UHGV virus genome: UHGV-0038722
Length of the DNA: 29,986 bases
Reading direction: 5' to 3' (one strand)
Origin: a virus
In this document: in pieces, positions 1-29,986 of the stretch
Layout: each line of letters begins with the position of its first letter
How positions within the stretch are numbered: the first letter of the stretch is position 1
The notes under the pieces: model-generated
The model's database searches: none
Told to the model about the DNA's origin: nothing
Seen by the model: the letters and a program-made list of their open reading frames with translations, nothing else
Position numbers and translations under genes: made by a program

Positions 1-698
1 GTTAATGTCACATCTCCTTTATCATTATAATTATAGAACAATGTATAACGCTCATTTATAGATTCAGAACCTGATGAGCCTCCTCTCCTCCACCACTCTG
101 CATTATCAAAAATAAGTAATCCTGGACCATAATATTTTCCCTTCTGACCCAAGATCATAGGAGTCGATAATCGCCACCTTCCCTCTGGAACATATACATC
201 GATCCCAGTTCTTTCTGCGTCTTTAAACGATTCATCACATAATAAAACACCACCTTCAACAGCACCAAATCCACGAACATCACCATTATCTCTCCATCGA
301 GCCATTTGCAACTCAGGATACTTCTTAGCGCCATCAATGTCTTCTAATTGGTCCCGCAGCTGATCAGGATCATACTTCAGTACATTAGGAAAATAGAACT
401 GCTGAGCACCGTAAGCATCATATACAGCCATAGAATGGCCTTGCACAGTTACGAACTTGGCAATCTGTCCGTTATATACAGGGTAACCAGCAGCGTTAAG
501 GATGATTGGTTGTGAAACAGGAATGTGAGAACCATCTTCACTCTCTACATAAACCTGAATCTGGTTTTCAGGATTTACCGGGTCAGTGTCAATTTTACCG
601 ATATAAATTTTGCCATTAGCTACGGCTTTAAAAGAGCGAGCCATAGTGAAGAGTTGCGATGGCATCCCAATTACAACATTTGGGGTTATATTAGGCAT
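1..698 (-). CDS. Tailspike protein, 5' part only (gene continues beyond window start); P22 gp9-like head-binding domain followed by divergent sequence
   Basis: Minus-strand frame open from ATG at 698 to position 1 (hand-translated, not in ORF track); N-terminus MPNITPNVV...[37 protein letters not shown]...[15 protein letters not shown]...NVLKYDPDQ matches P22 tailspike head-binding domain from memory; AGGA SD 8 nt upstream. Confidence 0.85.
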
Positions 699-1033
699 AT
701 TAGTCATCCTGTTTGAAAACTTAGAAATTGAATAAAAAGGAATGACTGTAGACAAAGATGCAAGTGTTTTGAAAAATAATCTTCTATTCATTTTAAATCA
801 TGCAACACAAAAAAACGATTATTTTACAACGAGCAAGAATCTTGATCAACAGACATATATTTTAATTGCTGAATACGTCACTTAAAAATGACAAGTACTA
901 CTTTTATTCCTATCGTCCATGATTTTAATTTTCAAATATTATTAAATAACAATTCCTATTTATAATGTCTGTCATTTAATTTGCTCCAGATACAAGGAAT
1001 GGCCGCAGCATGGCTACGGTGAATTTTGGGCAT

Positions 1034-1056
1034 AAAAAAACCCAGCCGAAGCTGGG
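1034..1056 (-). terminator. Rho-independent terminator downstream of ant
   Basis: Perfect hairpin cccagc-cgaa-gctggg (1041-1056) followed on the minus strand by a 7-nt T run (1034-1040). Confidence 0.75.
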
Positions 1057-1075
1057 TCGTTGCGTTGGTTATCTG

Positions 1076-1999
1076 TCAGTAGTTATGAACTGAAGGAGGT
1101 AATTCTTTATTCTTAAGTCTCATCCATGCGGAAAGATTCGTTGGTCCGTCTGGCTCATTGATATCAACATCTCGTGTGTGATTGATTAAAACGTCTCTTG
1201 CCATATCGATAATACGGGAGAACTCATAACCGCAGTCATGACATCTGCCGGAATAGTTCGATTGAATTTGTTTTAGTGCCGGATACAGTTCGCGGAATAA
1301 TGCCTGTGAGCGGTTGGCATAATCCCATAACCATACAAGGCTGTTTGCTTCTTTTGCAGAAAGCTCGTTTGCTTTCTTCTCTTGTTTGCCGATTAACTCG
1401 CCTTCAAGCGGAACGCGAGCTGCAAGTGACAGAGCTTCGGTAAACTGCTCATCGCTGATTTCTTTGTATGAACACCCAAAACGAGATTTCAGTGACGACC
1501 ACATGGTGATCATCGCCTTAGCCTGCTTTTCTTTTGGCAGAGACTGACCGCGACTCATGACGAGTTGTTTAATGGCTTCCTGCTGTTCAGTGGTGATTTT
1601 ACCCGGCAACGCCTTTTTAGCTTTGCGTGGGTTAACTACATGGCCTTTAGTCCAGTAGTCGTAGAGCACATCGTCACACTCTTCCTGATACTGGATTACC
1701 TTGTCGCGGATTTCAGGGCGGACTTTGTTAGGACTGATGCTGTTCAACCAAGCTGCCAATTTTCGTAAAGCCATACAAATCATGGCTTGCACCCCACCGG
1801 CAGAAGGTATGGTGATTTCCACCATACCCTTCGAGAAGCGTTGAGAAATCTTCTTATGTTGAGATTTCCAGTCTAGCCCCATTCCCTCAACGATAGGTTT
1901 CATTGGGGTATACGGTTCGCCGTTGTGATTGACAACATAAAGCTCTGCGCCGTGGAATGGTACATTGATAGTAGATACTGCTGTTGCTATACTTTTCAT
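1076..1999 (-). CDS. ant: Antirepressor Ant-like protein (AntA-type N-terminal domain, Cys-containing C-terminal region)
   Basis: 307-aa ORF; N-terminal region resembles AntA/Ant antirepressor domain; located after arc as in P22 immI; AGGAA SD upstream. Confidence 0.7.
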   Translation of the reverse strand: MKSIATAVSTINVPFHGAELYVVNHNGEPYTPMKPIVEGMGLDWKSQHKKISQRFSKGMVEITIPSAGGVQAMICMALRKLAAWLNSISPNKVRPEIRDKVIQYQEECDDVLYDYWTKGHVVNPRKAKKALPGKITTEQQEAIKQLVMSRGQSLPKEKQAKAMITMWSSLKSRFGCSYKEISDEQFTEALSLAARVPLEGELIGKQEKKANELSAKEANSLVWLWDYANRSQALFRELYPALKQIQSNYSGRCHDCGYEFSRIIDMARDVLINHTRDVDINEPDGPTNLSAWMRLKNKELPPSVHNY

Positions 2000-2066
2000 G
2001 TCGTTAATTCCTATGCGTGGTTTTACGATACCGAAGCCCTGACTGTTACCGCAGTTGGGGCTTCAA
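1997..2066 (+). ncRNA. Putative sar-like antisense RNA covering the ant start codon and RBS
   Basis: Plus-strand sigma70 promoter (-35 TTGATA 1965-1970, 17-bp spacer, -10 TATACT 1988-1993) firing antisense into ant start; hairpin 2033-2064 followed by U-rich stretch; architecture matches P22 sar (inference). Confidence 0.35.
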
Positions 2067-2266
2067 CTTTCTGCTCTATCAGTTATATCTTTCCCTTCAT
2101 ATACTTCACCTATATTGCTAATGCTGGCAGAACATCCAAGATGCTTGTATCTTATGATGTCCAACACGCAGTCACTACACAGCATCCGACCTGTTTCTTT
2201 AGAGTAAATGTATGTTTGATCAGCGTCTGATTCGCTAATGCCGCAGAAACAACATTCTTTACTCAT
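2063..2266 (-). CDS. Small cysteine-rich (zinc-ribbon-like) protein between arc and ant, unknown function
   Basis: 67-aa ORF with CCFCG...CSDC motifs; ATGA start/stop overlap with arc indicating translational coupling. Confidence 0.55.
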   Translation of the reverse strand: MSKECCFCGISESDADQTYIYSKETGRMLCSDCVLDIIRYKHLGCSASISNIGEVYEGKDITDRAES

Positions 2267-2403
2267 ACCGTTATCCCCTCTCTCTTCAGGCTGTCCATCA
2301 CCCGTTTAATTACTTCTGCACTAAATGAGCGACACTCTTCCTTTGCTTTCTCTTCAAGGATTTTTTCTAACTTCTCTGGCATACGCAGTGTTTTTACCTT
2401 CAT
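2263..2403 (-). CDS. arc: Arc-like ribbon-helix-helix repressor
   Basis: 46-aa ORF (below ORF-track size cutoff; hand-translated MKVKTLRMPEKLEKILEEKAKEECRSFSAEVIKRVMDSLKREGITV); resembles P22 Arc (RSVNSEIYQRVMESFKKEG); GGAGG SD; divergent from mnt. Confidence 0.75.
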   Translation of the reverse strand: MKVKTLRMPEKLEKILEEKAKEECRSFSAEVIKRVMDSLKREGITV

Positions 2404-2415
2404 TGCATCCTCCGT

Positions 2416-2480
2416 TGTATGTGGTACGCATACATAGTATTTAGGTACGCATTGATAGTCAATAGATACCTACATATCCT
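2416..2480. promoter_or_regulatory. Divergent overlapping promoters Pant (minus) and Pmnt (plus) with two operator-like inverted repeats
   Basis: Pant: -35 TTGACT (2457-2462) and -10 TACTAT (2434-2439) on minus strand, 17-bp spacer; Pmnt: -35 TTGATA (2452-2457), -10 TATCCT (2475-2480); inverted repeats tgtatg-N7-cataca (2416-2434) and attga-TAG-tcaat (2451-2463). Confidence 0.6.
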
Positions 2481-2508
2481 GTGGTAAAAAATTATTCAGG
2501 ATGTGCCG

Positions 2509-2760
2509 ATGTCTGATCGTAAGTACAAAAACCCTCAAGTGAATCTGAGGCTTCCTGTAGAGATAAAGGAGCGTCTTATTGAACTGGCTGAGGCTAATTC
2601 TCGTTCATTAAATGCTGAGATGGTCGCGGCACTTGAAGCGTGGACCGAAAAAAATAAACACATTCAAGCACTAGACCTTGCAACTATAGCATCACGATTG
2701 ATAGATCTTGAACGCGATGTTGAGACGCTAAAGACCATGTATGGTAAGGATGAAAAATGA
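2509..2760 (+). CDS. mnt: Mnt-like ribbon-helix-helix repressor
   Basis: RHH N-terminus (PQVNLRLPVEIKERLIELAEANSRSLNAEMVAAL) plus C-terminal helical region; divergent from arc as in P22 immI; ORF track starts at 2503, AGGA SD favours ATG 2509. Confidence 0.75.
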   Translation: MSDRKYKNPQVNLRLPVEIKERLIELAEANSRSLNAEMVAALEAWTEKNKHIQALDLATIASRLIDLERDVETLKTMYGKDEK

Positions 2761-3122
2761 GTGACAATTCAGGATACTCAGACGATCAACTGCGAGAGGC
2801 TGAATATCGCAAGGCGCTATCGTCTATAACTACAAAGGTTCTCGACTCTTTCTTGAGAGCTAAAGGTGTTCCAGACGAATGCCCAATGTGCGGGCAGTCT
2901 GAAATGGTTGTCCCTCAAGTTCAATTTGTAAATCAGGATAATGGAAAAGACATCATGGGTAGGCATGCCCATTATGGTGAATATATAAAAAACGAAGATG
3001 AATCATTCAACCCAATAAATTACTCTTATCATGTAATTTGCAAGCATTGCGGATACATTATGCAGTACAACACAGGTGTTGTGTTAAGCTGGTATCTAAG
3101 GGAGAAAAACAGCAATGTCTAA
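2757..3122 (+). CDS. Hypothetical zinc-ribbon protein, first gene of mnt-coupled accessory cassette
   Basis: 121-aa ORF; ATGA overlap with mnt stop; CPMCG and CKHCG motifs; no family recognised. Confidence 0.6.
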   Translation: MSDNSGYSDDQLREAEYRKALSSITTKVLDSFLRAKGVPDECPMCGQSEMVVPQVQFVNQDNGKDIMGRHAHYGEYIKNEDESFNPINYSYHVICKHCGYIMQYNTGVVLSWYLREKNSNV

Positions 3123-3450
3123 GTTGAAGTTGGCTTACGATGCTGACAATCCTTTTCCGAATAGCGAATTTGCCCCCATCGGAATTGAAGACTCAGAAGA
3201 GCCAGCACATGGAGGTGGCAATGGAGGAGGATCAGATATGAACAGTAGAATGACCCGCATTGAAACGATTGCCGCCAACCAAGAAAAGCTAATATCAGAA
3301 ACTAGAAAAGAGTTGATTGGCATCCGTGGCGACATGCACGGAATGGAGCGTCGCCTAGCAGATAAGATGGACGAGAATCAGAAGTGGCTTATCGCCCTCA
3401 TGATATCTGCAATCCTTGCTCCGCTGTTTATTGCCTTGGTTACCAAATAG
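3115..3450 (+). CDS. Hypothetical tail-anchored membrane protein (C-terminal TM helix)
   Basis: 111-aa ORF overlapping upstream gene by 8 nt; GGGAG SD; Gly-rich linker GGGNGGG; hydrophobic C-terminus WLIALMISAILAPLFIALV. Confidence 0.6.
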   Translation: MSKLKLAYDADNPFPNSEFAPIGIEDSEEPAHGGGNGGGSDMNSRMTRIETIAANQEKLISETRKELIGIRGDMHGMERRLADKMDENQKWLIALMISAILAPLFIALVTK

Positions 3451-3471
3451 CTACTAACTAAGGAGATTTGT

Positions 3472-3795
3472 GTGTATACAACAGTTATCGTGATAGCTAT
3501 CGCACTCATTGTGGTTCAGTACCAACTGGCATCTTTAAAACAAAAGATATCTGACCTCAAGACTGAGAACGAAGCACTTAAAAACTCAATAAAAGATGAG
3601 AAGAACAAACTATCATTCACTATATCTGATATTGAGCAATCCATTGAAATTATTGAGAATAATATTAACAGACTAAAAAAAGAAGATATTCATGAAATCA
3701 ATGACAATATCAAGGATTTGAAATCTTGGCTTAGGAATGTAGGACAAATCGCCACATCAACACGAGATAAGCTCAATCCATCCATGGATGATTAA
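3472..3795 (+). CDS. Hypothetical membrane-anchored coiled-coil protein (N-terminal TM helix)
   Basis: 107-aa ORF, GTG start with AGGAG SD 6 nt upstream; N-terminal TM YTTVIVIAIALIVV then K/E/N-rich heptad-like sequence; strongly AT-rich. Confidence 0.55.
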   Translation: MYTTVIVIAIALIVVQYQLASLKQKISDLKTENEALKNSIKDEKNKLSFTISDIEQSIEIIENNINRLKKEDIHEINDNIKDLKSWLRNVGQIATSTRDKLNPSMDD

Positions 3796-5922
3796 TTACT
3801 CCTGTGCTATTCCGCTTAGCGACGCTACAATGCCAGCCCTCGCTAAGCGATTGAACTCTTCGTTTCCAACTGCATCACGTATTGCTTTTACGGCGGCTTT
3901 ATTTGCCATAAATCTGCGTTCCGCCGCCGCTAATGCTTCTTTACTTCCGCCAGCTCTTACTGCTTTCGTGGCTTCCTGAACTGCTTTCTCTATCGCATAT
4001 CGACCGCTACGCGTGGTGGCAATTTTAGATACAGCACCTTTTAACCCGGCGCCAACTAAAGCACCCGCGGCAGCGCCTGCAATACCCCCTCCAGCGCCAC
4101 CAACAATGGCACCTGATGTTGAGTTGGCAATTGCATTTAACACTGTTGATGTGACGTTGGATAAACCAGCATCCAGATCGCGTAGTACATTGGCAGTTCT
4201 CCCTGTTCTTTCAATATACTGCTGAGGTTTCACTGCCGCTCTTGCAAGAGTGCCATATGCATCAGCAATTCTTCCGAGATCTGAGGAATATCTGCTAATG
4301 GCTTTTACATTTTGTGGGGTAAGTATCCCTGCGATATGGTTAATTCCTGCTGCATCAGCTTTGCCACCACGTACACCATGCGAGATAGCATCTTGCAACA
4401 TTGATGATATAGCAGGAACACGCTCTGATTCTGGCAGCGCGCGGATCATAGAATGGAACCCAGCAGGACCATTAAGACCTTTAGCTGACGATGATTGAAG
4501 GGATTTTACTCCATTCGTAATCAGTGCATCTGTTGCCAAATCACGCCCGAAAACAGACTCTGCACTCTCTTGTGCTGATAACCTCGCTTTAGACAGATCA
4601 TTAGCTTTCTGCCAGTCATCAAGAAATCCGCCGTTTTCCGCCATTGTGCGCATATCATCAGTAATTGCCCGGCGTATTTCCCCTGCTCTCCTTGCCGCAT
4701 TTGCCTCTCCGCTACGCTTATATTTTTGCTCCGCATCAGCAAATTTCGCTCTCCATGCTTTCATGCCATCAAATGTTACTCCACCTTGATTGTTTGCCTG
4801 AACAAACTGTTTCATTTCAGGAGTAAGTGGTATGCCAGCAGATCGCTCTGCCTGAATAACGGCATTACCATTTAGCATTCTTGCTTTTTGATTTGGCATT
4901 GTTGACCGCACGTCATCCCATGCCGCGCGCTCGGCATCCTTCATCTGATCAAGATTTTGAAGAATCCTTTGTTTTATAGCCGCACTTTTTTCTGATGCCG
5001 TTCCAGATGCGGCCCCAAATTCATCAAGGTTTCGACTTAACTTTGATGATATTTCGTTAAATGCTGCCTGATGGGCGTCCTGAACAATTCCTGGTGTTGA
5101 TGCCAATGCGCCTTCAGCTTGTGCAATTCCACGACTTCCAGATCGCATTCCTGGTGTTAATGCGTTTATATCAATTCCAGCAGACTCAGCCGCTTTTGCT
5201 ACATCTTCGGACACATTAGCGGCCTGACTGGCAATTGACTGACGCCCAGCACCTGACTTTGCCATCCTGGAAACATCATTAGCAGAATTCAGTGCTGCAC
5301 CACCAAGAGCCTGTGAAACCCTTGGCGCAATAACGCGCCCGACACCTGAAAGAACGCCTTGAGCACCAATATTGATACCACCGTTAATGGCAGCATTTTG
5401 TGCAAAATCGCCCTCCTGATTTGCAGCATCAGCAAGAGAACCTGCAATCATGTTTCCTGCGGAACCGATATCTCCAGCGAGCTTTGCTGGCGCTCCAGCA
5501 GCTTTTGCCGCTGTGCCAATTGGCAGGAGATACCCACCAATTGTTTCACCGGCTTGCGCGTAAGGGTCTGTCGGTCGATCGACTGGACGATAGACATCAT
5601 CCAATACTTTTGGCCCACCAAGCCCCTGACTGATTGCATTAATCAGACTTGCGCCACCCTGCAATACGTCAAATGGTATGTTTACCAGACCACGACCAGC
5701 CTGTTCTGCAATTTGCCCTGCACTTTGACCACCAGTGAGCCAATCGCCAGCTTGTTGCATCAATGATGGTTCTTCACGCGCTGGTTCATTATTGGCCTGA
5801 TTAACTGTTTGTTGCTGAACAGCCTGACCAGCAAAATACTCATCAATGGCGGTGCCAATATCTTCCGTGCTCGTACCATCAGGGAAGGTAAATGTCTTTC
5901 CGTTTGCAGTTACTTTCATCAT
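3796..5922 (-). CDS. Ejection (injection) protein, P22 gp16-like
   Basis: 708-aa ORF, Gly/Ala-rich; last of gp7-gp20-gp16 triad by position and N-terminal similarity to P22 gp16. Confidence 0.75.
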
Positions 5923-7250
5923 TCCACCGTAAATTGAATGCCTGATTTTGAGGTATATGATCCGGATTGACTCTGCTGCTGTTGGGTATTTGTCGGTTGT
6001 TGGTTATTGCTCTGTTGTTGCGCAGGCTGCTGAATATCTTCATACAGCTTGGCTTTTCTGGATTGCAATTGCTTAGTTAGTCCGCTGGGGAGAGAATCTC
6101 CATAAGTTGAAAGATAATCATCCATTTGCTGGTTAAACTTTTCGCCTTCAGTATTTGCCATCAGTTTTGAGGTGTTGATTAAGTCTTGGACTTGCTCATT
6201 ATTCAGCATCTTGCCGTTAGATAATTGGCTAACATAGTTACCAAGTGTGCCAAATATTCCATCAGTGCGTTTTACCTGCACTTGCTCACCTTCGCGTACC
6301 ACAGATTGCGGATCCAGCGATTTCATATAGTTGAAAATCATTCCCAACTGCGCGGCTGGAGTGTTGCGCTTCCCAAGGGCTTGTAGGTTGTCAGAAGCAC
6401 TGCGCATTGCAGAATAATTCTTTGAGAACCCATTAATATCACTATTCAGATCTCGAACAAGTTTTGGGTCAATCTTTCCGCTTTCCTGTTGTTTCATCCC
6501 TAATTCCTGCAACTTCAGGGCTACGTTATCATTATGCATTTGTGCCCGCTGAGCCCTGTCTAGTTGAGCGTTTTGGATATTTGCCCATCCTCTCGCGTTC
6601 TCCATGTCAGCCTGACGGATGCTTTCATCCAATCGCCCTTTCTCAAGTTGGCGACCAACCATCTTATCCTGATAATCCAGCATTTTATCCGGACCAACAG
6701 CCCCTAGCGTCATAGTAGTCAGCATGTGTGATAGCTGCTCTGGATTCTGAATACCTGTCTGAATCATCCAGTCAGCATTCGCCCCCACGCGATTTAACCT
6801 GTCCTTGTTGTCAGTAATGAATTTACTGTAGGCTTCCGGTCCCTGAGAAAGAGCGACGTTAGCCCTCATGGCTAAATCGCCCATATCGTTGCGTTGCTGC
6901 TCATTAAGACCGGAAAACGCCTGTTGTGCCTGCGCAACAAACGCTGGATTTTCCTTGGCAAACTTAAATAGTCCCGATGGATCACCAGAAGCCCATGCAT
7001 CAGCATGAACCTTATTGAACGCATTAATCGCTTTCTGTTGCTGTTCCTGCTTATAAATATCAGCAACTCCAGCCAGACCACGTAACGCGGTCAGACCAAC
7101 GTTATTTGCACCTGAGCGAGCCAGTTCATTGTTTTCGCGGATCAGACCAAGCGTTGCGTTAATGTCGCTTGCCTTTGGCGCATTCTCATTTTGCGTACCG
7201 ATGCCAGCCAGAAAACCACCAGAATTAATACCCTGTTGCCACGTAGCCAT
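5919..7250 (-). CDS. Ejection protein, P22 gp20-like
   Basis: 443-aa ORF between gp7-like and gp16-like genes; Q-rich C-terminus; overlaps gp16 start by 4 nt. Confidence 0.75.
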
Positions 7251-7260
7251 TGATTAACCC

Positions 7261-7953
7261 TTAAAACAGTGAACCAAGCAGACCAAGACCAGCACCAATA
7301 CCAGCACCCCACGGAGTTGATAGCTCGAGAGCACTGGCTATGCCACCACCCAAAAGCGCACCGGATGCAGCACCACTAACCCCCTGCTGCAATGCTGACG
7401 GTCGGTTGGCGTTTGCCGCAGCCAGCGCCGCGCTTTGCTGTGAAATCTGACTCATGTTGTTGGCATATGTTTGCCCGGCGTTTGTCTGCCCCTGAAGAGC
7501 GCCAAGACCGATATTTGCCAGGTTGTTGTAATTGTTCATTTGTCCAGATAGCCATTGCTGACCAAGCGTTGGTGCGATTGTTGCTAACTGATTACTGGTT
7601 GCGGTGGAACCCAATCCACCTGTTGCTTCCGCTGCCGCCAGACTCTGATAGCGAGCCTGACCTGCAAGGTCTTTATACTGCTGAGAGTTGTAATACTGGT
7701 TAAGTGCCTGACCTTGCCCATCCAGAGACGATAAGTTCTCGAGGCTGCCGACATACTTCTCAGCCAGAGGAGTAAACGGCTTCAGGTTATTCATGATGGT
7801 GTTGAACTGCTGATTTTGCAGGTCTGCGGCATACTTCTGAGCTTCTGCGGCATACTTTGCACTTTTATCAGAACTGCCACCTTTCCCGCCTTTTTCAGGG
7901 CAATAAGGTTCCTCGCCGCGCAGTTTTCTGCCCAGCTTAAATGCATATAACAT
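7261..7953 (-). CDS. Ejection protein, P22 gp7-like
   Basis: 230-aa ORF; N-terminus MLYAFKLGRKLRGEEPYCPEKGGKGGSS and length match P22 gp7 from memory. Confidence 0.8.
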   Translation of the reverse strand: MLYAFKLGRKLRGEEPYCPEKGGKGGSSDKSAKYAAEAQKYAADLQNQQFNTIMNNLKPFTPLAEKYVGSLENLSSLDGQGQALNQYYNSQQYKDLAGQARYQSLAAAEATGGLGSTATSNQLATIAPTLGQQWLSGQMNNYNNLANIGLGALQGQTNAGQTYANNMSQISQQSAALAAANANRPSALQQGVSGAASGALLGGGIASALELSTPWGAGIGAGLGLLGSLF

Positions 7954-7955
7954 GG

Positions 7956-8411
7956 CTATCTCCCGTGATTCAGGAAGTCGATTAGTTCTTCGCGTGTAGC
8001 ACTGTAAAATGTCACGTCATCCACGCCTTTGAAGTATTTCTTGATGGTTCCTACACGCTTAAGGCCAATCATTGCGCAGTACATCTGCCCGTGGCGGAAT
8101 TTGCGTGCAGCGAACGATGTGACGCACTGAACGGTGGTGTTAGTCAGAATGTATCGCCAGAACGCCAGCCCGATTTCCTTGCTGAAGCCGCGAATCTCTG
8201 GCAGGTACATGGCGTGGCAATCAAAGGTCAGCGGCTGAATCTCCTGATAGTAAACAATGCCGCCGAACTGCCCGTGCACGCTCACCTCAAAGTAACGGCA
8301 TTCAGGTTTGTAGTCGTATCCATCGCCGTTGTTGCTACCGGCGATAATGTCAGGGTGATTTCCTACTGCTTCGATCAGGTCGATGTTTCGCGTTGGTTTG
8401 AATGTAATCAT
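7956..8411 (-). CDS. P22 gp14-like virion assembly/ejection-associated protein
   Basis: 151-aa ORF at the gene-14 position between tail needle and gp7; assignment by position. Confidence 0.5.
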   Translation of the reverse strand: MITFKPTRNIDLIEAVGNHPDIIAGSNNGDGYDYKPECRYFEVSVHGQFGGIVYYQEIQPLTFDCHAMYLPEIRGFSKEIGLAFWRYILTNTTVQCVTSFAARKFRHGQMYCAMIGLKRVGTIKKYFKGVDDVTFYSATREELIDFLNHGR

Positions 8412-9112
8412 CAGTCAATCAGCCCATGTAATCTAAGTGCCGTTTCAAGCGCCAGAATACGCTGCCGCGCCTGCTGCAAACCTGTAGCGAGAGCTGCGAC
8501 TTCGGATTGCGTGTACGTAGTGCCGACAGTGTATGACTGGTTTGCGTTGAATGAGCCAAGAAGTGGCGTACCTGTGGCTGCAGTCCATCCGGTCTGCCTT
8601 GCTCCAACGACCTGAATTCCATCAACTGAATATGATGTTTTTACATCCAGCGGTGACGCAAGAGACTGCGATTCGGTTACGGTTTTCGATACGTAATCAC
8701 TCTTAATGTCAGATACATCGCTTTCTACGCCATCCAGTCTTTGGTCAACAGTGACCAGATGCGCCTGAATATCGATAACCTCATCCAGCAAGTAATCAAC
8801 ATCGCTACGCAGTACGACTATCTTCCCTTCGGCAGTTGTTAACCTGACCTCAAGGAGATTTATCGCTTTTGTGTTTGCGGTGATTCTTGCATCGTGATCT
8901 GCCAGTTCGACGTCCTGTTCATCGTTTTTCACTTGAGCATCATAAGCGCCCTGACCAGCCTGATTTGCCTTCCCAGCAATCGCACCGACATCAGCACCCT
9001 GATTTATGACATACAGCAGGTAAGACTGGCTGAATATATTGCGTGGCAAAATTGAAGCATCAAGGCGCGTAGCCTGAACCACGACAGGATCATTCAGTGA
9101 TGAATCAGCCAT
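8411..9112 (-). CDS. Tail needle protein, P22 gp26-like
   Basis: 233 aa from internal Met ([25 protein letters not shown]...[27 protein letters not shown]); matches P22 gp26 in sequence and length; stop/start overlap TAATG with gp10. Confidence 0.85.
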
Positions 9113-10530
9113 TACTCGATCCTTATCTGGCAGCCTGACAGAGTGACAGGTGACTTCGTGATAACGCGCAATCTGAAGCCGACATTTTTCCTGATGCGCC
9201 CGACTCGCTTCCACAAAACGCGTTTGTCGTAAACGAACGGTTCATTCTGCTCAATCATCTGCTCACGACCGTAATTTATGCCGTCAGTGGTTGCAGAGAG
9301 GAACAGGCGGTCGGCGTACTGCGCAACGCCAGTTGACGATTCAACCTCAAGGTCGAAAACTCTGGCGTTATCCGCTTTGAACAGTGGAGTAAACAGCAGG
9401 TGTTCCTGTTGCTTGTCGTACTGGCTGCTGATATCGAATTGCAATTTCCCGGTCGCGGGTTCCAGTTTATCGCCGCACGTTATCTGATTGCCTTCGTAAA
9501 TGAAGTCGATAGCGCGGTACACATCGTCATACAGGCCTGTTTTCAGCACACACCATTGCGGACCATTGGCGCTTGAAGATGCGTCGTACACGAGGACATG
9601 ACGCGGAAGGTGGATAATCAGCAACTCATGAGCATCAAATCGCAGAGACTCCATCACGCCATCAGCCAGTTCATCAGCAGTGTAGGAGCGGAGAATTTTC
9701 TCAATGCTCGCGCTGGCGATTGGTGATACCTGACCGGAGCCGATGATGTATACAGACGGCGCACCCGTTGCCGGATTGCTGATGAAAGCATAAGAATCAG
9801 CGAATGGTGTTTTGCAGTAAGTCCCGGCAATACCTTTCTGCACCATCAGCGATGGCTGTGCGACATACAAAGCGGCACCAACGGTGGTTGCACCAGTCAG
9901 GGAGAAATATTCAATCGTCGATGAACCAAAGCAGACGATGAAGTCTCGCCATGTTCCGATACCGATGATGCCGTCCGGCTGCGATTCTGCGCGATATTGT
10001 GCGCTGTAGCGGTCAGGATGCGATTCGTCTTCAAGATCAGTGATAAACCATGAATCAGTGCCGTCTTTTGACCACGCATACCGCCCACGTAAGCGCGTAA
10101 TGTCACGGACCGAACCTAATTCATACTGCGTGAATCCGCTGTCTGTAGGCCAGTTTGAGACGGTTTTAACCGTGCCATCATAGCGATACTCGACCAGTTG
10201 ACCATTAACGCCTACCGCCTGAGATGTTCGACCATGCGCCATTGATACGCGACCACTTCCGGCAACATCGCCGACTTCACTTTCTCCTTTGTAGAGCTTG
10301 CCACCACACACGCGATAAACAGCATTCTGCGCCATGTTGTACTCGACGCCTCGCGATACGCCGTTCACGTCAGAGCGTTTGGCAATGCCCGGGAATGAGC
10401 GAAGATATCCGCTGCTGTTGAGGATTTCTTTGGGTGTAGCCAGCATATTCACTGGAAGATAGTCGATATAGTCGGCGTTTCGAAAGTCTTTGCCGACACC
10501 TTTCATAAGCGGAAGTTGCTGAATCGGCAT
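9112..10530 (-). CDS. Head completion / DNA stabilization protein, P22 gp10-like
   Basis: 472-aa ORF, same length as P22 gp10, at conserved position after gp4. Confidence 0.8.
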
Positions 10531-10539
10531 TTATTCACC

Positions 10540-11001
10540 TCACGTACTCGGATCATCTTTCTCGATGTAAAACCGATTCCACGTAAACGCGCTTTTGTTA
10601 CCACTACCGCGAGGCATGTCATTTCGCCGCTCAAGTGGTGGTATTTTGGTTAAAGCGATACAGATTGTTTGATATGCACTGTCAGCAGCGGTAAGGAGAG
10701 CGTCTGACGGCTGAATGACGTTATCCATGCACACTTGCACAGCGAGTTTCAAAGCGACGCCATCATTTGCCCATGCAGGGATGCCTGAATCATCGTCAGG
10801 TAACGGCATGATGCCGTTTTCTGTATCAGCAAACTGATACCCAAGCTCGATACCTTTCGCCTGCCATGCTGCCATCATGTCTTCGAGGTCATTAATGGCA
10901 TCTTCAATTGCCTGAGGGTCAGCATCTGTCAACGTGGCATTGGAATACAGCCCGGCTTTTCGTAAAGCCTTTAGAACGATATCACCCTTCGTTTTCGCCA
11001 T
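10540..11001 (-). CDS. Head completion / DNA stabilization protein, P22 gp4-like
   Basis: 153-aa ORF; position after coat gene; similarity to P22 gp4 from memory. Confidence 0.7.
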   Translation of the reverse strand: MAKTKGDIVLKALRKAGLYSNATLTDADPQAIEDAINDLEDMMAAWQAKGIELGYQFADTENGIMPLPDDDSGIPAWANDGVALKLAVQVCMDNVIQPSDALLTAADSAYQTICIALTKIPPLERRNDMPRGSGNKSAFTWNRFYIEKDDPST

Positions 11002-11170
11002 CTTCTTCCGCCTTAGCCACTTTTTGCTTCGTTGCGGTTTCTTCAGGAGTTTTTACCCAACCTTTTTTCAGGTGAGATTTAACTTCTTCGTCATCAACAA
11101 TGATGTAATCGACAGCAAACTGACCACAGGTGATCATGTTGCCAGGCTTATAGAGCATTGTTCGTGCCAT
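10982..11170 (-). CDS. Small hypothetical protein between coat and gp4
   Basis: 62 aa from internal ATG at 11170 (MARTMLYKPGN...), GGGAGAAG SD; acidic C-terminus; sits just downstream of the post-coat terminator. Confidence 0.45.
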   Translation of the reverse strand: MARTMLYKPGNMITCGQFAVDYIIVDDEEVKSHLKKGWVKTPEETATKQKVAKAEEDGENEG

Positions 11171-11181
11171 TGTCTTCTCCC

Positions 11182-11205
11182 AATAAAAATGGGGCCGAAG
11201 CCCCA
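11182..11205 (-). terminator. Rho-independent terminator immediately downstream of coat gene
   Basis: Hairpin ggggc-cgaa-gcccc (11191-11204) followed on minus strand by AUUUUUAUU. Confidence 0.7.
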
Positions 11206-11211
11206 CCAAAA

Positions 11212-12465
11212 TTACTGCCCGGCAATAACGATGCCCGTATATTCAGGAACCAGTACAGAGCAACCGTACAGAGTGGTGAAACGCGCAGTGGTTACGCCTT
11301 TGATGTGGTCGAAGGCGTAAGACATGATCAGCGTAGCGCCCTGCTCGGTGGTTGCCGTCATTACCTGTGGACCCTGACCAGTTGGGAACGCCAGTTTGCC
11401 GTACATCAGTTCAACAGAACCATCAGCCCAGAACAGGTTGGCCGGTGCGGCATTTTTGTTGAGAATGGTGATTGCTGCGCTACTTGCCGCATTAGCATCA
11501 ACGTTTGCATATGGACGGCTGGCGACATCCGCGTTGTCAGGCGGCAGAATTTTCGGGGAGATAGTTACTGTCGTTCCGCTAACTGCCAGAACGCGGAATA
11601 CCTGCGGCTGCCCGGTGGTATCTTTGGTGATCTGGTGTACGGAATTCACCCCTGCGATGGTAAACGCATCGCCAACCTGCAAACCTTCAGCAGATACCGT
11701 AATGGTCCCCTGTCGGTTATCCACTGGCATATCGTTAGCATCTTTCGCTTCAACCTTGTGCGCAGGTGCTGCTGCCAGCGTAATGGAAGTTGCTGTACCC
11801 TTCGGAACACGACCAGAAATATCGGTCTTGTAGCTATCGAAGGACGCAACCGGAGGGATTTGCGCTTTTTCGTATGCTGTCAGGGTTGCGCCCTGAGCAT
11901 AGGCACGGTGACCAAGCTCGCCAGCAAGGTCTTTATAGTTGAAGGGGTTCCAGAAAGAGCGGCGGTTGATACCCTGTGGTACACCAATCGCCGTCATGGT
12001 GGCATCAATACCTGCCGCACAGTTCCACAAATCACGGCCCTGTGAACCAGTGGTTGAGTCAGCCATTGTGATCACGTTAGTAGCACGCTGCGTGACCATG
12101 GAAATCAGGTCAGAGTCAATCTGTGCAGCAAGGCGCATACCTGCGGCGCGACCAGCTTCAGTTTTATGTTCAGGGTCACGCATTTCACGCGCATCCAGAG
12201 TGTACAGAATGTTTTTCGGCTCCTTGAACACAGAAGGAACAAGGCGCTGAACCAGTGCTGTTGGCGTTTTGCTGCTGAGATCGAGGCCTTCTTCAATGTT
12301 CATGTGGTAATGCTGCGGACGATACAGAACATCACCTGCTCGCTGCATTGCAGTATCACCGGGACGGAATTTTTTAGCGTTACGGGAAACTACGCAGGCG
12401 GCCTCAAAGCCTTCAACGTAGTTTTCGAACATGATTTCAAGGTCTTTTGCTAATTGGTTAGCCAT
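11212..12465 (-). CDS. Major capsid (coat) protein, P22 gp5/Sf6-like
   Basis: 417-aa ORF at coat position after scaffold; length and position typical of P22-like coat proteins. Confidence 0.8.
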   Translation of the reverse strand: MANQLAKDLEIMFENYVEGFEAACVVSRNAKKFRPGDTAMQRAGDVLYRPQHYHMNIEEGLDLSSKTPTALVQRLVPSVFKEPKNILYTLDAREMRDPEHKTEAGRAAGMRLAAQIDSDLISMVTQRATNVITMADSTTGSQGRDLWNCAAGIDATMTAIGVPQGINRRSFWNPFNYKDLAGELGHRAYAQGATLTAYEKAQIPPVASFDSYKTDISGRVPKGTATSITLAAAPAHKVEAKDANDMPVDNRQGTITVSAEGLQVGDAFTIAGVNSVHQITKDTTGQPQVFRVLAVSGTTVTISPKILPPDNADVASRPYANVDANAASSAAITILNKNAAPANLFWADGSVELMYGKLAFPTGQGPQVMTATTEQGATLIMSYAFDHIKGVTTARFTTLYGCSVLVPEYTGIVIAGQ

Positions 12466-12483
12466 GCTTAATGCTCCGATAGG

Positions 12484-13377
12484 TTATTTTTTTGCCTTTT
12501 TAGCGGCGAAATACGGCGTCCAGTCACCAGTTTCCAGCGCCTTGGCTTTCAATTTGTCGAGGTTGTTGATTACTGCGCCGTTGCTCCCCTTAACCGTCGG
12601 GGTTGTGGCTGCCGTGGTTTTTGCTTTTGGCATGATTCTGGCCTTCGATTCGATACGTTCCAGCAGACGACCAATTGCTACGGGGTTGGTAGCTTCTGCC
12701 AGTTGCTTGCGCAGTTCAGCGTTGCGACCAAGCGCCAGAACAACGATTTCCGGCTTCTCTGACTCAAACAGGATCGCGTTTTGTGTCTCGATGGGAACTT
12801 CCTCGAGTACGGCCTGCTCAGCTTCCTGATAGCCAGGAACTTTGAGAGCCTTAACACGTTGCTGATATTTGGATAATCGCTCTTGATAGGCAACCTGAAT
12901 CTCCTGCTCCTTCTGCTTGCGAGCCATCTCCTGTTGCTGGTACTTGCCGTTATCCTCTGCCCACTTAGCCATGCGTTGCTGGTAGATTTCTTCATCGAAA
13001 CCGATGTCCTCATCATCCAGTTTTGGCATTCGCGGTGGTTGAGTGATTACCGGCTGCTGCTCGACGGGTTTCTGAGACTGACGCATCAGCTCTTTCAGCT
13101 CGCGGTCTTTCTCTTTAATCGTCTTGCGCAGGTGTTTTACCAGTCCATGCTCTGCGCCATCTTCGCTGGTTGGCGAATCCAGCTTTTCGTCACCAAAGTA
13201 GAATTCCTGTTCTGATTCGTCGTCATCAGTGTCAGTAGCTTCCTCTGCATCATTTCCTGAGGACTCACTGCCATCTTCTGTTTCGACTTCTTCAGCCAGT
13301 TCGACATCATCAGGAATCTGCTCTGACGCGTCGGTTTCGATTTCAACTTCTGGTGTGTTTTCTGCCATCTGGTCCAT
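12484..13377 (-). CDS. Scaffolding protein
   Basis: 297-aa ORF, highly acidic N-terminus, charged helical K/E/Q-rich body; between portal and coat. Confidence 0.8.
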   Translation of the reverse strand: MDQMAENTPEVEIETDASEQIPDDVELAEEVETEDGSESSGNDAEEATDTDDDESEQEFYFGDEKLDSPTSEDGAEHGLVKHLRKTIKEKDRELKELMRQSQKPVEQQPVITQPPRMPKLDDEDIGFDEEIYQQRMAKWAEDNGKYQQQEMARKQKEQEIQVAYQERLSKYQQRVKALKVPGYQEAEQAVLEEVPIETQNAILFESEKPEIVVLALGRNAELRKQLAEATNPVAIGRLLERIESKARIMPKAKTTAATTPTVKGSNGAVINNLDKLKAKALETGDWTPYFAAKKAKK

Positions 13378-13467
13378 TTGTTACCCCTGTTTACTCGATG
13401 TTCAGCCCATCGGAAGGCAATAGGGTGCCAGGCCTCATAAAGACAGCCATTGCACGTTATGGGTTAA

Positions 13468-15666
13468 TTACTGCTGTGGTTGTTGCTGAGTTGATTTTTG
13501 CAGGATGCTGCTGATGTCCATGCGCTGCGCATGACCCTGTGCCTGACTTTTCAGGACAAGCTCTGCATCAGCACGGGCATTGTCTCCTTGCTGTTGCTGG
13601 AACTGTCCGAGCAGTTTCAGAGCCTCGCGGATATCAGATTTCTGCTGGCTATCGGCAGATGCGAGGATTTTCACAACGTTTGCCGCTGCAACCTGAGCAT
13701 CAGTCTGTGCCTGGAATGCTTTAACCTGAATGGCTGCCTGTTCGTTCTGCGCTTTCTGCAATTCAGCCTGACCTGCAAGAAGCTGACCTTGCGCTGCAAC
13801 CATAGCCGGATCTGGCTGACTGGCCTGTTGTTGTTTCGCCTGCTCAACCATCTGCTGTTCTTCTGGTGTTCTCGGCTTGATAACTCCAGACAGAAGCAAC
13901 TGATTGCGGTTGTATTCTTTAAGGTCGTCCATCCCTTCGCCGTCCATATTGTCGAGAATCATCGACGATACAAGGTCGTGCTTCGGCGTTCCTGGTGGGA
14001 TAAGTGCCAGCATGGAAAGTAACGACTTAACCGTTGCATCACGGCGAGTAGAGAACGACTGACCAACATCGACAGTCACTTCATAGTTACCCTGCGAAAG
14101 GTCGTTAAGCGCGATAACCTGCCCTGTCTGACGGTCAACCACTTCACCAGTCATCAACGCCACGTCATCGCTGCCGTCCTCATTAACAATGCGCATTGGC
14201 GTATCGCTGCCATAGACTTCACGAGCCATAGAAAGCCACACGACGCCAGCGCGGCGCATGGATTTAGCCATGTTGTCCATGTAGATATAGGACTGCGTGT
14301 CCATCCGGTTAAAGATGCTATCAACGGTATCGGTAGCGACGTTGCTCGGCATATTCTCAAGCTGCGACGCACCTGTAATTTGCTGAATAGCCGTTCCGGT
14401 GTACTGCAATAGCCCGGCAAGAGCAGGAGGCATTTGTGTCGGAGGTGTATAACTGCTGACCTGAGCCTGCGCAGTAATATCTCCGTTTTTGTTTTTCAGA
14501 CTTACCATCGGCAGGAACGCCGGGCGCTTTTTGTTGCGCTCCGCCCAATGATTGGCGAGAGGACCAGGAATCATGTCAACATCAACTACAGGAATGCCAT
14601 CACCGCCAGCCTGAGTAGCGTTATCTGCAATCATGGAAACCATCAGGTTCTCAAGACGCTGTGCATCCATCGCTTTTGCTGCGTGGCCTTCGATTCGCTC
14701 CTGATTATCAACAAATGAGCGACGCCCATATACCGGGATGAGTGGAATATGTTCTCCCGGAATACGCTTTGGTTCTTCCAGCCATTCAGCGCCAGACAGA
14801 AGGCCGCAATAAACGCGGCGTTTCTTCACCGTTCGCTCACCAATCAGTTCGAATGCGCCATCGGTTAGCTCGTCGACAACATCTTTGATTTGCTCTTCAT
14901 CATAGATTGCCGTTTCTCCGCTAACAGGGTTGCGCCACGCCGTGAGCTTCACCTTCTCTATGCGAACTTCGTAGTAGCGTCCAACATAGATGGCATCGGG
15001 CGTTGACCAGTCATATTGAGTGCCAGTGTCATCACGAGAAAGGCTTGCCGCGATGGAATCAGGGTATTCAGCCTCGAACGCTTTAGGCGTCATGGAGAAC
15101 ATTTCCATAGCCCACATAGCATCAGAGCGGTCATATTGCTTGCTGTCCTGATCGAAGAAGACGCATGTCGCTGGGTCGTAAACAGGAAGAAGGCTGATGC
15201 GTCGCTGCTCGTTACTCGGATCCATTTCATCTTCGTAATCAGCACACATGCGGAAACAACCGAATCCGCCCGTTACAGCATCATCAAATGCGTTATCACA
15301 CGCTTCGCCACCGGATGTTTCCTGATAATCAGCGCGGAATTTGCCGTTCATCTTTTCGGCTAACGCTTCCGATGCCTTGTCATCCTTCGGCCTGAATTTA
15401 ACGCTGATGCGATTCTGCCGATACTCGCCAATGATGCGATCACATTCACGGGAAATCTTATTCAGTTCAAAACGCGGATAATGCTCAAACCTGCCTTCAT
15501 CAAATGAGTAACCAGCGTTTGTGCTGCCTTCCCACTGTGCGCCGGACACCCGGACGAAACGTTGAGCCTCAATAATCTGCTCACGCATATCCTGCGTTGC
15601 TGACCAGGCATTATCAAAGTTGCACAGCACCTTGCGATGCCAGTCAGTCATCTTTTTTTCTGCCAT
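13468..15666 (-). CDS. Portal protein, P22 gp1-like
   Basis: 732-aa ORF after terL; long Q/A-rich helical C-terminus typical of P22-like portal barrel. Confidence 0.85.
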   Translation of the reverse strand: MAEKKMTDWHRKVLCNFDNAWSATQDMREQIIEAQRFVRVSGAQWEGSTNAGYSFDEGRFEHYPRFELNKISRECDRIIGEYRQNRISVKFRPKDDKASEALAEKMNGKFRADYQETSGGEACDNAFDDAVTGGFGCFRMCADYEDEMDPSNEQRRISLLPVYDPATCVFFDQDSKQYDRSDAMWAMEMFSMTPKAFEAEYPDSIAASLSRDDTGTQYDWSTPDAIYVGRYYEVRIEKVKLTAWRNPVSGETAIYDEEQIKDVVDELTDGAFELIGERTVKKRRVYCGLLSGAEWLEEPKRIPGEHIPLIPVYGRRSFVDNQERIEGHAAKAMDAQRLENLMVSMIADNATQAGGDGIPVVDVDMIPGPLANHWAERNKKRPAFLPMVSLKNKNGDITAQAQVSSYTPPTQMPPALAGLLQYTGTAIQQITGASQLENMPSNVATDTVDSIFNRMDTQSYIYMDNMAKSMRRAGVVWLSMAREVYGSDTPMRIVNEDGSDDVALMTGEVVDRQTGQVIALNDLSQGNYEVTVDVGQSFSTRRDATVKSLLSMLALIPPGTPKHDLVSSMILDNMDGEGMDDLKEYNRNQLLLSGVIKPRTPEEQQMVEQAKQQQASQPDPAMVAAQGQLLAGQAELQKAQNEQAAIQVKAFQAQTDAQVAAANVVKILASADSQQKSDIREALKLLGQFQQQQGDNARADAELVLKSQAQGHAQRMDISSILQKSTQQQPQQ

Positions 15667-15667
15667 A

Positions 15668-17083
15668 TCAACCTACACCACAAGGAATTGAGTAACTGGA
15701 ATAGTCGGGTTGCGCAGCCGACTCCGGGCAATGCATACACATCATCAGCGCATCAGCCAGGTTAGGAGATGGAATACCGAGCTTCTGCTTCATTTCGACC
15801 TTAGTCATAAGCTCCAGCTTCCCGTTATTATTGAATTTGCGCTGAATCTGCGTCAGTTCTGCAAACAGCTTCTCCAGCATCTTCTCGCCTATCGCTTCTT
15901 TGTCGAAACTCAGCATGTCGTCGGGGTCTGCATACTCACCGTGGACAACCGCCCGATATGTCAGATACAGCCTGTCAGCCAGCGCGTAATAGAATTGCGC
16001 TCGCTTATTGCGGAACACATCGCCAATAGTGCGAACGTTGTCGCCCTGTACGACTTCATCAGCCCATGCTCCGGCCTGATACGGTGCATCTTCATCGAAT
16101 GGCGATTCGCTGCCCTTAAACATCGTGGCGGTGATTTTCTTACCGGAGAATGCTTCCGTTGTCTGTCTGCGCAGCCCCGCACCAACACCATCACCATCCC
16201 ACAAATAGTGGTCAGCGCCGTCTTCAATAGCCAGCGAAGTTGCCCAGTCAGCACCTTCATTGATGTCCATCAGCAGGCCTTCGGCAATGCGCTTAACTAC
16301 CGAACCGTGACGCGATGCGTAACCTTTAGCATCTGGCCCTGTATCTGACGGGTCATGTGCAGAAACAACAGCGCCTTTCGCTTTCCATCCGAGTTTCTTG
16401 TGCGCATCGGTTGCGGCTTCAAGCCATTCACGTTTGATGATTGCCATATCACTTGCGCTCACTGGCTCACCAAGCCAGATGTGACGATACAGTGTCGGAT
16501 TTCTGCGTTTACACTCTTCCATCTCCAGACGGAGAACTTCAGGAAAATGCGGGTTGTCGGTGTAGTTCACTGTCAGCAGACAAATATCATCGGGAGGATT
16601 TACGACGAATCGCTGATAGGTATCGTCGAGTGTGTTCTTCGGGTTAAAGCTCACCCATATTTCGGAAAACGGCTTGCGGATGGTTGGTATCAGGATGTCC
16701 CATGATTCCTTCGTTACCGCTTCCGCTTCTTCCACCCAGCAGATATCAATGCCTTCGAGCGATTTAATCTTCGTCGGGTTGTTTTTTATGCCGTAGAACA
16801 TGAATTCAGCATTCGTTCCGAGATGACGAATCATTGAACGCTGAATTTCAAACTCAGCCGAATACCCTTCACGCTCGATGGTATCTTCAAGCAACCGGAT
16901 TACCGAATCGCTGATACTGTTTTGCAGCTCACGAGCGCAAAGTATGCGCACAGGCTGCCGACGCGCCGCTTCAACAAGCAGCCTCGCAATTGCCCATGAC
17001 TTACCGCTACCTCGACCGCCTTTGGCGACTTTGTAGCGATGCGCCTCAATGAACGGTTCAAAGATAGGATTAATCGTGGTCAT
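15668..17083 (-). CDS. terL: Terminase large subunit
   Basis: 471-aa ORF; Walker A KGGRGSGKS near N-terminus; overlaps terS by 4 nt; Sf6 gp2-like. Confidence 0.9.
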   Translation of the reverse strand: MTTINPIFEPFIEAHRYKVAKGGRGSGKSWAIARLLVEAARRQPVRILCARELQNSISDSVIRLLEDTIEREGYSAEFEIQRSMIRHLGTNAEFMFYGIKNNPTKIKSLEGIDICWVEEAEAVTKESWDILIPTIRKPFSEIWVSFNPKNTLDDTYQRFVVNPPDDICLLTVNYTDNPHFPEVLRLEMEECKRRNPTLYRHIWLGEPVSASDMAIIKREWLEAATDAHKKLGWKAKGAVVSAHDPSDTGPDAKGYASRHGSVVKRIAEGLLMDINEGADWATSLAIEDGADHYLWDGDGVGAGLRRQTTEAFSGKKITATMFKGSESPFDEDAPYQAGAWADEVVQGDNVRTIGDVFRNKRAQFYYALADRLYLTYRAVVHGEYADPDDMLSFDKEAIGEKMLEKLFAELTQIQRKFNNNGKLELMTKVEMKQKLGIPSPNLADALMMCMHCPESAAQPDYSSYSIPCGVG

Positions 17084-17505
17084 TTTCCGAATAGAGTGCT
17101 CATCGGTGATGTTTCAATCTGAATTGCGCCGCCGTCTTTGCCGACAAGCTCATTAGTTACCTTGTCGCCATACTTACGGGGATTCATTCGGGCCAGCGCC
17201 CATTTGCGGGTATCAACGCGAAGTCTTGCCTTTGCCACCTCGGCGGCATCAGGGATTACGTCGTCAGCAATTTCGAATATCTCTTCGAAAATAGAGTCGG
17301 CCCGAGTCTCTGTTGCCTTCGCGTACTGGTCACGAAACTCCTGATGTTCAGCCAGCCAGCGAAAAACTGATGTTTTGCTCGGCATTCCTGGGCGTTCGCA
17401 AACTTTGCGCAGACTCTCACCGGAGGAAAGCAATGCGCAAATGTCATTAGCCACCTCCGGCATATAATCAGAGGGGCGACCACCTTTCTTTTTCTCAGTC
17501 GCCAT
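17080..17505 (-). CDS. terS: Terminase small subunit (Sf6 gp1-like)
   Basis: 141-aa ORF; N-terminus MATEKKKGGRPSDYMPEVANDICALLSSGESLRKVCERPGMPSKTSVFRWL matches terS HTH domain from memory. Confidence 0.85.
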   Translation of the reverse strand: MATEKKKGGRPSDYMPEVANDICALLSSGESLRKVCERPGMPSKTSVFRWLAEHQEFRDQYAKATETRADSIFEEIFEIADDVIPDAAEVAKARLRVDTRKWALARMNPRKYGDKVTNELVGKDGGAIQIETSPMSTLFGK

Positions 17506-17584
17506 ATTGATTATTTCCCTTCTGCTTGCTTATCCCATTCATCGCGGAATTTGGATGGGTTGTCGAAACCTTGAGTTGCCATGT

Positions 17585-17764
17585 TTATGCTCCGGTGGTG
17601 AACAGGTCTAACGCTTCCTTCGATTTACGCACCGCTTCGAATGTGCGGATCGTGATATCTGAATTAGCGCCGCCTGACTGGAAGTGAATTTTGAATAGCT
17701 CAAGCTTCAGTTCGTCAGTGCCAATGAATTGAAATGCTTCCTCTGCAGCTGCGTTCTGGTTCAT
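17585..17764 (-). CDS. Small hypothetical ORF upstream of terS
   Basis: 59-aa ORF (hand-translated, below track cutoff), same strand as late genes; weak SD. Confidence 0.3.
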   Translation of the reverse strand: MNQNAAAEEAFQFIGTDELKLELFKIHFQSGGANSDITIRTFEAVRKSKEALDLFTTGA

Positions 17765-17931
17765 GACCAGTTTGTAAATCTCTAACTGGAATTTCTATTC
17801 TTCAGTCATGGGAATAATCTCTGCCATTGTTGGCTCCGTTTATCCGTTAAAAGGGATATCAGTTAAGTTATCCCGTGTAGGGTATAAGCCATTATCAAAG
17901 CCACTCTGTAGGGAATGGCTTTTGTGATGGC

Positions 17932-17957
17932 AATAAAAAAGGCCGCCTGAGCGACCT
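17932..17957 (-). terminator. Rho-independent terminator between lysis-distal accessory genes and packaging genes
   Basis: Hairpin (aggccgc-ctga-gcgacct on plus strand, one G-U pair on minus) followed on minus strand by UUUUUUAU. Confidence 0.55.
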
Positions 17958-17966
17958 GTTAGTTGT

Positions 17967-18137
17967 TCACAACTTCCATTGAAGGTCCAGCATGTCGAAA
18001 AATGATCCGCATTTAGGGGGATTTTCTATTCTTGCCCTCTCTTCAGCCGCTTTGTAATAAGCCATTGGTCTTTTCACACCATCAGCACCAGTGATGTATT
18101 CAACGCCTTCCTTCGGATCTTTGTTCACGGAAACCAT
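17967..18137 (-). CDS. Small hypothetical protein
   Basis: ORF track 17967-18152 uses GTG; ATG at 18137 has GAAGAGG SD; 56 aa; no family recognised. Confidence 0.4.
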   Translation of the reverse strand: MVSVNKDPKEGVEYITGADGVKRPMAYYKAAEERARIENPPKCGSFFDMLDLQWKL

Positions 18138-18327
18138 CGCAACCTCTTCCACTTGTTTATCATCGATTCAGCGGATGTCTTTCCATCAGTCCGCCACCAC
18201 AAAGAATCTTTTTTGCCATAAGGCAGGAGGTTCATCTTTCAGTGGCTGCCAGTGTTATTTCCCCACTTACTGGCTTGGGTTGTTCCGCGGTACTGCCGTA
18301 ATGCAAAAACTGGATTAACCTGCGAAA

Positions 18328-18858
18328 TCACACCATTCCGGGCAAATACATTTGCACTTCATTTGCCGCTCTCTCACGTGCAACATGAAGCAATCTTTTT
18401 CGCCCACCAACGCCCCACTTAGCCATTTGGCTTGCGCACTGGCTTATCGCTTTGGTTTCAGTATTGATGATGTGATCGATTCTATTCAGACGGGACATTG
18501 CGCCAACGCCGAGACGGACAACCGTTTTGAAAACTTCATAAACTTCGATTTCAAATTCCGGCTTAATCCATGCTGCATATCTGATTGCCAGAAGTTCAAC
18601 ACCCCACACACCTGGTTCTGCACCACCTTTGATTATTTTAAGTGGCTGAATTTGTTCCAAAGTGCTTTTTTGCACTTTGGCCTCCAGTGCTTTTATGAAG
18701 CGTTTTATCTGCGCGCTACGCAAAAACTGGCTTGGGCGCTGTTGCTCTGTAGCCTCTCCATTTGCAACTGCTGCTGCATGGAGATCGTTTAAGTTGTAGC
18801 GTCCATCCTCATCAACACGAACGGACACACCATTGACAATAACTGTTGGGTACTTCAT
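18328..18858 (-). CDS. KilA-N domain-like phage protein (accessory gene)
   Basis: 176-aa ORF with AAGG SD; N-terminal YNLNDLHAAAV...QRPSQFLRSAQIKRFIKAL resembles KilA-N domain; located after Rz. Confidence 0.55.
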   Translation of the reverse strand: MKYPTVIVNGVSVRVDEDGRYNLNDLHAAAVANGEATEQQRPSQFLRSAQIKRFIKALEAKVQKSTLEQIQPLKIIKGGAEPGVWGVELLAIRYAAWIKPEFEIEVYEVFKTVVRLGVGAMSRLNRIDHIINTETKAISQCASQMAKWGVGGRKRLLHVARERAANEVQMYLPGMV

Positions 18859-19003
18859 CAGTAATTACCTTTTAGTGATGAACCTTGTCACACAGGATTC
18901 CGGCCCACAGAAAGGTACCGATCACCAAACCGGCATCCTCAAGGGTCATCCTGAAAGGTTCTGTGTTCATAAGTCGCGCGTGTGAAGCGCGTTTACTGCG
19001 GAC

Positions 19004-19029
19004 ATAAAAAAGCCCCGCATCGCGAGGCT
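19004..19029 (-). terminator. Rho-independent terminator downstream of Rz
   Basis: Hairpin gcctcgc-gau-gcggggc on minus strand followed by UUUUUUAU. Confidence 0.6.
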
Positions 19030-19060
19030 CATTAAATGGACTTTGTGATTTGCAAAAAAA

Positions 19061-19498
19061 TTATTTCAGGCACTGAGTCCTGATGTACTCCTGCAGGTAG
19101 TTAACCTGCGCGGTTATCCTGTCTATTCCACTTCGGAGACGGTAATAATTGAGTTCAGCATCTGCTGTAAGTCTTGGGCTTTCTCCATCGCCCATGCTGC
19201 TGGCTCCGGTCGTTGACTTTGCACAGGTGGCGGAGACTTGCAGGCGCTTACGACCAGCAGAAACATCAGCACGGAGACTTTCGATAGTCGCGTTAGCATC
19301 AGCAAGCTCCTTTGTATATCTGGCATCGAGTTCTGCTACATCACGTTGACGTTTCTGCATGTCAGCGATAATGGATGCGGCCTTATCACGCTGCTCTTTG
19401 TAGGCGATGGCGTTATCACGGTAATGATTAACAGCCCATGACAGGCAGACGATGATGCAGATAACCAGAGCGGAGATAATCGCGGTTACTCTGCTCAT
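19061..19498 (-). CDS. Rz: Spanin inner-membrane subunit Rz
   Basis: 145-aa ORF, N-terminal TM, coiled coil; near-identical to lambda Rz N-terminus from memory; overlaps R. Confidence 0.9.
19123..19299 (-). CDS. Rz1: Spanin outer-membrane lipoprotein Rz1 (embedded in Rz, +1 frame)
   Basis: Embedded ORF; signal peptide with lipobox ...VVSAC, proline-rich mature region; start taken at internal Met MLTRL. Confidence 0.75.
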
Positions 19499-19971
19499 AC
19501 CTCAATCTCTCTGACCGTTCCGCCTGCTTCTTTGAATTTTGCAATCAGGCTGTCAGCCTTATGCTCGAACTGACCATAACCAGCGCCCGGCAGTGAAGCC
19601 CAGATATTGCTGCAACGGTCAATTGCCTGACGAATATCACCACGATCAATCATCGGCAAAGCGCCACGCTCCTTAATCTGCTGCAATGCCACAGCGTCCT
19701 GGCTTTTCGGAGAGAAGTCTTTCAGGCCAAGCTGCTTACGGTAGGCATCCCACCAACGGGAAAGAAGCTGGTAGCGTCCGGCGGCTGTTGATTTGAGTTT
19801 GGGGTTTAGCGTGACAAGTTTGCGAGGGTGATCGGAGTAATCAGTGAATAGCTCTCCGCCAACAATGACGTCATAACCATGATTTCTGGTTTTCTGACGT
19901 CCGTTATCAGTTCCCTCTGACCACGCCAGCATATCGAGGAACGCCTTACGTTGATTATTGATTTCCACCAT
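19495..19971 (-). CDS. R: Endolysin R (lytic transglycosylase), lambda R-like
   Basis: 158-aa ORF essentially identical to lambda R from memory ([51 protein letters not shown]...). Confidence 0.95.
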
Positions 19972-20278
19972 CTTCTACTCCGGCTTTTTTAGCAGCGAAG
20001 CGTTTGATAAGCGAACCAATCGAGTCAGTACCGATGTAGCCGATGAACACGCTCGTTATATAAGCGAGATTGCTACTTAGTCCGGCGAAGTCGAGAAGGT
20101 CACGAATGAACCAGGCGATAATGGCGCACATCGTTGCGTCGATTACTGTTTTTGTAAACGCACCGCCATTATATCTGCCGCGAAGGTACGCCATTGCAAA
20201 CGCAAGGATTGCCCCGATGCCTTGTTCCTTTGCCGCGAGAATGGCGGCTAACAGGTCATGTTTTTCTGGCATCTTCAT
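19955..20278 (-). CDS. S: Holin S (lambda S107/S105 dual-start class I holin)
   Basis: 107-aa [42 protein letters not shown]... identical in pattern to lambda S; Met1-Lys2-Met3 dual start. Confidence 0.95.
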
Positions 20279-20402
20279 GTCTTACCCCCAATAAGGGGAT
20301 TTGCTCTATTTAATTAGGAATAAGGTCGATTACTGATAGAACAAATCCAGGCTACTGTGTTTAGTAATCAGATTTGTTCGTGACCGATATGCACGGGCAA
20401 AA

Positions 20403-20432
20403 CGGCATGAGGTTGTTAGCGCAACCTCATGC
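20403..20432 (-). other. Stable RNA hairpin in the late leader upstream of S
   Basis: Perfect 11-bp inverted repeat ggcatgaggtt / aacctcatgcc with 8-nt loop; followed on minus strand by GUUUUGCCC. Confidence 0.6.
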
Positions 20433-20569
20433 CACCCGCTTTCACGAAGCCAGCCATTGCGCTGGTTTTCTTTTATGCAAAGCACACCGCACCGTAGCCA
20501 CAGCGGATAAGGTGATTATTTTTGTCTGTCTGGTATTTGGTTTGATGTGCTTTCAGAAAGGCCGTGCTT

Positions 20570-20606
20570 AAAACGCAAAAAGCCCCGAGCTATTAACTCA
20601 GGGCTT
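20570..20606 (-). terminator. tR'-like rho-independent terminator of the short pR' transcript
   Basis: Minus-strand hairpin agcccugag-uuaaua-gcucggggcu followed by UUUUUGCGUUUU. Confidence 0.8.
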
Positions 20607-20632
20607 TATTTAACGAGTGCATTTATCCATCG

Positions 20633-20669
20633 TTGAGTCAAATTTACCCAACTTTATTCAAAAAGTCAA
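20633..20669 (-). promoter_or_regulatory. Late promoter pR' with qut region
   Basis: Minus strand -35 TTGACT (20664-20669), 17-bp spacer, -10 TAAATT (20641-20646), then ACGATGG initial transcribed sequence as in lambda pR' (from memory); directly downstream of Q. Confidence 0.75.
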
Positions 20670-20711
20670 TATCATGCCGTTAATATGTTGCCATCCGTGG
20701 CAATCATGCTG

Positions 20712-21335
20712 CTAACGTGTGACCGCATTCAAGATATTGTCTGCGATTGACTCTTCCTTGTGGCATTGCACCACCAGAGCGTCATACAGCGGCTTAACAG
20801 TGCGTGACCAGGTGGGTTGAGTAAGGTTTGGGATTAGCATCGTTACAGCGCGATATGCGGCGCTTGCTGGCATCCTTGAATAGCCGACACCTTTGCATCT
20901 TCCGCACTCTTTCTCAACAACTCTCCCCCACTGCTCTGTTTTTGCTATATCAACCGCGCGGCCTGTACCGTGGCAATCTCTGCATCTTGCCCCCGGCGTC
21001 GCGGCACTACGGCAATAATCCGCATAAGCGAATGTTGCGAGCACTTGCAGTACCTTTGCCTTAGTATTTCCTTCGAGCTTTGCCACACCACGGTATTTCC
21101 CCGATACCTTGTGTGCATATTGCATCAGATAGTTGATAGCCTTTTGTTTGTCGTTCTGGCTGAGTTCATGCTTACCGCAGAATGCAGCCATTCCGAATCC
21201 GGCTTGTGATTGCGCCATCCCCATAGCAGCCATCACATCAGTACCGGAAAGAGAGTCAGAAGCCGTGGCCCGTGGTGAGTCGCTCATCATCGGGCTTTTT
21301 GGCGAATGAAATTTAGCTACGCTTTCGAGTCTCAT
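20712..21335 (-). CDS. Q: Late antiterminator Q (lambda Q type)
   Basis: 207-aa ORF MRLESVAKFHSPKSPMMSDSPRATASDSLSG... matches lambda Q nearly residue for residue from memory. Confidence 0.95.
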   Translation of the reverse strand: MRLESVAKFHSPKSPMMSDSPRATASDSLSGTDVMAAMGMAQSQAGFGMAAFCGKHELSQNDKQKAINYLMQYAHKVSGKYRGVAKLEGNTKAKVLQVLATFAYADYCRSAATPGARCRDCHGTGRAVDIAKTEQWGRVVEKECGRCKGVGYSRMPASAAYRAVTMLIPNLTQPTWSRTVKPLYDALVVQCHKEESIADNILNAVTR

Positions 21336-21520
21336 CGTCTTCCCCTCTTGCCCTGTTTGACCATCAGGACGCCGTTAACTATTACGTGACGCTCGCCTTT
21401 GCTGTCTCGGTTGTACTTGAGCACTGTTCCTCTTGCGCAGGAAAGCATCCTCGCCACTTCGGTCTGATTTCCTCGTGTCTGGATAAGCAGTTCTGGTATC
21501 GTTTGAATTGTGGCGTTCAT
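21332..21520 (-). CDS. ninH: NinH-like protein
   Basis: 62-aa ORF; IPELLIQTRGNQTEVARMLSCARGTVLKY resembles lambda NinH; immediately upstream of Q. Confidence 0.7.
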   Translation of the reverse strand: MNATIQTIPELLIQTRGNQTEVARMLSCARGTVLKYNRDSKGERHVIVNGVLMVKQGKRGRR

Positions 21521-21879
21521 ACGCTCTCCAGTTCGGTGATTTTTATTCCAAGCCGTCCGCCTGGTACTTTCACACCACGAATTACGCGAATGTCATCGAA
21601 TTGCTCGTCGTCTTCCGCAAATCCGGCGTGGATAAGGGAGTCGAGTAAACCTTTCAGGATATTGTCGAGGTCTCGGCGGCGGGAGTCTGGAACGTCTGCG
21701 ATGACTTTGATGCGGAGTCGTGATTTGGTGAAAATGTCTAACTTAAGTTGGCGGATGATTTGCTGAACGTCTTTTCGGTATTTCTGGCCTTTATCGCTGA
21801 TGTAGTATTGGCTTCCCCGTCTTCGCCAGTAGGTGTTCACCGACGGCGGGTATGGAAGCACAAACTGATATTCGTTCAT
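21517..21879 (-). CDS. rusA: Holliday junction resolvase RusA
   Basis: 120-aa ORF; motifs LPYPPSVNTYW, PDSRRRDLDNILKGLLDSL, GGRLGIKITE match RusA family. Confidence 0.9.
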   Translation of the reverse strand: MNEYQFVLPYPPSVNTYWRRRGSQYYISDKGQKYRKDVQQIIRQLKLDIFTKSRLRIKVIADVPDSRRRDLDNILKGLLDSLIHAGFAEDDEQFDDIRVIRGVKVPGGRLGIKITELESV

Positions 21880-22166
21880 GACTTAATCTTCCCCTCCTTC
21901 AGCAGTATCGCCTGCGTCCTGATCACGCCTTCGAGGTGGTAAAGTCTGGCGTCTTTGTTGTCGAGATTATGGGTGCGTCGGTCGATTTCATCGTGACACG
22001 CACTACAAGCCCATGCACCGATCAGGTCGTCAGGCTTCATTCCCGTTCCGCAAATTCCAGCCATCCGGTAATGTGCCAGAACTGTAGTTTCAGGGTTGCC
22101 ATTGCATACGCCGTAAATACGTACCTGGCATTCTCTGCCGCGCGCTTCTTTGCGTAGGTTAGCCAT
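21876..22166 (-). CDS. ybcO: YbcO-like (DUF1364) putative nuclease
   Basis: 96-aa ORF; ARGRECQVRIYGVCNGNPETTVLAH...CSACHDEIDRRTH matches DLP12 YbcO from memory. Confidence 0.8.
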   Translation of the reverse strand: MANLRKEARGRECQVRIYGVCNGNPETTVLAHYRMAGICGTGMKPDDLIGAWACSACHDEIDRRTHNLDNKDARLYHLEGVIRTQAILLKEGKIKS

Positions 22167-22888
22167 TAAGCAGCCTCCCCTGTTACTTTCAGCATTCCGC
22201 TATAGAGCAGCCTTCTGGTCAGCCACTGTTGACCACGCCCGGTGATTTTTGTGGTGAACGATATCTGTATTCCGTGATTTGTGTTGAACGCTATTTCTTT
22301 CACTGTGAAATAGCCGCGATCAATATATTCCTGCATTGGCACATTGCGCCGGGAACCTGAAGCAATAAGGATTTTGTGATCGCGCATCCACGCAAACAGT
22401 TTATTTGGACCAATTCCAGCAACCTTTGCAAAGTTTCCAATCAAAATTCCACTGGCCTCGCCAACGCGATCGGCAAACTCAACTTTAGGTGCGGCAATTG
22501 CGAGCTGGTTTTCCAGTTGCATTTTCTGCTCAGCAAGATCAGCAGCAAGGCGCAACGCTTCTGGTAGCGTTTTGGGGATATTAACCGCAGCTTCTTCAAG
22601 CTCTCGCCAGCGGTCAACAAGGCGAGCGGTGAATTCCGGAGACAACTGGGCAACAACGACAATACTGTCTCGCTTACCTTGTTCGCCTTCGAAGACGTAA
22701 TGCTCGTACTGAACATTGAACCCTAAGTTATTGATTCTTTCGGAAACCTCAATTTGAGGAAGCCGGATAACACCATTTTTAGCCAGCGTTTCGATGGTAC
22801 GTTTCACATTGTCATGACGCTTACCAACCAACTCAGCGATTTCAATGCTTGTCATTTTGATGGCATTGCCATTTATTAACTCATTCAT
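22166..22888 (-). CDS. Rha-family phage regulatory protein / Roi-like DNA-binding protein
   Basis: 240-aa ORF; N-terminal TSIEIAELVGKRHDNVKRTIETL resembles Rha/Roi N-terminal domain; C-terminal antirepressor-like domain. Confidence 0.6.
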   Translation of the reverse strand: MNELINGNAIKMTSIEIAELVGKRHDNVKRTIETLAKNGVIRLPQIEVSERINNLGFNVQYEHYVFEGEQGKRDSIVVVAQLSPEFTARLVDRWRELEEAAVNIPKTLPEALRLAADLAEQKMQLENQLAIAAPKVEFADRVGEASGILIGNFAKVAGIGPNKLFAWMRDHKILIASGSRRNVPMQEYIDRGYFTVKEIAFNTNHGIQISFTTKITGRGQQWLTRRLLYSGMLKVTGEAA

Positions 22889-23051
22889 CGTCTTCTTCCT
22901 CGTACATTGAGCTATTCGGATCGCTCATCAGTTCTGCGCAGCAGTGCTCACACATGTGAACTTCCAGCACATGCAGCTTCTGACCGCAGTTAGCGCACGT
23001 TAAAGCTCGCTCGACGCTTTCTTGTTCGTAACTTCGATTTGGGTCAATCAC
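22881..23051 (-). CDS. ninF: NinF-like small protein
   Basis: 56-aa GTG-start ORF (below track cutoff; hand-translated [56 protein letters not shown]); GAGG SD; overlaps ninE stop (GTGA) and roi start. Confidence 0.65.
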
Positions 23052-23230
23052 CTTGTTTTCCTCGCACGTTCTCTAAGCCACCGGATATCCCACAGGTGAG
23101 CCGTGTAATTGAAGGTTTTTACGTCAGATTCTTTTGGGATTGGCTTGCGTTTATTTCTGGAGCGTTTCGTTGGAAGGTATTTGCAGTTTTCGCAGATGAT
23201 GTCGGTGATACTTCGTCGCTGTCTCGCCAC
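23048..23230 (-). CDS. ninE: NinE
   Basis: 60-aa [55 protein letters not shown] matches lambda NinE from memory. Confidence 0.85.
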
Positions 23231-23370
23231 ACGTCCTCCTTTTCCTGCGGTAGTGGTAACACCCCTGTTGGTGTTCTTTCACATCGGAGACACCATCGAT
23301 TCCAGTAAGGTTGATTTGGTCGGAAGCGGTTATCTTCTTTGCATTCACCGCACCGATAACATCGCATCAT
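23119..23370 (-). CDS. ninD: NinD-like zinc-finger protein (overlaps ninE in another frame)
   Basis: 83-aa [34 protein letters not shown]; start overlaps ninC stop; 3' third overlaps ninE. Confidence 0.6.
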
Positions 23371-24239
23371 GCAGCCTCCCTCCCGAAGTCGAAATCAAGC
23401 TGCCCTCCAAATATTTCGCATGACTCAGAACAAGAGCCGGTATCGAATCTTTTAGCTCGTACCATGTCCTGATACAGGGCTTGATAATCATTTTCTGAAT
23501 ACATTTTCGCGATACCGTCCAGCGACATTCTTCCTCGGTACATAATCTCCTTTGGCGTTTCCCGATGTCCGTCACGCACATGGGATCCCGTGATGACCTC
23601 ATTAAAAACACGCTGCAATCCCTCCTCATCTTTGCAGGCAAGTCCGATTTTTTGCGTTGATTTTTTAATGCAGAATATGCAGTTCCCGAGATGTTCCGGT
23701 ATTTGCAAATCGAATGGTTGTTGCTTCCACCATGCGAGGATATCTTCCTTCTCAAAGTCTGACAGTTCAGCAAGATATCTGATTCCAGGCTTTGGCTTTA
23801 GCCGCTTCGGTTCATCAGCTCTGATGCCAATCCACGTGGTGTAATTCCCTCGCCCGAAATGGTCATCACAGTATTTGGTGAAGGGAACGAGTTTTAATCT
23901 GTCAGTGCAGAACGCGCCGCCGACGTATGGAGTGCCATATTTCTTTACCATATCGATAAATGGCTTCAGAACAGGCATTTTCGTCTGAATATCCTTTGGT
24001 TCCCATACCTTATAACCATTTGACTGTCCAAGCTCTGGGTTGATATCAACCTGCAATACAGTGAGCGGTATATCCCAGAACTTCACAACTTCGCGGATAA
24101 ACCGATATGTCATCGGGTGTTCACAACCTGTATCCATGAAAACGTAATGCACGTCTTCACCTGCCTGTCGCTTTTGCTCCATTAGCCAGAGCAAATATGC
24201 TGACGTCCTGCCACCGGAGAAACTAACGACATTTATCAT
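23367..24239 (-). CDS. ninC: NinC (PAPS reductase-like / phosphoadenosine phosphosulfate reductase family)
   Basis: 290 aa from [24 protein letters not shown]...; matches lambda NinC from memory; PP-loop SGGRTS; ATGA overlap with ninB. Confidence 0.9.
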
Positions 24240-24676
24240 GCAGCCCTGTCTCCCCATCTCGCTTTCCACTCCAGAGCCAGTCGCGCTTCGTCTGACCACT
24301 TAACGCCACGCTCTGTACCGAATGCCTGTATAAGCTCTAATAGCTCCGTAAATTCGCTTACACGCATCCTGCTGGTTGACTGGCCTATTACCACAAAGCC
24401 ATTCCCGGCAAGGTTAGGAACAACATCCTGCTGCTTTAATGCTGCGGTAAACACACACTTCCAGCTTTCTGCATCCAGCCAGCGACCATGCCATTCAACC
24501 TGACGAGAGACGTCACCAAGGCAAGCCCAAAGCTTTCGATTCTGGTCTAAGCTGCGGTTGCGTTCCTGAATGGTTACTACGATTGGTTTGGTTGGGTCTG
24601 GAAGAATTTGCTGTACCGCGTGAATAGCGTTTTGCTGATGTGCTGGAGATCGAATTTCAAAGGTTAGTTTTTTCAT
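24236..24676 (-). CDS. ninB: NinB recombination protein
   Basis: 146 aa from MKKLTFEIRSPAHQQNAIHAVQQILPDPTKPIVVTIQERNRSLDQNRKLWACLGDVS...; matches lambda NinB from memory. Confidence 0.9.
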   Translation of the reverse strand: MKKLTFEIRSPAHQQNAIHAVQQILPDPTKPIVVTIQERNRSLDQNRKLWACLGDVSRQVEWHGRWLDAESWKCVFTAALKQQDVVPNLAGNGFVVIGQSTSRMRVSEFTELLELIQAFGTERGVKWSDEARLALEWKARWGDRAA

Positions 24677-24690
24677 GACTTCCCTCTCCC

Positions 24691-24724
24691 CCAAATAAAA
24701 AGGCCTGCGATTACCAGCAGGCCT
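24691..24724 (-). terminator. tR2-like rho-independent terminator upstream of the nin region
   Basis: Perfect 8-bp stem aggcctgc / gcaggcct with 8-nt loop, followed on minus strand by UUUUUAUUUGG, then ninB SD. Confidence 0.75.
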
Positions 24725-24749
24725 GTTACAAGCTCAGTGATGTAGATGG

Positions 24750-25019
24750 TCATTGCTTCATCTCCCTTTCCATTTCATCAATGTCAACGTCATCAGGAAG
24801 ATGGGAGCAATACGCCGCTATACCATGATGATTTATCTCATACCCTTTGAACGTTACCATCTGGCGCGTAATCTCAACTTCGTTCAGGAATCCGTCATCG
24901 CATAACTGCCTGGCTATTTTCGATTTGGTCTGGATTATTGGTAGTGCCTGTTCTTTCAAAGCGCATGATATTTGTGCATCCCATGCCTTTTCGAGAATGG
25001 CTAATTGTTTTTTATTCAT
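24750..25019 (-). CDS. Hypothetical protein at the ren position
   Basis: 89-aa ORF, ATGA overlap with helicase stop; no family recognised. Confidence 0.5.
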   Translation of the reverse strand: MNKKQLAILEKAWDAQISCALKEQALPIIQTKSKIARQLCDDGFLNEVEITRQMVTFKGYEINHHGIAAYCSHLPDDVDIDEMEREMKQ

Positions 25020-26470
25020 CAGAATCCTCCTTTCTTCTTGGACTGCGGTTCCTCGCGTTCACGGCGGCGCATTTCAGCAGACTGTTGGTCTGTGTCATAA
25101 ATAGCGCCATTTGCCTGAATGCAATACACCGTGCCGGTATTGCCATGACGATTGAGGCGAAGGATTAGTTCGGTTTCACCAGGAGGAACGCTGTCATCAA
25201 AAGCACCTTCACGATGGATCCCCACCCAATAATCGCAATCCTGTTCAATCTGCCCTGTATCTCGTGAGTCACTTGGTAATGGGCGTTTATTGGTTCGGCT
25301 TTCCAGTGCGCGGTTAAGCTGTGTCAGAAGCACAACAACGCAATCAAGCTCTTTGGCAAGGTTCTTCAGTCCTTTGGTGATCATGCCGTAAGCAAGGTCG
25401 TTGCGATCGGCCTTTTCAGCGGTCATTAGTGTCAGGTAATCGACCAGAATCATGCCAACACATCCTTTTTCTCGCTTGATTCGACGGCTTTCGCTGACGA
25501 TTTGAGCCAGAGATAATCCCGGCGTGTCGTCGATGTAAAGCAGGTCGATTTCACTCAAGCGATTGGCTGTTTCGATCGCCCTGTTGAAGTCACCATCGTA
25601 ATCACCCTGATAGCCGTCATCAGCGTCATTTGTCGCCGGAAGGTAAAAAATATTCGGGTTAACACCTGACTTCTGTCCCACCAGTTTTTCCAGTATCTGG
25701 TCACCTGGCATTTCAAGGCTGAACATCAGAGCGGGCTTTTTCTCATGCACTGCGCAGTTGATTGCCATCTGGCTGTATAGCGTCGTTTTCCCCATCTTAG
25801 GGCGAGCGCCAATGACAAACAGAGAGCCTTTCACCAGACCTTTCGGTGACAGCATCCTGTCCAGCGATGGGATCCCTGTGCTCATTCCTCGTTGTTCGCC
25901 TGACGGGTCAAATCGCTTCTCAAGGTCGCTAACCCAGTCTTCCATGACCTCACCAAATGAGCGAAGGCCGCGACGCGATCCGGTTTTTGCATGGTCTGTC
26001 AGTTGCGTGAAAATCGCCTGAATAGCTTCGTACTTCTGCGTTGCAGTCATTCCGTTGCGGGAATAGAGCAATTCCGTCGCTTCAGTCATGCGGTTGATGG
26101 CGTAGCGTTCCATTGCGGTTTCACGAACCTGCATTGCATAGGCAACGATGTTTGCTGCGCTTGGCGTGTTCTTTGCGATCTCAGCGATATAAGCAAAACC
26201 GCAAACAGACGCCGTTAACGATTTGCGCTCCAGTTCATCGAAAAGCGTCAGGCCATCTACTGGCTTTTGCTCCCGGTGCATTCTGGTTATTTCTTCGAAA
26301 AGGATTTTGTGTGGTCGGCTGTAAAATGAATCAGGCTTCAGCATCGCCAGAACTTTCTGGACGCGCTCACTGCTGTCATCATCCAGAAGCAATCCACCAA
26401 TCACCGCCTGCTCTGCCTCGATGCTATGGGGCGGCGCATAAAAATTATCGGTCATCGTGTTCACCCTCAC
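25019..26470 (-). CDS. Replicative DNA helicase, DnaB-like (P22 gene 12-like)
   Basis: 483-aa ORF; DnaB N-terminal SIEAEQAVIGGLLL; Walker A GARPKMGKTT; alternative start MTDNF at 26455. Confidence 0.9.
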   Translation of the reverse strand: MRVNTMTDNFYAPPHSIEAEQAVIGGLLLDDDSSERVQKVLAMLKPDSFYSRPHKILFEEITRMHREQKPVDGLTLFDELERKSLTASVCGFAYIAEIAKNTPSAANIVAYAMQVRETAMERYAINRMTEATELLYSRNGMTATQKYEAIQAIFTQLTDHAKTGSRRGLRSFGEVMEDWVSDLEKRFDPSGEQRGMSTGIPSLDRMLSPKGLVKGSLFVIGARPKMGKTTLYSQMAINCAVHEKKPALMFSLEMPGDQILEKLVGQKSGVNPNIFYLPATNDADDGYQGDYDGDFNRAIETANRLSEIDLLYIDDTPGLSLAQIVSESRRIKREKGCVGMILVDYLTLMTAEKADRNDLAYGMITKGLKNLAKELDCVVVLLTQLNRALESRTNKRPLPSDSRDTGQIEQDCDYWVGIHREGAFDDSVPPGETELILRLNRHGNTGTVYCIQANGAIYDTDQQSAEMRRREREEPQSKKKGGF

Positions 26471-27344
26471 GAACTTTCAGGTAGGTATTGTCGTTAAGCA
26501 GGAAATCAAATCCCTTTTTGTGCCAGACGGTTCCGCGTTGATGGTTTGGACGCTCTTCGAACATCCATCGGCAATTTTCGCCTACGTAGCTCAAATAATT
26601 TCTCCAGTCCTGCATCGTGAAACCATGCCCGTCAAGCTGTCGGGTTATCACTCCGGCTTTGCGCCAGAACGTTCGGATCTGGTTTTTACGCTTGTCATTC
26701 AGTGCGCGGATTTTTGGCGCTTCAGGAAGGATTTCGTGGTAAGCATCGACAACATCCTGACAGCTAACGGAAGGTTTTTTCTTGTCAGACTTTTTGTCTG
26801 CTGCGGTACTCTCTAATACGTCAGTATTAGAGATAATATTATTATATTCTTTATCTGTGGTAATTTGCTGGTAATCTGCTGGTACAGTATTGCTTGCAGG
26901 CATTGGTATTGCTGGCTTTGAGGTGGTAATTTGCTGGTAATCTGCTGGTACAAAATTTGACTGATAATCGTCATATTTCTCTACCGAGAAAACTGAGAAT
27001 TTACCGTGTGAAACCCAGTCAATCATGCCGAGTTTTTTGAACTTTCTAAGCAGGTACTGAACGCGATCTGGTTTGAGTCCTGTTTCAAACGCCAGAGAGT
27101 TTCTACCGCCAAGTAGCTTCCCTCTGCCTACCAGAATTTCTCCTGCGTCAGTCATTACATACTCAGGCGTATGCTTTGCTTTGAGGATTAAGTGAACCCA
27201 CAGATGCGCAGCTTCTGCGTCCTTGTAAAACGGCACATCCATAATTTTACGGTGCAGCAAGGCATACCCCTTACCGCTGCTTTGATGCGGTTGTTGTAGC
27301 CTTCTGGCCTCTCTGGCTTCGGCTAGATTAGATATGTTACTCAT
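26445..27344 (-). CDS. Replication initiator, O-like (P22 gene 18-like), containing origin iterons
   Basis: 299-aa ORF upstream of helicase; internal protein repeat [10 protein letters not shown] x2 coinciding with DNA iterons. Confidence 0.8.
26857..26952. repeat. Origin iterons: 30-bp direct repeat gtggtaatttgctggtaatctgctggtaca at 26857-26886 and 26923-26952, each built from a ~10-bp sub-repeat tgctggtaat
   Basis: Direct repeats 66 bp apart inside the O-like gene, analogous to lambda ori iterons within O. Confidence 0.7.
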
Positions 27345-27483
27345 GACCTTTCTCCTTCTGCATCAGCTTCACTTTTTCCAACTCAGCCCGGAATCGACCA
27401 GGCTGCTTGAAGCTGGACAGGAAGCGATCACGTAGTATGTGTTTGTGAATTTTGTCCTGGTAAGGACTGAGTTGTTTTGTCAT
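27337..27483 (-). CDS. Small hypothetical protein between cII and O
   Basis: 48-aa ORF (hand-translated [48 protein letters not shown]); AGGAG SD 7 nt upstream; 3' end overlaps O start. Confidence 0.5.
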
Positions 27484-27517
27484 AATTACTCCTGTGGATT
27501 GATCCAGTCTTTCTACA

Positions 27518-27796
27518 TTAGGCCTCGAAGAATTCGCCGTTCTTCGGGGCTTTTTCTTTTGTCAGCATTCTGGCTACTTGCTTAGCCAGTTCCGCCAACT
27601 CCTCGTCTTCAACACCCCATTCAAGAACAGCCAGAAGCATTCCCATTTTGGGGATGAAGCTGTCTTTCCATCGCGAAATTTGCGATTCATTAACCCCTAA
27701 CGCGTCGGCAACCTTTCGCTGACCACGTACAGCAATTCGATTCAGGATGTTGCTTGTAATTGCATTCGCTTTCTTGCGAGTACTTGTAAGTTGCAT
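27518..27796 (-). CDS. cII: Transcriptional activator CII
   Basis: 92 aa from [44 protein letters not shown]...LLAVLEWGV resembles lambda CII; upstream CTAAGGAAATACTTACATATG as in lambda. Confidence 0.85.
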
Positions 27797-27875
27797 ATGT
27801 AAGTATTTCCTTAGATAACAATTGATTGAATGTATGCAAATAAATGCATACACCATAGGTGTGGTTTAATTTGAT

Positions 27876-27907
27876 GCCCTTTTTCAGGGCTGGGATGTGT
27901 AAGAGCG
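27876..27907 (-). promoter_or_regulatory. nutR site (boxA CGCTCTTAC, boxB GCCCTGAAAAAGGGC)
   Basis: Minus-strand boxA at 27899-27907 and boxB at 27876-27890 match lambda nutR from memory. Confidence 0.85.
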
Positions 27908-27915
27908 GGAATGTC

Positions 27916-29268
<1,353 letters not shown>

Positions 29269-29317
29269 TCCCCACCTCAATCTCGATAACCAAAAACAAA
29301 CTATTTTTCATTTAAAA

Positions 29318-29391
29318 ACAATGGAGTTTGTTTTTCACGCCCCTTTTTTACAATATTTCTTGTTTACAACATACAATCTTTCTTGTAATTT
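29318..29391 (+). promoter_or_regulatory. Left operator region OL (three 434-type 14-mers) with pL
   Basis: acaatggagtttgt (29318-29331), acaatatttcttgt (29350-29363), acaatctttcttgt (29373-29386); putative pL -35 TTTACA (29363-29368) and -10 TAATTT (29386-29391), 17-bp spacer. Confidence 0.75.
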
Positions 29392-29431
29392 TAAGCCATC
29401 AGCAGGACGCACTGACCACCATGAAGGTGAG

Positions 29432-29461
29432 GCTCTTAAAAATTAAGCCCTGAAGAAGGGC
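29432..29461 (+). promoter_or_regulatory. nutL site (boxA GCTCTTAA, boxB GCCCTGAAGAAGGGC)
   Basis: boxA at 29432-29439, boxB at 29447-29461; matches lambda nutL from memory. Confidence 0.85.
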
Positions 29462-29719
29462 AGCATTCAAAGCAGAAGGCTTTGGGGTGTGGTGAAGCCA
29501 GCTAGTCACTGGCAAGTGCTTACCTACTGTTGAGCGGTGAAGAGCTCCCAACGCTAGCAATAGCGTGGACGAGATGGGGAGCCGCGGGCGATAAGGCCGC
29601 CATAACGCGCACGTTGTCGCATGGAAAAATCGCTGGGGTGCCGGTTATACCCCTCCGAATGAGACTCAACAAGCTGGAGCTAGACTACCAGCCACCACAC
29701 CACCAAAGCTAACTGACAG

Positions 29720-29986
29720 GAGAATCCAGATGGATGCACAAACACGCCGCCGCGAACGTCGCGCAGAGAAACAGGCTCAATGGAAAGCAGCAAATCCACT
29801 GTTGGTTGGGGTAAGCGCAAAACCAGTTAACCGCCCTATTCTCTCGCTGAATCGCAAACCGAAATCACGAGTAGAAAGCGCACTGAATCCGATAGACCTT
29901 ACGGTGCTGGCTGAATACCACGAACAGATTGAAAGCAACCTGCAACGTATTGAGCGCAAGAATCAGCGCACATGGTACAGCAAGCC
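29720..29986 (+). CDS. N: Antiterminator N (lambda N type), 3' end beyond window
   Basis: Hand-translated MDAQTRRRERRAEKQAQWKAANPLLVGVSAKPVNRPILSLNRKPKSRVESALNPIDLTVLAEY... with arginine-rich motif; matches lambda N from memory; ORF runs off the window end. Confidence 0.9.

Follow-up and report, generated by a model that had tools for sequence, protein, structure and literature searches.

The first 698 nucleotides of the DNA stretch analysed here (UHGV virus genome UHGV-0038722; 29,986 nt, referred to as a whole as the window) contain the start of a tailspike gene with a head-binding domain of the P22 type, followed by sequence that had not been recognised in an earlier note on this DNA. Two questions arise: what kind of module follows the head-binding domain, and which surface structure of the host does it recognise? 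The gene is read leftward to the edge of the window, and its features are collected with those of the neighbouring region in Table 1. The start codon agrees with the RefSeq annotation of WP_021527227.1, a protein that is the same over the 232 residues encoded in the window. No clear sign of a foreign origin was seen when the GC content of the tailspike gene (41.8%) and its modules (37–46%) was compared with that of the window (47.8%).

Table 1. Tailspike gene, its modules and the adjacent immI region in the window (nucleotide positions; codons counted from the tailspike ATG).
Feature	Position	Strand	Basis or remark
Shine-Dalgarno AGGA of tailspike gene	707..710	-	8-nt spacer to ATG; read from sequence
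Tailspike gene	ATG 698-696, leftward to base 1 (window edge)	-	232 codons read
P22-type head-binding (virion-attachment) domain, codons 1-113	360..698	-	Pfam PF09008, gp9 identity, PDB matches
DPDQ hinge	360-371		end of head-binding domain
Linker/neck module, codons 114-145 (32 residues)	264..359	-	predicted alpha-helical
Domain D1, first ~55% of ~155 aa, codons 146-232	1..263	-	beta-rich in model; cut by window edge
Most conserved D1 motif, codons 198-212 (15 residues)	63..107	-	candidate functional site
Intrinsic terminator	1039..1058	-	after ant, upstream of tailspike gene; 8-bp GC-rich stem and T run
ant	1076-1999		P22_AR_N and P22_AR_C
sar antisense RNA	2001-2068	+	Rfam RF00262, 85.7 bits; directly upstream of ant start, as in P22 immI
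Arc-family gene	2503-2760		left flank of three-ORF cassette
Three small ORFs	2757-3795	+	one orientation; where P22 has sieA and mnt
gp16-type gene	3796-5922		right flank of three-ORF cassette

The window holds the 5' 29% of the gene. The earlier note had proposed to obtain the complete gene from upstream of the window; it was indeed recovered from public contigs (792 aa), and the missing portion proved to be the 3' end, encoding the C-terminus, to the left of the window. An exact-sequence look-up of the Ant protein of the window led to two contigs, L011 and L012, that are 100% identical to positions 1–7999 and 1–2374 of the window, respectively. L012 contains the whole 792-aa tailspike ORF, followed by dacD, sbmC and yeeA, and its product differs by three residues from WP_021527227.1 of Escherichia coli ZH063. 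The ZH063 gene itself has one mismatch to the window in 698 nt, and its protein is the same over all 232 residues. Statements below on the protein past residue 232 (232/792 residues lie within the window) were therefore taken from identical or near-identical public contigs. A reading of the gene as a pseudogene or prophage remnant was rejected because L010, L012, ZH063, AH19B041 and CH4794 all have an uninterrupted ORF; the ZH063 prophage, with a full P22-like gene set, further opposes it.

The genomic context is that of a P22-type tailspike. The gene occupies the place of the last late gene, as does gene 9 of P22, after genes of the P22 ejection-protein type (gp7/gp20/gp16) and an immI region with arc, sar, ant and a terminator; a terminator is annotated at the homologous place in HK620, epsilon34 and P22. 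By domain matches, immI of the window contains two Arc-family genes. Positions 360–6000, covering immI and the ejection genes, are 97–98% identical to prophages that have other tailspike receptor modules and reside in unrelated strains of chicken, pig, water and human origin. The combination of this backbone with the receptor module of the window was found in no complete genome of the E. coli set searched. Between immI and the gp16-type gene lie three small ORFs for which no Pfam match above threshold was obtained. Their products are a protein of 121 aa with two CxxC pairs (zinc-ribbon-like), one of 111 aa with a transmembrane segment at its C-terminus, and one of 107 aa with an N-terminal transmembrane segment and a coiled coil; together they may be a superinfection-exclusion or defence cassette expressed from the prophage.

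The head-binding part and its abrupt end were established by several comparisons. Residues 1–113 match the Head_binding profile PF09008 over its full length (profile positions 1–113 of 113, E = 1e-64, 216 bits, cutoff 24), are identical to P22 gp9 at 79/113 positions (70%) without gaps and, extended to residue 117, match the solved head-binding structures of P22 and Sf6 (PDB 7sg7, 8tvr and 1lkt). The resemblance of the first ~110 residues to gp9 described in the earlier note is thus borne out, and the 37 residues that it quoted after DPDQ are exactly what the frame encodes. Could the protein nonetheless be an ordinary gp9-like endorhamnosidase, its sequence merely misremembered in the note? 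The 70% identity of the N-terminal 113 residues is what speaks for this, but the identity ends at the hinge: over residues 114–232 ungapped identity to gp9 is 3/119 (2.5%), BLASTP past the hinge yields no further segment but just an extension with 16% gaps and low identity, the P22-tail Pfam family has no match in the protein, and PDB matches to the P22 tailspike stop at residue ~117. P22-like identity throughout, which would have overturned the note, is not seen in this comparison, and the pattern described in the note goes far beyond chance. The low identity past the hinge and the end of the PDB matches at ~117 refute a gp9-like endorhamnosidase, which we regard as having next to no chance of being correct.

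Nucleotide comparisons place the boundaries of the exchanged segments. In a megablast search of the first 1,100 bases of the window against 50,697 phage records, 81 records matched. Most of the Lederbergvirus tailspike genes listed (HK620, Sf6, epsilon34, IME10 and others) are 87–95% identical and their match stops at base 360, where about 70 Lederbergvirus records besides HK620, Sf6 and epsilon34 lose nucleotide similarity. Past this base only CUS-3, Gally and 683R2 keep matching, to bases 277–294, so that a short second module (bases 277–359) is common to these three phages, and bases 1–276 have no nucleotide match in the 50,697 records. From the breakpoints at 360 and ~277–294 we conclude that the gene was assembled from at least three cassettes, namely anchor, linker and receptor module, which supports the domain-swap reading of the earlier note; base 360 falls at the DPDQ codons. 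Module exchange at the DPDQ hinge is normal phage mosaicism, the textbook host change of P22-like phages, and involves no new mechanism. The linker, for which the AlphaFold model has helices at residues 112–145, is itself widely shared. Directly behind DPDQ, 38 residues show 71% identity to the corresponding part of annotated K5 lyase genes; the linker also occurs in endosialidases and in fibre proteins of Kayfunavirus and Justusliebigvirus, stands behind other N-terminal anchors in homologues, and matches residues 213–258 of PDB 9vvr_A.

The architecture of the receptor module was examined with an AlphaFold model of the monomer (99 homologues in the alignment, mean pLDDT 84.6, >90 for residues 140–450), in which the trimer is not represented. 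The model has, in order, the head-binding domain, the linker helices, a beta-rich domain (D1, ~146–300), a shaft (~305–620) and, at the C-terminus, a mixed alpha/beta domain whose last element is a long helix. The protein matches PHROG 4636, 'tail spike protein', with E = 1.6e-232 (775 bits), and Pfam and NCBIfam recognise no catalytic domain in the 792-aa protein. D1 has no Pfam match even at E ≤ 10 and none in NCBIfam. Pectate_lyase_3 (PF12708) likewise has no match at E ≤ 10, whether the whole protein or D1 alone is searched, so that assignment as a depolymerase of this type is not supported, whereas PF12708 is matched by many homologues, among them those that begin with the canonical DFGAxGDGxTDD. 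A profile of the homologues matches just the N-terminal 60–75 residues of beta-helix proteins of the pectate-lyase-3 type (phi29 gp12, Sf6 tailspike, phiAB6), and D1 is modelled with long strands typical of a sandwich and not with helix rungs. Conservation along the mature part of the protein is fairly even, with no hypervariable patch seen. It peaks immediately ahead of the cleavage site and in the block 191–210 (mean identity of this block 85% among close and 54% among distant homologues). Nine residues of the D1 motif (F, D, A, E, R, G, G, S and G) are invariant in a 13-sequence alignment.

The shaft is built from a 17-aa repeat (GxxNTAxGxxALxxxTx) that occurs about 18 times, with invariant glycines 16–18 residues apart; in the model there is one short strand per ~17 residues from ~305 to 620, and the repeats are predicted to form a beta-solenoid. 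No Pfam family matches the repeat region even at E ≤ 10, nor does any in NCBIfam. Foldseek searches of the PDB with the full model were dominated by head-binding matches, and a cropped model, built from the 13-sequence alignment, was less confident (pLDDT 70). With the cropped model, no solved structure matched the shaft below 1e-3 (best E 0.016). CbpF was matched weakly (E = 4.5e-4 with the full model; 0.029 and probability 0.92 with the cropped one), YadA with probability 0.6, and TM-scores of the CbpF and YadA matches were ≤0.32. Predicted viral structures gave 75 matches below 1e-3; proteins with an S74/ICA domain, the tail spike of Bacillus phage Mater, and proteins labelled 'Chlorovirus glyco repeat' or 'FhaB-like' are among them. 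The shaft fold is thus described exclusively from predictions and these BFVD matches.

The C-terminal 165 aa of the L012 gene product, outside the window, match Peptidase_S74 (PF13884) when searched by themselves (24.9 bits, cutoff 22, E = 2.5e-5) and fall below the cutoff when scored within the full-length protein (19.5 bits); many homologues carry a precomputed PF13884 assignment. At the start of this domain stands S630-DARD-K635, an S-D-x-R-x-K motif, which we take to be the Ser-Lys dyad of endosialidase-type intramolecular chaperones. R629, D631, D634 and K635 do not vary among the 99 homologues, in which S630 is at least 90% conserved.

The distribution of the module was determined with a full-length homologue as the query, because the 119 window residues after DPDQ retrieved one 76-aa fragment. 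A large protein collection contained 2,039 relatives, the closer of which keep a core of 154 + 329 + ~150 aa behind N-terminal anchors of 0–310 aa; the anchors are of the P22 (PF09008), CBA120 (PF18668) or T7 (PF03906) type, with two alternative linkers. In prophages of Plesiomonas, Chimaeribacter and Yokenella, the module is 57–77% identical and stands behind different anchors. The 90% cluster comprises 201 member sequences. A tblastn search with residues 140–792 found no enterobacterial phage with the receptor module among the 50,697 phage records; the best matches were Bacillus phages (30–37% identity over 410–535 aa, in the repeats and chaperone). Of 5,426 complete E. coli genomes, 18 contained receptor-module DNA, each at 99% identity or more. 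In the ZH063 group it is part of a complete P22-like prophage of 39.6 kb that lacks gtr genes and is located between dacD and sbcB; in AH19B041 and in CH4794 it lies at argW/intS, with different neighbours in the two strains. The backbone of the window is a fourth, which brings the number of distinct P22-like backbones with this module to at least four. A further E. coli family member (P0037) is 43% identical and has the head-binding domain; its receptor module was found in just one complete genome (ECONIH5). Neither this receptor module nor any O25b-specific tailspike was described in the literature searched, absence from which is no proof.

Which receptor the module recognises was approached through its hosts. 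The earlier note had considered the specificity to be probably different from that of P22 and not deducible from the window. The first statement is supported, no part of the P22 endorhamnosidase domain being present. The second stands in part: the 360 nt of the new domain within the window identify a public gene whose carriers point to O25, and this is an association, not a demonstrated specificity. The rfb cluster of ZH063, AH19B041 and CH4794 is the same and encodes an 'O25 family O-antigen flippase', and SaT040, CU568-3 (labelled O25:H4) and S21EC have an identical O25 wzx gene. O25 wzx was therefore present in 6/6 carriers checked (of 18), against a background of 459/5,426 (8.5%). The capsule loci of the three carriers checked were of two different kinds: kps region 2 of ZH063 contains the K5 genes kfiA/C/D, and that of CH4794 and AH19B041 contains genes for a HAD-IA hydrolase and a TPR protein and no kfi genes. 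Since the capsule loci differ while the O25 rfb cluster is shared, the O25 O-antigen is favoured over a K antigen. On this correlational host association, the receptor is most likely the O25 (ST131-type O25b) O-antigen. O25 is the O type of ST131, a multidrug-resistant, pandemic clone. As the carriers probably all belong to the ST131 lineage, they do not count as independent hosts; a prophage may also no longer be able to infect the strain in which it resides.

Two other receptors have to be weighed against O25. One is a group 2 capsule such as K5 heparosan, which would parallel the K1 specificity of CUS-3. The linker with its 71% identity, over 38 aa, to the corresponding stretch of annotated K5 lyase genes, the DNA shared with the CUS-3 endosialidase gene, the kfiA/C/D genes of ZH063 and the S74 chaperone at the C-terminus, as in endosialidases and K5 lyase, would all fit such a target. 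However, the likeness to K5 lyases and endosialidases is confined to the ~38-aa linker, tblastn of residues 140–792 finds no coliphage lyase or sialidase, and a module at least 99% identical is present in CH4794 and AH19B041, where kps region 2 is another one, whereas the O25 rfb cluster is common to these two strains and ZH063. We consider a capsule target quite improbable.

In the other reading, the module would be a general adhesin without enzymatic activity, directed at something conserved on the cell surface (LPS core, outer-membrane protein or another conserved glycan), and the restriction to O25 would be due to the clonal spread of ST131. Conservation that is even across genera, with no sharply hypervariable segment, is atypical of serotype-specific spikes, and because the module is strongly conserved in other genera, a conserved receptor stays in play. 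The high identity (57–77%) over several genera behind different anchors, the weak resemblance of the shaft to the heads of trimeric autotransporter adhesins (CbpF, YadA) and the lack of a detectable catalytic family are all in line with an adhesin. A conserved receptor predicts carriage in many serogroups, however, and the module is found in 18/5,426 genomes, with O25 in every one of the six carriers checked against 8.5% in the background and in at least three independently integrated prophages. Moreover, all characterised P22-like spikes bind surface polysaccharide (PMC11990801). A conserved receptor thus appears unlikely, and the O25 O-antigen is retained as the preferred target.

Taken together, it seems reasonably probable that the window derives from a P22-like (Lederbergvirus-type) E. 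coli prophage integrated by dacD and encoding a modular trimeric spike with a new receptor module that targets O25. Residues 1–113, which belong to the P22 head-binding family, would dock the spike on the gp4/gp10 tail hub, as suggested by the family and by the solved P22 and Sf6 complexes. The helical linker of ~32 aa, similar to those of other spikes and fibres, may serve as the hinge and as the splice point for module exchange. In the receptor module, Pfam, the dyad motif and structure prediction show a beta domain of ~155 aa, then the shaft with its ~18 repeats, and finally an S74 chaperone. By analogy with its family, the chaperone would nucleate trimer folding and then cleave itself off at Ser630 through Ser630-Lys635. 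Judging from the host association, the mature spike would bind the O25 (O25b) O-antigen, and at the glycan it may act by binding only, or D1 may carry an unrecognised activity such as cleavage or deacetylation.

Comparison with known systems sets the protein apart past its anchor. P22 gp9, Sf6 gp14 and the HK620 tailspike share with it the PF09008 domain, the DPDQ hinge and the gene position, but are right-handed parallel beta-helix endoglycosidases without a cleavable chaperone, and the window protein differs from them throughout after residue 113. The K1-specific, P22-like phage CUS-3 likewise combines a P22 head-binding domain with a non-P22 receptor module and shares the linker to base 277. 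Its endosialidase also ends in a self-cleaving S74 chaperone, and it is a precedent for a non-beta-helix module with a chaperone on a P22 anchor. The CUS-3 module, however, is a sialidase beta-propeller that past the linker has nothing in common with the window protein, and the hosts of the module described here have no one common capsule type. The PHROG 4636 spikes of Bacillus phages (Mater, the top Foldseek match among viral models, and SPO1 gp2.52) have the same repeat shaft and S74 domain, but their hosts are Gram-positive, their N-terminal anchors are others and D1 is shared in part only; no characterisation of the receptors of these relatives was found. The heads of YadA and Fusobacterium nucleatum CbpF, like the shaft, have short Gly/Asn/Ala-rich repeats of the (G)xxNTAxG type, which fold into a beta-roll or solenoid in these heads, but their repeats are ~14 aa long and not 17 aa, the Foldseek scores are marginal, and the Pfam families YadA_head and Hep_Hag have no match in the 792-aa protein. 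The likeness to trimeric autotransporter adhesins is best described as a resemblance.

The value of the locus lies in the module, which is absent from the enterobacterial phage isolates searched, has no solved structure or characterised relative, and in E. coli appears restricted to prophages of O25 strains (6 of 18 carriers checked). If O25b specificity is confirmed, the spike could provide a recognition reagent for typing, capture, and engineered phages and tailocins, and would be an example of a podovirus in which a fibre-like, chaperone-dependent module replaces the beta-helix depolymerase. The bolder proposal would be that this is the first non-beta-helix, repeat-shaft, O25b-specific spike of a P22-like podovirus, and that it either lacks a depolymerase or has in D1 a new glycan-modifying enzyme; we hold this to be a speculative and rather doubtful extension. 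Were it true and were there no depolymerase, the phage would have to cross the O-antigen layer otherwise than in the P22 paradigm.

Several further observations were made around the surface-antigen loci of the carriers. In ZH063 (region NZ_CP014522.1 2218392-2287675) the prophage lies ~17 kb from gnd, and its tailspike gene ~55 kb from the O25 rfb cluster; because of this proximity large recombination events could move the spike gene and rfb together. One CDS of the O25 rfb cluster is annotated as 'frameshifted' in ZH063, AH19B041 and CH4794 (L004:11467-12529, L008:3887-4949 and L009:30332-31394). By its position it could be the O-antigen polymerase, and the frameshift may be an annotation artefact or real and conserved. 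In kps region 2 of ZH063, a frameshifted IS481-family transposase lies between kfiC and the next gene (L014:11968-13002), and K5 expression may be impaired by this insertion. In AH19B041 (NZ_CP196316.1 ~1-62000; L017, L018:1-6947), a large SPI-7-type integrative conjugative element stands directly upstream of kps.

Follow-up and report, generated by a model that had tools for sequence, protein, structure and literature searches.

The element at positions 2000–2069 of the plus strand is, with high probability, the sar RNA of a P22-like prophage, lying antisense to the translation start of the antirepressor gene ant and belonging to a known, widespread RNA family that here simply went unannotated. 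The window, the whole stretch of 29,986 nucleotides of the virus genome UHGV-0038722 that was analysed, is an E. coli P22-like prophage (Lederbergvirus, CUS-3-type). Homology, position, structure and the conservation of promoter and hairpins are all in place, and the decisive evidence that lifts the assignment above chance is a full-length match to the Rfam sar family together with the pattern of conservation among relatives. The features of the region, in order of position, are:

1076–1999, minus strand: ant, antirepressor gene of 307 aa and predicted target of sar (Pfam P22_AR_N, E 2e-45; P22_AR_C, E 1e-27)
1965–1970, plus strand: −35 element of Psar, TTGATA, 5/6 to consensus (promoter scan; aligns with the P22 Psar −35)
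1985–1993, plus strand: extended −10 element of Psar, TGcTATACT, within ant codons 2–5 (identical in the window and P22)
1997–1999, minus strand: ATG start codon of ant (ORF 1076–1999)
2000–2069, plus strand: predicted sar RNA, about 69–70 nt (RF00262 match; alignment to the P22 misc_RNA sar)
2000–2029, plus strand: stem-loop I (SL-I), with the anti-Shine–Dalgarno UUCCU at 2008–2012 in its apical part (minimum free energy (MFE) folds)
2008–2012, minus strand: Shine–Dalgarno AGGAA of ant, 8 nt upstream of the ATG (from sequence; fully within the predicted sar RNA)
2033–2064, plus strand: stem-loop II (SL-II), the sar terminator hairpin, followed by AACUUUCU at 2065–2072 (identical to P22; inverted repeat I2)
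2063–2266, minus strand: orf67, small CxxC...CxxC protein (CCFCG...CSDC) of 67 codons (PHROG 7150, E 3e-50, full length)
2263–2403, minus strand: arc-like ribbon-helix-helix repressor gene, first in the Pant operon (Pfam Arc, E 2.9e-9)
2434–2480: predicted divergent promoters Pant (2462–2434, minus strand) and Pmnt (2452–2480, plus strand) with overlapping −35 elements (promoter scan, 9/12 each)
2509–2760, plus strand: mnt-like ribbon-helix-helix repressor gene (Pfam Arc, E 3e-10; PHROG 795, E 1e-26)

With the sar covariance model (RF00262), the window gives a match at 2001–2068, on the plus strand only, with 85.7 bits and an E value of 6e-17. This score is twice the gathering threshold of 43, and the match spans model positions 1–68 of 68. 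In the whole window, sar is the sole Rfam family above threshold. Aligned to the P22 RefSeq record, which served as reference and annotates promoter, misc_RNA and terminator of sar, the Psar promoter, the RNA and the terminator of the window match the annotated features column for column, and they do so with the sar of epsilon34 as well. The ends of the RNA were placed by homology with the 68/69-nt P22 transcript: G2000, the base beside the ant ATG, aligns with the annotated P22 sar +1, and the 3′ end falls near U2068–2069. The predicted RNA is perfectly complementary to the ant mRNA leader, Shine–Dalgarno included. The original prediction, of a sar-like antisense RNA directed against the ant translation start, is thus supported by the covariance model, the alignment to P22 and epsilon34, the homology of Ant and the immI neighbours. 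It had the ant ATG at 1997–1999 and a transcript covering the Shine–Dalgarno, in agreement with the predicted RNA, with 2008–2012 inside 2000–2069, and its estimate of 65–80 nt includes the length of about 69–70 nt given by homology. It had placed the start of the RNA on the ATG itself, which the alignment corrects to G2000, beside the ATG.

Scanned permissively with Rfam, the whole window gave no more than a chance-level match besides sar, and no tRNA genes were found in it. A sub-threshold match to the Xanthomonas sRNA asX2 at 18952–19030 (plus strand; 26.5 bits against a gathering threshold of 70, E 0.27) is most likely due to chance.

Psar consists of TTGATA and, after a spacer of 17 bp, TATACT at 1988–1993, extended by TG at 1985–1986. 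With 10 of 12 positions, this promoter-like site is the top scorer of the first 5 kb in the promoter scan. Taken by itself, the promoter match does not exceed chance: allowing at most two mismatches to TTGACA-N17-TATAAT, the 30-kb window holds 2 sites, against 2.78 expected from shuffles. The −10 element is contained in the first five ant codons, ATG AAx AGT ATA GCA, and the synonymous positions of AGT ATA GCA are conserved in 11 of 13 phages; the codons that follow are unrelated between sequence classes.

The RNA at 2000–2070 (71 nt) folds into two hairpins with −29.8 kcal/mol (z = −4.8 against shuffles). The complementary strand also gives two hairpins, with −20.2 kcal/mol and z = −2.7. SL-II, with a 14-bp stem and a 4-nt loop, reaches −23.4 kcal/mol on the plus strand against −18.0 on the opposite strand, where the energy is weaker since its G-U pairs turn into A-C mismatches. 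This strand asymmetry argues that selection works on the plus-strand RNA. The tail after SL-II is short (AACUUUCUGCUCU) and did not pass a simple terminator scan. The eight bases that follow the hairpin hold four U, and the hairpin itself is identical to the annotated terminator of P22, where the tail (AACUUUACG) is equally short. A near-consensus promoter (TTGATA, 17 bp, TATACT) and a strong hairpin at 2033–2064, both of which had been called from the sequence, are therefore present as described, the latter with its 14-bp stem; of the U-rich stretch said to follow, a tail exists, in a short form that fails the simple scan.

To compare relatives, 13 phage copies were aligned, all of them sar matches at 45–98 bits, which form about five sequence classes. 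Mean pairwise identity among classes is 0.92 for the linker plus SL-II and 0.83 for the extended −10. It falls to 0.51 in SL-I, 0.41 in the promoter spacer, 0.35 past the tail and 0.34 in the flanking ant coding sequence, so that conservation sits on the control and structural elements of sar, synonymous positions of ant included. The extended −10 and SL-II are the only parts conserved across relatives; the sequence of SL-I varies, with its pairing kept. Folded one by one, the 13 copies all give the same two-hairpin architecture as their MFE structure. Applied to 11 copies aligned with MAFFT, RNAalifold recovered SL-II and not SL-I, because the arms of SL-I are one base out of register between P22-type and window-type linkers.

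A scan of viral contigs (IMG/VR) with the SL-II sequence found at least 120 loci (L015–L134). Among the matches listed there are 26 distinct SL-I variants, 25 of which have an MFE helix of 5–12 bp that begins directly after the ant CAT. These listed variants include 11 distinct helix sequences, with, for example, G-C/A-U and G-C/U-A/A-U at pairs 4 and 5, and across them the anti-Shine–Dalgarno lies in the apical part of SL-I. The SL-I type of the window is the second commonest among the listed matches. Weaker sar matches (48 bits, just above threshold) occur in the Salmonella phages SPN3UB (L009) and S107 (L010), both at 524–592. They lie upstream of a ‘Rha protein’ gene in phages outside Lederbergvirus and have TACAAT as −10, which suggests that the sar module may also serve antirepressor-like genes of another family.

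The chance-level promoter match is compatible with a different reading, in which the conserved hairpins act on the minus strand as a leader structure of the ant mRNA, the promoter motif is a coincidence and this phage produces no functional antisense RNA. On the minus strand, the structure might stabilise the mRNA between cistrons, serve as a processing site or act as an attenuator after arc/orf67. The two hairpins of the complementary strand fit such a role, and so does the stop codon of the upstream ORF, which lies in the base of the hairpin in every cargo-gene variant among the listed loci. We nevertheless consider this improbable. Stability clearly favours the plus-strand hairpin, its minus-strand counterpart is followed by no U tract, and the covariance model matches the plus strand only. 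The extended −10 TGcTATACT is kept at synonymous positions of ant, next to codons that diverge. In addition, the plus-strand RNA of P22 has been detected experimentally, as sar reads in P22-infected cells (PMC13397905).

In P22, sar is an RNA of 68/69 nt that blocks translation of the ant mRNA by pairing at the ribosome-binding site (RBS) and that works alongside Mnt and Arc to set Ant levels (PMC12197685, PMC7968456, PMC2629481, PMC11016777). In the window, the sigma-70 promoter Psar, embedded in the first ant codons, would fire away from ant and give a plus-strand RNA of about 70 nt (approximately 2000–2069) that ends at a stable hairpin and a short U run. This RNA would pair with the arc–orf67–ant transcript and occlude the ant RBS, and by that occlusion would lower antirepressor synthesis post-transcriptionally. 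As such, sar would form a third layer of control atop the Mnt-like and Arc-like protein repressors of immI. We assign the P22 mechanism since all sequence elements are intact and the −35 is nearer to consensus than that of P22. It is very likely that sar works in this phage as it does in P22, the work on which is the basis from which we infer both its transcription and the repression of Ant.

Alternatively, sar could act chiefly by interference between convergent transcription from Psar and from Pant/Plate, or by cleavage of the duplex, with RBS occlusion secondary. Psar and Pant are indeed convergent and about 430 bp apart, and the near-consensus −35 TTGATA, better than that of P22, would also suit such a mode of action. 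However, the transcripts overlap by only about 70 nt, a segment that covers the Shine–Dalgarno exactly, the anti-Shine–Dalgarno is displayed in the apical region of SL-I across the listed variants, and reviews of the P22 work give translational repression by base pairing. We see little chance that interference or cleavage is the main mode of action and retain translational repression as the preferred reading.

The gene neighbourhood agrees with an antirepressor locus of the P22 type. The protein encoded by ant is 50% identical to P22 Ant over the compared part, and PGAP names it ‘phage antirepressor N-terminal domain-containing protein’; the product of 2263–2403 is named ‘Arc family DNA-binding protein’. 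As in a P22-type immI, Mnt-like and Arc-like ribbon-helix-helix repressors flank divergent predicted promoters upstream of ant. The Pant operon departs from the two-gene form of P22, in which arc is followed directly by ant, in that orf67 lies between the two. Judged by sequence, the mnt-like gene, the arc-like gene, orf67 and ant make up a complete immI region. The mnt-like ORF was scored at 2503–2760 (plus strand), and the PGAP coding sequence begins at the ATG at 2509. Pant and Pmnt are putative promoters. Around them lie a 21-nt tandem repeat at 2423–2464 (GGTACGCATACATAGTATTTA / GGTACGCATTGATAGTCAATA) and an inverted repeat TGTATG-N7-CATACA at 2416–2434, candidates that may serve as operators for the Arc-like and Mnt-like repressors.

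Downstream of mnt, three small genes of no assigned function occupy 2757–3795 (plus strand). They encode a 121-aa CxxC...CxxC protein (PHROG 4293), a 111-aa protein (PHROG 6324) that has a membrane segment at its C terminus and gives weak XhlA/holin-like matches and a 107-aa coiled-coil-like protein (PHROG 5962), and are probably moron genes expressed from the prophage.

In P22, transcription from Pant activates Psar. In the window, the two promoter regions share a 15-nt repeat, CATTGATAGTnnATA, at 1963–1977 and 2450–2464 on the plus strand, which spans the Psar −35 and the overlapping −35 elements of Pant and Pmnt, respectively. The copy at 2450–2464 belongs to a near-palindrome, ATTGATAGTCAAT, of which the Psar copy is only one half. 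Both copies occur together in 10 of 16 window-type loci and in 6 of 91 others, among the matches listed. The repeat was considered as an operator that would place sar under the control of Arc or Mnt. Several points speak against this: the loci are linked and related, phage TL-2011b is without the repeat, and the palindrome at Psar is half complete. Linkage could account for the co-occurrence, as could common −35 hexamers or a half-site for a repressor at Psar.

Across the immI interval, identity is 96% to CUS-3, the closest phage, and 100% to the chromosome of E. coli strain ws5-3, and sar is annotated in neither of these two records; UTI89 and IHE3034 are 98% identical. In the CUS-3 record, both sar and arc are unannotated and the interval is labelled ‘bsq2 boundary sequence’; in an earlier comparison, arc was described as seemingly absent (PMC2629481). 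An Arc-family gene is present in the window (Pfam Arc, E 2.9e-9 for 2263–2403) and in CUS-3-type prophages. CUS-3-type prophages of E. coli (among them those of UTI89, IHE3034 and APEC O18-type strains) thus carry a complete immI with sar and arc, which is of use for correcting annotations and for studies of induction in these prophages. The significance beyond annotation is small, sar/ant being a classic example of antisense regulation. Among 5,426 complete E. coli genomes, 231 contain the 116-bp interval, 78 of them with at least 99% identity. That the element is an inactive relic of a decaying prophage, as its place in a prophage and the missing annotation of sar and orf67 in the closest records might suggest, is scarcely credible, given that the −35, the extended −10, both hairpins, ant, arc and mnt are all intact, that the interval is so widespread and well preserved among complete E. 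coli genomes, and that the SL-I type of the window ranks second among the 26 variants of the listed viral contigs.

At its 3′ end, sar meets orf67, which lies between arc and ant. The start of orf67 overlaps the arc stop (ATGA) with GAGGGG upstream, and its TGA stop lies within the base of the sar terminator stem. Neither the CUS-3 record nor PGAP's annotation of E. coli ws5-3 includes the gene. A search of Pfam with orf67 gave no match, and PDB sequences gave weak RING-finger matches only. An exhaustive HMMER search returned one plausible homologue of 68 aa and long Cys-rich repeat proteins. The AlphaFold model has a pLDDT of 60, rising to about 70 over residues 1–40, and a Foldseek search of the PDB with it found nothing below E 0.1, with generic RING and ZZ fingers as the only hits. 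On these results, orf67 can be described as a putative small zinc-ribbon-like protein, with no closer label; a ClpX-type zinc finger, like the 60-aa protein that takes this slot in other phages, was considered. On a public 2.5-kb contig, the protein P0001 (112 aa) is an in-frame fusion of an arc-like protein and orf67, presumably the result of a frameshift at the ATGA overlap or of an assembly error.

The place taken by orf67 is filled in several ways among relatives. The gene adjoining the sar terminator was tallied in 95 related viral loci, among the matches listed. It is arc directly in 61 loci, orf67 in 16, an unrelated 73-aa ORF in 9 and a 74-aa Cys-rich protein in 3; two loci have a 60-aa ClpX-type zinc finger (PF06689, 43 bits; locus L048 is an example) and two an 89-aa membrane protein. 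In the listed loci, all cargo ORFs in the arc–ant slot end at a TGA inside the invariant sar hairpin, and the downstream modules (arc or cargo) reassort freely with different types of ant, Psar and SL-I. By this free reassortment, the invariant hairpin behaves as a mosaic joint, in agreement with the ‘boundary sequence’ label of CUS-3 and with the description of the ant moron as being in ‘rapid flux’ (PMC2629481).

The invariant 3′ half of sar comprises the linker and the terminator hairpin, about 38 nt, and is identical in P22-like phages despite differing ant genes, SL-I and upstream genes. It may be a fixed recombination joint for the exchange of ant modules and of arc/cargo modules. Since phages share this 3′ half unchanged, sar from a resident prophage could also pair with any incoming P22-like ant leader. 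That this half is more than a terminator, combining a joint for module recombination with a cross-phage dampening of antirepressor synthesis, is a speculative proposal that we regard as rather unlikely. If it were true, antirepressor synthesis of incoming phages would be dampened regardless of their immI specificity.

Among known antirepressor controls, the c4 RNA of P1/P7 is processed from the transcript of its own target and not transcribed from the opposite strand. It is not homologous to sar, and the window has no c4 match in Rfam. Like sar, it is a small RNA whose pairing around the RBS blocks translation of ant, an antirepressor gene; according to a review table it acts in trans and is 77 nt long (PMC12197685). 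The sar RNAs annotated in epsilon34 and other Lederbergvirus phages, identified ‘by similarity with P22 Psar’, belong to one family with that of the window and share its ‘ant moron’ position between the tailspike and gene 16 homologues. The sar of epsilon34 differs in its P22-type SL-I and in having arc straight after it.

The closest comparison is with P22 sar itself, the primary work on which (Liao et al. 1987, Wu et al. 1987, Schaefer & McClure 1997) is cited in PMC2629481. In both phages, the promoter lies within the opening codons of ant and has the same extended −10 (TGCTATACT; TTGCTATACT), and the RNA starts beside the ant ATG, with the ant CAT in the same alignment column. Both RNAs form two hairpins with the anti-Shine–Dalgarno in hairpin I and are antisense to the ant leader in an immI of mnt, arc and ant. 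Identity is 100% from the linker ACCG across the terminator hairpin to AACUUU. By contrast, SL-I of the window is only 35% identical to that of P22, since it tracks a different ant leader, and it is one base longer, which accounts for the extra base of the window RNA as a whole. The −35 of Psar is GTGTTA in P22, poorer than TTGATA of the window. The 3′ end of sar abuts orf67 in the window, because this gene separates arc from ant, and arc in P22. Finally, the predicted Pant and Pmnt of the window stand back to back by their −35 hexamers, whereas the promoters annotated in P22 overlap fully. These differences from P22 leave the identity of the RNA unchanged.

Follow-up and report, generated by a model that had tools for sequence, protein, structure and literature searches.

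The immunity I (immI) region of phage P22 is a textbook circuit, and work on it has treated it as an operon of two genes, arc and ant, accompanied by the antisense RNA sar. In the P22 genome arc occupies positions 14861-15022 and sar positions 15021-15090, ant begins at 15091, and no gene lies between arc and ant. The 29,986 nt stretch of viral genome UHGV-0038722 analysed here (hereafter the window) carries a reading frame of 67 codons at this junction, which raises the question of whether the operon yields a third protein and what such a protein might do. The original prediction, made from the nucleotide sequence, was that an additional cysteine-rich gene is wedged between arc and ant, coupled to arc and overlapping the hairpin of a sar-like RNA, and that it could be a regulator or an anti-defence factor co-expressed with the antirepressor.

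PHROGs and protein databases already list the protein family as 'hypothetical', and no paper on the ORF came up in literature searches, which covered phage proteins resembling the ClpX ZBD as well as the peptide sequence, the PHROG identifier and the RefSeq accession. What is new is a variant of the P22 immI operon that has an exchangeable third cistron with at least three alleles. It is carried, among others, by CUS-3, a phage that modifies the K1 capsule, and by prophages found in uropathogenic E. coli, Salmonella and Citrobacter. We propose that the ORF is a genuine small gene, one allele of a cassette that is exchanged in the interval from the arc stop codon to the sar terminator. For this explanation we estimate a probability of about 0.6; the further step, that the product acts as a ClpX decoy, we rate much lower.

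Genomic context of the ORF

The DNA belongs to a P22-like (Lederbergvirus) prophage of E. coli, whose immunity I region, the 'ant moron', makes up the first 6 kb of the window. Phage CUS-3 (CP000711) matches positions 1000-2800 at 96% identity, and the chromosome of strain ws5-3 matches positions 1900-2520 at 100%. The genes of this region are, in order, the 3′ part of the tailspike gene, ant, the 67-codon ORF, arc and a divergent mnt-like gene, followed by three small genes of unknown function and a gene for a P22 gene-16-like ejection protein. Beyond this region the window contains the late operon and lysis genes, and it also encodes a Q-type antiterminator, a DnaB-like helicase and an S24-type repressor. 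The features of a P22-type immI region are present, namely divergent Arc/Mnt repressors, overlapping promoter-like sites, a P22_AR-type Ant and sar (Table 1). The Psar-like site is homologous in position to the annotated sar promoter of P22 (15097-15125), and the Pant-like site would drive arc, the ORF and ant. The mnt-like gene is labelled 'Arc family DNA-binding protein' by PGAP and mnt in the CUS-3 record.

Table 1. Positions of the immI features in the window.
Feature	Position	Strand	Evidence
ant, antirepressor, 307 aa	1076..1999	-	P22_AR_N E 2.4e-45, P22_AR_C E 1.4e-27; phrog_245 E 2.6e-94
Psar-like promoter, TTGATA-17-TATACT, within ant 5′ end	1965..1993	+	10/12 matches, TG before the -10 hexamer
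sar antisense RNA	2001..2068	+	Rfam RF00262, 85.7 bits (gathering score 43), E 1.2e-17, model 1-68/68
67-aa Cys-rich ORF	2063..2266	-	phrog_7150 match
arc, 46-aa ribbon-helix-helix repressor	2263..2403	-	Pfam Arc E 2.9e-9
Pant-like promoter, TTGACT-17-TACTAT	2434..2462	-	consensus match only
Pmnt-like promoter site, divergent	2452-2480	+	overlaps the Pant-like site, as in P22
mnt-like ribbon-helix-helix repressor, divergent	2503..2760	+	Pfam Arc E 3.2e-10

Two further stretches of the region deserve mention. The very AT-rich intergenic segment at 700-1000 (GC 0.27), which separates the tailspike gene from the 3′ end of ant, corresponds to the 'bsq1 boundary sequence' of CUS-3. On the other arm, mnt is followed by a chain of three genes on the plus strand. 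The first (2757-3122) encodes a 121-aa protein of unknown function (phrog_4293) with two CxxC pairs (CPMCG ... CKHCG), and because its ATG overlaps the mnt stop codon as ATGA, a coupled zinc-finger ORF is found on both immI arms. The second, overlapping gene (3115-3450) encodes 111 aa with a hydrophobic C-terminal stretch (phrog_6324; weak XhlA/holin-like matches), and the third (3472-3795) encodes a 107-aa hkcB-like protein (phrog_5962) that matches coiled-coil families.

The product of the ORF, MSKECCFCGISESDADQTYIYSKETGRMLCSDCVLDIIRYKHLGCSASISNIGEVYEGKDITDRAES, carries the motifs CCFCG at residues 5-9 and CSDC at residues 30-33 that had been pointed out in the original prediction. The ATG of the ORF overlaps the TGA of arc as ATGA at 2266-2263, and a GAGGGG Shine-Dalgarno-like run ends 8 nt 5′ of this ATG, so that the last 38 nt of arc hold both the Shine-Dalgarno sequence of the ORF and the start overlap. 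The spacer between the ORF and ant is 63 nt long and contains a full-length match to sar, and 41 contiguous nt there, with the terminator hairpin among them, are the same in P22. The 3′ end of sar covers the last sense codon and the stop codon of the ORF (2063-2068), so the prediction that the ORF runs into the sar hairpin was correct; sar is complementary both to the ribosome-binding region of ant and to the end of the ORF. The P22 coordinates given above likewise agree with the statement that arc is there directly followed by ant, with no counterpart of the ORF.

Coding potential, conservation and selection

Only one of the six reading frames of the ORF stretch is open, and the other five hold 1-11 stop codons. 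Mononucleotide shuffling left the frame open in 0.45% of trials (P = 0.0045), and the corresponding probabilities are 0.0026 for the cassette of Salmonella homologues and 0.0018 for a 74-aa cassette, both described below. GC content is 36-39%. The protein matches phrog_7150 from end to end (E 3.4e-50, residues 1-67 on positions 1-67 of the 67 in the profile), and the PHROG scan returned only phrog_5259 and phrog_20296 besides. On this sequence evidence the ORF is very probably a real protein-coding gene, and it is quite likely that it encodes a translated, zinc-binding protein.

The 67-aa protein recurs as 'hypothetical protein' in E. coli and in a few Salmonella assemblies, and the family is extremely narrow, with 7 clusters among 5.8 billion proteins. 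A phmmer search of 1.84 billion representatives gave 13 matches, among which the Salmonella protein P0014 is the only true relative. The other 12 are long repeat proteins and were rejected as summed chance matches, a verdict for which four sequences were inspected and found to be TPR or Ig repeat proteins. When 50,697 phage records were searched by tblastn, CUS-3 alone was found with the 67-aa and 68-aa proteins and nothing with the 74-aa protein. A profile search of genome contigs with the family alignment returned no locus, and among PDB sequences phmmer and hmmsearch found nothing beyond insignificant RING matches (RNF4, RNF31) that were driven by cysteine spacing.

The Salmonella homologues P0014 and P0019 are 68 aa long and 28-35% identical to the ORF product, depending on the alignment. 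Their genes also lie between arc and ant, with a start codon that overlaps the arc stop (ATGA or GTGA) and a TGA stop at exactly the position in the sar hairpin that the stop of the ORF occupies. Between the E. coli and Salmonella genes, the differences at first, second and third codon positions number 17/11/21 in 37 codons, third positions being the most divergent and second positions the least. Across 12 aligned family members 15 columns are invariant, including M1, E4, C5, C6, F7, C8, G9, C30, C33 and I37. Within the E. coli cluster, nine of the 14 single-residue variants fall at residues 47-67 and none at C6, F7, C8, G9, C30 or C33; C5Y variants do occur.

Evidence of purifying selection, whose absence was named with the original prediction as one way to refute it, is divided. 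The positional equivalent of the ORF, the 74-aa cassette, is clearly under purifying selection, with dN/dS of 0.16-0.26 in frame and 0.5-1.5 in shifted frames. The 67/68-aa family itself holds too little variation to decide: the six intact E. coli haplotypes differ by 2 synonymous and 3 nonsynonymous changes, for which dN/dS is uninformative, and the E. coli-Salmonella comparison gives a pN/pS of 0.63 with synonymous sites saturated. The two Salmonella subtypes are separated by 14.5 nonsynonymous and 2.5 synonymous changes, only 17 differences in all, and as their dN/dS is about 1.2, purifying selection is not demonstrated within this family.

Two observations on loci of the 67/68-aa family are recorded here in their own right. 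Salmonella prophages with the 68-aa homologue have a 178-aa gene of the CLP_protease family (ClpP-like) whose sequence overlaps the stop codon of mnt (L047-L052, approximately 2967-3503), and a HicA/HicB pair lies nearby. That a ClpP-like gene stands within a few hundred bases of a ClpX-ZB-like one could be chance, or could bear on the function. One Logan contig of 2564 bp (P0001) has a predicted 112-aa fusion of Arc and the 67-aa protein (...DSLKRGGDGMSKECC...), which probably results from a 1 nt indel or an assembly error in the purine-rich run just 5′ of the ATGA.

An exchangeable slot between arc and ant

In a prophage of ST131 the same place between arc and ant is taken by a different ORF of 74 aa, which also overlaps arc by ATGA. 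This second family is found in E. coli, Citrobacter and Salmonella, always between arc and ant, and its resemblance to the 67/68-aa family is weak (E 0.008). At the DNA level, the window and the 74-aa cassette have identical flanks up to the ATGA and from AAAGTTGAAGCCCC, at the foot of the sar hairpin, onwards, and are unrelated in between, so that the breakpoints of homology are the start and stop codons. The upstream flank is near-identical in the 68-aa cassette as well, and the conserved boundaries of the cassettes are thus the end of arc and the sar terminator hairpin. In some records the query is matched only over the 35-39 nt of the arc end, with two CDS beneath the match. The 67-aa allele accompanies Arc alleles of both 46 and 50 aa. 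Because the 74-aa allele is under selection, the breakpoints coincide with codons and the 67-aa allele occurs with different Arcs, we regard the slot as a site for exchangeable protein-coding modules, and this is the strongest argument that the ORF of the window is functional too. The direction of change may have been either way, as P22 could equally have lost a cassette rather than its relatives gained one. E. coli AVS0578 (L045, 1667-1792) has a 41-aa Arc-like protein (MPEWLEKALEQSAKKDDRSFSNEVLRRLKESVAKDGIVCPE) directly 5′ of ant with no cassette annotated between, an arrangement that adds to the diversity seen at the arc-ant junction.

The cassette is carried by approximately 370 complete E. 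coli genomes, and most of these copies appear to be a frameshifted relic. Judged by identity bands, approximately 300 complete E. coli genomes match at about 97%; they include many of O157:H7 as well as O145 and others. The relic copies examined, from EDL933 and 11 IMG/VR contigs, share a frameshift caused by an added T (+1) in the run TGTTGTTTC. In EDL933 (NZ_CP120944, L003, 2579-2822) the relic lies with a truncated arc in a degraded lambdoid prophage adjoining nleL, and it neighbours a hybrid Ant with a different N-terminal and a similar C-terminal part. As some 300 E. coli genomes appear to carry frameshifted copies, the ORF is dispensable at least in decaying prophages.

Annotation of the region is incomplete. 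The GenBank record of CUS-3 labels the stretch 'bsq2 boundary sequence' (L001, CP000711, 4008-4489) and shows neither arc nor the 67-aa ORF there, and PGAP omits the ORF in every E. coli genome among the matches listed. According to the paper on the epsilon34 genome, CUS-3 apparently lacks arc (PMC2629481). This looks like an annotation gap, because a 46-aa Arc (Pfam E 2.9e-9) is encoded at that place.

Resemblance to the ClpX N-terminal domain

[quoted passage not shown] The pairs C5/C8 and C30/C33 are separated by 21 residues, a spacing that agrees with CxxC-x(about 18-22)-CxxC, and all four cysteines are invariant in the 12-member alignment. The signature C-x-F-C-G ... (I/L)-C-x-x-C-(V/I) is shared with the N-terminal domain of ClpX. 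The conserved Phe of CxFCG aligns with the Phe of ClpX CSFCG, which is Phe16 by conventional ClpX numbering. Phe16 is part of a hydrophobic pocket of ClpX whose ligands are lambda O, SspB, RssB and trigger factor (PMC7804408).

Several independent scans point to the same domain. Among 24,736 Pfam models, zf-C4_ClpX (PF06689) is the sole match for P0014 (E 0.086) and P0019 (E 0.75) and the top match for the 74-aa protein (E 0.0015), with scores of 13.2, 10.2 and 18.9 bits that are all below the cut-off of 27. The window protein itself gives no ClpX match in Pfam or NCBIfam even at E ≤ 10. In NCBIfam, P0014 and P0019 match ClpX equivalogs only, and UniRef names the Salmonella homologues 'ClpX-type ZB domain-containing protein', a name that derives from a profile other than PF06689. 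When aligned by hhalign with residues 1-60 of E. coli ClpX, whose sequence was confirmed against 1ovx and 8e91, the 67/68-aa family scores E 5e-4 with a probability of 31%, both CxxC pairs being matched with those of ClpX, and the 74-aa family scores E 4e-5 with a probability of 70%.

The AF2 model of the window protein, built from 5 sequences, has a mean pLDDT of 62, or about 74 over residues 1-40, and at this moderate confidence shows a beta-hairpin followed by a helix that begins at the second CxxC; the model of the 74-aa cassette (pLDDT 49.5) is too poor to use. Foldseek found nothing at E ≤ 0.001 in PDB or BFVD, and ranked the ClpX zinc-binding domain 16th (E 0.72) among RING and ZZ fingers. 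As no single result clears a curated threshold, we do not assign the protein to the ClpX-ZB family. From the agreement of the scans, 'ClpX-ZB-like treble-clef zinc domain' appears to be the best description, and each of the three alleles resembles the portion of ClpX that is responsible for the choice of substrates and adaptors.

Possible functions of the ORF product

From the sequence and from P22 biology, the ORF would be transcribed from Pant on an arc-ORF-ant mRNA and translated through the ATGA coupling to arc, with its Shine-Dalgarno sequence embedded in the 3′ end of arc. It lies upstream of the point where sar blocks translation of ant and would thus escape control by sar. The product would be made whenever Arc is made, because the two share the Pant mRNA and are coupled. 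We infer co-expression with the antirepressor from the structure of the operon. The original prediction placed this co-expression in lytic growth; P22 Pant is active transiently, early in infection, and not throughout lytic growth. The ORF product would accordingly appear in a short burst after infection, or once repression by Mnt is lost.

The predicted N-terminal C4 zinc knuckle-hairpin-helix domain, followed by a variable and probably disordered tail, suggests a small zinc-stabilised module that would act by binding to other proteins. For the role in regulation or anti-defence suggested originally the data speak neither way, and the sub-threshold resemblance to the ClpX zinc-binding domain provides the sole lead to function. 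One candidate mode of action is mimicry of the ClpX N-domain, whereby the protein would take up ligands of that domain, either the tails of adaptors (SspB, RssB) or N-domain-dependent degrons. [quoted passage not shown] In either mode a phage or host protein would be transiently protected from ClpXP during the lysis-lysogeny decision. Shielding of a lambda-O-type initiator found no support: the 299-aa protein at 26445-27344, taken as the initiator from its position beside the DnaB-like helicase gene, has no Pfam match to the lambda O family. As the initiator of the prophage is not a recognisable member of that family, the most obvious candidate client is removed. We offer a decoy of the ClpX N-domain as a tentative and rather unlikely reading of the resemblance. 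The wider proposal, that the alleles of the arc-ant slot are interchangeable stand-alone mimics of the ClpX N-domain that reprogramme ClpXP and so bias lysis-lysogeny or induction, is a doubtful one.

Were ClpXP targeting disturbed in this way, antirepressor-driven induction would be linked to host proteolysis. The cassette proteins would then represent a previously undescribed class of phage inhibitor of ClpXP substrate selection, and they would provide a simple tool with which to probe the function of the ClpX N-domain.

Other explanations of the ORF call on the same observations. A chance frame in a spacer or 'boundary sequence' that acts as DNA or RNA, by setting the arc-sar spacing or as a recombination linker, would be in keeping with the annotation by the CUS-3 authors, with the silence of PGAP, with the dN/dS of about 1.2 between Salmonella subtypes, with the persistence of frameshifted copies in many genomes and with the narrowness of the family. 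It is nevertheless very improbable, as the frame stays open at 28-35% protein identity with its Cys/Phe/Gly core kept, shuffling gives probabilities of 0.002-0.005 for each cassette, the breakpoints of homology fall on start and stop codons, the sister 74-aa cassette is under clear purifying selection, a good Shine-Dalgarno sequence accompanies the ATGA overlap, and P22 needs no spacer at its arc-sar junction. If the ORF is a gene, it could be a moron, directed at the host or serving anti-defence or exclusion, that merely borrows the Pant transcript in order to be expressed early. The region is the known hypervariable 'ant moron' (PMC2629481), and P1 icd offers a positional precedent with a proven host target (PMC11897509). 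Exchange at conserved boundaries, a GC content of 36-39% and the fast amino acid change between Salmonella subtypes, as expected of arms-race genes, also fit. Most morons have a promoter or terminator of their own, but there is neither at the ORF. Moreover, Icd lacks the CxxC motif and is not homologous, nothing points to any target, and PADLOC gave no match, although its library holds models of defence and not of anti-defence. Taken together, this origin seems improbable.

A partner within the circuit is the alternative that we take most seriously, while still holding it to be unlikely. Here the ORF would encode a real small zinc-finger protein outside ClpX biology, an accessory of the antirepressor circuit that binds Ant, Arc, Mnt or the C2-type repressor and tunes the strength or specificity of antirepression, and the ClpX-like fold would be a generic dimeric scaffold for protein binding, as in CsfB/Gin. 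In favour are the position of the gene, which in every retrieved locus with an intact homologue lies between arc and ant, its coupling to arc, the preserved geometry of the sar/ant region, and C-terminal tails that differ between cassettes as would be expected with phage-specific partners. Pairing of particular alleles is not visible, however: the same cassette occurs with the 46-aa and the 50-aa Arc, different cassettes stand beside similar P22_AR-type Ants, and the frameshifted relic adjoins an Ant with a different N-terminal part. The P22 circuit, furthermore, works without such a gene. Our preferred explanation is the one given at the outset, an exchangeable small gene whose product may act as a ClpX decoy.

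Comparison with known systems

[quoted passage not shown] It differs in that the 67-aa protein stands alone without an AAA+ module, has 21 rather than 18 residues in the loop between the knuckles and carries an extra cysteine (CCFC), and in that profile scores are below threshold for its relatives and absent for the window protein. The anti-sigma factor CsfB/Gin of Bacillus subtilis (PDB 5N7Y) is a functional precedent for small ClpX-ZBD-like inhibitors, although it comes from another organism and context and has no sequence similarity to the ORF product.

By position, the ORF recalls the immI region of P1 (icd, ant1/ant2, C4 antisense RNA), where a small ORF of 73 aa likewise lies in an antirepressor operon controlled by an antisense RNA and is translationally coupled to its neighbour by a 4 nt overlap. 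Icd, encoded just upstream of ant, has a host target, FtsZ, which it blocks (PMC11897509). Whereas Icd is coupled to ant, whose expression requires it, the ORF of the window is coupled to arc and ends 63 nt 5′ of ant. The Icd sequence (AF234172) has no CxxC pair and no detectable similarity to the ORF product; homology was rejected and Icd is a positional analogue only.

The closest relative of the whole arrangement is the immI region of P22. The two share the divergent arrangement of Mnt-like and Arc genes, promoter-like sites that overlap, an Ant of the P22_AR type, and a sar of full length together with a Psar-like promoter within ant, and in both the upstream frame ends at the foot of the sar hairpin, this frame being the ORF in the window and arc in P22. 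In contrast to P22, the Arc of the window is a short allele of 46 aa, and the stretch that codes for its tail, SLKREGITV, includes the ribosome-binding site of the extra gene; a 201 nt coding cassette separates the arc stop codon from the sar terminator, so that the operon of the window has three cistrons.

Follow-up and report, generated by a model that had tools for sequence, protein, structure and literature searches.

A putative promoter-operator region in the CUS-3-type immI module of a P22-like Escherichia coli phage

Introduction

[quoted passage not shown] In the P22-type phage epsilon34, the annotated Pant/arcO segment has the form AATATA-17-TGTCAA, and the Mnt operator, Omnt (GGTCCACCGTGGACC), lies just past the Pant start. 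According to our reading of this same region, a Pmnt of the form TTGAGA-17-TATCAT is located inside the Pant spacer, the promoters overlap nearly in full, Oarc occupies the spacer that the two promoters share, and the two transcription starts are about 37 bp apart. In the case of phage CUS-3, Villafane et al. reported in 2008 that arc is apparently missing, and that ant must therefore be controlled in a manner unlike that of P22 (PMC2629481). The CUS-3 record (CP000711) carries no annotated arc in its "ant moron" (6505-7262), and the corresponding stretch (6505-6986) is called "bsq2; boundary sequence". A similar, non-identical mnt-arc-ant locus was described in the 2026 transcriptome of the related phage Kapi1, where no mnt expression was detectable (PMC12922286). 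More generally, the sites recognised by ribbon-helix-helix (RHH) proteins include arrays of 4-bp boxes, either direct or inverted (PMC3413123).

Here we analyze one such locus in UHGV virus genome UHGV-0038722, the whole 29,986-nt stretch of which is referred to below as the window. The window belongs to a CUS-3-like, P22-like phage, with CUS-3 covering 77% of its entire length at 96.4% identity. We focus on positions 2416-2480, located between an arc-like and a mnt-like gene, where the initial annotation had placed two operator-like inverted repeats within overlapping promoters. In the literature that we searched, we found no description of these operators, and neither binding nor start-site data for this module.

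Results

Judged by its two Arc-family RHH proteins, an Ant protein with both P22_AR domains, a sar RNA, and its genomic position, the locus is a genuine homologue (an "ant moron") of the P22 immI region. The module is located between the ejection-protein gene (3796-5922), a 708-aa ORF matching the CUS-3 DNA transfer protein (a gene-16-type ejection protein), and the N-terminus of the tailspike, the head-binding domain of which occupies the minus strand between the window edge and about position 700. The arc-like gene (2263-2403, minus strand) opens the ant operon and encodes a 46-aa protein beginning MKVKTLRMPE, with a PF03869 match (E = 2.9e-9) and matches to Arc in the PDB (E about 5e-4) and to pArc. 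The mnt-like gene (2509-2760, plus strand), transcribed divergently from it, encodes an 83-aa protein in which an RHH domain (PF03869, E = 3.1e-10) is followed by a C-terminal extension. Downstream of arc, with one extra ORF interposed, is the gene for the antirepressor Ant (1076-1999, minus strand; 307 aa), where both the P22_AR_N (E = 2.4e-45) and the P22_AR_C (E = 1.4e-27) domains were identified. A full-length sar antisense RNA (RF00262; 2001-2068, plus strand), scoring 85.7 bits against a gathering score of 43 (E = 1.2e-17), spans the ribosome-binding region of ant and the end of the interposed ORF. A Psar-like promoter (1965-1993, plus strand; TTGATA-17-TATACT, 10 of 12 consensus positions, with a TG before the -10) is found inside the first ant codons, in the same position as the Psar annotated in epsilon34.

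Several other features of the module are worth recording. The interposed ORF (2063-2266, minus strand; 67 aa) overlaps the arc stop codon at 2263-2266, has its 3' end beneath sar, and carries two CxxC pairs (CxxC...CxxC) in a zinc-ribbon-like arrangement; no Pfam match and no P22 counterpart were found for it. About 20 nt past the ant stop codon, a terminator-like hairpin (CCCAGC-CGAA-GCTGGG; 1034-1056, minus strand) is followed by seven T residues; between this hairpin and the tailspike start near 700 there are about 330 bp of AT-rich DNA. On the other side, three small ORFs of 121, 111 and 107 aa follow mnt on the plus strand (2757-3795), and Pfam gave nothing for them beyond weak matches under the curated cut-offs; the 121-aa ORF has a CxxC...CxxC motif, and the 107-aa ORF looks like a coiled coil and corresponds to CUS-3 hkcB in position and length. 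This part of the module differs among relatives.

Over the stretch from arc to mnt, identity is 95.3% with CUS-3 and 77% with Salmonella phage SEN22. The carriers of most of this stretch number at least 112 among 5426 complete E. coli genomes, and they include K1 and extraintestinal strains. CUS-3 itself also has the 46-aa Arc-family ORF, which the NCBI pipeline annotates in E. coli genomes. A search of a plasmid collection returned one short match in Pantoea, which was uninformative, and Kapi1 was absent among the matches to the module of the window.

Between the two repressor genes, a promoter scan independently recovered both of the promoters proposed in the initial annotation, with hexamers at the same coordinates and 9 of 12 consensus positions matched by each. 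The Pant-like promoter (2434-2462, minus strand) consists of a -35 TTGACT (2462-2457), a 17-bp spacer, and a -10 TACTAT (2439-2434), with a predicted start near 2427, and it precedes arc, the 67-aa ORF and ant. The Pmnt-like promoter (2452-2480, plus strand) consists of a -35 TTGATA (2452-2457), again a 17-bp spacer, and a -10 TATCCT (2475-2480), with a predicted start near 2487. Promoter-like matches of this kind are not significant on their own, as three were found in 2 kb against 5.2 in shuffled sequence. The earlier description of the two predicted promoters as "face-to-face", however, does not hold: they are divergent and placed back-to-back, their overlap is confined to the -35 hexamers, which have a single base in common (2457), and their predicted starts are about 60 bp apart.

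A possible RNA structure was also noticed on the Pmnt side. On the plus strand, a stem at 2473-2505 (ACATATCCTG...CAGGATGTG), predicted to fold at -13.1 kcal/mol (z = -2.94), would pair the Pmnt -10 (TATCCT) with the mnt Shine-Dalgarno sequence (AGGA, 2498-2501). A transcript initiated at Pmnt (about 2487) would be without the left arm of this stem, and a read-through RNA of the plus strand would have its mnt ribosome site sequestered. Single-sequence folds of several relatives give -10-to-ribosome-binding-site stems of different sequence. Such an arrangement resembles the way in which IS10 guards itself against outside transcription.

Both inverted repeats proposed in the initial annotation, outer arms included, are found where they had been placed, one at the predicted Pant start and the other over both -35 elements. 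The first, IR1 (2416-2434), is a 19-bp dyad centred on 2425, TGTATG (2416-2421)-N7-CATACA (2429-2434), which takes in the final base of the Pant -10 as well as the start predicted for Pant (about 2427). In a single sequence IR1 is not unusual, as 30% of dinucleotide shuffles of the 105-bp intergenic DNA contained a perfect inverted repeat of 6 bp with a loop no longer than 10 nt. A terminator scan flags IR1, and we considered whether it might act as a terminator or as a hairpin in the arc leader RNA; such a role was rejected, given a folding z of 0.07 and a predicted start that falls inside the repeat. The second repeat, IR2 (2443-2471), has the structure AGGTA-N3-ATTGA-TAG-TCAAT-N3-TACCT and is centred on A2457, with its inner part at 2451-2463 and its outer arms at 2443-2447 (AGGTA) and 2467-2471 (TACCT). 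It covers both -35 hexamers and reaches into both spacers. A repeat finder extended it to 18-nt arms (2438-2455 and 2459-2476) that are 78% complementary, and an extended dyad of this quality (14 of 18 arm matches) was found in 0.4% of the same shuffles (P = 0.004). The TTGA-N3-TCAA core of IR2, however, is an automatic by-product of two back-to-back -35 boxes, so that only the outer symmetric bases count as independent evidence of an operator.

A feature overlooked in the initial annotation is a tandem 21-nt direct repeat on the plus strand, with one copy at 2423-2443 (GGTACGCATACATAGTATTTA) and the other at 2444-2464 (GGTACGCATTGATAGTCAATA), 76% identical to each other. Both copies start with GGTACGCAT, so that this sequence is part of IR1 and recurs two helical turns (21 bp) further on, as a direct repeat, in the left arm of IR2. 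A search of the window for extra copies of the repeats yielded only one partial IR2-like sequence, at Psar. At 1958-1978 (plus strand), over the Psar -35 and ant codons 8-14, GGTACATTGATAGTAGATAC resembles the IR2 sequence GGTACGCATTGATAGTCAATAGATAC, with deletions of 2 and 4 nt. Five of the relatives have an IR2-like sequence in the same place, and the P22-type epsilon34 does not. This may be a third, half-site operator controlling sar, or it may be a coincidence arising from the TTGATA -35 box combined with the codons for T-I-N-V-P.

To place this block in a comparative frame, loci were gathered through the Mnt-like protein and through an Arc-like alignment, and 21 representative lineages were aligned. 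These lineages come from Escherichia, Salmonella SEN22, Arsenophonus, Ca. Phlomobacter, Xenorhabdus, Photorhabdus, Chimaeribacter, and IMG/VR contigs, and their Mnt-like proteins go down to 49% identity. Across the 21 lineages, mean pairwise identity is 0.84 over 2416-2471, with 0.85 for IR1 (0.89 for its inner part) and 0.90 for the IR2 core (2446-2468). Elsewhere it is 0.43 in the arc leader, 0.35 in the mnt leader, and 0.51 at third codon positions of mnt. Strong purifying selection on the promoter-operator block is supported by this alignment, and, going by the same comparison, the observation is beyond chance once the relatives are considered.

Within the block, the conservation of the promoters follows their predicted elements in the lineages aligned: both spacers stay 17 bp long and both -10 hexamers retain a TA...T pattern. 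The Pant -35 is nearly invariant, and its -10 is found only as TACTAT, TAATAT or CACTAT. The Pmnt -10 has T2475 and T2480 unchanged throughout and A2476 almost so, and its positions 3-5 vary, giving TATCCT, TATTCT, TAATCT, TAACAT, TACCAT and TACTAT, which is how a genuine -10 would be expected to vary. Conservation also extends to the repeats. In IR1, G2417, A2419, T2425, A2426, G2428 and C2433-A2436 do not change in any lineage, and the invariant core can be written as GTAYGCATAC (2424-2433) plus GTA (2417-2419); the symmetric bases conserved are G2417-T2418-A2419, pairing with T2431-A2432-C2433. In IR2, the symmetric pairs T2446/A2468 and A2447/T2467, which are located outside the hexamers, are invariant, and A2451 pairs with T2463, a position that is a C in a few lineages. 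The direct repeat is likewise reflected in a GTAyG conserved at both 2424-2428 and 2445-2449. RNA polymerase places little constraint on positions in the spacer and flanking the start site, and it is because of the conserved symmetric bases in the spacers and start region, outside the hexamers, that we take operators to exist here.

The block and the flanking genes also tend to stay together. In all the loci gathered, wherever an Arc-like gene occurs, a Mnt-like gene and both repeats occur too, and no natural swap separating one repressor from one repeat was seen among the loci retrieved through the Mnt-like protein, through the Arc-like alignment, or through the IR2 core used as a DNA pattern. 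Loci without the full module are a Xenorhabdus locus (L013), the tandem second mnt genes discussed below, and a few unrelated chance matches to the 17-mer of that pattern. In L013, which is found at a contig end, mnt and most of IR2 are kept (the left outer arm is gone), and both arc and IR1 are lost. A different kind of change is seen in three loci whose Arc-like proteins begin MKKVKTIRMP (type D), where the left arm of IR1 is replaced (GTAATACRTATGCATACA).

As for the proteins, the Mnt-like protein has Mnt itself as its best PDB match (1mnt, E = 3e-5), and it aligns over its full length with epsilon34 Mnt (25 of 77 residues identical), including the C-terminal TLKxxYxK. A single-sequence AlphaFold model of the monomer, of low confidence (pLDDT 71), contains a helix at residues 57-78 and no strand; such a separate C-terminal helix would be compatible with Mnt-like oligomerisation. 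The predicted DNA-contacting ribbon of this protein, PQVNLRLP, is nearer to that of P22 Arc (PQFNLRWP; Q, N, R) than to that of P22 Mnt (PHFNFRMP), and PQVNLR is invariant in every Mnt-like protein that adjoins the block. In P22 Arc, we take Q9, N11 and R13 to be the base-contacting residues. The residues of our Arc-like protein that align with them are V3, T5 and R7, and the protein has hardly any N-terminal arm. P, S and R occupy these positions in other lineages that carry the same repeats. In the type-D Arc proteins, the predicted contacts are V, T and R as in type A, and types B and C differ and yet keep a standard IR1.

Neither P22 Omnt (GGTCCACNGTGGACC) nor Oarc had a match anywhere in the window, with up to 3 mismatches allowed. 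The proposal that these repressors differ in specificity from those of P22 is well supported by this result and by recognition strands that are not those of P22. Further evidence comes from EC.P3-type modules, found in EC.P3, in S.Kent 1-2-1, and in five E. coli matches, which are mosaic with respect to positions 2350-2719 of the window. What these modules have in common with the window, at a DNA identity of about 86%, is the C-terminal half of Arc and roughly the last 12 residues of Mnt. The N-termini of both proteins are unrelated, as is the entire intergenic region, which has a Pant-like promoter and a palindrome of its own. Because both N-termini and the intergenic DNA are replaced together, the DNA-binding parts would appear to travel with the intergenic DNA, as a cassette of about 2350-2719. 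With a cassette that travels as a unit, the assignment of this module to a specificity class different from that of P22 is well supported by the sequences compared.

Additional mnt genes were seen in some loci. In CUS-3, a gene for a P22-type Mnt (MARDDPHFNFRMP) directly follows the window-type mnt (3289-3537 of the extracted locus), and no P22 Omnt was found in the 6.5-kb CUS-3 stretch examined. In another locus (L025, approximately 1240-1500), a third type of Mnt with its own repeats is followed by a window-type mnt without an operator of its own. Such tandem arrangements suggest trans-acting cross-immunity, in which the extra genes of foreign specificity could act against the antirepressor modules of other phages.

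Discussion

Our analysis suggests that positions 2416-2480 are the transcriptional control DNA of a CUS-3-type immI module, that is, of the secondary immunity of a P22-like E. coli phage, a reading to which we assign a probability of about 70%. Within it, the block is very probably a promoter-operator region for both of the flanking repressors. The transcription starts, the binding of repressors to the block, and the pairing of each protein with one repeat are all inferred from sequence. According to the model that we propose, a strong leftward Pant-like promoter would drive arc, the 67-aa ORF and ant, and a weaker rightward Pmnt-like promoter would drive mnt, with IR1 and IR2 serving as operators for the two phage-encoded RHH repressors. 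Due to its location at the Pant -10/+1 junction, an occupied IR1 would prevent open-complex formation at Pant only, and IR2, which spans the two -35 hexamers, would when occupied occlude Pant and Pmnt alike. In the lysogen, the Mnt-like protein, probably a tetramer, might sit on IR1 and keep ant silent and Pmnt free. Early in infection, the Arc-like protein made from Pant might bind IR2 and shut off both promoters, and sar RNA would add antisense control of ant translation.

Which protein uses which repeat is the less secure part of this model. The assignment of the Mnt-like protein to IR1 and of the Arc-like protein to IR2 is favoured on the basis of position alone, as in P22, and we propose it tentatively, as the likeliest of the alternatives, stopping short of calling it probable. 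The Arc-type ribbon of the Mnt-like protein and the GGTACGCAT common to IR1 and the left arm of IR2 would both leave room for another pairing. Several observations would argue against the model as a whole: the Arc-like ribbons vary (V/T/R versus P/S/R) while both repeats are unchanged, the IR1 left arm is replaced in type-D loci with the predicted contacts of both proteins unchanged, IR1 is not significant in one sequence, the core of IR2 arises automatically, the Mnt-like ribbon is closer to P22 Arc than to P22 Mnt, and L013 has mnt and most of IR2 but neither arc nor IR1. The opposite assignment, with the Mnt-like protein on IR2, repressing ant and autoregulating mnt, and the Arc-like protein on IR1, autoregulating Pant only, would fit the near identity of the Mnt-like ribbon to that of P22 Arc, as well as the spacing of IR2, which, when read as ATTG-N5-CAAT, has the box spacing of P22 Oarc (TAGA-N5-TCTA, as we read it). 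It would also be in line with the retention of mnt and IR2 in L013 in the absence of arc and IR1, and with a left half of IR1 that changes only in type-D loci. L013, however, appears to have been truncated recently, at the end of a contig, type-D Arc proteins have the contacts of type A, and it is types B and C, with a standard IR1, that differ. Furthermore, with simple autorepression at a -35 that both promoters use, a strong Pant would be harder to silence tightly than it is in the P22 arrangement. We consider this opposite assignment unlikely.

It is also conceivable that the direct repeats, rather than the palindromes, are the functional units, bound cooperatively by one of the RHH paralogs or by both, in the manner of the omega, ParG or MetJ arrays, and that the two proteins perhaps compete for overlapping sites. 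The tandem 21-nt repeat, the GTAyG conserved in both of its copies, and the subsites of the GGTAYGCAT type at 2423-2431 and 2444-2452, with a weaker inverted copy at 2471-2463 and a 21-bp phasing, would all be expected in this case, as would an invariant GTAYGCATAC next to a replaceable IR1 left arm. A centre-to-centre distance of 21 bp, however, is double that at which pairs of RHH dimers are usually spaced, the third copy matches poorly (6 of 10 positions), and the symmetric outer bases of both palindromes are conserved; a site shared by paralogs with different ribbons would also be unexpected. We regard such an array as quite unlikely. Because the Mnt-like protein carries an Arc-type Q/N/R ribbon, we also considered a broader scenario, in which ribbon types were shuffled between the paralogs, and the 55-bp block consists of phased GGTAYGCAT/TTGA boxes that the two proteins share or compete for, or is bound with the two operators exchanged; this we find rather unlikely. 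Lastly, the block might contain no operators at all, but only promoters, or a recombination "boundary sequence" as bsq2 of CUS-3 was labeled, with the palindromes as by-products. The automatic TTGA-N3-TCAA and the lack of significance of IR1 upon shuffling are in agreement with this possibility, and mosaic breakpoints do fall at or near the block (about 2446 in L013, about 2428 in type D, and just inside arc in two other loci). Nonetheless, conservation reaches well beyond the four hexamers, is symmetric, and affects spacer and start positions that promoters leave free, the block has a gene for a DNA-binding repressor on either side and is parted from these genes in hardly any locus, and the homologous P22 region has operators in the corresponding places (PMC2724298, PMC2629481). 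We consider the absence of operators highly improbable.

The P22-like model is our working proposal, and the module is best seen as an uncharacterised but ordinary relative of the textbook immI system, with no new kind of mechanism. It nonetheless provides a natural second specificity class of the Arc/Mnt system. Its candidate operators are well defined and its natural variants numerous, so that the relation of ribbon residues to DNA boxes can be probed with it. Our results also correct the published claim that phages of the CUS-3 type lack arc and control their antirepressor differently. Antirepressors can induce co-resident prophages, so that a switch of this kind matters for prophage induction and cross-talk, and the module is common among E. 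coli genomes.

Comparison with other systems helps to define what is shared and what is particular to this locus. The block is similar to the box arrays of CopG, ParG, omega and MetJ in having boxes of 4-5 bp (GTAYG/CATAC and TTGA/TCAA), both direct and inverted, over about 55 bp of promoter DNA; this is a resemblance in sequence only, with nothing here pointing to more than two dimers per site. The exchange seen in EC.P3-type modules, in which the N-terminus of Arc, the DNA between the genes and the DNA-binding domain of Mnt are replaced as one piece, recalls the lambdoid immunity cassettes, where the cI N-terminus, OR and cro are exchanged together. Lambdoid cassettes, however, encode helix-turn-helix repressors and control lytic promoters, whereas the module described here encodes RHH proteins and controls an antirepressor. 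The "ant moron" of CUS-3 is essentially the same module, with the same repeats except for one base (T2467C), and differs in having a second, P22-type mnt after the first, of which the window has none.

With the immI region of P22 and epsilon34, the locus shares the gene set and its order, the place in the late operon, two Arc-family RHH repressors, a recognisable sar, and a putative strong Pant pointing away from a putative weaker Pmnt, with one dyad at the Pant start and another where both promoters could be blocked. In spite of these commonalities, there are clear differences. The Arc-like protein is 46 aa long, without an N-terminal arm and with V/T/R instead of Q/N/R, the Mnt-like protein has a ribbon of the Arc type, and the 67-aa ORF is additional. 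The predicted promoters overlap in their -35 hexamers only, and some 60 bp separate their predicted starts. IR2 has its centre at the -35 junction, and IR1 directly adjoins the Pant -10, which brings it about 6 bp nearer to that hexamer than an Omnt of the P22 type. The initial annotation had proposed that the immI logic of P22 is reproduced here with other operator sequences; the homology of the locus and the difference in operators stand, and the predicted geometry of the promoters is not that of P22 as we read it from epsilon34. As far as the sequence allows us to judge, the regulatory logic could be the same as in P22, with one site acting on Pant alone and one on both promoters, in a layout that is no copy of it.

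Follow-up and report, generated by a model that had tools for sequence, protein, structure and literature searches.

A conserved zinc-ribbon/tail-anchored protein gene pair and hkcB as candidate protection modules behind mnt in a P22-like prophage

Between mnt and gene 16 of an E. coli P22-like prophage lie three small genes which, in our tentative best account, represent two independent cargo elements of a hypervariable 'ant moron', namely a conserved pair, ORF1/ORF2, and hkcB. Judged by position and architecture, the pair and hkcB are most likely lysogen-expressed, membrane-acting protection modules, operating through abortive infection or exclusion. The window analysed is a stretch of 29,986 nucleotides (UHGV virus genome UHGV-0038722), the relevant features of which are listed in Table 1.

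Organization of the locus

The three plus-strand ORFs 3' of mnt encode proteins of 121, 111 and 107 amino acids. The stop codon of mnt and the start codon of ORF1 share an ATGA (2757-2760), and ORF1 and ORF2 overlap by eight nucleotides (3115-3122), as the original prediction had described. The assignment to the position of P22 sieA was also sound. The gene order in P22 is 16>, <sieA, <orf59a, <mnt; the window shows this order in the opposite orientation, and the three ORFs occupy the mnt-gene 16 interval, the site of orf59a and sieA in P22. What else occupies this slot belongs for the most part to the envelope (SieA, a lipoprotein, a secreted protein and a 2-TM protein), and the immI region is a recognised moron hot spot (PMC2629481). 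In RefSeq, mnt starts at the ATG at 2509 and its product is termed 'Arc family DNA-binding protein'.

The dN/dS values of 0.05 for ORF1 and 0.10 for ORF2, with dS saturated in both cases, and 0.27 for hkcB argue that all three are real genes under purifying selection. Small size, the AT-richness of hkcB and unassigned functions might suggest chance frames or decaying remnants, but these values, full-length conservation across genera and the retention of translational coupling effectively refute that idea.

The proposal of a single three-gene cassette did not survive. A mosaic boundary, located by megablast at about position 3456, separates ORF2 from hkcB. The pair also occurs without hkcB, whilst epsilon34, CUS-3 and SEN22 carry hkcB and the gene 16 end without ORF1/ORF2. 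The full arrangement is present in only nine of 5426 E. coli genomes. E. coli ws5-3 (NZ_CP110511) matches the three-gene stretch at 99.9% identity.

A divergent Pant-like promoter (2462-2434, minus strand) and operator-like palindromes overlap with a putative Pmnt. This layout is similar to that of P22 Pant/Pmnt; the operator-like sequences have no homology to the P22 operators. From mnt to the end of hkcB the plus strand holds a single weak terminator-like hairpin (3129-3147, within ORF2). Since the putative promoter faces mnt and only this hairpin precedes the end of hkcB, cotranscription of mnt, ORF1, ORF2 and hkcB is plausible, and we infer that in a lysogen Pmnt most probably drives the transcription of mnt together with all three genes. 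P22 provides a parallel in orf59a, which is likewise transcribed behind mnt.

Table 1. Features of the window that bear on the mnt-gene 16 interval
Feature	Position	Strand	Evidence or remarks
ant	1076-1999	-	immI region (1076..2403); P22_AR_N/C
sar antisense RNA	2001-2068	+	Rfam RF00262, 85.7 bits
67-aa CxxC ORF	2063-2266	-	immI region
arc	2263-2403	-	immI region; PF03869
Putative Pmnt, sigma-70-like TTGATA-17-TATCCT	2452-2480	+	Consensus scan; function putative; faces mnt
mnt, Arc/Mnt-family ribbon-helix-helix repressor	2503-2760	+	PF03869, E 3.2e-10; phrog_795
ORF1, cytoplasmic 4-Cys zinc-ribbon protein, first gene of the pair	2757-3122	+	phrog_4293, E 3.6e-31
ORF2, tail-anchored membrane protein	3115-3450	+	phrog_6324, E 5.6e-30
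hkcB (ORF3), N-terminal TM and helical K/E-rich protein	3472-3795	+	phrog_5962, E 1.4e-58, 1-107 of 109 profile positions
Gene 16 homologue (ejection/DNA transfer protein)	3796-5922	-	phrog_770, E 3.4e-233; convergent with hkcB
Lysis cassette: holin, endolysin, Rz, Rz1	19061-20278		Complete, canonical; 16 kb from ORF1/ORF2

ORF1 and ORF2

The zinc-ribbon cysteines that the original prediction had noted in ORF1, in the motifs CPMCG and CKHCG, are invariant in 48 homologues (C42, C45, C95 and C98). The family comprises 157 representative clusters among 1.84 billion proteins. The AF2 model of ORF1 (pLDDT 79.7) has no fold match in the PDB or BFVD. A search with the defence HMMs of PADLOC v2.0.0, which cover systems described up to 2023, gave a single weak partial match, to Cas10 (E 0.012). 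We considered a Lar-type anti-restriction protein and rejected it; TIGR03655/PF14354 scored 17.7 bits against a cut-off of 39.6, a generic zinc-ribbon similarity only.

ORF2 consists of a variable N-peptide (residues 1-32), a Gly-rich linker (33-41, HGGGNGGGS), a long helix and a hydrophobic C-terminal TM helix (92-110, KD19 2.63); linker and TM helix had both been correctly predicted. In the AF2 model residues 1-40 are disordered and 41-110 form one helix, and the model is not informative beyond this. No PADLOC v2.0.0 defence HMM matches ORF2. The protein resembles phrog_689 'holin' (E 1e-5) and XhlA (PF10779; 20.7 bits, E 4.7e-4), the latter over residues 83-103 only and below the gathering threshold of 34.7 bits. 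XhlA-like matches at E<=0.01 were obtained for eight of 11 ORF2 homologues, the best at 8.8e-7, and close homologues are annotated by NCBI as 'hemolysin XhlA family'. We regard ORF2 as a putative, remotely XhlA-like protein. The XhlA similarity rests partly on the TM segment and the coiled coil. Alignment with other ORF2 types by hhalign gave a probability of 96%.

A conserved two-gene module

ORF1 and ORF2 are adjacent in all 14 distinct loci that were read; the two genes overlap or are separated by no more than 3 nt. These loci belong to Enterobacterales prophages of P22-like, lambdoid, P2-like, siphovirus and myovirus type, and they point to a conserved two-gene module that is separate from hkcB. 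The pair lies directly behind mnt in the window and in locus L005. In ENT1 (Enterobacter) and Klebsiella michiganensis it directly follows an S24-type cI repressor, the position of lambda rexAB, and in another locus it lies between a P2-type C repressor and int. Expression in the lysogen is more credible because of these copies behind cI-type repressors and inside a P2-type C-to-int operon. Further copies are located behind ant-like genes or have been inserted, flanked by terminators, into clusters of tail genes. The tail-cluster copies are bracketed by strong terminators, a moron signature, and a simple promoter scan detected no sigma-70 consensus or convincing promoter upstream of them. In siphoviruses the pair often lies in a group of lipoprotein morons, a short way upstream of the tape-measure gene.

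Several phages have the pair co-oriented with late tail genes or behind ant; its expression may therefore be partly or even wholly lytic. A search of all copies revealed a LexA box upstream of the Pantoea copy only, which suggests that this copy is under SOS rather than lysogen control.

ORF1 identity tracks the identity of the ORF2 N-peptide with a Spearman coefficient of 0.59 but that of the ORF2 C-terminal part with only 0.06, both from pairwise comparisons that are phylogenetically non-independent. An example is provided by loci L008 and L010, in which ORF1 is 98% identical, the N-peptide 67% and the C-terminal part 18%. The pattern indicates that the N-peptide co-varies with ORF1 and that the C-terminal half of ORF2 is swapped independently.

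hkcB

ORF3 can be identified by its sequence as hkcB, a previously named gene that is independent of ORF1/ORF2. It is 99% identical to epsilon34 gp14, 97% to CUS-3 hkcB and 53-57% to HK620 hkcB (BLASTP E 3.5e-31 for the last). We found no difference from these relatives in length or in the position abutting gene 16. The earlier view that none of the three proteins belongs to a known family is thus only partly right; ORF3 is hkcB, whereas ORF1 belongs to phrog_4293 and the distantly XhlA-like ORF2 to phrog_6324, both function-unassigned families. The hkcB family is itself without an assigned function (PMC2629481). Our literature search returned no functional study for hkcB, for the PHROG or WP identifiers, or for XhlA combined with defence terms.

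The gene starts with GTG, with AAGGAG 8 nt upstream. An N-terminal hydrophobic helix (residues 4-22, KD19 2.2) and a GC content of 33%, compared with 48% for the window, bear out what had been predicted for ORF3. Its stop codon is adjacent to that of the convergent gene 16 (3795/3796). The same arrangement is seen in HK620, CUS-3, epsilon34 and SEN22, and of the 338 E. coli genomes that gave a match, most have hkcB and the gene 16 end together but lack ORF1/ORF2. The original prediction had further envisaged two oppositely anchored membrane proteins acting together. As ORF2 and hkcB are inherited separately from each other, there is no longer a basis for such joint action.

With PADLOC v2.0.0, hkcB gave only coiled-coil-type matches (E>=6e-4). 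Taken over all three proteins, PADLOC, NCBIfam and Pfam produced nothing but zinc-ribbon, coiled-coil and XhlA matches below threshold. The protein resembles Rz-type i-spanins in having an N-terminal TM helix followed by a helical K/E-rich region. An Rz-like i-spanin was nevertheless rejected; the PHROG matches reached only E 1.4e-3 to 2e-3, no o-spanin gene is embedded or adjacent, and Rz/Rz1 are encoded elsewhere in the window.

Proposed function

Our preferred explanation, which we hold tentatively, combines a composite locus of two cargo elements, transcription of the three genes with mnt, a RexAB-like or blocking role for the pair and an exclusion-type role for hkcB. We propose that soluble ORF1, as a sensor or regulator, would dock on the ORF2 N-peptide on the cytoplasmic side of the membrane. 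ORF2 would be tail-anchored in the inner membrane, its helix/TM part serving as the effector there. When a second phage infects, the complex might perturb the membrane, an abortive infection with RexAB-like logic, or alternatively it might block an inner-membrane step of infection. hkcB, beside gene 16 in the sieA slot of P22, would probably be a separate, exclusion-type single-pass membrane protein. A protective reading is supported by the conservation of the pair, its positions in lysogeny operons, the moron signature, the N-peptide co-variation, the XhlA link, purifying selection and the envelope proteins that mostly fill the slot otherwise.

The comparison with lambda RexA/RexB is one of organization. 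Both pairs comprise a cytoplasmic and a membrane protein, and the ENT1 and Klebsiella pairs are co-oriented directly downstream of cI. Unlike RexA/RexB, to which they have no sequence relationship, ORF1 and ORF2 are far smaller proteins, with a single TM helix in ORF2 compared with the four of RexB. Neither Rex nor any other defence model in PADLOC v2.0.0 gave a meaningful match to the three ORFs.

A bolder formulation, which we consider rather doubtful, is that the pair would be the first representative of a prophage immunity system with two components that is widespread in Enterobacterales and Vibrio but as yet undescribed. Its components would be a zinc-ribbon sensor, a docking peptide with a poly-Gly hinge and interchangeable tail-anchored, holin-like effectors. 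Produced from mnt, cI or C operons, they would bring about membrane failure on superinfection as a miniature, modular RexAB analogue, with hkcB an independent SieA analogue directed against the gp16 conduit.

Should the pair prove protective, prophage-encoded immunity would gain a system of just two genes, very small and easy to transplant, its naturally shuffled sensor-docking and effector parts would offer a handle on the evolution of such modules, and an XhlA-like protein of Gram-negative hosts would acquire a function. The locus would also mark the positions next to mnt and next to gene 16 in P22-like prophages as separate cargo sites. hkcB, named since the HK620 genome paper, would be an obvious sieA-type candidate for those E. 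coli P22-like phages without sieA.

Alternative explanations

SieA-like superinfection exclusion, in which inner-membrane proteins block the gp7/gp20/gp16 conduit of incoming P22-like phages and the cell survives, is an unlikely explanation. [quoted passage not shown] ORF2 and hkcB share with it the mnt-gene 16 slot and a predicted membrane localisation, hkcB is tightly linked to the 3' end of gene 16, and the placement of siphovirus pairs near the tape-measure gene is consistent with such a role. Set against this, BLASTP of the three ORFs with P22 SieA (type A only) gave nothing better than E 0.65. Homology to SieA (E at least 0.65), orf59a or hkcC was considered and rejected; as regards sieA and hkc relatives, which the original prediction had named as evidence against itself if found for all three proteins, ORF3 matches hkcB and none matches P22 SieA. 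P22 sieA also has its own promoter, with the mnt terminator between orf59a and sieA, whereas the window genes are coupled to mnt. ORF1 is cytoplasmic, and a conduit-specific target is unlikely for ORF1/ORF2 because the myovirus-, siphovirus-, P2-like and lambdoid prophages that carry the pair have unrelated injection machinery.

A lysis or lysis-timing accessory of the phage's own lytic cycle, with ORF2 as an XhlA-type holin partner and ORF1 as its regulator, seems to us quite improbable. XhlA and SPP1 gp24.1 (PF10779) of Bacillus phages cooperate as second holins with another holin in cell killing (PMC6316719). Like them, ORF2 is helical in its cytoplasmic part and has a single TM at the C-terminus, and its XhlA-like and 'holin' PHROG matches, the many copies in late operons co-oriented with tail genes and the LexA box of the Pantoea copy fit such a role. 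ORF2 differs in its extra N-terminal peptide and poly-Gly linker and in its sub-threshold Pfam score. Whereas XhlA is partnered by the XhlB holin and an endolysin, ORF2 is partnered by a zinc-ribbon gene and occupies lysogeny or moron positions outside the lysis cassette. In the pair-carrying loci examined there is no endolysin or holin neighbour; the one 2-TM gene that adjoins the pair, in L005, is an unrelated one. Moreover, the window already encodes the canonical lysis genes (Table 1), and its pair runs antisense to the late operon, in translational coupling with mnt, the lysogeny repressor gene. Other copies lie behind cI or a P2-type C repressor.

A regulatory accessory of immunity I (ant/arc/mnt), acting for instance by membrane tethering or sequestering of a factor, is highly improbable. 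Around other copies of the pair, ant, arc and mnt are all missing, and in a known moron hot spot such as immI (PMC2629481) linkage can be positional. What favours it is linkage of the pair to arc/ant/mnt-type genes in several loci that are otherwise unrelated, namely the window and L005, SPN3UB/S107, Klebsiella phi6.1 and a Serratia prophage. We note that SPN3UB and S107 are two near-identical Salmonella phages.

Organization of the region behind mnt

The window corresponds to the late region of an Escherichia coli P22-like (Lederbergvirus) prophage, reversed with respect to the P22 map. Nine complete E. coli genomes carry prophages 99.7–99.9% identical to the region, in which RefSeq labels all three genes behind mnt as hypothetical protein. 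The original prediction treated these genes as a single cassette at the P22 sieA position. Its structural particulars were borne out, namely the sizes of 121, 111 and 107 amino acids, the ATGA overlap of mnt with ORF1 (2757–2760), the 8 nt overlap of ORF1 with ORF2 (3115–3122), the CPMCG and CKHCG motifs of ORF1, the glycine-rich stretch and C-terminal hydrophobic helix (residues 92–110) of ORF2, and the N-terminal hydrophobic helix (residues 4–22), helical K/E-rich remainder and AT-richness (GC 33%, against 48% for the window) of ORF3. The position is also correct, the P22 order being gene 16, sieA (with its own promoter), orf59a and mnt. Since the mnt terminator of P22 has been placed after orf59a, there is a precedent for a gene co-transcribed behind mnt.

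The single cassette, however, cannot be maintained. A megablast comparison placed a sharp mosaic boundary at about position 3456, 16 nt upstream of the ORF3 start, which splits ORF3 from ORF1 and ORF2, and each part is found without the other. The segment 3456–3900, comprising ORF3 and the end of gene 16, is 98–99.6% identical in epsilon34 and CUS-3 and explains most of the 338 matching E. coli genomes; the full arrangement occurs in only nine of 5426. The gene 16 to gene 9 region has been described as a hypervariable 'ant moron', with ten types in sixteen genomes (Villafane et al., PMC2629481).

Principal features of the window
Feature	Position	Strand	Remarks
Tailspike N-terminus	~704 to 1	minus	
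ant	1076–1999	minus	
sar antisense RNA	2001–2068		Rfam, 85.7 bits
67-residue CxxC ORF	2063–2266	minus	phrog_7150, E = 3.4e-50; uncharacterized PHROG
arc	2263–2403	minus	
Divergent promoter-like sites	between arc and mnt		
mnt	2503/2509–2760	plus	
ORF1	2757–3122	plus	zinc-ribbon protein
ORF2	3115–3450	plus	tail-anchored membrane protein
ORF3 (hkcB)	3472–3795	plus	
Genes 16, 20 and 7	3796–7953	minus	ejection proteins; convergent with ORF1–ORF3
Holin/endolysin/Rz/Rz1 cassette	19061–20278		complete

The immunity region (immI) has features of its own. The 67-residue ORF, with cysteines CFCG...CSDC, shares the 4 nt at its start with the end of arc; P22 lacks a gene at this place, and the sar RNA overlaps the 3' end of the ORF rather than an arc–ant junction. 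The arc–mnt intergenic region (2416–2473) has no homology to its P22 or epsilon34 counterpart and carries its own palindromes, TGTATGTGGTACGCATACA and ATTGATAGTCAAT, and a direct repeat, GGTACGCAT, which suggests a different operator specificity.

hkcB and the slot adjoining gene 16

ORF3 is hkcB, a member of a named but uncharacterized family (phrog_5962, E = 1.4e-58), sharing 99% identity with epsilon34 gp14, 97% with CUS-3 hkcB and 53–57% with HK620 hkcB. In every phage compared the gene abuts gene 16 whatever its other neighbour, be it a HicAB-like pair (SEN22), a lipoprotein gene (epsilon34), two unrelated ORFs (CUS-3) or hkcC (HK620). Other occupants of the slot between gene 16 and mnt are mostly envelope proteins. 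In strain E200086 a diverged mnt–ORF1–ORF2 block is followed by an unrelated gene in place of hkcB (5131–5358 of that locus). This gene encodes a 75-residue protein with a charged C-terminus and two TM helices, a topology like that of class II holins, and its reading frame overlaps a diverged gene 16 at the end of the latter.

Another P22-like prophage, in E. coli ET734, has a different gene (3358–3675 of that locus) linked to mnt through an identical ATGA overlap. The 3' side of mnt is therefore a site where translationally coupled cargo has inserted repeatedly. The 105-residue product of the ET734 gene has a signal peptide and is therefore probably periplasmic.

A conserved and modular gene pair

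Searches by tblastn and with profiles located ORF1 and ORF2 together in the Salmonella phages SPN3UB and S107, Klebsiella phage ST101-KPC2phi6.1, Enterobacter phage ENT1 and prophages of Pectobacterium, Pantoea, Yersinia, Klebsiella, Serratia, Raoultella and Salmonella. An ORF2-type gene follows the ORF1 homologue in all 14 distinct loci with sequence examined, with a 1–11 nt overlap or a 3 nt gap; the pair is thus a conserved module. The ORF1 family, so far undescribed, counts 48 members in a word-indexed search, and at E ≤ 1e-3 a set of 1.84 billion proteins yields 157 representative clusters of it. Its sources are Enterobacterales and Vibrio; every member is named 'hypothetical' and none of the Pfam domains matches.

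All ORF2-type proteins share a 17–32-residue N-terminal peptide, frequently ending in D-[FYW]-P-x-H, a glycine run, a long helix with a conserved Met/Leu-Glu start and a C-terminal TM segment trailed by 0–4 residues. AlphaFold2 predicts residues 1–40 of ORF2 to be disordered and 41–110 to form one helix. Profile–profile comparison relates the window type to the other types (96% probability, E = 3e-9). ORF2 resembles XhlA in architecture; XhlA, like SPP1 gp24.1, is a 'second holin' anchored by its C-terminus, harmless singly and lethal together with a two-TM holin (PMC6316719). Pfam XhlA matches eight of 11 ORF2 homologues at E ≤ 0.01, and relatives 70–75% identical to the C-terminal two-thirds of ORF2 match PF10779 and bear the NCBI name 'hemolysin XhlA family protein'. 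ORF2 itself, however, scores 20.7 bits, below the cut-off of 34.7, and has no lysis-cassette context.

Across 13 loci, the pairs of which are not phylogenetically independent, ORF1 identity tracks that of the N-terminal peptide (Spearman 0.59) but not that of the helix/TM part (0.06). SPN3UB and S107 are 98% identical in ORF1, 67% in the peptide and only 18% in the C-terminal part, whereas the window and the Klebsiella phage are 71% identical in the latter and only 25% in ORF1. On this pattern we take the glycine run to be a recombination joint that connects an ORF1-linked part to an exchangeable membrane part. Binding of the N-terminal peptide by ORF1 would be the simplest reading.

Genomic positions and expression

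In the window and E200086 the pair immediately follows mnt and is translationally coupled to it. ENT1 and two Klebsiella michiganensis lambdoid prophages have it right after an S24-type cI repressor gene, in the same orientation, which is where lambda has rexAB, and a Raoultella P2-like prophage has it between the genes for a P2-type HTH repressor and the integrase. The strongest evidence at hand that the pair would be expressed in the lysogen is its occurrence behind lysogeny repressors in these three independent settings. Further copies follow arc/ant-type genes in SPN3UB, S107, the Klebsiella phage and a Serratia remnant. An HP1/P2-like prophage carries the pair at its end, where two different host flanks adjoin it, and in siphovirus- and myovirus-type prophages strong intrinsic terminators flank copies lodged within the tail gene clusters.

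The case for expression in the lysogen is tempered by the tail-cluster copies, which share the orientation of the late genes and two of which showed no consensus promoter upstream, and by the Pantoea copy, where a near-consensus LexA box, CTGTATTAAAATACAG (3924–3939 in L014 and L015), precedes the ORF1 homologue by about 60 nt. No LexA box lies within 400 nt in any other pair-carrying locus.

In the siphovirus-type prophages (L008, 5218–5938; L010, 4783–5624; L012, 4656–5045) one or two genes for lipoproteins or secreted proteins, one with a weak likeness to BamE, follow the pair and closely precede the tape-measure gene, in what looks like a cluster of envelope-directed morons.

Possible function

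Tentatively, and at somewhat less than even probability, we favour a joint reading in which the pair is protective cargo expressed in the lysogen. ORF1 would dock on the ORF2 peptide at the inner face of the membrane; the helix/TM part would be a holin-like effector, released or activated upon superinfection, leading to abortive infection with RexAB-like logic; and hkcB would be an independent envelope protein in the sieA slot adjoining gene 16. SieA is an inner-membrane protein, with escape mutations in the gp16 and gp20 C-termini (PMC10883804). The pair forms a conserved, modular unit with suggestive genomic positions, while its protective function is inferred throughout. No homology of the three proteins to SieA, orf59a, hkcC or Lar was found, and PADLOC v2 models gave only weak partial or coiled-coil-type matches. 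A literature search, with the prophage screen of Brenes & Laub (2025) outside its scope, returned no paper on ORF1, ORF2 or hkcB. Both the pair and hkcB may belong to the small membrane-acting protection modules known from prophage morons.

A non-lethal exclusion system is a less likely account. That the pair is a lysis-timing accessory for the phage itself is rather improbable; the complete lysis cassette already present and the repressor-linked positions of the pair disfavour such a role. We give little credence to an accessory of the immI circuit, which the places behind mnt and arc/ant-type genes might bring to mind, and almost none to chance ORFs: purifying selection acts on all three genes, with dN/dS at 0.05 (ORF1) and 0.10 (ORF2) relative to a prophage of 81% DNA identity and at 0.27 for ORF3 relative to HK620.

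Directly behind the glycine run of ORF2 is a nearly invariant methionine (residue 42), taken as the start in many database annotations (70–72-residue versions); ORF2 might conceivably have a dual start of the kind reported for SPP1 genes 24.1 and 26.

Follow-up and report, generated by a model that had tools for sequence, protein, structure and literature searches.

A conserved leader RNA predicted to hide the ribosome-binding site of a KilA-N gene in an apparently two-slot accessory region of P22-like phages

We find that a gene for a 176-aa KilA-N protein, lying between the lysis genes and terS of virus genome UHGV-0038722, a P22-like (Lederbergvirus-type) prophage, is preceded by a conserved leader RNA that can form a long hairpin pairing the Shine-Dalgarno (SD) sequence of the gene. 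Covariation and energy calculations both show this OFF fold, and the leader, a folded RNA that would hide a ribosome-binding site, is apparently undescribed. The account of the locus that we consider probable is that of two independently filled slots, the first holding a cassette (cassette A) of terminator t1, leader and KilA-N gene that would be reached by late read-through and translated under control of the leader. As the filling of a known mosaic hotspot, the gene pair that first drew attention here (the KilA-N gene and a 56-aa ORF) is ordinary. Throughout, the window is the whole stretch of 29,986 nucleotides.

Organization of the locus

The genes follow one another in the order Q, S, R, Rz/Rz1, accessory interval, DUF2560 gene, Sf6-type terS and terL, and the cassettes, both terminators and the DUF2560 homologue all lie on the minus strand (Table 1). 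A sequence-only reading of the window had given the same context (lysis genes, then an interval, then the terS region) and had placed both terminators, the 176-aa KilA-N ORF and the ORF of about 56 aa where we find them.

Table 1. Features of the accessory interval and of the leader RNA, in window coordinates
Feature	Position	Strand	Remarks
DUF2560 (P22 orf80) homologue	17585..17827	-	backbone gene outside the cassettes; in-frame TAG at codon 11
Intrinsic terminator t2	17932..17957	-	3' end of cassette B
56-aa ORF, cassette B	17967..18137	-	ATG start; alternative GTG start gives 17967-18152
128-bp non-coding segment	18174..18301	-	common to KilA-N-type and Rha-type phages; junction of the variable slots, from blastn breakpoints
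Gene for 176-aa protein	18328..18858	-	KilA-N DNA-binding domain aa 9-113; divergent ORF11CD3-like helical hairpin aa ~105-176
Conserved structured leader RNA (5' UTR of KilA-N gene)	18859..19000	-	~140 nt
Leader SD AAGG	18871-18868	-	
32-aa ORF (phrog_16173)	18872..18970	-	inside leader RNA; 54-aa CDS in the annotation of phage UPF_BP1
Leader P1/H1 3' strand	18887-18878	-	
Leader P2	18939-18929 with 18904-18894	-	
Leader pseudoknot 3' strand	18909-18906	-	
Leader P1 5' strand	18949-18940	-	
Leader anti-SD	18959-18954	-	
Leader H1 5' strand	18961-18957	-	
Leader pseudoknot 5' strand	18965-18962	-	
Leader GCGC hairpin	18990-18976	-	
Intrinsic terminator t1	19004..19030	-	stem 19030..19010, U-run to 19004; assigned as 5' element of cassette A

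Breakpoints of blastn similarity fall at 17906/18174 and 18301/19068. They delimit cassette A (18302-19067) and cassette B (17907-18173) and leave between them the common 128-bp segment, whose fold is not significant (z = -1.4). In P22-like phages, the first slot contains a KilA-N gene, Rha, a Tad2-like gene or nothing, and the second contains the 56-aa ORF, a Gp49_66 gene, a DUF551 gene or nothing. Like morons, the two genes are found in some related phages and lacking in others, between flanking genes that are conserved, and each is associated with an intrinsic terminator, t1 upstream of the KilA-N gene and t2 downstream of the 56-aa ORF. The alternative occupants support the proposal that this is a variable accessory region, for the Rz-terS interval of P22-like phages, and neither gene resembles a structural or packaging protein. 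Judged from these comparisons, the Rz-to-terS interval appears to be an accessory hotspot of P22-like phages with two adjacent slots that assort independently.

The sequence-only reading had further taken the two genes for one acquired module, an independent unit bracketed by terminators. Both terminators are indeed real, related phages lack the interval or have a different one, and the genes are adjacent and co-oriented with no minus-strand terminator between them, as expected if they formed a single moron with its own transcription and, possibly, expression in the lysogen. However, the genes assort independently. Of 5,426 complete E. coli genomes a single one carries them contiguously, and among sequenced phage records there is none; matches in E. 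coli genomes mostly end exactly at 18173/18174, and cassette B was found in 23 of these genomes. All 13 phage records that carry the KilA-N gene do so without the small ORF, which occurs alongside Rha in phage Gally and with neither gene in E. coli MS14385. The breakpoints of the two cassettes are distinct and separated by the common segment. No sigma-70-type promoter was detected for either gene: none was found between t1 and the KilA-N ATG, and two weak sigma-70-like sites upstream of the small ORF do not exceed the chance expectation. The terminators on both sides do not therefore make the pair an independent transcription unit. We conclude that the claim of one unit is largely refuted, and a single self-transcribed moron is improbable.

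A scan for terminators between 16500 and 20500 returned nine sites, against 4.5 +/- 1.9 expected, with t1 and t2 at the top of the list. The stem of t1 has nine pairs, six of them G-C, followed by TTTTTTAT (-15.1 kcal/mol, z = -2.7), and that of t2 (17957..17940) has seven pairs, five of them G-C, followed by TTTTTTATT (-11.6 kcal/mol, z = -1.9). In 61 of 72 distinct homologous loci, the 100 nt before the leader contain a hairpin with a T-run, and the stem sequences differ. In each of the contexts examined, t1 belongs to the KilA-N cassette, forming its 5' part rather than merely closing the lysis genes, which also speaks against the single moron. Terminator t2 is also found 3' of the DUF551 gene in E. 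coli NCCP15648, and the 3' end of cassette B alone is matched in 60 E. coli genomes, mostly over 17907-17957 among the matches listed. Part of t2 resembles a feature annotated as 'tRNA-Arg' in an Enterobacter phage; ARAGORN predicted no tRNA in the window, and this candidate was rejected.

The 56-aa ORF of cassette B

Given its length, the 56-aa ORF could be a chance reading frame, with cassette B a mere spacer bearing a terminator. It is very short, has no match in Pfam, NCBIfam or PADLOC, is unannotated in phage Gally, and yields a weak structure model (pLDDT 69) with no fold match. Against this, the ORF belongs to phrog_5425 (E = 6e-40), a family in which 17 clusters, 61-98% identical, share 20 invariant positions including E10-I15 (EGVEYI) and V21-M25 (VKRPM), and a length of 57-58 aa is kept in relatives that are 61-77% identical. 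The ATG stands 5 nt after a good SD sequence, GAGG. Three different late-operon contexts contain the ORF, each time in the orientation of its neighbours, and they include positions without KilA-N. We therefore regard a chance origin as highly doubtful and treat the ORF as a gene. None of the four small proteins gave a match in PADLOC or NCBIfam.

The KilA-N protein

A domain search with the 176-aa protein, which had been called KilA-N-like, returned KilA-N (PF04383) over residues 9-113 at 64.8 bits (cut-off 23.8, E = 7e-18), and the protein has an APSES/Mbp1-like alpha/beta DNA-binding fold. A PDB sequence search gave only a chance match to TcaR. The ORF has been annotated since phage ST104 (orf45).

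The C-terminal part was compared with Rha of P22, which consists of a Phage_pRha domain followed by ORF11CD3. Unlike the Rha tail, that of the KilA-N protein is too divergent for the Pfam ORF11CD3 model (PF10549), which gave no match at E <= 1 to the whole protein or to its last 56 residues. A first hhalign comparison with close homologues only was weak (probability 12.7%), and became convincing only when diverse relatives were included, residues 105-176 then aligning with Rha 97-171 (the ORF11CD3 region) with a probability of 95.8% and E = 8e-9. Eight of nine full-length relatives (27-44% identical) match PF10549 themselves, with E values from 9.6e-6 to 0.04, one above the cut-off, and the Rha tail matches phrog_10441, the family of the KilA-N tail, with E = 2.8e-6. 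Through these profiles and intermediates, the C-terminal ~60 residues appear to be homologous to the ORF11CD3 region of Rha.

The N-terminal domains differ: no match to Phage_pRha (PF09669) was found in the 176-aa protein, and BLASTP against Rha of P22 and Gally was not significant (E = 5-14). The protein is Rha-like in its slot, its leader and its tail, yet is not a member of the Rha family. Ant of the Stx2 phage VT2-Sakai joins the same kind of tail to a third head (P22_AR_N + ORF11CD3). Taken together, the domain make-up suggests that P22 Rha, Stx-phage Ant and the KilA-N protein are counterparts with swapped domains, the three representing one type of cassette in which only the DNA-binding head differs.

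A structured leader RNA upstream of the KilA-N gene

Pairing in the leader was scored over 70 distinct sequences. In these, 92.9% of cells are paired, compared with 78.5% after shuffling (none of 500 shuffles reached 92.9%) and 31-44% when the pairing was slid. Cells with changes on both sides number 272, against 92 in the control, and the covariation score is 0.409, against 0.166. The structure is thus backed by compensatory changes beyond both the shuffled and the slid controls. The pairs of the pseudoknot vary as well (AU24/CG24/GC5, CG25/AU19/GU8/UA7 and AU33/CG13/GC3), scored on an alignment built without the pseudoknot, which is absent from the covariance model too.

The long hairpin is made up of P0, the duplex that sequesters the SD sequence, P1 and P2. 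The P1 duplex has an energy of -15.8 kcal/mol against -5.2 kcal/mol for shuffled sequences, and P0 of -7.6 kcal/mol against -2.7 kcal/mol; each lies below its shuffles in 70 of 70 sequences. P1 is supported by these per-sequence energies, as a column-based test performed poorly (47-66% paired), probably because the register of the alignment is off. P0 is kept through insertions of matching length on both of its strands. RNAalifold on a MAFFT alignment recovered the GCGC hairpin and H1 only. An anti-SD in the P2 loop was considered as well, but was about 50% paired by column with a moderate energy signal, and was dropped in favour of P0.

In the minimum free energy fold of the window sequence, the unpaired probability of the SD is at most 0.02. 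When H1 is forced, both A's of the SD are fully open and both G's only partly so (0.21-0.23). The aligned sequences indicate that the pairs of the hairpin and the alternative pairs of H1 and the pseudoknot are both conserved. We infer from this model that the leader could switch between the two folds. In the OFF state, P0-P1-P2 would base pair the SD sequence; in the ON state, H1 would stack on a pseudoknot that joins the P2 loop to the 5' flank, reusing the same strands and freeing the SD sequence. Such switching would presumably have a trigger. Against the switch model, part of the covariation of H1 may stem from the sequence similarity between the two 5' blocks.

Alternatively, the 170 conserved nucleotides ahead of the KilA-N gene might act as DNA, either as a gene for a small protein or as a promoter/operator. 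An ORF of 32-54 aa is annotated here in phage UPF_BP1 and has its own PHROG (phrog_16173), while the GCGC-N7-GCGC palindrome and an AT-rich stretch resemble an operator and a -10 element, several leaders having TATAAT at that place. However, indels of 1, 2, 5 and 13 nt disrupt the frame of this ORF among close relatives, the frame of the 32-aa version being broken by indels that are not multiples of three in copies from Klebsiella, Serratia, Enterobacter and Plesiomonas. The helices are preserved by changes on both sides and by the matching insertions in P0. G-U pairs are common, which points to the sense strand; on the opposite DNA strand such pairs lose their complementarity. Finally, the leaders have no consistent -35/-10 pair: the window reads TATGAA, and a -10-like hexamer is lacking there in P22. 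Because of the compensatory substitutions and frame-breaking indels, the leader looks like a structured RNA, the 32-aa ORF is probably not a gene, and a role as small gene or promoter/operator in place of an RNA is unlikely. The GCGC hairpin on its own may act as a DNA operator, and because some leaders carry a perfect TATAAT just after it, an internal promoter is possible in some lineages.

Distribution of the leader

The leader, with t1, accompanies the KilA-N gene after Rz, between endolysin and spanin genes, and between tail tube and tape measure genes, and its nucleotide sequence is conserved across these unrelated genomic contexts. It was found in 368 phage records. A covariance model (R1) gave 79 matches, among them sites upstream of Gally Rha (115 bits), P22 rha (101 bits) and Sakai ant (117 bits), as well as upstream of genes for KilA-N+P63C proteins and for HNH_3 endonucleases. 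The range of downstream genes is sampled with a bias, because the loci in the RNA alignment were fetched via KilA-N homology. Against Rfam release 15, the best sense-strand matches of the leader (9-17 bits) were far below gathering scores and covered the terminator hairpin only, and our searches of the literature turned up no RNA motif described ahead of KilA-N or Rha genes.

Expression and proposed mechanism

Cassette A is co-oriented with the flanking late genes in the loci whose gene calls were listed. Its position and orientation, and the missing consensus promoter, point to transcription that would be late only and Q-dependent. In the arrangement that we propose, slot A would hold a mobile cassette of t1, the ~140-nt structured leader and the gene for the KilA-N/ORF11CD3-like protein, and slot B an unrelated 56-aa gene followed by t2. 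Cassette A would be transcribed only within the late operon, by Q-modified RNA polymerase reading through t1 and t2, and these terminators would stop unmodified polymerase in the lysogen and in early infection. The KilA-N protein is most likely an oligomeric, sequence-specific DNA-binding regulator that would be made late and, like Rha, be harmful if mis-expressed. The rha genes of P22 and phi80 are described as late-operon genes that are harmful without IHF (PMC4936722), a phenotype described for Rha only. With the IHF consensus WATCARNNNNTTR, no site was found near the cassette, and the two in the whole window equal the chance expectation.

A different role for the KilA-N protein would be in prophage-encoded defence, as an abortive-infection effector like BstA of phage BTP1. 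At its N-terminus BstA has a KilA-N-like domain, and its gene sits in a P22-like prophage (PMC8585504); slot A is able to carry defence-related cargo, since phage Louie has a Tad2-like (Thoeris anti-defence) gene there. On the other hand, BstA has 307 aa, a distinct C-terminal domain and another locus, and is described as a defence protein active in the lysogen, whereas the protein studied here has 176 aa and an ORF11CD3 tail. It gave no match at E <= 1 to the defence-system profiles of PADLOC v2.0.0, which may or may not include BstA. The gene forms part of the late operon, a terminator and an SD-sequestering leader precede it, and no promoter was found; because of this arrangement it seems unsuited to expression from a quiescent prophage. 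We consider a defence role very unlikely, and a late-made regulator remains the reading that we prefer.

Relation to known systems

Rha of P22 and phi80 is the closest system. In Lederbergviruses its gene occupies the slot between Rz and orf80/terS and has the same upstream terminator and leader RNA, and the protein is similar in size to the KilA-N protein and has an ORF11CD3-type helical tail at its C-terminus. Ant of Stx2 phages (VT2-Sakai and 933W type) shares this tail and has the same leader directly upstream, in the late lysis region; ant lies between the endolysin and spanin genes (R and Rz), whereas the KilA-N gene lies after Rz. The Phi24B antirepressor that has been studied experimentally is a different gene, located before qut, and was set aside.

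KilA of phage P1 has 266 aa and a different C-terminal part, and belongs to the C1-controlled lytic replicon operon and not to a late operon. It resembles the protein studied here in joining a KilA-N head to an interchangeable tail, within a domain-shuffling network of KilA-N and Bro proteins reportedly described by Iyer, Koonin and Aravind in 2002. The name 'Bro network' is used in PMC10111431.

Like lambdoid morons such as lambda bor, the KilA-N cassette provides an extra late-region gene that is present or absent, linked to a terminator and dispensable for morphogenesis. It differs from them in that no promoter of its own was found, and in that its terminator lies upstream, joined to an SD-sequestering leader. 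The definition of morons is said to go back to Juhala et al. in 2000. The term 'ant moron' appears in PMC2629481.

As in SD-sequestering riboregulators, a leader hairpin pairs the ribosome-binding site, there is a mutually exclusive alternative, and the element also precedes HNH genes. Hairpins silence homing-endonuclease genes of phage T4 in read-through transcripts, and bistable expression platforms are known from riboswitches. The present leader differs from known riboregulators in its specific fold, P0-P1-P2 with a pseudoknot from the loop to the 5' flank, and in having no Rfam match.

A tentative extension, for which we see slightly less than an even chance, is that terminator and leader together form an undescribed class of cis-regulatory RNA, in which a bistable switch between hairpin and pseudoknot gates potentially toxic cargo of late operons. 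If so, the class would span lambdoid and other enterobacterial prophages, including more than 200 records of Stx-converting phages, and the gated cargo would comprise ORF11CD3-tailed regulators of the Rha, Ant and KilA-N types, KilA-N+P63C proteins and HNH endonucleases. The IHF dependence of rha expression, observed 30 years ago, could then have its missing cis element in the leader, and the trigger might be a ligand, a protein or co-transcriptional timing. The pseudoknotted leader offers a testable handle on how such genes are silenced and when they are switched on. It is present in many Stx phages, in which the timing of late genes matters for toxin release.

Three annotations encountered along the way look wrong, namely the small ORF inside the leader, the start codon of P22 rha and a missing gene in HK022.

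Accessory interval between the lysis and packaging genes

The late region of a P22-like (Lederbergvirus-type) prophage lies on the - strand of the window. The sequence-only reading had described two terminators, a 176-aa KilA-N-like ORF and a small ORF in the accessory interval, and all of these were found in place; the domain search that it had proposed identified the larger ORF as a Pfam KilA-N match.

Features of the accessory interval and its neighbours in the window
Feature	Position	Strand	Remarks
Q	20712-21335	-	first in late gene order, then S, R
Rz/Rz1	19061-19498	-	directly ahead of accessory interval
t1 (intrinsic terminator 5' of KilA-N gene)	stem 19030..19010 + U-run	-	-15.1 kcal/mol
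176-aa ORF	18328-18858	-	Pfam KilA-N, E = 7e-18
Small ORF	ATG at 18137	-	56 aa most plausible; GAGG-N5 ahead of ATG
t2 (intrinsic terminator 3' of small ORF)	stem 17957..17940 + U-run	-	-11.6 kcal/mol
DUF2560/orf80 homologue	17585-17827	-	between accessory interval and small terminase gene
Sf6-type small terminase	17080-17505	-	large terminase next in order

Codon 11 of the DUF2560 (P22 orf80) homologue is an in-frame TAG (window 17795-17797, - strand; MAEIIPMTEE*KFQ), while P22 and Gally have CAG (Gln) at this codon. This is either a nonsense mutation or a pseudogene, or translation restarts at an internal ATG to give 59 aa. The t2 region (window 17929-17965) shows 97% identity over 37 nt to a 'tRNA-Arg' annotation in Enterobacter phage CobraSix; since ARAGORN detected no tRNA in the window, the likeness probably reflects a shared terminator.

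Two separately exchanged slots

In blastn comparisons against phages UPF_BP1, ST104 and Gally and three E. coli prophages, sharp breakpoints in the interval delimited two separately exchanged segments. The first slot, 18302-19067, contains t1, the leader and the KilA-N gene, and holds a Rha gene instead in Gally; the second, 17907-18173, contains the small ORF and t2, and some relatives have 23 bp in its place, others a Gp49_66 gene. The intervening 128 bp (18174-18301) were present in all compared genomes. A Tad2-like gene occupies the first slot in phage Louie, the slot is empty in E. coli MS14385 with the small ORF retained, and E. coli NCCP15648 carries a DUF551 gene followed by the same t2. 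This range of alternative occupants supports an accessory hotspot.

The two genes had also been proposed to form a single, independently acquired cargo module, and this was not borne out. All 13 phage records with the KilA-N gene lacked the small ORF, and the small-ORF cassette was found in one phage record (Gally), adjoining Rha, and in 23 E. coli genomes. A 952-bp query spanning both genes gave a partial match in 1,130 of 5,426 complete E. coli genomes, with the two genes contiguous in only one (APEC20/16), and among the matches listed, ends fell exactly at 18173/18174. Taken together with the separate breakpoints, these counts agree in suggesting that the KilA-N gene and the small ORF assort independently.

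The 128-bp segment is non-coding and conserved in phages of both the KilA-N and the Rha type, and both variable slots border on it. Its RNA fold was not significant, and it may serve as a recombination linker. The first-slot gene of Louie (locus L008, 639-1109) encodes 156 aa annotated as 'anti-CRISPR' and matches Pfam Tad2-like (Thoeris anti-defence 2; E = 9e-27).

A conserved leader that moves with the KilA-N gene

Members of the same protein family, with 69-86% identity, are coded in quite different genomic places: a Plesiomonas prophage has one between endolysin and spanin, and prophages of Klebsiella, Enterobacter and Serratia have others between the tail tube and tape measure genes. These genes all share the orientation of the neighbouring late genes and lie behind a gap of ~200 bp, whose nucleotide sequence is conserved from a terminator hairpin to the ATG. 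Of 72 distinct leaders, 61 have a terminator-like hairpin no more than 100 nt upstream. An ORF of 32-54 aa annotated here in some records (phrog_16173) was ruled out by indels of 1, 2, 5 and 13 nt. No Rfam family matched the leader, and no description of a motif upstream of these genes was found in the literature searched; the structured leader, predicted to hide the Shine-Dalgarno sequence, appears to be new. A weak match to the Xanthomonas sRNA asX2 antisense to the leader (window 18952-19030, + strand; 26.5 bits vs a gathering score of 70) was taken as a chance likeness to the terminator hairpin.

From 79 loci fetched from genomes of many Enterobacterales genera, 48 non-redundant leaders were aligned. 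In the MAFFT alignment, the GCGC hairpin, H1, P2, the pseudoknot and a weak loop anti-SD helix were 83.3% paired vs 72.6% when shuffled, a value reached by none of 500 shuffles, and slid partners gave 30-45%. When 70 distinct sequences were aligned with the covariance model and the anti-SD helix was left out, pairing was 92.9% (78.5% shuffled, 31-44% slid), with 272 double-change cells vs 92. The pseudoknot, in which the P2 loop pairs with the 5' flank, varied as AU24/CG24/GC5, CG25/AU19/GU8/UA7 and AU33/CG13/GC3, though it is absent from the covariance model. G-U pairs were frequent, indicating an RNA on the sense strand.

P1 and P0 aligned poorly by column but were clear in the individual sequences. 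P1, a helix of 10-14 bp, gave -15.8 vs -5.2 kcal/mol for shuffled sequences, and P0, in which ACCUUU pairs with the Shine-Dalgarno AAAGGU, gave -7.6 vs -2.7 kcal/mol; both lay below the shuffles in 70/70 sequences, and in P0 an insertion on one strand is matched by one of equal length on the other. The covariation evidence for the predicted fold is strong. The minimum-energy fold of the window leader is P0-P1-P2 (-47.8 kcal/mol), with an unpaired probability of ≤0.02 for the Shine-Dalgarno sequence. H1 overlaps the anti-SD and shares its 3' strand with P1. With H1 forced, the energy was -41 kcal/mol, to which the pseudoknot would add roughly -9, and the Shine-Dalgarno sequence was partly open (unpaired probability 0.96 and 0.68 for two A's, 0.21-0.23 for two G's).

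The leader precedes other late-operon cargo

The covariance model matched directly upstream of Gally Rha (115 bits) and P22 rha (101 bits), and upstream of VT2-Sakai 'ant' between R and Rz (117 bits), whose product is P22_AR_N + ORF11CD3. It also matched directly upstream of KilA-N+P63C genes, one of which, in HK022, is unannotated, and directly upstream of two HNH_3 endonuclease genes, so the leader is not specific to ORF11CD3 proteins. By blastn it occurs in 368 phage records, the majority from Stx-converting phages, and it is common to a class of late-operon cargo.

In P22 rha the model places the start at an internal ATG (MNELIANHDF...), so that the annotated GTG start (201 aa) falls within the leader (NC_002371, locus L007, 1076-1147; record 39575-39646); the ATG at L007 1145 (178 aa) is also the start by the Gally homologue. 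In HK022 (NC_002166, locus L107), downstream of the lysis genes, the leader at 1536-1683 (75.5 bits) is followed by an unannotated 242-aa ORF (1681-2409) near-identical to the KilA-N+P63C protein of lambdoid phage locus L013. The HNH_3 homing-endonuclease genes lie in a Yersinia P22-like prophage (L011, 2510-3240) and a Dryocola prophage (L064, 3664-4404). An Edwardsiella ictaluri prophage (L051) has two tandem leaders, 2047-2185 and 2359-2503; only an 11-codon ORF stands behind the first, and looks like the remnant of a lost cargo gene.

A KilA-N head on a Rha-type tail

The Rha proteins of P22 and Gally, coded in the same slot, consist of Phage_pRha + ORF11CD3. The Pfam ORF11CD3 model did not match the window KilA-N protein; relatives 27-44% identical to it did match (E 1e-5 to 0.04), and phrog_10441, its tail family, was matched by the Rha tail (2.8e-6). 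A profile of diverse relatives aligned residues 105-176 with 97-171 of the Rha family (probability 95.8%, E = 8e-9). Because these matches link the tail to ORF11CD3, the protein is, by homology, a KilA-N head on a Rha-type tail, and as such belongs to the domain-shuffling 'Bro network' (PMC10111431). A BstA-like defence protein was rejected, as there was no PADLOC match and length and tail differ. The KilA-N ORF itself is already known and widely annotated; its kinship with Rha and Stx-phage Ant is new.

Proposed expression and role

The stretch from t1 to the ATG showed no consensus promoter, and in all loci with gene calls listed the cassette has the same orientation as the late genes. The simplest reading of both is that the cassette would be transcribed only by Q-modified polymerase reading through the two terminators, t1 and t2; similar terminators within an operon have been noted for phage L. 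The leader is then predicted to gate translation, with P0-P1-P2 as the putative OFF state and H1 with the pseudoknot as the ON state. The KilA-N protein would probably be an oligomeric DNA-binding regulator that acts in the late phase of infection. Among its analogues only Rha has been studied: this late-operon gene prevents phage growth in the absence of IHF, and IHF is said to regulate it (PMC4936722). The window has no IHF consensus site close to the cassette.

The 56-aa ORF

The 56-aa family is constant in length and has 20 invariant positions, among them those of EGVEYI and VKRPM, and the ORF is therefore probably a real gene. More distant homologues occur in Yersinia P22-like prophages without KilA-N. 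Another homologue lies between the Q antiterminator and holin genes of a lambdoid phage (L013, 4001-4177), where the late promoter and its terminator are expected.

Follow-up and report, generated by a model that had tools for sequence, protein, structure and literature searches.

A conserved, imperfect quasi-palindrome in the late leader upstream of the holin gene of lambdoid phages

A hairpin between the tR' terminator and the holin gene S of a lambdoid phage, here called hairpin A, lies at the left edge of the conserved S-leader module; it is itself conserved, as an imperfect quasi-palindrome. Its stem is perfect in the phage studied here, but this state is a rare coincidence, the chance match of two independently polymorphic sites. 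We tentatively favor, at somewhat less than an even chance, the reading that hairpin A is a non-essential structural part of the late-mRNA leader with a role in processing or stability and at most weak termination. The tR'-S stretch belongs to the most studied phage genome, yet hairpin A (45031-45060 in lambda) is unannotated in the records examined, which were those of lambda, P22, Emek, HK140, HK544 and epsilon34. The site offers several testable oddities: polymorphism peaks sharply here and the loop has been inverted repeatedly, an endonuclease gene of the homing type uses the same place, and two adjacent helices show opposite A.C/G.U strand biases.

Hairpin A in the late leader

The DNA analysed, called the window, is a 29,986-nucleotide stretch of virus genome UHGV-0038722. 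The source is a lambdoid phage of the HK544/HK140/HK022 kind whose late genes are encoded by the minus strand; the Q-S interval is 97-99% identical to those of HK544, HK140, HK106, mEp234 and HK022. Features of the interval are listed in Table 1. Alignment with lambda, P22 and Emek revealed that the pR'-tR' part is of the short P22 type and that the lambda S leader makes up the last ~170 nt ahead of S. In the aligned records of P22 and Emek the same tR' hairpin is annotated as a terminator. R, Rz and Rz1 come after S. Relative to the window, lambda has ~135 more bases between pR' and tR' (20579-20669 in the window; the 194-nt 6S RNA region of lambda) and a further ~100-nt insertion ahead of the S leader.

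Table 1. Features of the Q-S interval of the window, in the order of late transcription
Feature	Coordinates	Strand	Remarks
Q	21335..20712	(-)	
Late promoter pR' (TTGACT-17-TAAATT) with qut site	20669..20641	(-)	HK544 and HK140 annotation
tR' terminator hairpin of the late operon, P22-type short 6S region	20607..20579	(-)	
Hairpin B, CCAGC-GCAAUG-GCUGG	20450..20465	(-)	16 nt upstream of hairpin A; AAAAGAAAA ahead
Outer helix 5' strand, GCGGGU	20434..20439	(-)	Pairs with 20393-20398 in the MFE fold
Hairpin A 5' arm, GGCAUGAGGUUG	20422..20433	(-)	Stem position 5 is plus-strand base 20429
Hairpin A loop, CGCUAA (late strand)	20416..20421	(-)	
Hairpin A 3' arm, CAACCUCAUGCC	20404..20415	(-)	Partner of position 5 is plus-strand base 20408
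GUUUU 3' of the stem	20399..20403	(-)	Candidate weak-terminator U-run, or 3' bulge between inner and outer helix
Outer helix 3' strand, GCCCGU	20393..20398	(-)	MFE fold; deleted in viable phage mEp235
Holin gene S, with hairpin A in its leader	20278..19955	(-)	ATG at 20278

On the late (minus) strand hairpin A reads GGCAUGAGGUUG-CGCUAA-CAACCUCAUGCC, with GUUUUGCCC next. Its place is the tR' to S interval of the untranslated late-operon leader, and 125 nt separate its end from the S ATG. A preliminary description of this DNA had placed a hairpin in the late leader upstream of S, followed on the minus strand by GUUUUGCCC, and this placement is confirmed. The inverted repeat described there as 11-bp arms at 20403-20432 is real, but the coordinates are one base off; the arms are perfect over 12 bp and enclose a 6-nt loop.

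The hairpin A 30-mer folds with -20.7 kcal/mol (z = -7.65), and none of 200 shuffles folds as well. Common natural alleles of the stem range from -11.5 to -18.7 kcal/mol. Hairpin A is the longest perfect hairpin of the 30-kb window. A stem of at least 12 bp arose somewhere in 6/100 composition-preserving shuffles of the window; chance alone is thus not negligible as an origin by this measure, but it is ruled out because the hairpin is conserved in relatives. Hairpin A matched no family in a search of 19900-21400 against Rfam 15 at E<=1, which returned only two sub-threshold chance hits, and a literature search found no paper on it, termination included. Only one other perfect hairpin in the window has a stem that reaches 10 bp: TCTCTAATAC-GTCA-GTATTAGAGA, at 26810-26833 in an AT-rich stretch.

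Variation at stem position 5

The lambda counterpart (NC_001416 45031-45060) is GGCAGGAGGUCG-CGCUAA-CAACCUCCUGCC. The preliminary description had given CAGGAGG/CCTCCTG for lambda, which is correct, and had noted that both arms changed with pairing kept, as they did: stem position 5 is G-C in lambda and U-A in the window. The lambda stem also carries a C.A mismatch at position 11. From the double change it was proposed that the hairpin is possibly maintained by compensatory substitutions.

Relatives were gathered with anchor patterns that cover the flanks only and leave the stem unconstrained. The patterns were CTTCGTGAA...CCTGGATTTGTTC for IMG/VR, TCACGRACAAA...CCTGGATTTGTTC for GTDB genomes and TCACGRACAAACCACG for P22-type leaders. 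Once lambda contaminants were taken out, 225 loci were parsed, comprising 122 lambda-type and 103 P22-type leaders. Among the GTDB contigs (L125-L169), the non-enterobacterial matches, which included Pseudomonas, Cohnella, Flavobacterium, MAGs and others, were mostly lambda DNA contamination. About a dozen GTDB contigs of ~3.5 kb have a T-rich, adapter-like start joined to GCGCTAACAACCTCC exactly in the hairpin A loop, and resemble a sequencing control amplicon.

Position 5 is mismatched in 84/122 lambda-type leaders (G-C 35, U-A 3, A.C 33, G.A 23, U.C 18, A.A 10). The 103 P22-type leaders have A.C in 72, A-U in 27, U.C in 3 and G-C in 1. Overall, Watson-Crick pairing at this position was observed in 66/225 relatives (29%), and 58 of the 87 distinct haplotypes are unpaired. 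The whole stem is paired on the late strand in only 7/225 relatives; 97% are imperfect. In lambda-type leaders the 5' alleles (G, A, U) assort nearly independently of the 3' alleles (C, A), close to linkage equilibrium, and in the first IMG/VR set alone U-A was observed 2 times against about 4.8 expected. No association was found between the arm alleles and either the upstream module or hairpin B. The mismatched intermediate is common and the compensated state rare, and therefore the result is the opposite of what is expected under selection for pairing. Related phages disrupt the stem freely, the two sites varying independently, and the proposal of covariation kept by selection fails.

The origin of the perfect stem can be seen in the near relatives of the window. 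HK544, HK022 and HK97 have G.A at position 5, and HK140 and HK106 have U.C. The window, which differs from HK544 at 4/441 bases, combines the U allele of an HK140-type 5' arm with the A allele of an HK544/HK022-type 3' arm. A single recombination, or a single mutation that may be hairpin-templated, would lead from either mismatched neighbor to this state. A compensatory change seen in two sequences can mislead, and population data can reverse the inference drawn from it. In HK97 (AF069529, L317) the segment aligned to window 20393-20403 reads GCCGTTTGCCGTGC rather than the GCCGTTTTGCCCGTGC of relatives, because the U-run and the outer helix have each lost one base; these deletions are either real variation or an old sequencing error.

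Hairpin B was used as a positive control for compensatory upkeep of a stem. Its stem is perfect in 126 genomes and exists in at least three versions (CCCAGC/GCTGGG, CCCGC/GCGGG and CCCCGC/GCGGGG).

Structure of the late leader

The preliminary description also raised the possibility of a functional RNA structure in the late transcript. While compensation at position 5 does not support this idea, the outer helix, stem position 10 and the persistence of the hairpin do. The outer 6-bp helix GCGGGU/GCCCGU, formed around a 5-6 nt 3' bulge, is paired in 98.7% of cells. Four of its six pairs vary, and all of the variation preserves pairing. Over the 87 distinct haplotypes one pair is C-G in 43, U-A in 37 and U.G in 7, and the others alternate between G.U and A-U, G-C and G.U, or U.G and C-G. 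Stem position 10 switches between lambda-type and P22-type leaders (U-A 37 vs C-G 39, with 11 C.A or other). None of 500 shuffles reached the observed covariation score, a control that ignores relatedness in what are essentially two clades. Covariation of the outer helix and position 10 is only suggestive of structural constraint because of this control and because most of it separates just two clades, representing few independent events.

Lambda-type, P22-type and HNH-type leaders all have a hairpin, placed at a constant distance from the invariant CCTGGATTTGTTC block. In HNH-type leaders the arms are different, GGGATACTG/CAGTATCCC; a variant with compensated arms, GATGCTG/CAGCATC, and flipped loops also occur. 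Hardly any variation between the leader classes is seen at stem positions 1-4, 6-8 and 12, while the flanks are ~20% diverged.

Two isolated phages lack parts of the structure. In N7 the 3' arm of hairpin A is replaced by an HNH gene cassette. In mEp235 (JQ182731, L279) a 71-nt deletion directly after GTTTTGC, aligned to window 20328-20398, takes out the 3' strand of the outer helix together with the GAACAAATC/GGATTTGTTC hairpin of the S leader. Because of these two phages, neither an intact hairpin A nor the outer helix is essential.

Hairpin A is presumably transcribed within the Q-antiterminated late mRNA, where it would form the top of a stacked stem. The base of this stem may be a 5-bp helix, CGUGA/UCACG, which is predicted by folding and lies inside the search-anchor sequences. 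The middle would be the outer helix, apparently under pairing constraint, followed by the 3' bulge, and the top would be the mismatch-tolerant 12-bp upper stem. The most likely role would be post-transcriptional, helping to set how the lysis and late message is processed or how stable it is.

Phage RNase III hairpins (T7 R1.1 type; lambda N-leader and sib) consist of an upper stem, an asymmetric internal loop or bulge and a lower stem, and are located in long polycistronic transcripts. By analogy, hairpin A may be such a site; its architecture is alike, and a stable P22 leader fragment ends nearby. An RNase III site comprises about two helical turns of near-continuous duplex, whereas the helices of hairpin A are predicted to be 12+6 bp, or 23 bp with the putative basal helix, and the upper stem contains non-wobble mismatches in many alleles. 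The stable fragment is P22E, an abundant sense-strand sRNA of P22 (PMC13397905 Table 2). It spans the leader from 21 nt past tR' into the loop of hairpin B, 27 nt ahead of hairpin A, so that in P22 the leader is processed, or yields 3' ends, close beside this element. A leader structure that governs how the lysis message is processed, or how long it lasts, would have a bearing on lysis timing.

A hairpin in this leader that affects S expression is already known in lambda, the sdi stem-loop (structure-directed initiation; CCCC-UUAUU-GGGG). It is a separate element that adjoins the S start at about 20283-20296, and hairpin A lies 125 nt upstream.

Polymorphism, loop inversion and an HNH gene

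Polymorphism was scanned over 520 nt in the 87 lambda-type leaders that align to the window without indels. A minor-allele fraction of at least 0.1 was reached at six sites, of which four belong to the stem (positions 5, 10, 11 and 5'). Averaged over sites, this fraction is 0.051 for hairpin A, 0.003 for the remaining leader and 0.004 for S. Thus the stem is ~15x more polymorphic than its flanks, in a leader that is otherwise almost invariant, which argues against the reading of hairpin A as an RNA structure. Within the 5' arm, positions 2, 5, 9, 10 and 11 are variable in relatives.

The loop also varies, and it has been inverted repeatedly among relatives, with both orientations seen on similar backgrounds. 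Flips were observed between CGCTAA and TTAGCG in Shimwellia pseudoproteus (L135), and between CGTCAA and TTGACG and between CTCGAA and TTCGAG in P22-type leaders (loci such as L181, L177, L260 and L219). At L260 the inversion took a stem mismatch along, swapping A.C into G.U. These flips show that DNA-level processes act on hairpin A, a second point against an RNA role.

The spot of hairpin A is taken, in N7 and some 30 IMG/VR prophages, by a gene for a 173-aa NUMOD4+HNH_3+HTH endonuclease. The N7 gene (ORF53; MH717096) lies at 633-1154 of locus L280, and its relatives (L281-L308) are 63-100% identical. The gene is always found between hairpin B and the S leader and replaces part or all of hairpin A, its left junction falling inside the 5' arm or directly after CTTCGTGAA. 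Downstream of it are the hairpins GGATGCA-N8-TGCATCC and GGGATACTG-CGCAAA-CAGTATCCC. Collinear genomes differ in the presence or absence of the gene at this site. It looks like a free-standing homing endonuclease. Free-standing homing endonucleases include the products of the T4 seg and mob genes and the HNH/NUMOD family.

Hairpin A could be a DNA-level element with no RNA role, a joint at which mosaic segments recombine and at which the free-standing NUMOD4-HNH endonuclease homes or inserts. Hypervariability would then reflect cleavage-resistant alleles and co-conversion, and hairpin-templated repair or inversion would keep the palindrome. We consider both parts of this reading rather unlikely, although much of the variation fits it. 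Homology between the lambda-type and the HK022/P22-type upstream regions starts 16 nt ahead of the stem, as at a mosaic joint. The concentration of high-frequency polymorphism in the stem, the near linkage equilibrium of the arm alleles, the repeated inversions, including that at L260, and the endonuclease gene itself point the same way. What a strand-symmetric role leaves unexplained is the contrast between A.C mismatches on one strand and G.U on the other, and an outer helix that varies only in ways that preserve RNA pairing. HNH-type leaders, furthermore, keep a hairpin downstream of the gene.

A narrower version, which is distinctly unlikely, takes the palindrome as the recognition or homing site of the NUMOD4-HNH enzyme and positions 5, 10, 11 and 5' as cleavage-escape alleles. 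An arms race among lambdoid phages that infect the same cell would keep these alleles, and gene conversion induced by the endonuclease would shuffle them, a scenario to which we give equally little weight. The resemblance to a homing target lies in the position of the gene, which sits exactly here in some collinear phages, and in the local hypervariability of the empty site. However, the HNH gene may simply be a moron at a permissive junction. If true, the homing-site reading would account for a hot spot inside a non-coding stretch that is among the best conserved in lambda-like genomes and for the mosaic joint, and an endonuclease target at hairpin A would bear on how lambdoid mosaics form.

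Quasi-palindromes are known as mutational hot spots, examples being template-switch sites in E. coli and the 'flip-flop' inversions of non-coding hairpin loops in chloroplasts; template switching should make stems perfect. Hairpin A resembles such sites in that variation is concentrated in imperfect arms, the loop exists in both orientations, and a one-step change perfects the stem, as from HK544 to the window. It differs in that 97% of its stems are imperfect on the late strand and the mismatch types are strand-biased.

Termination

The stem and GUUUU could form a backup intrinsic terminator that stops leak-through from tR' without Q and is read through by Q-modified polymerase. Lysogens would be protected from expression of holin and endolysin. 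Neither the terminator nor the protection it would give is likely. Like the tR' terminators of lambda and P22, hairpin A is a stem-loop rich in GC that precedes the lysis genes in the pR' leader; the lambda-type form has a short U-run, and Q-modified polymerase would read through it. The 12-bp stem is stable (-16 to -21 kcal/mol), GTTTTG is present in 120/122 lambda-type leaders, the mEp235 deletion starts just 3' of GTTTTGC, and a position between tR' and the lethal lysis genes fits.

Several features do not fit. Compared with a Rho-independent terminator, hairpin A has only GUUUU, and GUUUUGCC provides only four U's, after a G. With a threshold of at least 5 T in 8, a terminator scan picks out tR' and hairpin B but not hairpin A. 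P22-type leaders keep the hairpin with no U-run, having TGATTT/TGATCT (UGAUUUG/UGAUCUG) in 101/103, and so do HNH-type leaders, which have UAAUGG. Nearly all natural stems are mismatched near the base, and folding predicts that the U-run bulges out of a longer helix. Unlike a tR' terminator, hairpin A has a stem that is usually mismatched, while hairpin B stays perfect by compensatory changes. The preliminary description had listed a terminator among the candidate functions. The stable GC-rich stem agrees with this, but the role is doubtful because the U-run is absent outside lambda-type leaders. Weak backup termination specific to lambda-type leaders is possible, where the stem and GUUUU may also stop some unmodified polymerases, yet it is not the conserved role. 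Tandem late terminators were reportedly described by Luk & Szybalski (1983); they are probably at the end of the late operon.

Strand asymmetry

The two helices have opposite mismatch biases. Transition mismatches in the upper stem, read on the late strand, are A.C in 108 cells at 11 positions and G.U in 4 singletons, whereas the outer helix has 151 G.U and no A.C (Fisher p = 0.018 on positions). An excess of A.C over G.U is the reverse of what late-strand RNA constraint predicts. The RNA-structure reading is further weakened by an upper stem that is usually mismatched on the late strand, for which RNAalifold gave no consensus upper stem (-2.4 kcal/mol). On the opposite strand 161/225 relatives, among them 94/102 P22-type leaders, have an upper stem made up entirely of Watson-Crick or G.U pairs, compared with 7/225 on the late strand; RNAalifold recovers the stem there with -22.7 kcal/mol. 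Both results arise because the late-strand mismatches are mostly A.C. Selection for a weaker late-strand hairpin is another candidate explanation, as it would favor A.C over G.U without an antisense transcript.

The pairing on the plus strand raises the possibility that the structure acts there, either at the 3' end of an antisense RNA or in single-stranded DNA, with hairpin A, 16 nt, and then hairpin B with UUUUCUUUU. Alternatively, it might insulate pR' and Q against leftward transcription. We regard both forms as quite improbable. In that direction hairpin B reads as a canonical intrinsic terminator, stem plus UUUUCUUUU, in the window and in P22 (A-run at 20466-20474 in the window; 853-878 of locus L002 in P22). 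Lambda, however, is without hairpin B, and the presence of hairpin B does not raise the paired fraction within lambda-type leaders. G.A, U.C or A.A, which are mismatched on both strands, occur in 42% of lambda-type stems, and the outer helix favors the late strand. A promoter scan gave no consensus antisense promoter in the window, P22 or lambda, and inspection by eye showed no -10 that is conserved between leader classes. Small-RNA sequencing of P22 placed 99.8% of phage reads in ten loci, none of them antisense here, while sense RNA was abundant (PMC13397905).

Possible persistence without function, and other candidates

Hairpin A might also be a functionless relic, a quasi-palindrome that persists by hairpin-templated correction and by hitch-hiking with the S leader under mutation and drift only. 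Its dispensability in N7, the deletion of the outer helix in mEp235, the common mismatches and a loop that is unconstrained in sequence and flips are what such a relic would show. It is nevertheless hardly a likely account. The hairpin is found in all three leader classes despite the divergence of the flanks, with the same stem positions nearly invariant, and no single mutation bias accounts for the opposite A.C/G.U asymmetries of the two helices.

A small protein gene across the hairpin (as HK140_065, as the 51-aa GTG ORF at 20330..20485, or as one of the frames ending at the loop TAA) was rejected because lambda has no start, P22 stops early, eight haplotypes have TGA at stem position 2, and loop flips remove the TAA. 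Inspection by eye also gave no match to LexA, CRP or FNR-type operators or to common E. coli and Salmonella restriction sites, and a sigma-54 promoter (TGGCAT-N4-TTGC) was dismissed with a GG-to-GC spacing of 9, not 10, and TCGC in lambda.

A second fold was noticed closer to S, on the late strand at 20297-20379. The segment GGAUUUGUUC (20339-20348) can pair with the upstream GAACAAAUC (20371-20379) or, alternatively, with the downstream AUAGAGCAAAUCC (20297-20309), which adjoins the sdi stem at the S start. The upstream pairing is AAAUC/GAUUU, and AAACC/GGUUU in another leader type (L288). GGAUUUGUUC, the segment common to both pairings, is invariant across leader classes. The two pairings could represent a mutually exclusive fold that acts on S translation.

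Follow-up and report, generated by a model that had tools for sequence, protein, structure and literature searches.

The 29,986-nt virus sequence analysed here (the window) very probably carries a late-gene control module of the form known from P22, HK022 and HK97, with a short leader controlled by Q. As a whole, the window is a P22-like podophage of E. coli, of the same kind as HK620, CUS-3 and Huey. Judged by sequence, its short late leader is the P22/HK022/HK97-type late control region, which is already known, annotated and widespread, and the short-leader arrangement is no peculiarity of this genome. An upstream Q of the lambda family, a promoter with a spacer element, AACGAT together with TTGACT, and a terminator before S were all found, as in a lambda-type Q module. 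The features are as follows.

20712..21335, minus strand: gene Q, whose 207-aa product is a late-gene antiterminator of the lambda type, with 205/207 residues as in lambda Q
20641..20669, minus strand: promoter pR' (P late), with -35 TTGACT (20669-20664), a 17-nt spacer and -10 TAAATT (20646-20641)
20643..20663, minus strand: predicted Q-binding element (upstream part of qut), TTTTGAATAAAGTTGGGTAAA, 19/21 bases identical to lambda TATTGAATAAAATTGGGTAAA
20636..20641, minus strand: -35-like TTGACT directly before the pause element, with the same sequence in lambda
20629..20634, minus strand: predicted transcription start (+1 = 20634) and AACGAT pause element (+1 to +6), identical in lambda
20618..20621, minus strand: predicted pause site, +14 to +17, TGCA (TTCG in lambda)
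20577..20607, minus strand: predicted intrinsic terminator tR' (t late), +28 to +58, AAAGCCCUGAG UUAAUA GCUCGGGGCUUU followed by a U-run
20398..20433, minus strand: second strong hairpin, +202 to +237, with a 12-bp core and then GUUUUG, common with lambda
19955..20278, minus strand: holin gene S, the first late gene (ORF list, Pfam PF05106)

Late promoter, start and pause region

The product of gene Q matches Pfam PF03589 (Antiterm) with an E value of 6.8e-58. A sequence-only reading of this DNA had taken it to be identical to lambda Q; it is indeed lambda-type, but at 99% the identity is not exact. The -35 of pR' starts 43 bases past the Q stop codon. Using a consensus scan of 19500-22000, TTGACT-17-TAAATT was the sole sigma70-type site, with 2.7 such sites expected by chance. 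Since a single consensus site against 2.7 expected is no more than chance, we identify pR' by homology. In the alignment, its 29 bases equal lambda pR' save for 2 spacer positions, and they match base for base the 'P late or P R'' annotated in P22 (37852-37880 in BK000583, NC_002371, where qut is also annotated). Both hexamers and the start sequence, as the sequence-only reading had placed them, were recovered by scan and alignment on the minus strand. The start was assigned by homology with lambda and P22 to the first A of AACGATGG at 20634; the annotated 5' nucleotide of the P22 late RNA (37887) maps onto this A.

The Q-binding element was recognised with the lambda 21-mer as quoted in the GenBank annotations of mEp and HK phages. 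The variant present in the window is the commonest in IMG/VR, among the matches listed, and is found with both leader types. With 19 of its 21 bases retained and AACGAT unchanged from lambda, the Q-binding and pause region is kept, as had been proposed. The -35-like TTGACT presumably has a role in Q-engaged pausing, as in lambda.

A -10-like element can act as a sigma70-dependent pause signal by a mechanism that has been described (PMC5001585, PMC9191641). The pause consensus is T+14 N Y+16 G+17, which lambda pR' matches perfectly (PMC9191641). In the window T+14 and Y+16 are kept and G+17 is changed to A, a variant seen in all short-type leaders examined, including that of P22. At lambda pR', the consensus G+17 lends stability to the paused, scrunched complex (PMC9191641); the change to A suggests that pausing here may be weaker, shorter-lived or placed differently. 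Combined with a terminator 11 nt past the pause, A+17 might set a Q-loading window that is kinetically distinct from that of lambda.

By analogy with lambda and P22, we infer where transcription starts and pauses, that the promoter is constitutively active, that transcripts end at tR' and that Q brings about antitermination. Host RNA polymerase with sigma70 would initiate at pR' on the minus strand, at 20634. Sigma70 would then re-bind AACGAT (+1 to +6), and the complex would pause near +16/+17 by scrunching (PMC5001585, PMC9191641). Without Q, the polymerase would leave the pause, transcribe the tR' hairpin and release a leader of about 58-62 nt, and the downstream lysis and virion genes would stay silent. 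Q, made from the early right operon, would bind between -35 and -10 and join the paused complex. The Q-loaded complex would resist tR' and later terminators, so that S, R, Rz and the morphogenetic and virion genes would be transcribed.

A small 5' hairpin is possible in +1 to +23 (20611-20634, minus strand; AACGAUG/C-CUCGUU), with a fold of -4.3 kcal/mol computed on the equivalent Sf101 segment, which is identical save for the base at -1. Five substitutions separate the lambda and P22 types in this region: three fall in the hairpin loop, one in the stem and one (+24) just 3' of the hairpin. The stem substitution (+17, G to A) still pairs with U6, and lambda homology stops exactly at the 3' edge of the hairpin. 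These data comprise two sequence types only, and the G4-C20 pair is broken in a few variants, so that they argue only weakly for the structure.

Terminator tR' and the interval before S

The terminator scan found a hairpin at 20607-20579 (+28 to +56) with 13 pairs, 6 of them G-C, and a loop of 3, which agrees with the earlier proposal that tR' begins about 30 nt after the start. As DNA it reads AAAGCCCTGAG TTAATA GCTCGGGGCTTT, then TTTTTGCGTTTT. The U-run consists of five U at +54 to +58 (20581-20577), followed by GCG and then UUUU. The hairpin alone has a folding energy of -18.7 kcal/mol (z -4.9, with 0 of 200 shuffles as good); for the 65-nt leader the value is -23.3 kcal/mol (z -4.6). Its stem is unchanged in 34-38 of the 38 distinct variants. 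From the positions of hairpin and U-run, the predicted terminated RNA is about 58-62 nt long, in keeping with the roughly 60 nt proposed before, and an RNA of this size would be produced constitutively. The P22 counterpart is annotated 't late or t R'; antiterminated by gene 23 protein action' (37917-37945 in BK000583) and labelled 'terminator tR'; terminator tQ' in X78401. The record of Salmonella phage Emek annotates the tR' hairpin as a rho-independent terminator.

The record of HK620 labels the same hairpin 'qut' and puts 'tQ' about 600 bp further down, which, set beside the P22 and Emek records, suggests that annotators disagreed on which hairpin is the Q-sensitive terminator. One could therefore suppose that tR' is a weak or partial stop, and that the second hairpin (+202 to +237) keeps the late genes off and yields a leader of about 235 nt, near the lambda length. 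The short U-run of tR' would fit this, as would the second hairpin itself, which lies inside a lambda-homologous block, is conserved with lambda and is stronger (-32.2 kcal/mol, z -4.5; 20404-20433). However, only four U follow the second hairpin, the terminator scan made no call there, and one mid-stem pair (+206/+227) is hypervariable and mismatched in most of the 38 variants (AC 13, GA 9, TC 7, GC 4, AA 3, TA 2), the other stem positions being nearly invariant. The first hairpin, in contrast, is a nearly invariant, textbook intrinsic terminator, and it is the one annotated as tR' or as a terminator in P22 and Emek. We consider control by the second hairpin very unlikely, and tandem terminators would be consistent with termination at tR'. 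The second hairpin may serve as a reserve terminator or as a structure for RNA processing.

In Sf101 (locus 657-679, corresponding to 20582-20604 of the window), the hairpin core of tR' has the usual sequence in exact reverse complement. In the late-sense RNA this turns two U-G wobbles into C-A mismatches, and the fold falls from -18.7 to -12.6 kcal/mol. It is the sole such case among the 56 tR' copies in the loci examined. The 30-nt hairpin AAGCCCTGAGTTAATAGCTCGGGGCTTTTT also occurs in the otherwise unrelated Hafnia phage Meifeng and Pantoea phage AH01. In Meifeng (locus 1200-1231) it has a Q-sized gene on one side and tRNAs with a holin on the other; in AH01 (locus 1201-1230) it is placed after the endolysin. 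The hairpin of these two phages looks like a portable terminator cassette.

A further reading takes the hairpin as a portable, orientation-independent terminator that stops antisense (plus-strand) RNA before it reaches Q, its place after pR' being incidental. Its presence in the unrelated Hafnia and Pantoea phages, the inverted copy in Sf101 and the TTTATTT that follows the hairpin on the plus strand agree with this. Against it, the consensus scan found no plus-strand promoter-like site in 19500-22000, and no intact plus-strand gene ends at the hairpin, the ORF that does so being broken in 16 of 38 variants. Moreover, among the loci examined, 55 of 56 copies at this position have the late-sense terminating orientation, and in the Hafnia phage the hairpin again lies between a Q-sized gene and a holin. 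An antisense terminator is thus highly improbable, and we retain tR' as the predicted terminator of late-sense transcription from pR'.

Between tR' and S, a terminator-like hairpin with a T-run at 20446-20469 (plus strand) faces against late transcription. It sits just upstream of the lambda-homologous S leader, and HK620 keeps a diverged copy in the same place (HK620 locus 854-880). No plus-strand promoter or intact gene that this hairpin might serve was found.

Two ORFs were considered and rejected as explanations of the region. The antisense 65-aa ORF at 20374-20571 (plus strand; hypothetical protein Sf101_0056 in other records) is disrupted in 16 of 38 variants and is therefore not a gene. 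The sense 51-aa ORF at 20330-20485 (minus strand; hypothetical protein HK140_065 elsewhere) lies mostly in a near-invariant block, so that its intactness is uninformative.

P22, lambda and the two leader types

From promoter through terminator, the late region of P22 aligns base for base with the window, at 96.6% identity over 118 nt, and HK544 is an exact match (100% over 121 nt). The P22 tR' hairpin has an equal energy of -18.7 kcal/mol. Its loop is UUUAACC compared with UUAAUA here, one base shorter in the window, and there are a few point differences. The downstream lysis genes differ, being lambda-type S/R/Rz here and 13/19 in P22. Lambda Q and P22 gp23 are said to be interchangeable (PMC8022706). 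For phages 21, phi80, 82 and P22, PMC7547250 cites work of 1975-1991 on short RNAs that arise at the late promoters and are regulated by antitermination. Citations of a short late-promoter RNA in P22 go back to 1976.

The lambda module shares with the window a 99% identical Q, both hexamers, the -35-like TTGACT, AACGAT and about 190 bp before S. Phages 82 and 21 are not known to share related Q proteins, binding sites or sequences with lambda. In both phages, too, the polymerase makes a sigma70-dependent pause close to the promoter and then meets an intrinsic terminator, which Q overrides; the pause of phage 82 is at +25, another position than here (PMC5001585).

Aligning the window with lambda (start at 44587) showed homology through Q and pR', with identity in the pR' elements and +1 to +8 save for the 2 pR' spacer bases. 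Five substitutions follow in +9 to +24, among them G in lambda for A here at +17. After +24 homology is lost, and it returns about 190 bp upstream of S. The start codon of S lies at +357 here versus +600 in lambda. The lambda leader (6S RNA, 194 nt) is unrelated to that of the window past +24, and its tR' U-run is found at +188 to +193, compared with a terminator at +28 to +58 here. The U-run position agrees with the length of about 194 nt given in the sequence-only reading, and the leader lengths differ in the alignment as claimed there. The leader does not belong to the lambda 6S RNA, as similarity is absent after +24 and the terminator is not near +190. Past +24, the only difference between the modules is a bare terminator here versus 170 extra bases in lambda.

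The short leader could also have arisen from the lambda leader by a recent deletion, in this genome alone, as its identity with lambda to +8 and similarity to +24 might suggest. The unmatched segments (142 bp in the window, 385 bp in lambda) share nothing, with a best local match of 10 nt (E 0.064), so the leader was replaced rather than trimmed or deleted. Of the earlier wording, by which the rest of the lambda leader was deleted or replaced, absence and replacement are borne out, and deletion is not. In addition, P22, HK022 and HK97 have the short form, which 83 phage records carry, and the substitutions in +9 to +24 are fixed between the types. Dissimilar segments, wide distribution and fixed substitutions together refute a private deletion, to which we assign next to no probability.

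Over at least 80% of its length, the 511-bp interval from Q to S has matches of 95-99% identity in 81 phage records, including HK544, HK106, mEp234, HK140, HK022, HK97, Sf101 and Emek. For the 121-bp pR'-tR' core there are 98 matching records, of which 83 match nearly in full, at 96-100% identity. With at least 80% of the query covered, 83 phage records carry the short leader versus 30 with the lambda type, the latter being mostly lambda and its laboratory derivatives. Complete E. coli genomes (n = 5,426) gave 333 short leaders versus 413 of the lambda type. Among 120 listed IMG/VR contigs with the pR'/pause word, at least 64 are short and at least 54 lambda-type; the remaining two are too short to classify, and no third leader type occurs among these 120 matches. 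The short leader is at least as common as the long leader of lambda, although the complete E. coli genomes stand at 333 versus 413. A contig collection with one genome per species gave only 2 loci and is uninformative on range.

The five differences in +9 to +24 are fixed between the short and lambda types among the IMG/VR matches listed, and the same Q-binding-spacer variants accompany either leader. Together with the varied sequences on the 3' side, this suggests that the two leaders are alternative cassettes behind one Q/qut module. The 194-nt 6S leader of lambda and the short leader would then be exchangeable for one another at this place. The minimal form amounts to a terminator 11 nt after the predicted pause site, and makes a convenient natural minimal template for Q studies.

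A mosaic joint lies directly 3' of the tR' T-run (20565-20577, minus strand, and equivalents in IMG/VR loci). At least five unrelated sequences were found beyond the T-run of the short terminator, a few of them being lambda's own post-tR' sequence CTGCACAACAGGTAAGAGCAT; from this variety, the short leader appears to end at a mosaic joint.

This pR' leader of enterobacterial phages is also carried exactly (locus 2895-2929) by JAEZIN010000021.1, a 10.4-kb contig of a metagenome-assembled genome named 'Bacillota bacterium', which is probably a mis-binned contig.

Possible role of the leader RNA

We know of no function of the leader RNA beyond that of a by-product of antitermination control. In Shiga-toxin phages, termination at tR' gives StxS, a 74-nt regulatory RNA for which Hfq binding and target regulation have been shown (PMC7547250). 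The likeness to the window is one of principle: a constitutive late promoter and a terminator close behind it, with a short RNA as by-product in lysogens. The window's leader of about 60 nt might, in the same manner as StxS, act in trans on host transcripts in lysogens, which we regard as unlikely. Such a role would explain why the first 65 nt hardly vary among dozens of phages that are mosaic elsewhere. If the short RNA did have a host target, hundreds of E. coli and Salmonella lysogens would be affected.

Searching the whole window with Rfam at gathering thresholds returned no leader family, and a permissive search of 20200-20800 returned sub-threshold chance matches only. The longest complementarity of the leader to the phage's own transcripts is 12 nt, to other terminator stems, which is at chance level. 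No paper turned up when full texts were searched for the sequence strings of hairpin and leader. With no Rfam family, no phage target and no literature match, a StxS-like role is unsupported, and beyond correct annotation the finding matters little.

The transcriptome of the BTP1 prophage (PMC7067206) was considered as a parallel and set aside, as its late operon comes directly after two tRNA genes, unlike here; none of its nine ncRNAs could be linked to the short leader. The P22 pid paper makes no mention of a late leader.

The only Rfam match in the window at gathering thresholds is the sar RNA at 2001-2068 (plus strand), a full-length match to RF00262 with 85.7 bits against a gathering score of 43. 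This match indicates that the window carries the P22-type immI (ant) region.

Follow-up and report, generated by a model that had tools for sequence, protein, structure and literature searches.

A 3+3 array of 11-bp iterons inside the O-like initiator gene of a P22-like coliphage: a probable replication origin of the HK022/HK620/VT2-Sakai type

The window (the whole stretch of viral DNA that was analysed, 29,986 bp) is a P22-like coliphage/prophage mosaic in inverted orientation, with Huey, phiv205-1, CUS-3, and HK620 as its closest phages. The repeat considered here belongs to a replication module on the minus strand, in which the gene of an O-like initiator is directly followed by a DnaB-type helicase gene that overlaps the initiator end; a cII homologue and a DUF2740/orf48 homologue are located upstream of the initiator in the direction of transcription. 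The features of the module are listed below with their window coordinates.

26445..27344, minus strand: O-like replication initiator gene, 299 aa (ORF; PHROG 345; 98–100% identical to O of HK022, HK620, VT2-Sakai, and mEp235); initiator domains: N-terminal, origin specificity (residues ~1–128), iteron-encoded linker (~129–195), and C-terminal, helicase side (~195–299)
26923..26952, minus strand: iteron block 1, gene positions 393–422, first piece of the HK620 rep_origin; units TGTACCAGCAG (26952–26942), ATTACCAGCAA (26941–26931), and ATTACCAC.. (26930–26923), the latter running into the spacer
26887..26922, minus strand: spacer of 36 bp, encoding 12 residues and containing one in-phase degenerate unit, AAAGCCAGCAA
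26857..26886, minus strand: iteron block 2, gene positions 459–488, identical to block 1, second piece of the HK620 rep_origin; units at 26886–26876, 26875–26865, and 26864–26857
26834..26856, minus strand: AT-rich tract AGATAAAGAATATAATAATATTA, with 2 G/C in 23 bp, directly after the array in the direction of transcription
26810..26833, minus strand: perfect palindrome TCTCTAATAC-TGAC-GTATTAGAGA, with a 10-bp stem and a 4-nt loop, putative right-hand origin element
25019..26470, minus strand: DnaB-family replicative helicase gene, 483 aa (Pfam DnaB, DnaB_C; TIGR03600 phage_DnaB)

The initiator ORF was matched to PHROG 345 ("replication initiation O-like") with an E-value of 4.7e-88. For this protein, the Pfam and NCBIfam searches gave nothing above the cut-off (DUF7376 was reached at a sub-threshold level only, and there was no match to Phage_rep_O), the PDB search retrieved no solved relative, and BLASTP against lambda O resulted in an E-value of 4.7, i.e., no detectable pairwise similarity. 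The putative "O-like" assignment rests on PHROG membership, gene order, and architecture. A single-sequence AlphaFold model of the initiator had a pLDDT of 44, which is too poor for defining domain boundaries or a DNA-binding fold. The downstream helicase was recognized by TIGR03600 phage_DnaB (E = 1e-174, 581 bits vs. a curated cut-off of 499) and is presumed to be the partner of the C-terminal domain of the initiator. The array itself covers residues 132–163 of 299 and is placed between the N- and C-terminal domains.

The 30-mer GTGGTAATTTGCTGGTAATCTGCTGGTACA is present in two exact copies (26857–26886 and 26923–26952) with a start-to-start distance of 66 bp, and this pair is the longest exact direct repeat of the 29,986-bp window as well as the only one of at least 20 bp. 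In 20 mononucleotide shuffles of the window the longest repeat measured 13–16 bp, and the chance expectation for identical 30-mer pairs is approximately 4e-10. The original prediction had described a 30-bp element found twice at a distance of 66 bp, which holds, and had considered each copy to be built from a sub-repeat of about 10 bp, which has to be corrected, as the internal period of each copy is 11 bp according to Tandem Repeats Finder and the autocorrelation of the 96-bp region has its maxima at 11, 22, and 33 bp (0.51, 0.42, and 0.37, respectively). Read on the coding (minus) strand, each block consists of TGTACCAGCAG / ATTACCAGCAA / ATTACCAC, the third unit being truncated/degenerate (ATTACCAC..), and the six 11-bp direct units are grouped into two identical triplets at a distance of exactly six periods (66 bp). 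The unit can be written as (T/A)TACCAGCA(G/A), with a core in the order (T/A)CCA(G/A)C, and appears as TTACCAGCAAA in the comparison of lineages below. When the window was scanned for the 11-mer allowing up to two mismatches, 24 matches were obtained (10 ± 3 expected), and both the exact and the clustered ones were confined to the iteron region. The label "66-bp tandem duplication" used in the original prediction is right about the spacing and misleading about the copies: only 30 of the 66 bp are duplicated, in the order block, unique 36-bp spacer, block, which amounts to 1.45 copies of a 66-bp unit. On the protein level, the duplicated 10-residue segment that had been predicted was recovered at residues 132–141 and 154–163. 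No inverted repeat or dyad was detected inside the blocks by a scan that does detect the dyads of the lambda and P22 iterons. A reading of ATTACCACA as a DnaA box was rejected on direct reading, as it does not fit TTATNCACA.

The window was compared with phage L/ST160, HK629 (Sf6 type), Enterobacter phage CobraSix, and Erwinia phage 59, as well as with Pantoea phage PA-1, Klebsiella phage ST512-KPC3phi13.1, Yersinia phage 30.14, and Cronobacter phage ENT47670. The N-terminal domains of these eight relatives range from 64% down to 43% identity to that of the window, and all eight have, in the same order, three 11-bp units, a spacer, three further units 66 bp on, an AT-rich tract at the same place, and a palindrome with a 9–11-bp stem. 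The presence of 3+3 units 66 bp apart in eight diverged phages indicates that this phage did not acquire its two triplets by a recent duplication: the duplication named in the original prediction is ancestral to the family and represents its conserved state. In a more distant relative, from a Vibrio phage, 11-bp arrays likewise follow immediately on the N-terminal domain, and no obvious 11-bp array was found in a Shewanella relative. All six units of every phage compared share the CCA core in the same phase, and the surrounding positions are lineage-specific, as can be seen from the unit sequences:

this window: TTACCAGCAAA
phage L: TGTCCAACGGA
HK629: TGTCCAACGGT
CobraSix: TGTCCAGCCGA
Klebsiella ST512-KPC3phi13.1: GTGCCAACAGA
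Pantoea PA-1: TTACCAACAGA

The mean identity between block 1 and block 2 of the same phage is 0.94, compared to 0.68 for blocks and 0.49 for spacers between phages, values that point to a concerted evolution; all six units change together between lineages. Iteron identity follows the identity of the N-terminal domain (Spearman rho 0.64) and not that of the C-terminal domain (rho −0.15), in a set of non-independent pairs whose iterons directly adjoin the N-terminal coding part on the DNA. Physical linkage may partly account for the correlation with the N-terminal domain, and a mosaic junction lies just downstream. The spacer is the most polymorphic segment among close alleles (7/36 sites) and also the least conserved one between lineages; in terms of SNP density across 65 close alleles, the blocks differed significantly neither from the spacer (p = 0.09) nor from the remainder of the gene (p = 0.5).

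The array is followed by the region of lowest GC content in the gene (26810–26869, GC 0.225), which includes the AT-rich tract, presumed to be a DNA-unwinding element. The adjacent palindrome is conserved by compensatory changes within the coding region: among eight distinct sequences, compensatory double changes occurred at 8 of the 10 pairs and one-sided (G-U type) changes at none, and 97.5% of the palindrome cells were paired vs. 29–48% when the partner was slid by 1–3 columns. Folded as single-stranded DNA, it has an energy of −8.6 kcal/mol (z = −4.6). No polymorphism was observed in the palindrome among the 65 close alleles, a result that is not statistically significant. Since wobble intermediates do not occur, the constraint may concern DNA, in which each of the two strands counts, and not RNA, although this pattern is suggestive only.

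The two halves of the initiator gene recombine independently around the array. HK629, IME10, HK75, mEp234, and others match the gene at 96–98% only from position 491 on, just past block 2, and upstream of this position these phages carry an Sf6-type N-terminal domain together with Sf6-type units. In Erwinia phage 59, the N-terminal domain and the 3+3 iterons of this family are joined to a lambda-O-like C-terminal domain, and the gene downstream of the initiator is lambda-P-like. Such combinations follow the classical two-domain logic, in which the iterons travel with the N-terminal domain and the helicase or the loader with the C-terminal one.

A period of 11 bp is not divisible by 3, so that each unit of a block falls in a different reading frame, and the 10-residue block peptide has no internal repeat, whereas the DNA has one. 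The block peptide varies between lineages, while the layout of 3+3 units of 11 bp and the 66-bp spacing are kept. Between phage L and HK629, one base change at the eleventh position of the unit turns D into V and M into L in concert. The preservation of the DNA layout under a varying peptide implies that the repeat is selected as DNA and that the linker sequence is dictated by the DNA element.

The number of blocks is not fixed among related prophages. Since 66 equals both 6 × 11 and 22 × 3, the gain or loss of a module preserves the reading frame as well as the 11-bp phase, and all the block-number variants found are in frame, with changes in whole blocks only:

1 block, 277 aa: found at three IMG/VR loci; of two distinct sequences, one is on 32 contigs and the other on 7, among them contigs of 4.67 and 5.39 Mb
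2 blocks, 299 aa: the state of the window and by far the commonest; some clusters on at least 1000 contigs
3 blocks, 321 aa: at least 26 sequences, some on chromosome-size contigs; DNA-level confirmation in L082/L089 and L088
4 blocks, 343 aa: several sequences, on complete chromosomes

Alleles with one or three blocks were told apart by exact-pattern scans, in which the two-block pattern was present in at least 80 stretches. BLAST of the junction sequences against complete E. coli genomes was uninformative on block number, as it joins partial two-block matches into full coverage. The helicase was intact in two of the three one-block loci examined. The spacers are identical within a multi-block allele and differ between alleles (PMPAS, PMPVS, QMPAS, PMPAG), a distribution that indicates independent and recent expansions on different backgrounds. 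The expectation that a copy-number change would alter both the origin and the linker of the protein is thus borne out by natural in-frame alleles with 1, 2, 3, and 4 blocks. A comparable situation was described for lambda-type Stx phages with four vs. six iterons, where O is 13 residues longer owing to the two additional iterons, on which the replication of P27-derived plasmids depends (PMC7466680).

Over all 900 bp, the initiator gene has 98.4–99.6% nucleotide identity to those of Stx2 phage 86, CP-1639, mEp235, VT2-Sakai, HK620, HK630, and HK022, and its product is 98% identical to the O protein of HK620. The GenBank record of HK620 (AF335538) contains a two-piece rep_origin at gene positions 393–488, which corresponds base for base to 26952–26857 of the window, and the record of phage L has a "putative origin of replication" annotated at the equivalent place. 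The paper on phage L proposed that the likely ori is formed by six 11-bp repeats of the homologous gene, and reported that P22 gp18 is 25% identical to L gp18 and that P22 has four repeats of ~20 bp (PMC8022706). Both the HK620 and the phage L origin annotations are themselves predictions by analogy. Among Stx phages the module is known as Eru3 (eru3A/eru3B), a group that includes VT2-Sakai, in a paper in which iterons are unmentioned (Llarena et al. 2021, PMC8044961), and the functional work on Stx-phage origins addresses lambda-type O and ori (PMC7466680). In the searchable literature, no experiment (origin cloning, footprinting, initiation mapping) was found for the HK022/HK620/VT2-Sakai origin class, and a full-text search with the iteron sequence retrieved the phage L paper alone, which carries the L-type unit. 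The origin type was present in about 217–229 of 5,426 complete E. coli genomes. Judged by sequence, the repeat is the already annotated, predicted origin of the HK022/HK620/VT2-Sakai type, and this interpretation is not new; a modest degree of novelty lies in the tripartite layout shared across the family with its covarying iterons, in the series of 1–4-block alleles, and in the compensatory evolution of the palindrome.

We consider it highly probable that the array is the replication origin of a P22-like coliphage/prophage with an Eru3 module, located inside the linker-coding part of its own initiator gene. The origin iterons within an O-like gene that had been proposed from the window gain support from the HK620 rep_origin, the array of phage L, the AT-rich tract with the palindrome, and the concerted change of the units, all of which are consistent with such a function. 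In lambda, an O-some is formed, the AT-rich tract is unwound, and the helicase is recruited via the C-terminal domain of O. By analogy, the N-terminal domain of the O-like protein would bind the units, probably head to tail and on roughly one helix face, the head-to-tail mode being suggested by the fact that the units are direct repeats without a dyad. The resulting O-some-like nucleoprotein complex would strain and open the adjacent AT-rich tract, after which the DnaB-type helicase that the phage itself encodes in the next gene downstream would be recruited by the C-terminal domain. The palindrome would act as DNA, either by forming a hairpin/cruciform or by binding a symmetric protein, during the opening or the loading of the helicase, which is the option we favour. 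Unequal recombination or slippage involving the 30-bp blocks would add or remove the 66-bp module, and such events, with frame and phase kept, could explain the natural alleles with one to four blocks.

The binding unit could also be larger than assumed here. If the whole 30-bp block were recognized, the origin would have two sites, each for one O oligomer, and the 11-bp substructure would only reflect the way in which the block was once formed; the blocks are indeed identical over 30 bp and usually kept near-identical within a phage, their third unit is truncated/degenerate, and the copy number changes by whole blocks only. We nevertheless regard this as unlikely, because the CCA core stays at the exact 11-bp phase in all six units of every lineage and because changes of the unit appear in each unit (TGTCCAACGGA in phage L vs. 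TGTCCAACGGT in HK629), as recognition of the individual units predicts.

Readings without an origin at this place fare worse. The array might be a cis site for something else, such as a host protein, a transcription/regulatory element, or a recombination hotspot at the mosaic boundary, and it is true that the array is closely followed by the mosaic junction and that the lambda record marks recombination points inside the lambda ori. A mosaic boundary is, however, compatible with an origin, and even expected for one situated between two protein domains, while a site for a host factor would not be expected to change in concert with the N-terminal domain of the phage protein across hosts, and the array is neither DnaA-box-like nor a dyad; we consider such a role very improbable. 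Equally hard to sustain, if not slightly more so, is a function on the protein level only, in which the duplicated linker peptide would tune the spacing of the domains, with no cis role of the DNA and the origin located elsewhere. It would agree with a repeat that is in frame, as are all its natural copy-number variants, and with a segment for which no secondary structure is predicted, albeit by a low-confidence model. The period of 11 bp is, however, not a multiple of 3 and leaves the peptide without an internal repeat, the peptide is not conserved between lineages when the DNA layout and the 66-bp spacing are, the eleventh-position change between phage L and HK629 affects two different residues (D to V, M to L) in concert, and the flanking AT-rich tract and the covarying palindrome are features of the DNA.

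Read as a replication origin, the module drives, by prediction, the replication of the Stx2a prophage of E. coli O157:H7 Sakai and of many related prophages. The unit sequence, swapped together with the N-terminal domain under a strict layout, would provide a ready-made specificity series, and the natural 1–4-block alleles a natural dose series for origin strength. We also propose, as a speculative and somewhat unlikely extension, that the 66-bp module is a variable "origin VNTR" in E. coli prophages, with a block number that tunes the strength of initiation, and, as a separate point, that the palindrome is an essential hairpin for the loading of the helicase. If the origin-VNTR reading were true, block number would set burst timing, the outcome of the lysis-lysogeny decision, or the resistance to origin-titrating interference, and each step of one block would also lengthen the linker of the initiator by 22 residues.

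Compared to well-known origins, the one proposed here resembles lambda ori in that it is embedded in the initiator gene, where an N-terminal, origin-binding domain meets a C-terminal one that recruits the helicase, and in the order of iterons, AT-rich tract, and palindrome. The lambda iterons are, however, four in number, ~18–19 bp long, and have an internal dyad, whereas those of the window are 11-bp direct repeats without a dyad in a 3+3 arrangement, and lambda recruits the host DnaB through P, while the module of the window encodes its own DnaB-type helicase. In P22, the origin is annotated inside gene 18, with iterons, an AT tract, and a short palindrome, and the DnaB-type helicase gene 12 is located downstream. 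P22 gp18 matches the initiator of the window in the C-terminal part only (25% identity, E = 1e-4), its N-terminal domain being unrelated in sequence, and the P22 iterons measure ~20 bp and contain a GGTAAA/TTTACC dyad, in contrast to the units of the window, which have none. With a different N-terminal domain and ~20-bp dyad iterons, an alignment with P22 gene 18, which had been recommended for counting the repeat units, is unusable for this purpose.

Much closer are phage L, ST64T, ST160, Sf6, HK629, HK75, and mEp234 (gene 18/gene 43/O), whose initiators are 64–68% identical to that of the window, with a near-identical C-terminal half. They likewise have six 11-bp direct units in a 3+3 arrangement with a 66-bp block spacing, and share the AT tract and the palindrome, but their unit is TGTCCAACGGA or TGTCCAACGGT (= TGTCCAACGG(A/T)) in place of the (T/A)TACCAGCA(G/A) of the window, and their N-terminal domain is only 48–58% identical. 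The two types would represent different origin specificities within the same architecture. HK022, HK620, VT2-Sakai (Sp5), mEp235, and Stx phage 86 (Eru3) have the same blocks, spacer, AT tract, and palindrome, as well as the downstream DnaB-type helicase; there is no difference of substance between them and the window, which belongs to this group.

Comparison of the Sf6/HK629-type O genes, a sister type with another N-terminal domain and other iteron units, with the HK022-type to which the initiator of the window belongs placed their mosaic junction within the AT-rich tract, immediately past block 2 (the second 30-bp iteron element), with 96-98% identity between the two types from there onward, and thus the predicted origin is also a recombination boundary. 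The features considered here, in the window and at related loci, are as follows:

Window 26834-26856: mosaic junction of the two O-gene types (Sf6/HK629 and HK022), AT-rich tract, gene position ~491
Window 26813-26974, minus strand: 53-aa ORF spanning the iteron region, on the coding strand but in a different frame
Window 28792-29268, plus strand: 158-aa ORF that overlaps the cI/C2-type repressor gene at the latter's 3' end
L086 (1-block allele locus) 5257-6707 and 8060-8386: frameshifted helicase gene and IS3-like transposase ORF
Erwinia phage vB_EhrS_59 (MH443101) 886-1836 and downstream: chimeric initiator gene and the gene following it
Vibrio phage 1.157.O (MG592525) 925-1671: distant initiator relative

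The 53-aa ORF, which contains a repeated peptide of its own (10 residues), most likely exists only as a consequence of the DNA repeat rather than as a true gene. The 158-aa ORF, in which an internal Met precedes a hydrophobic, signal-peptide-like stretch, is a possible moron, an accessory gene expressed from the prophage.

Many members of the 4-block protein cluster (cluster of P0001) are partial proteins of 152-195 aa located where contigs end. Origin arrays with several blocks may often interrupt short-read assemblies, and block number may therefore be under-reported in draft genomes. At one of the three 1-block loci, L086, the allele adjoins the frameshifted helicase gene and the transposase ORF, a setting suggestive of prophage decay. 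The helicase gene is intact at the other two.

The vB_EhrS_59 initiator is a natural chimera, in which the N-terminal domain and 3+3 iterons of the window's O-like family are joined to a C-terminal domain resembling that of lambda O ('AAEWMFDVVKAI...'). A lambda-P-like gene lies downstream in place of a DnaB-type helicase. In the Vibrio phage 1.157.O relative, the N-terminal domain is ~31% identical and is directly followed by two differing 11-bp tandem arrays (CAAACGAATCG x3 and GAGAATAAGGA x4); the 11-bp period may reach well past enterobacterial phages.
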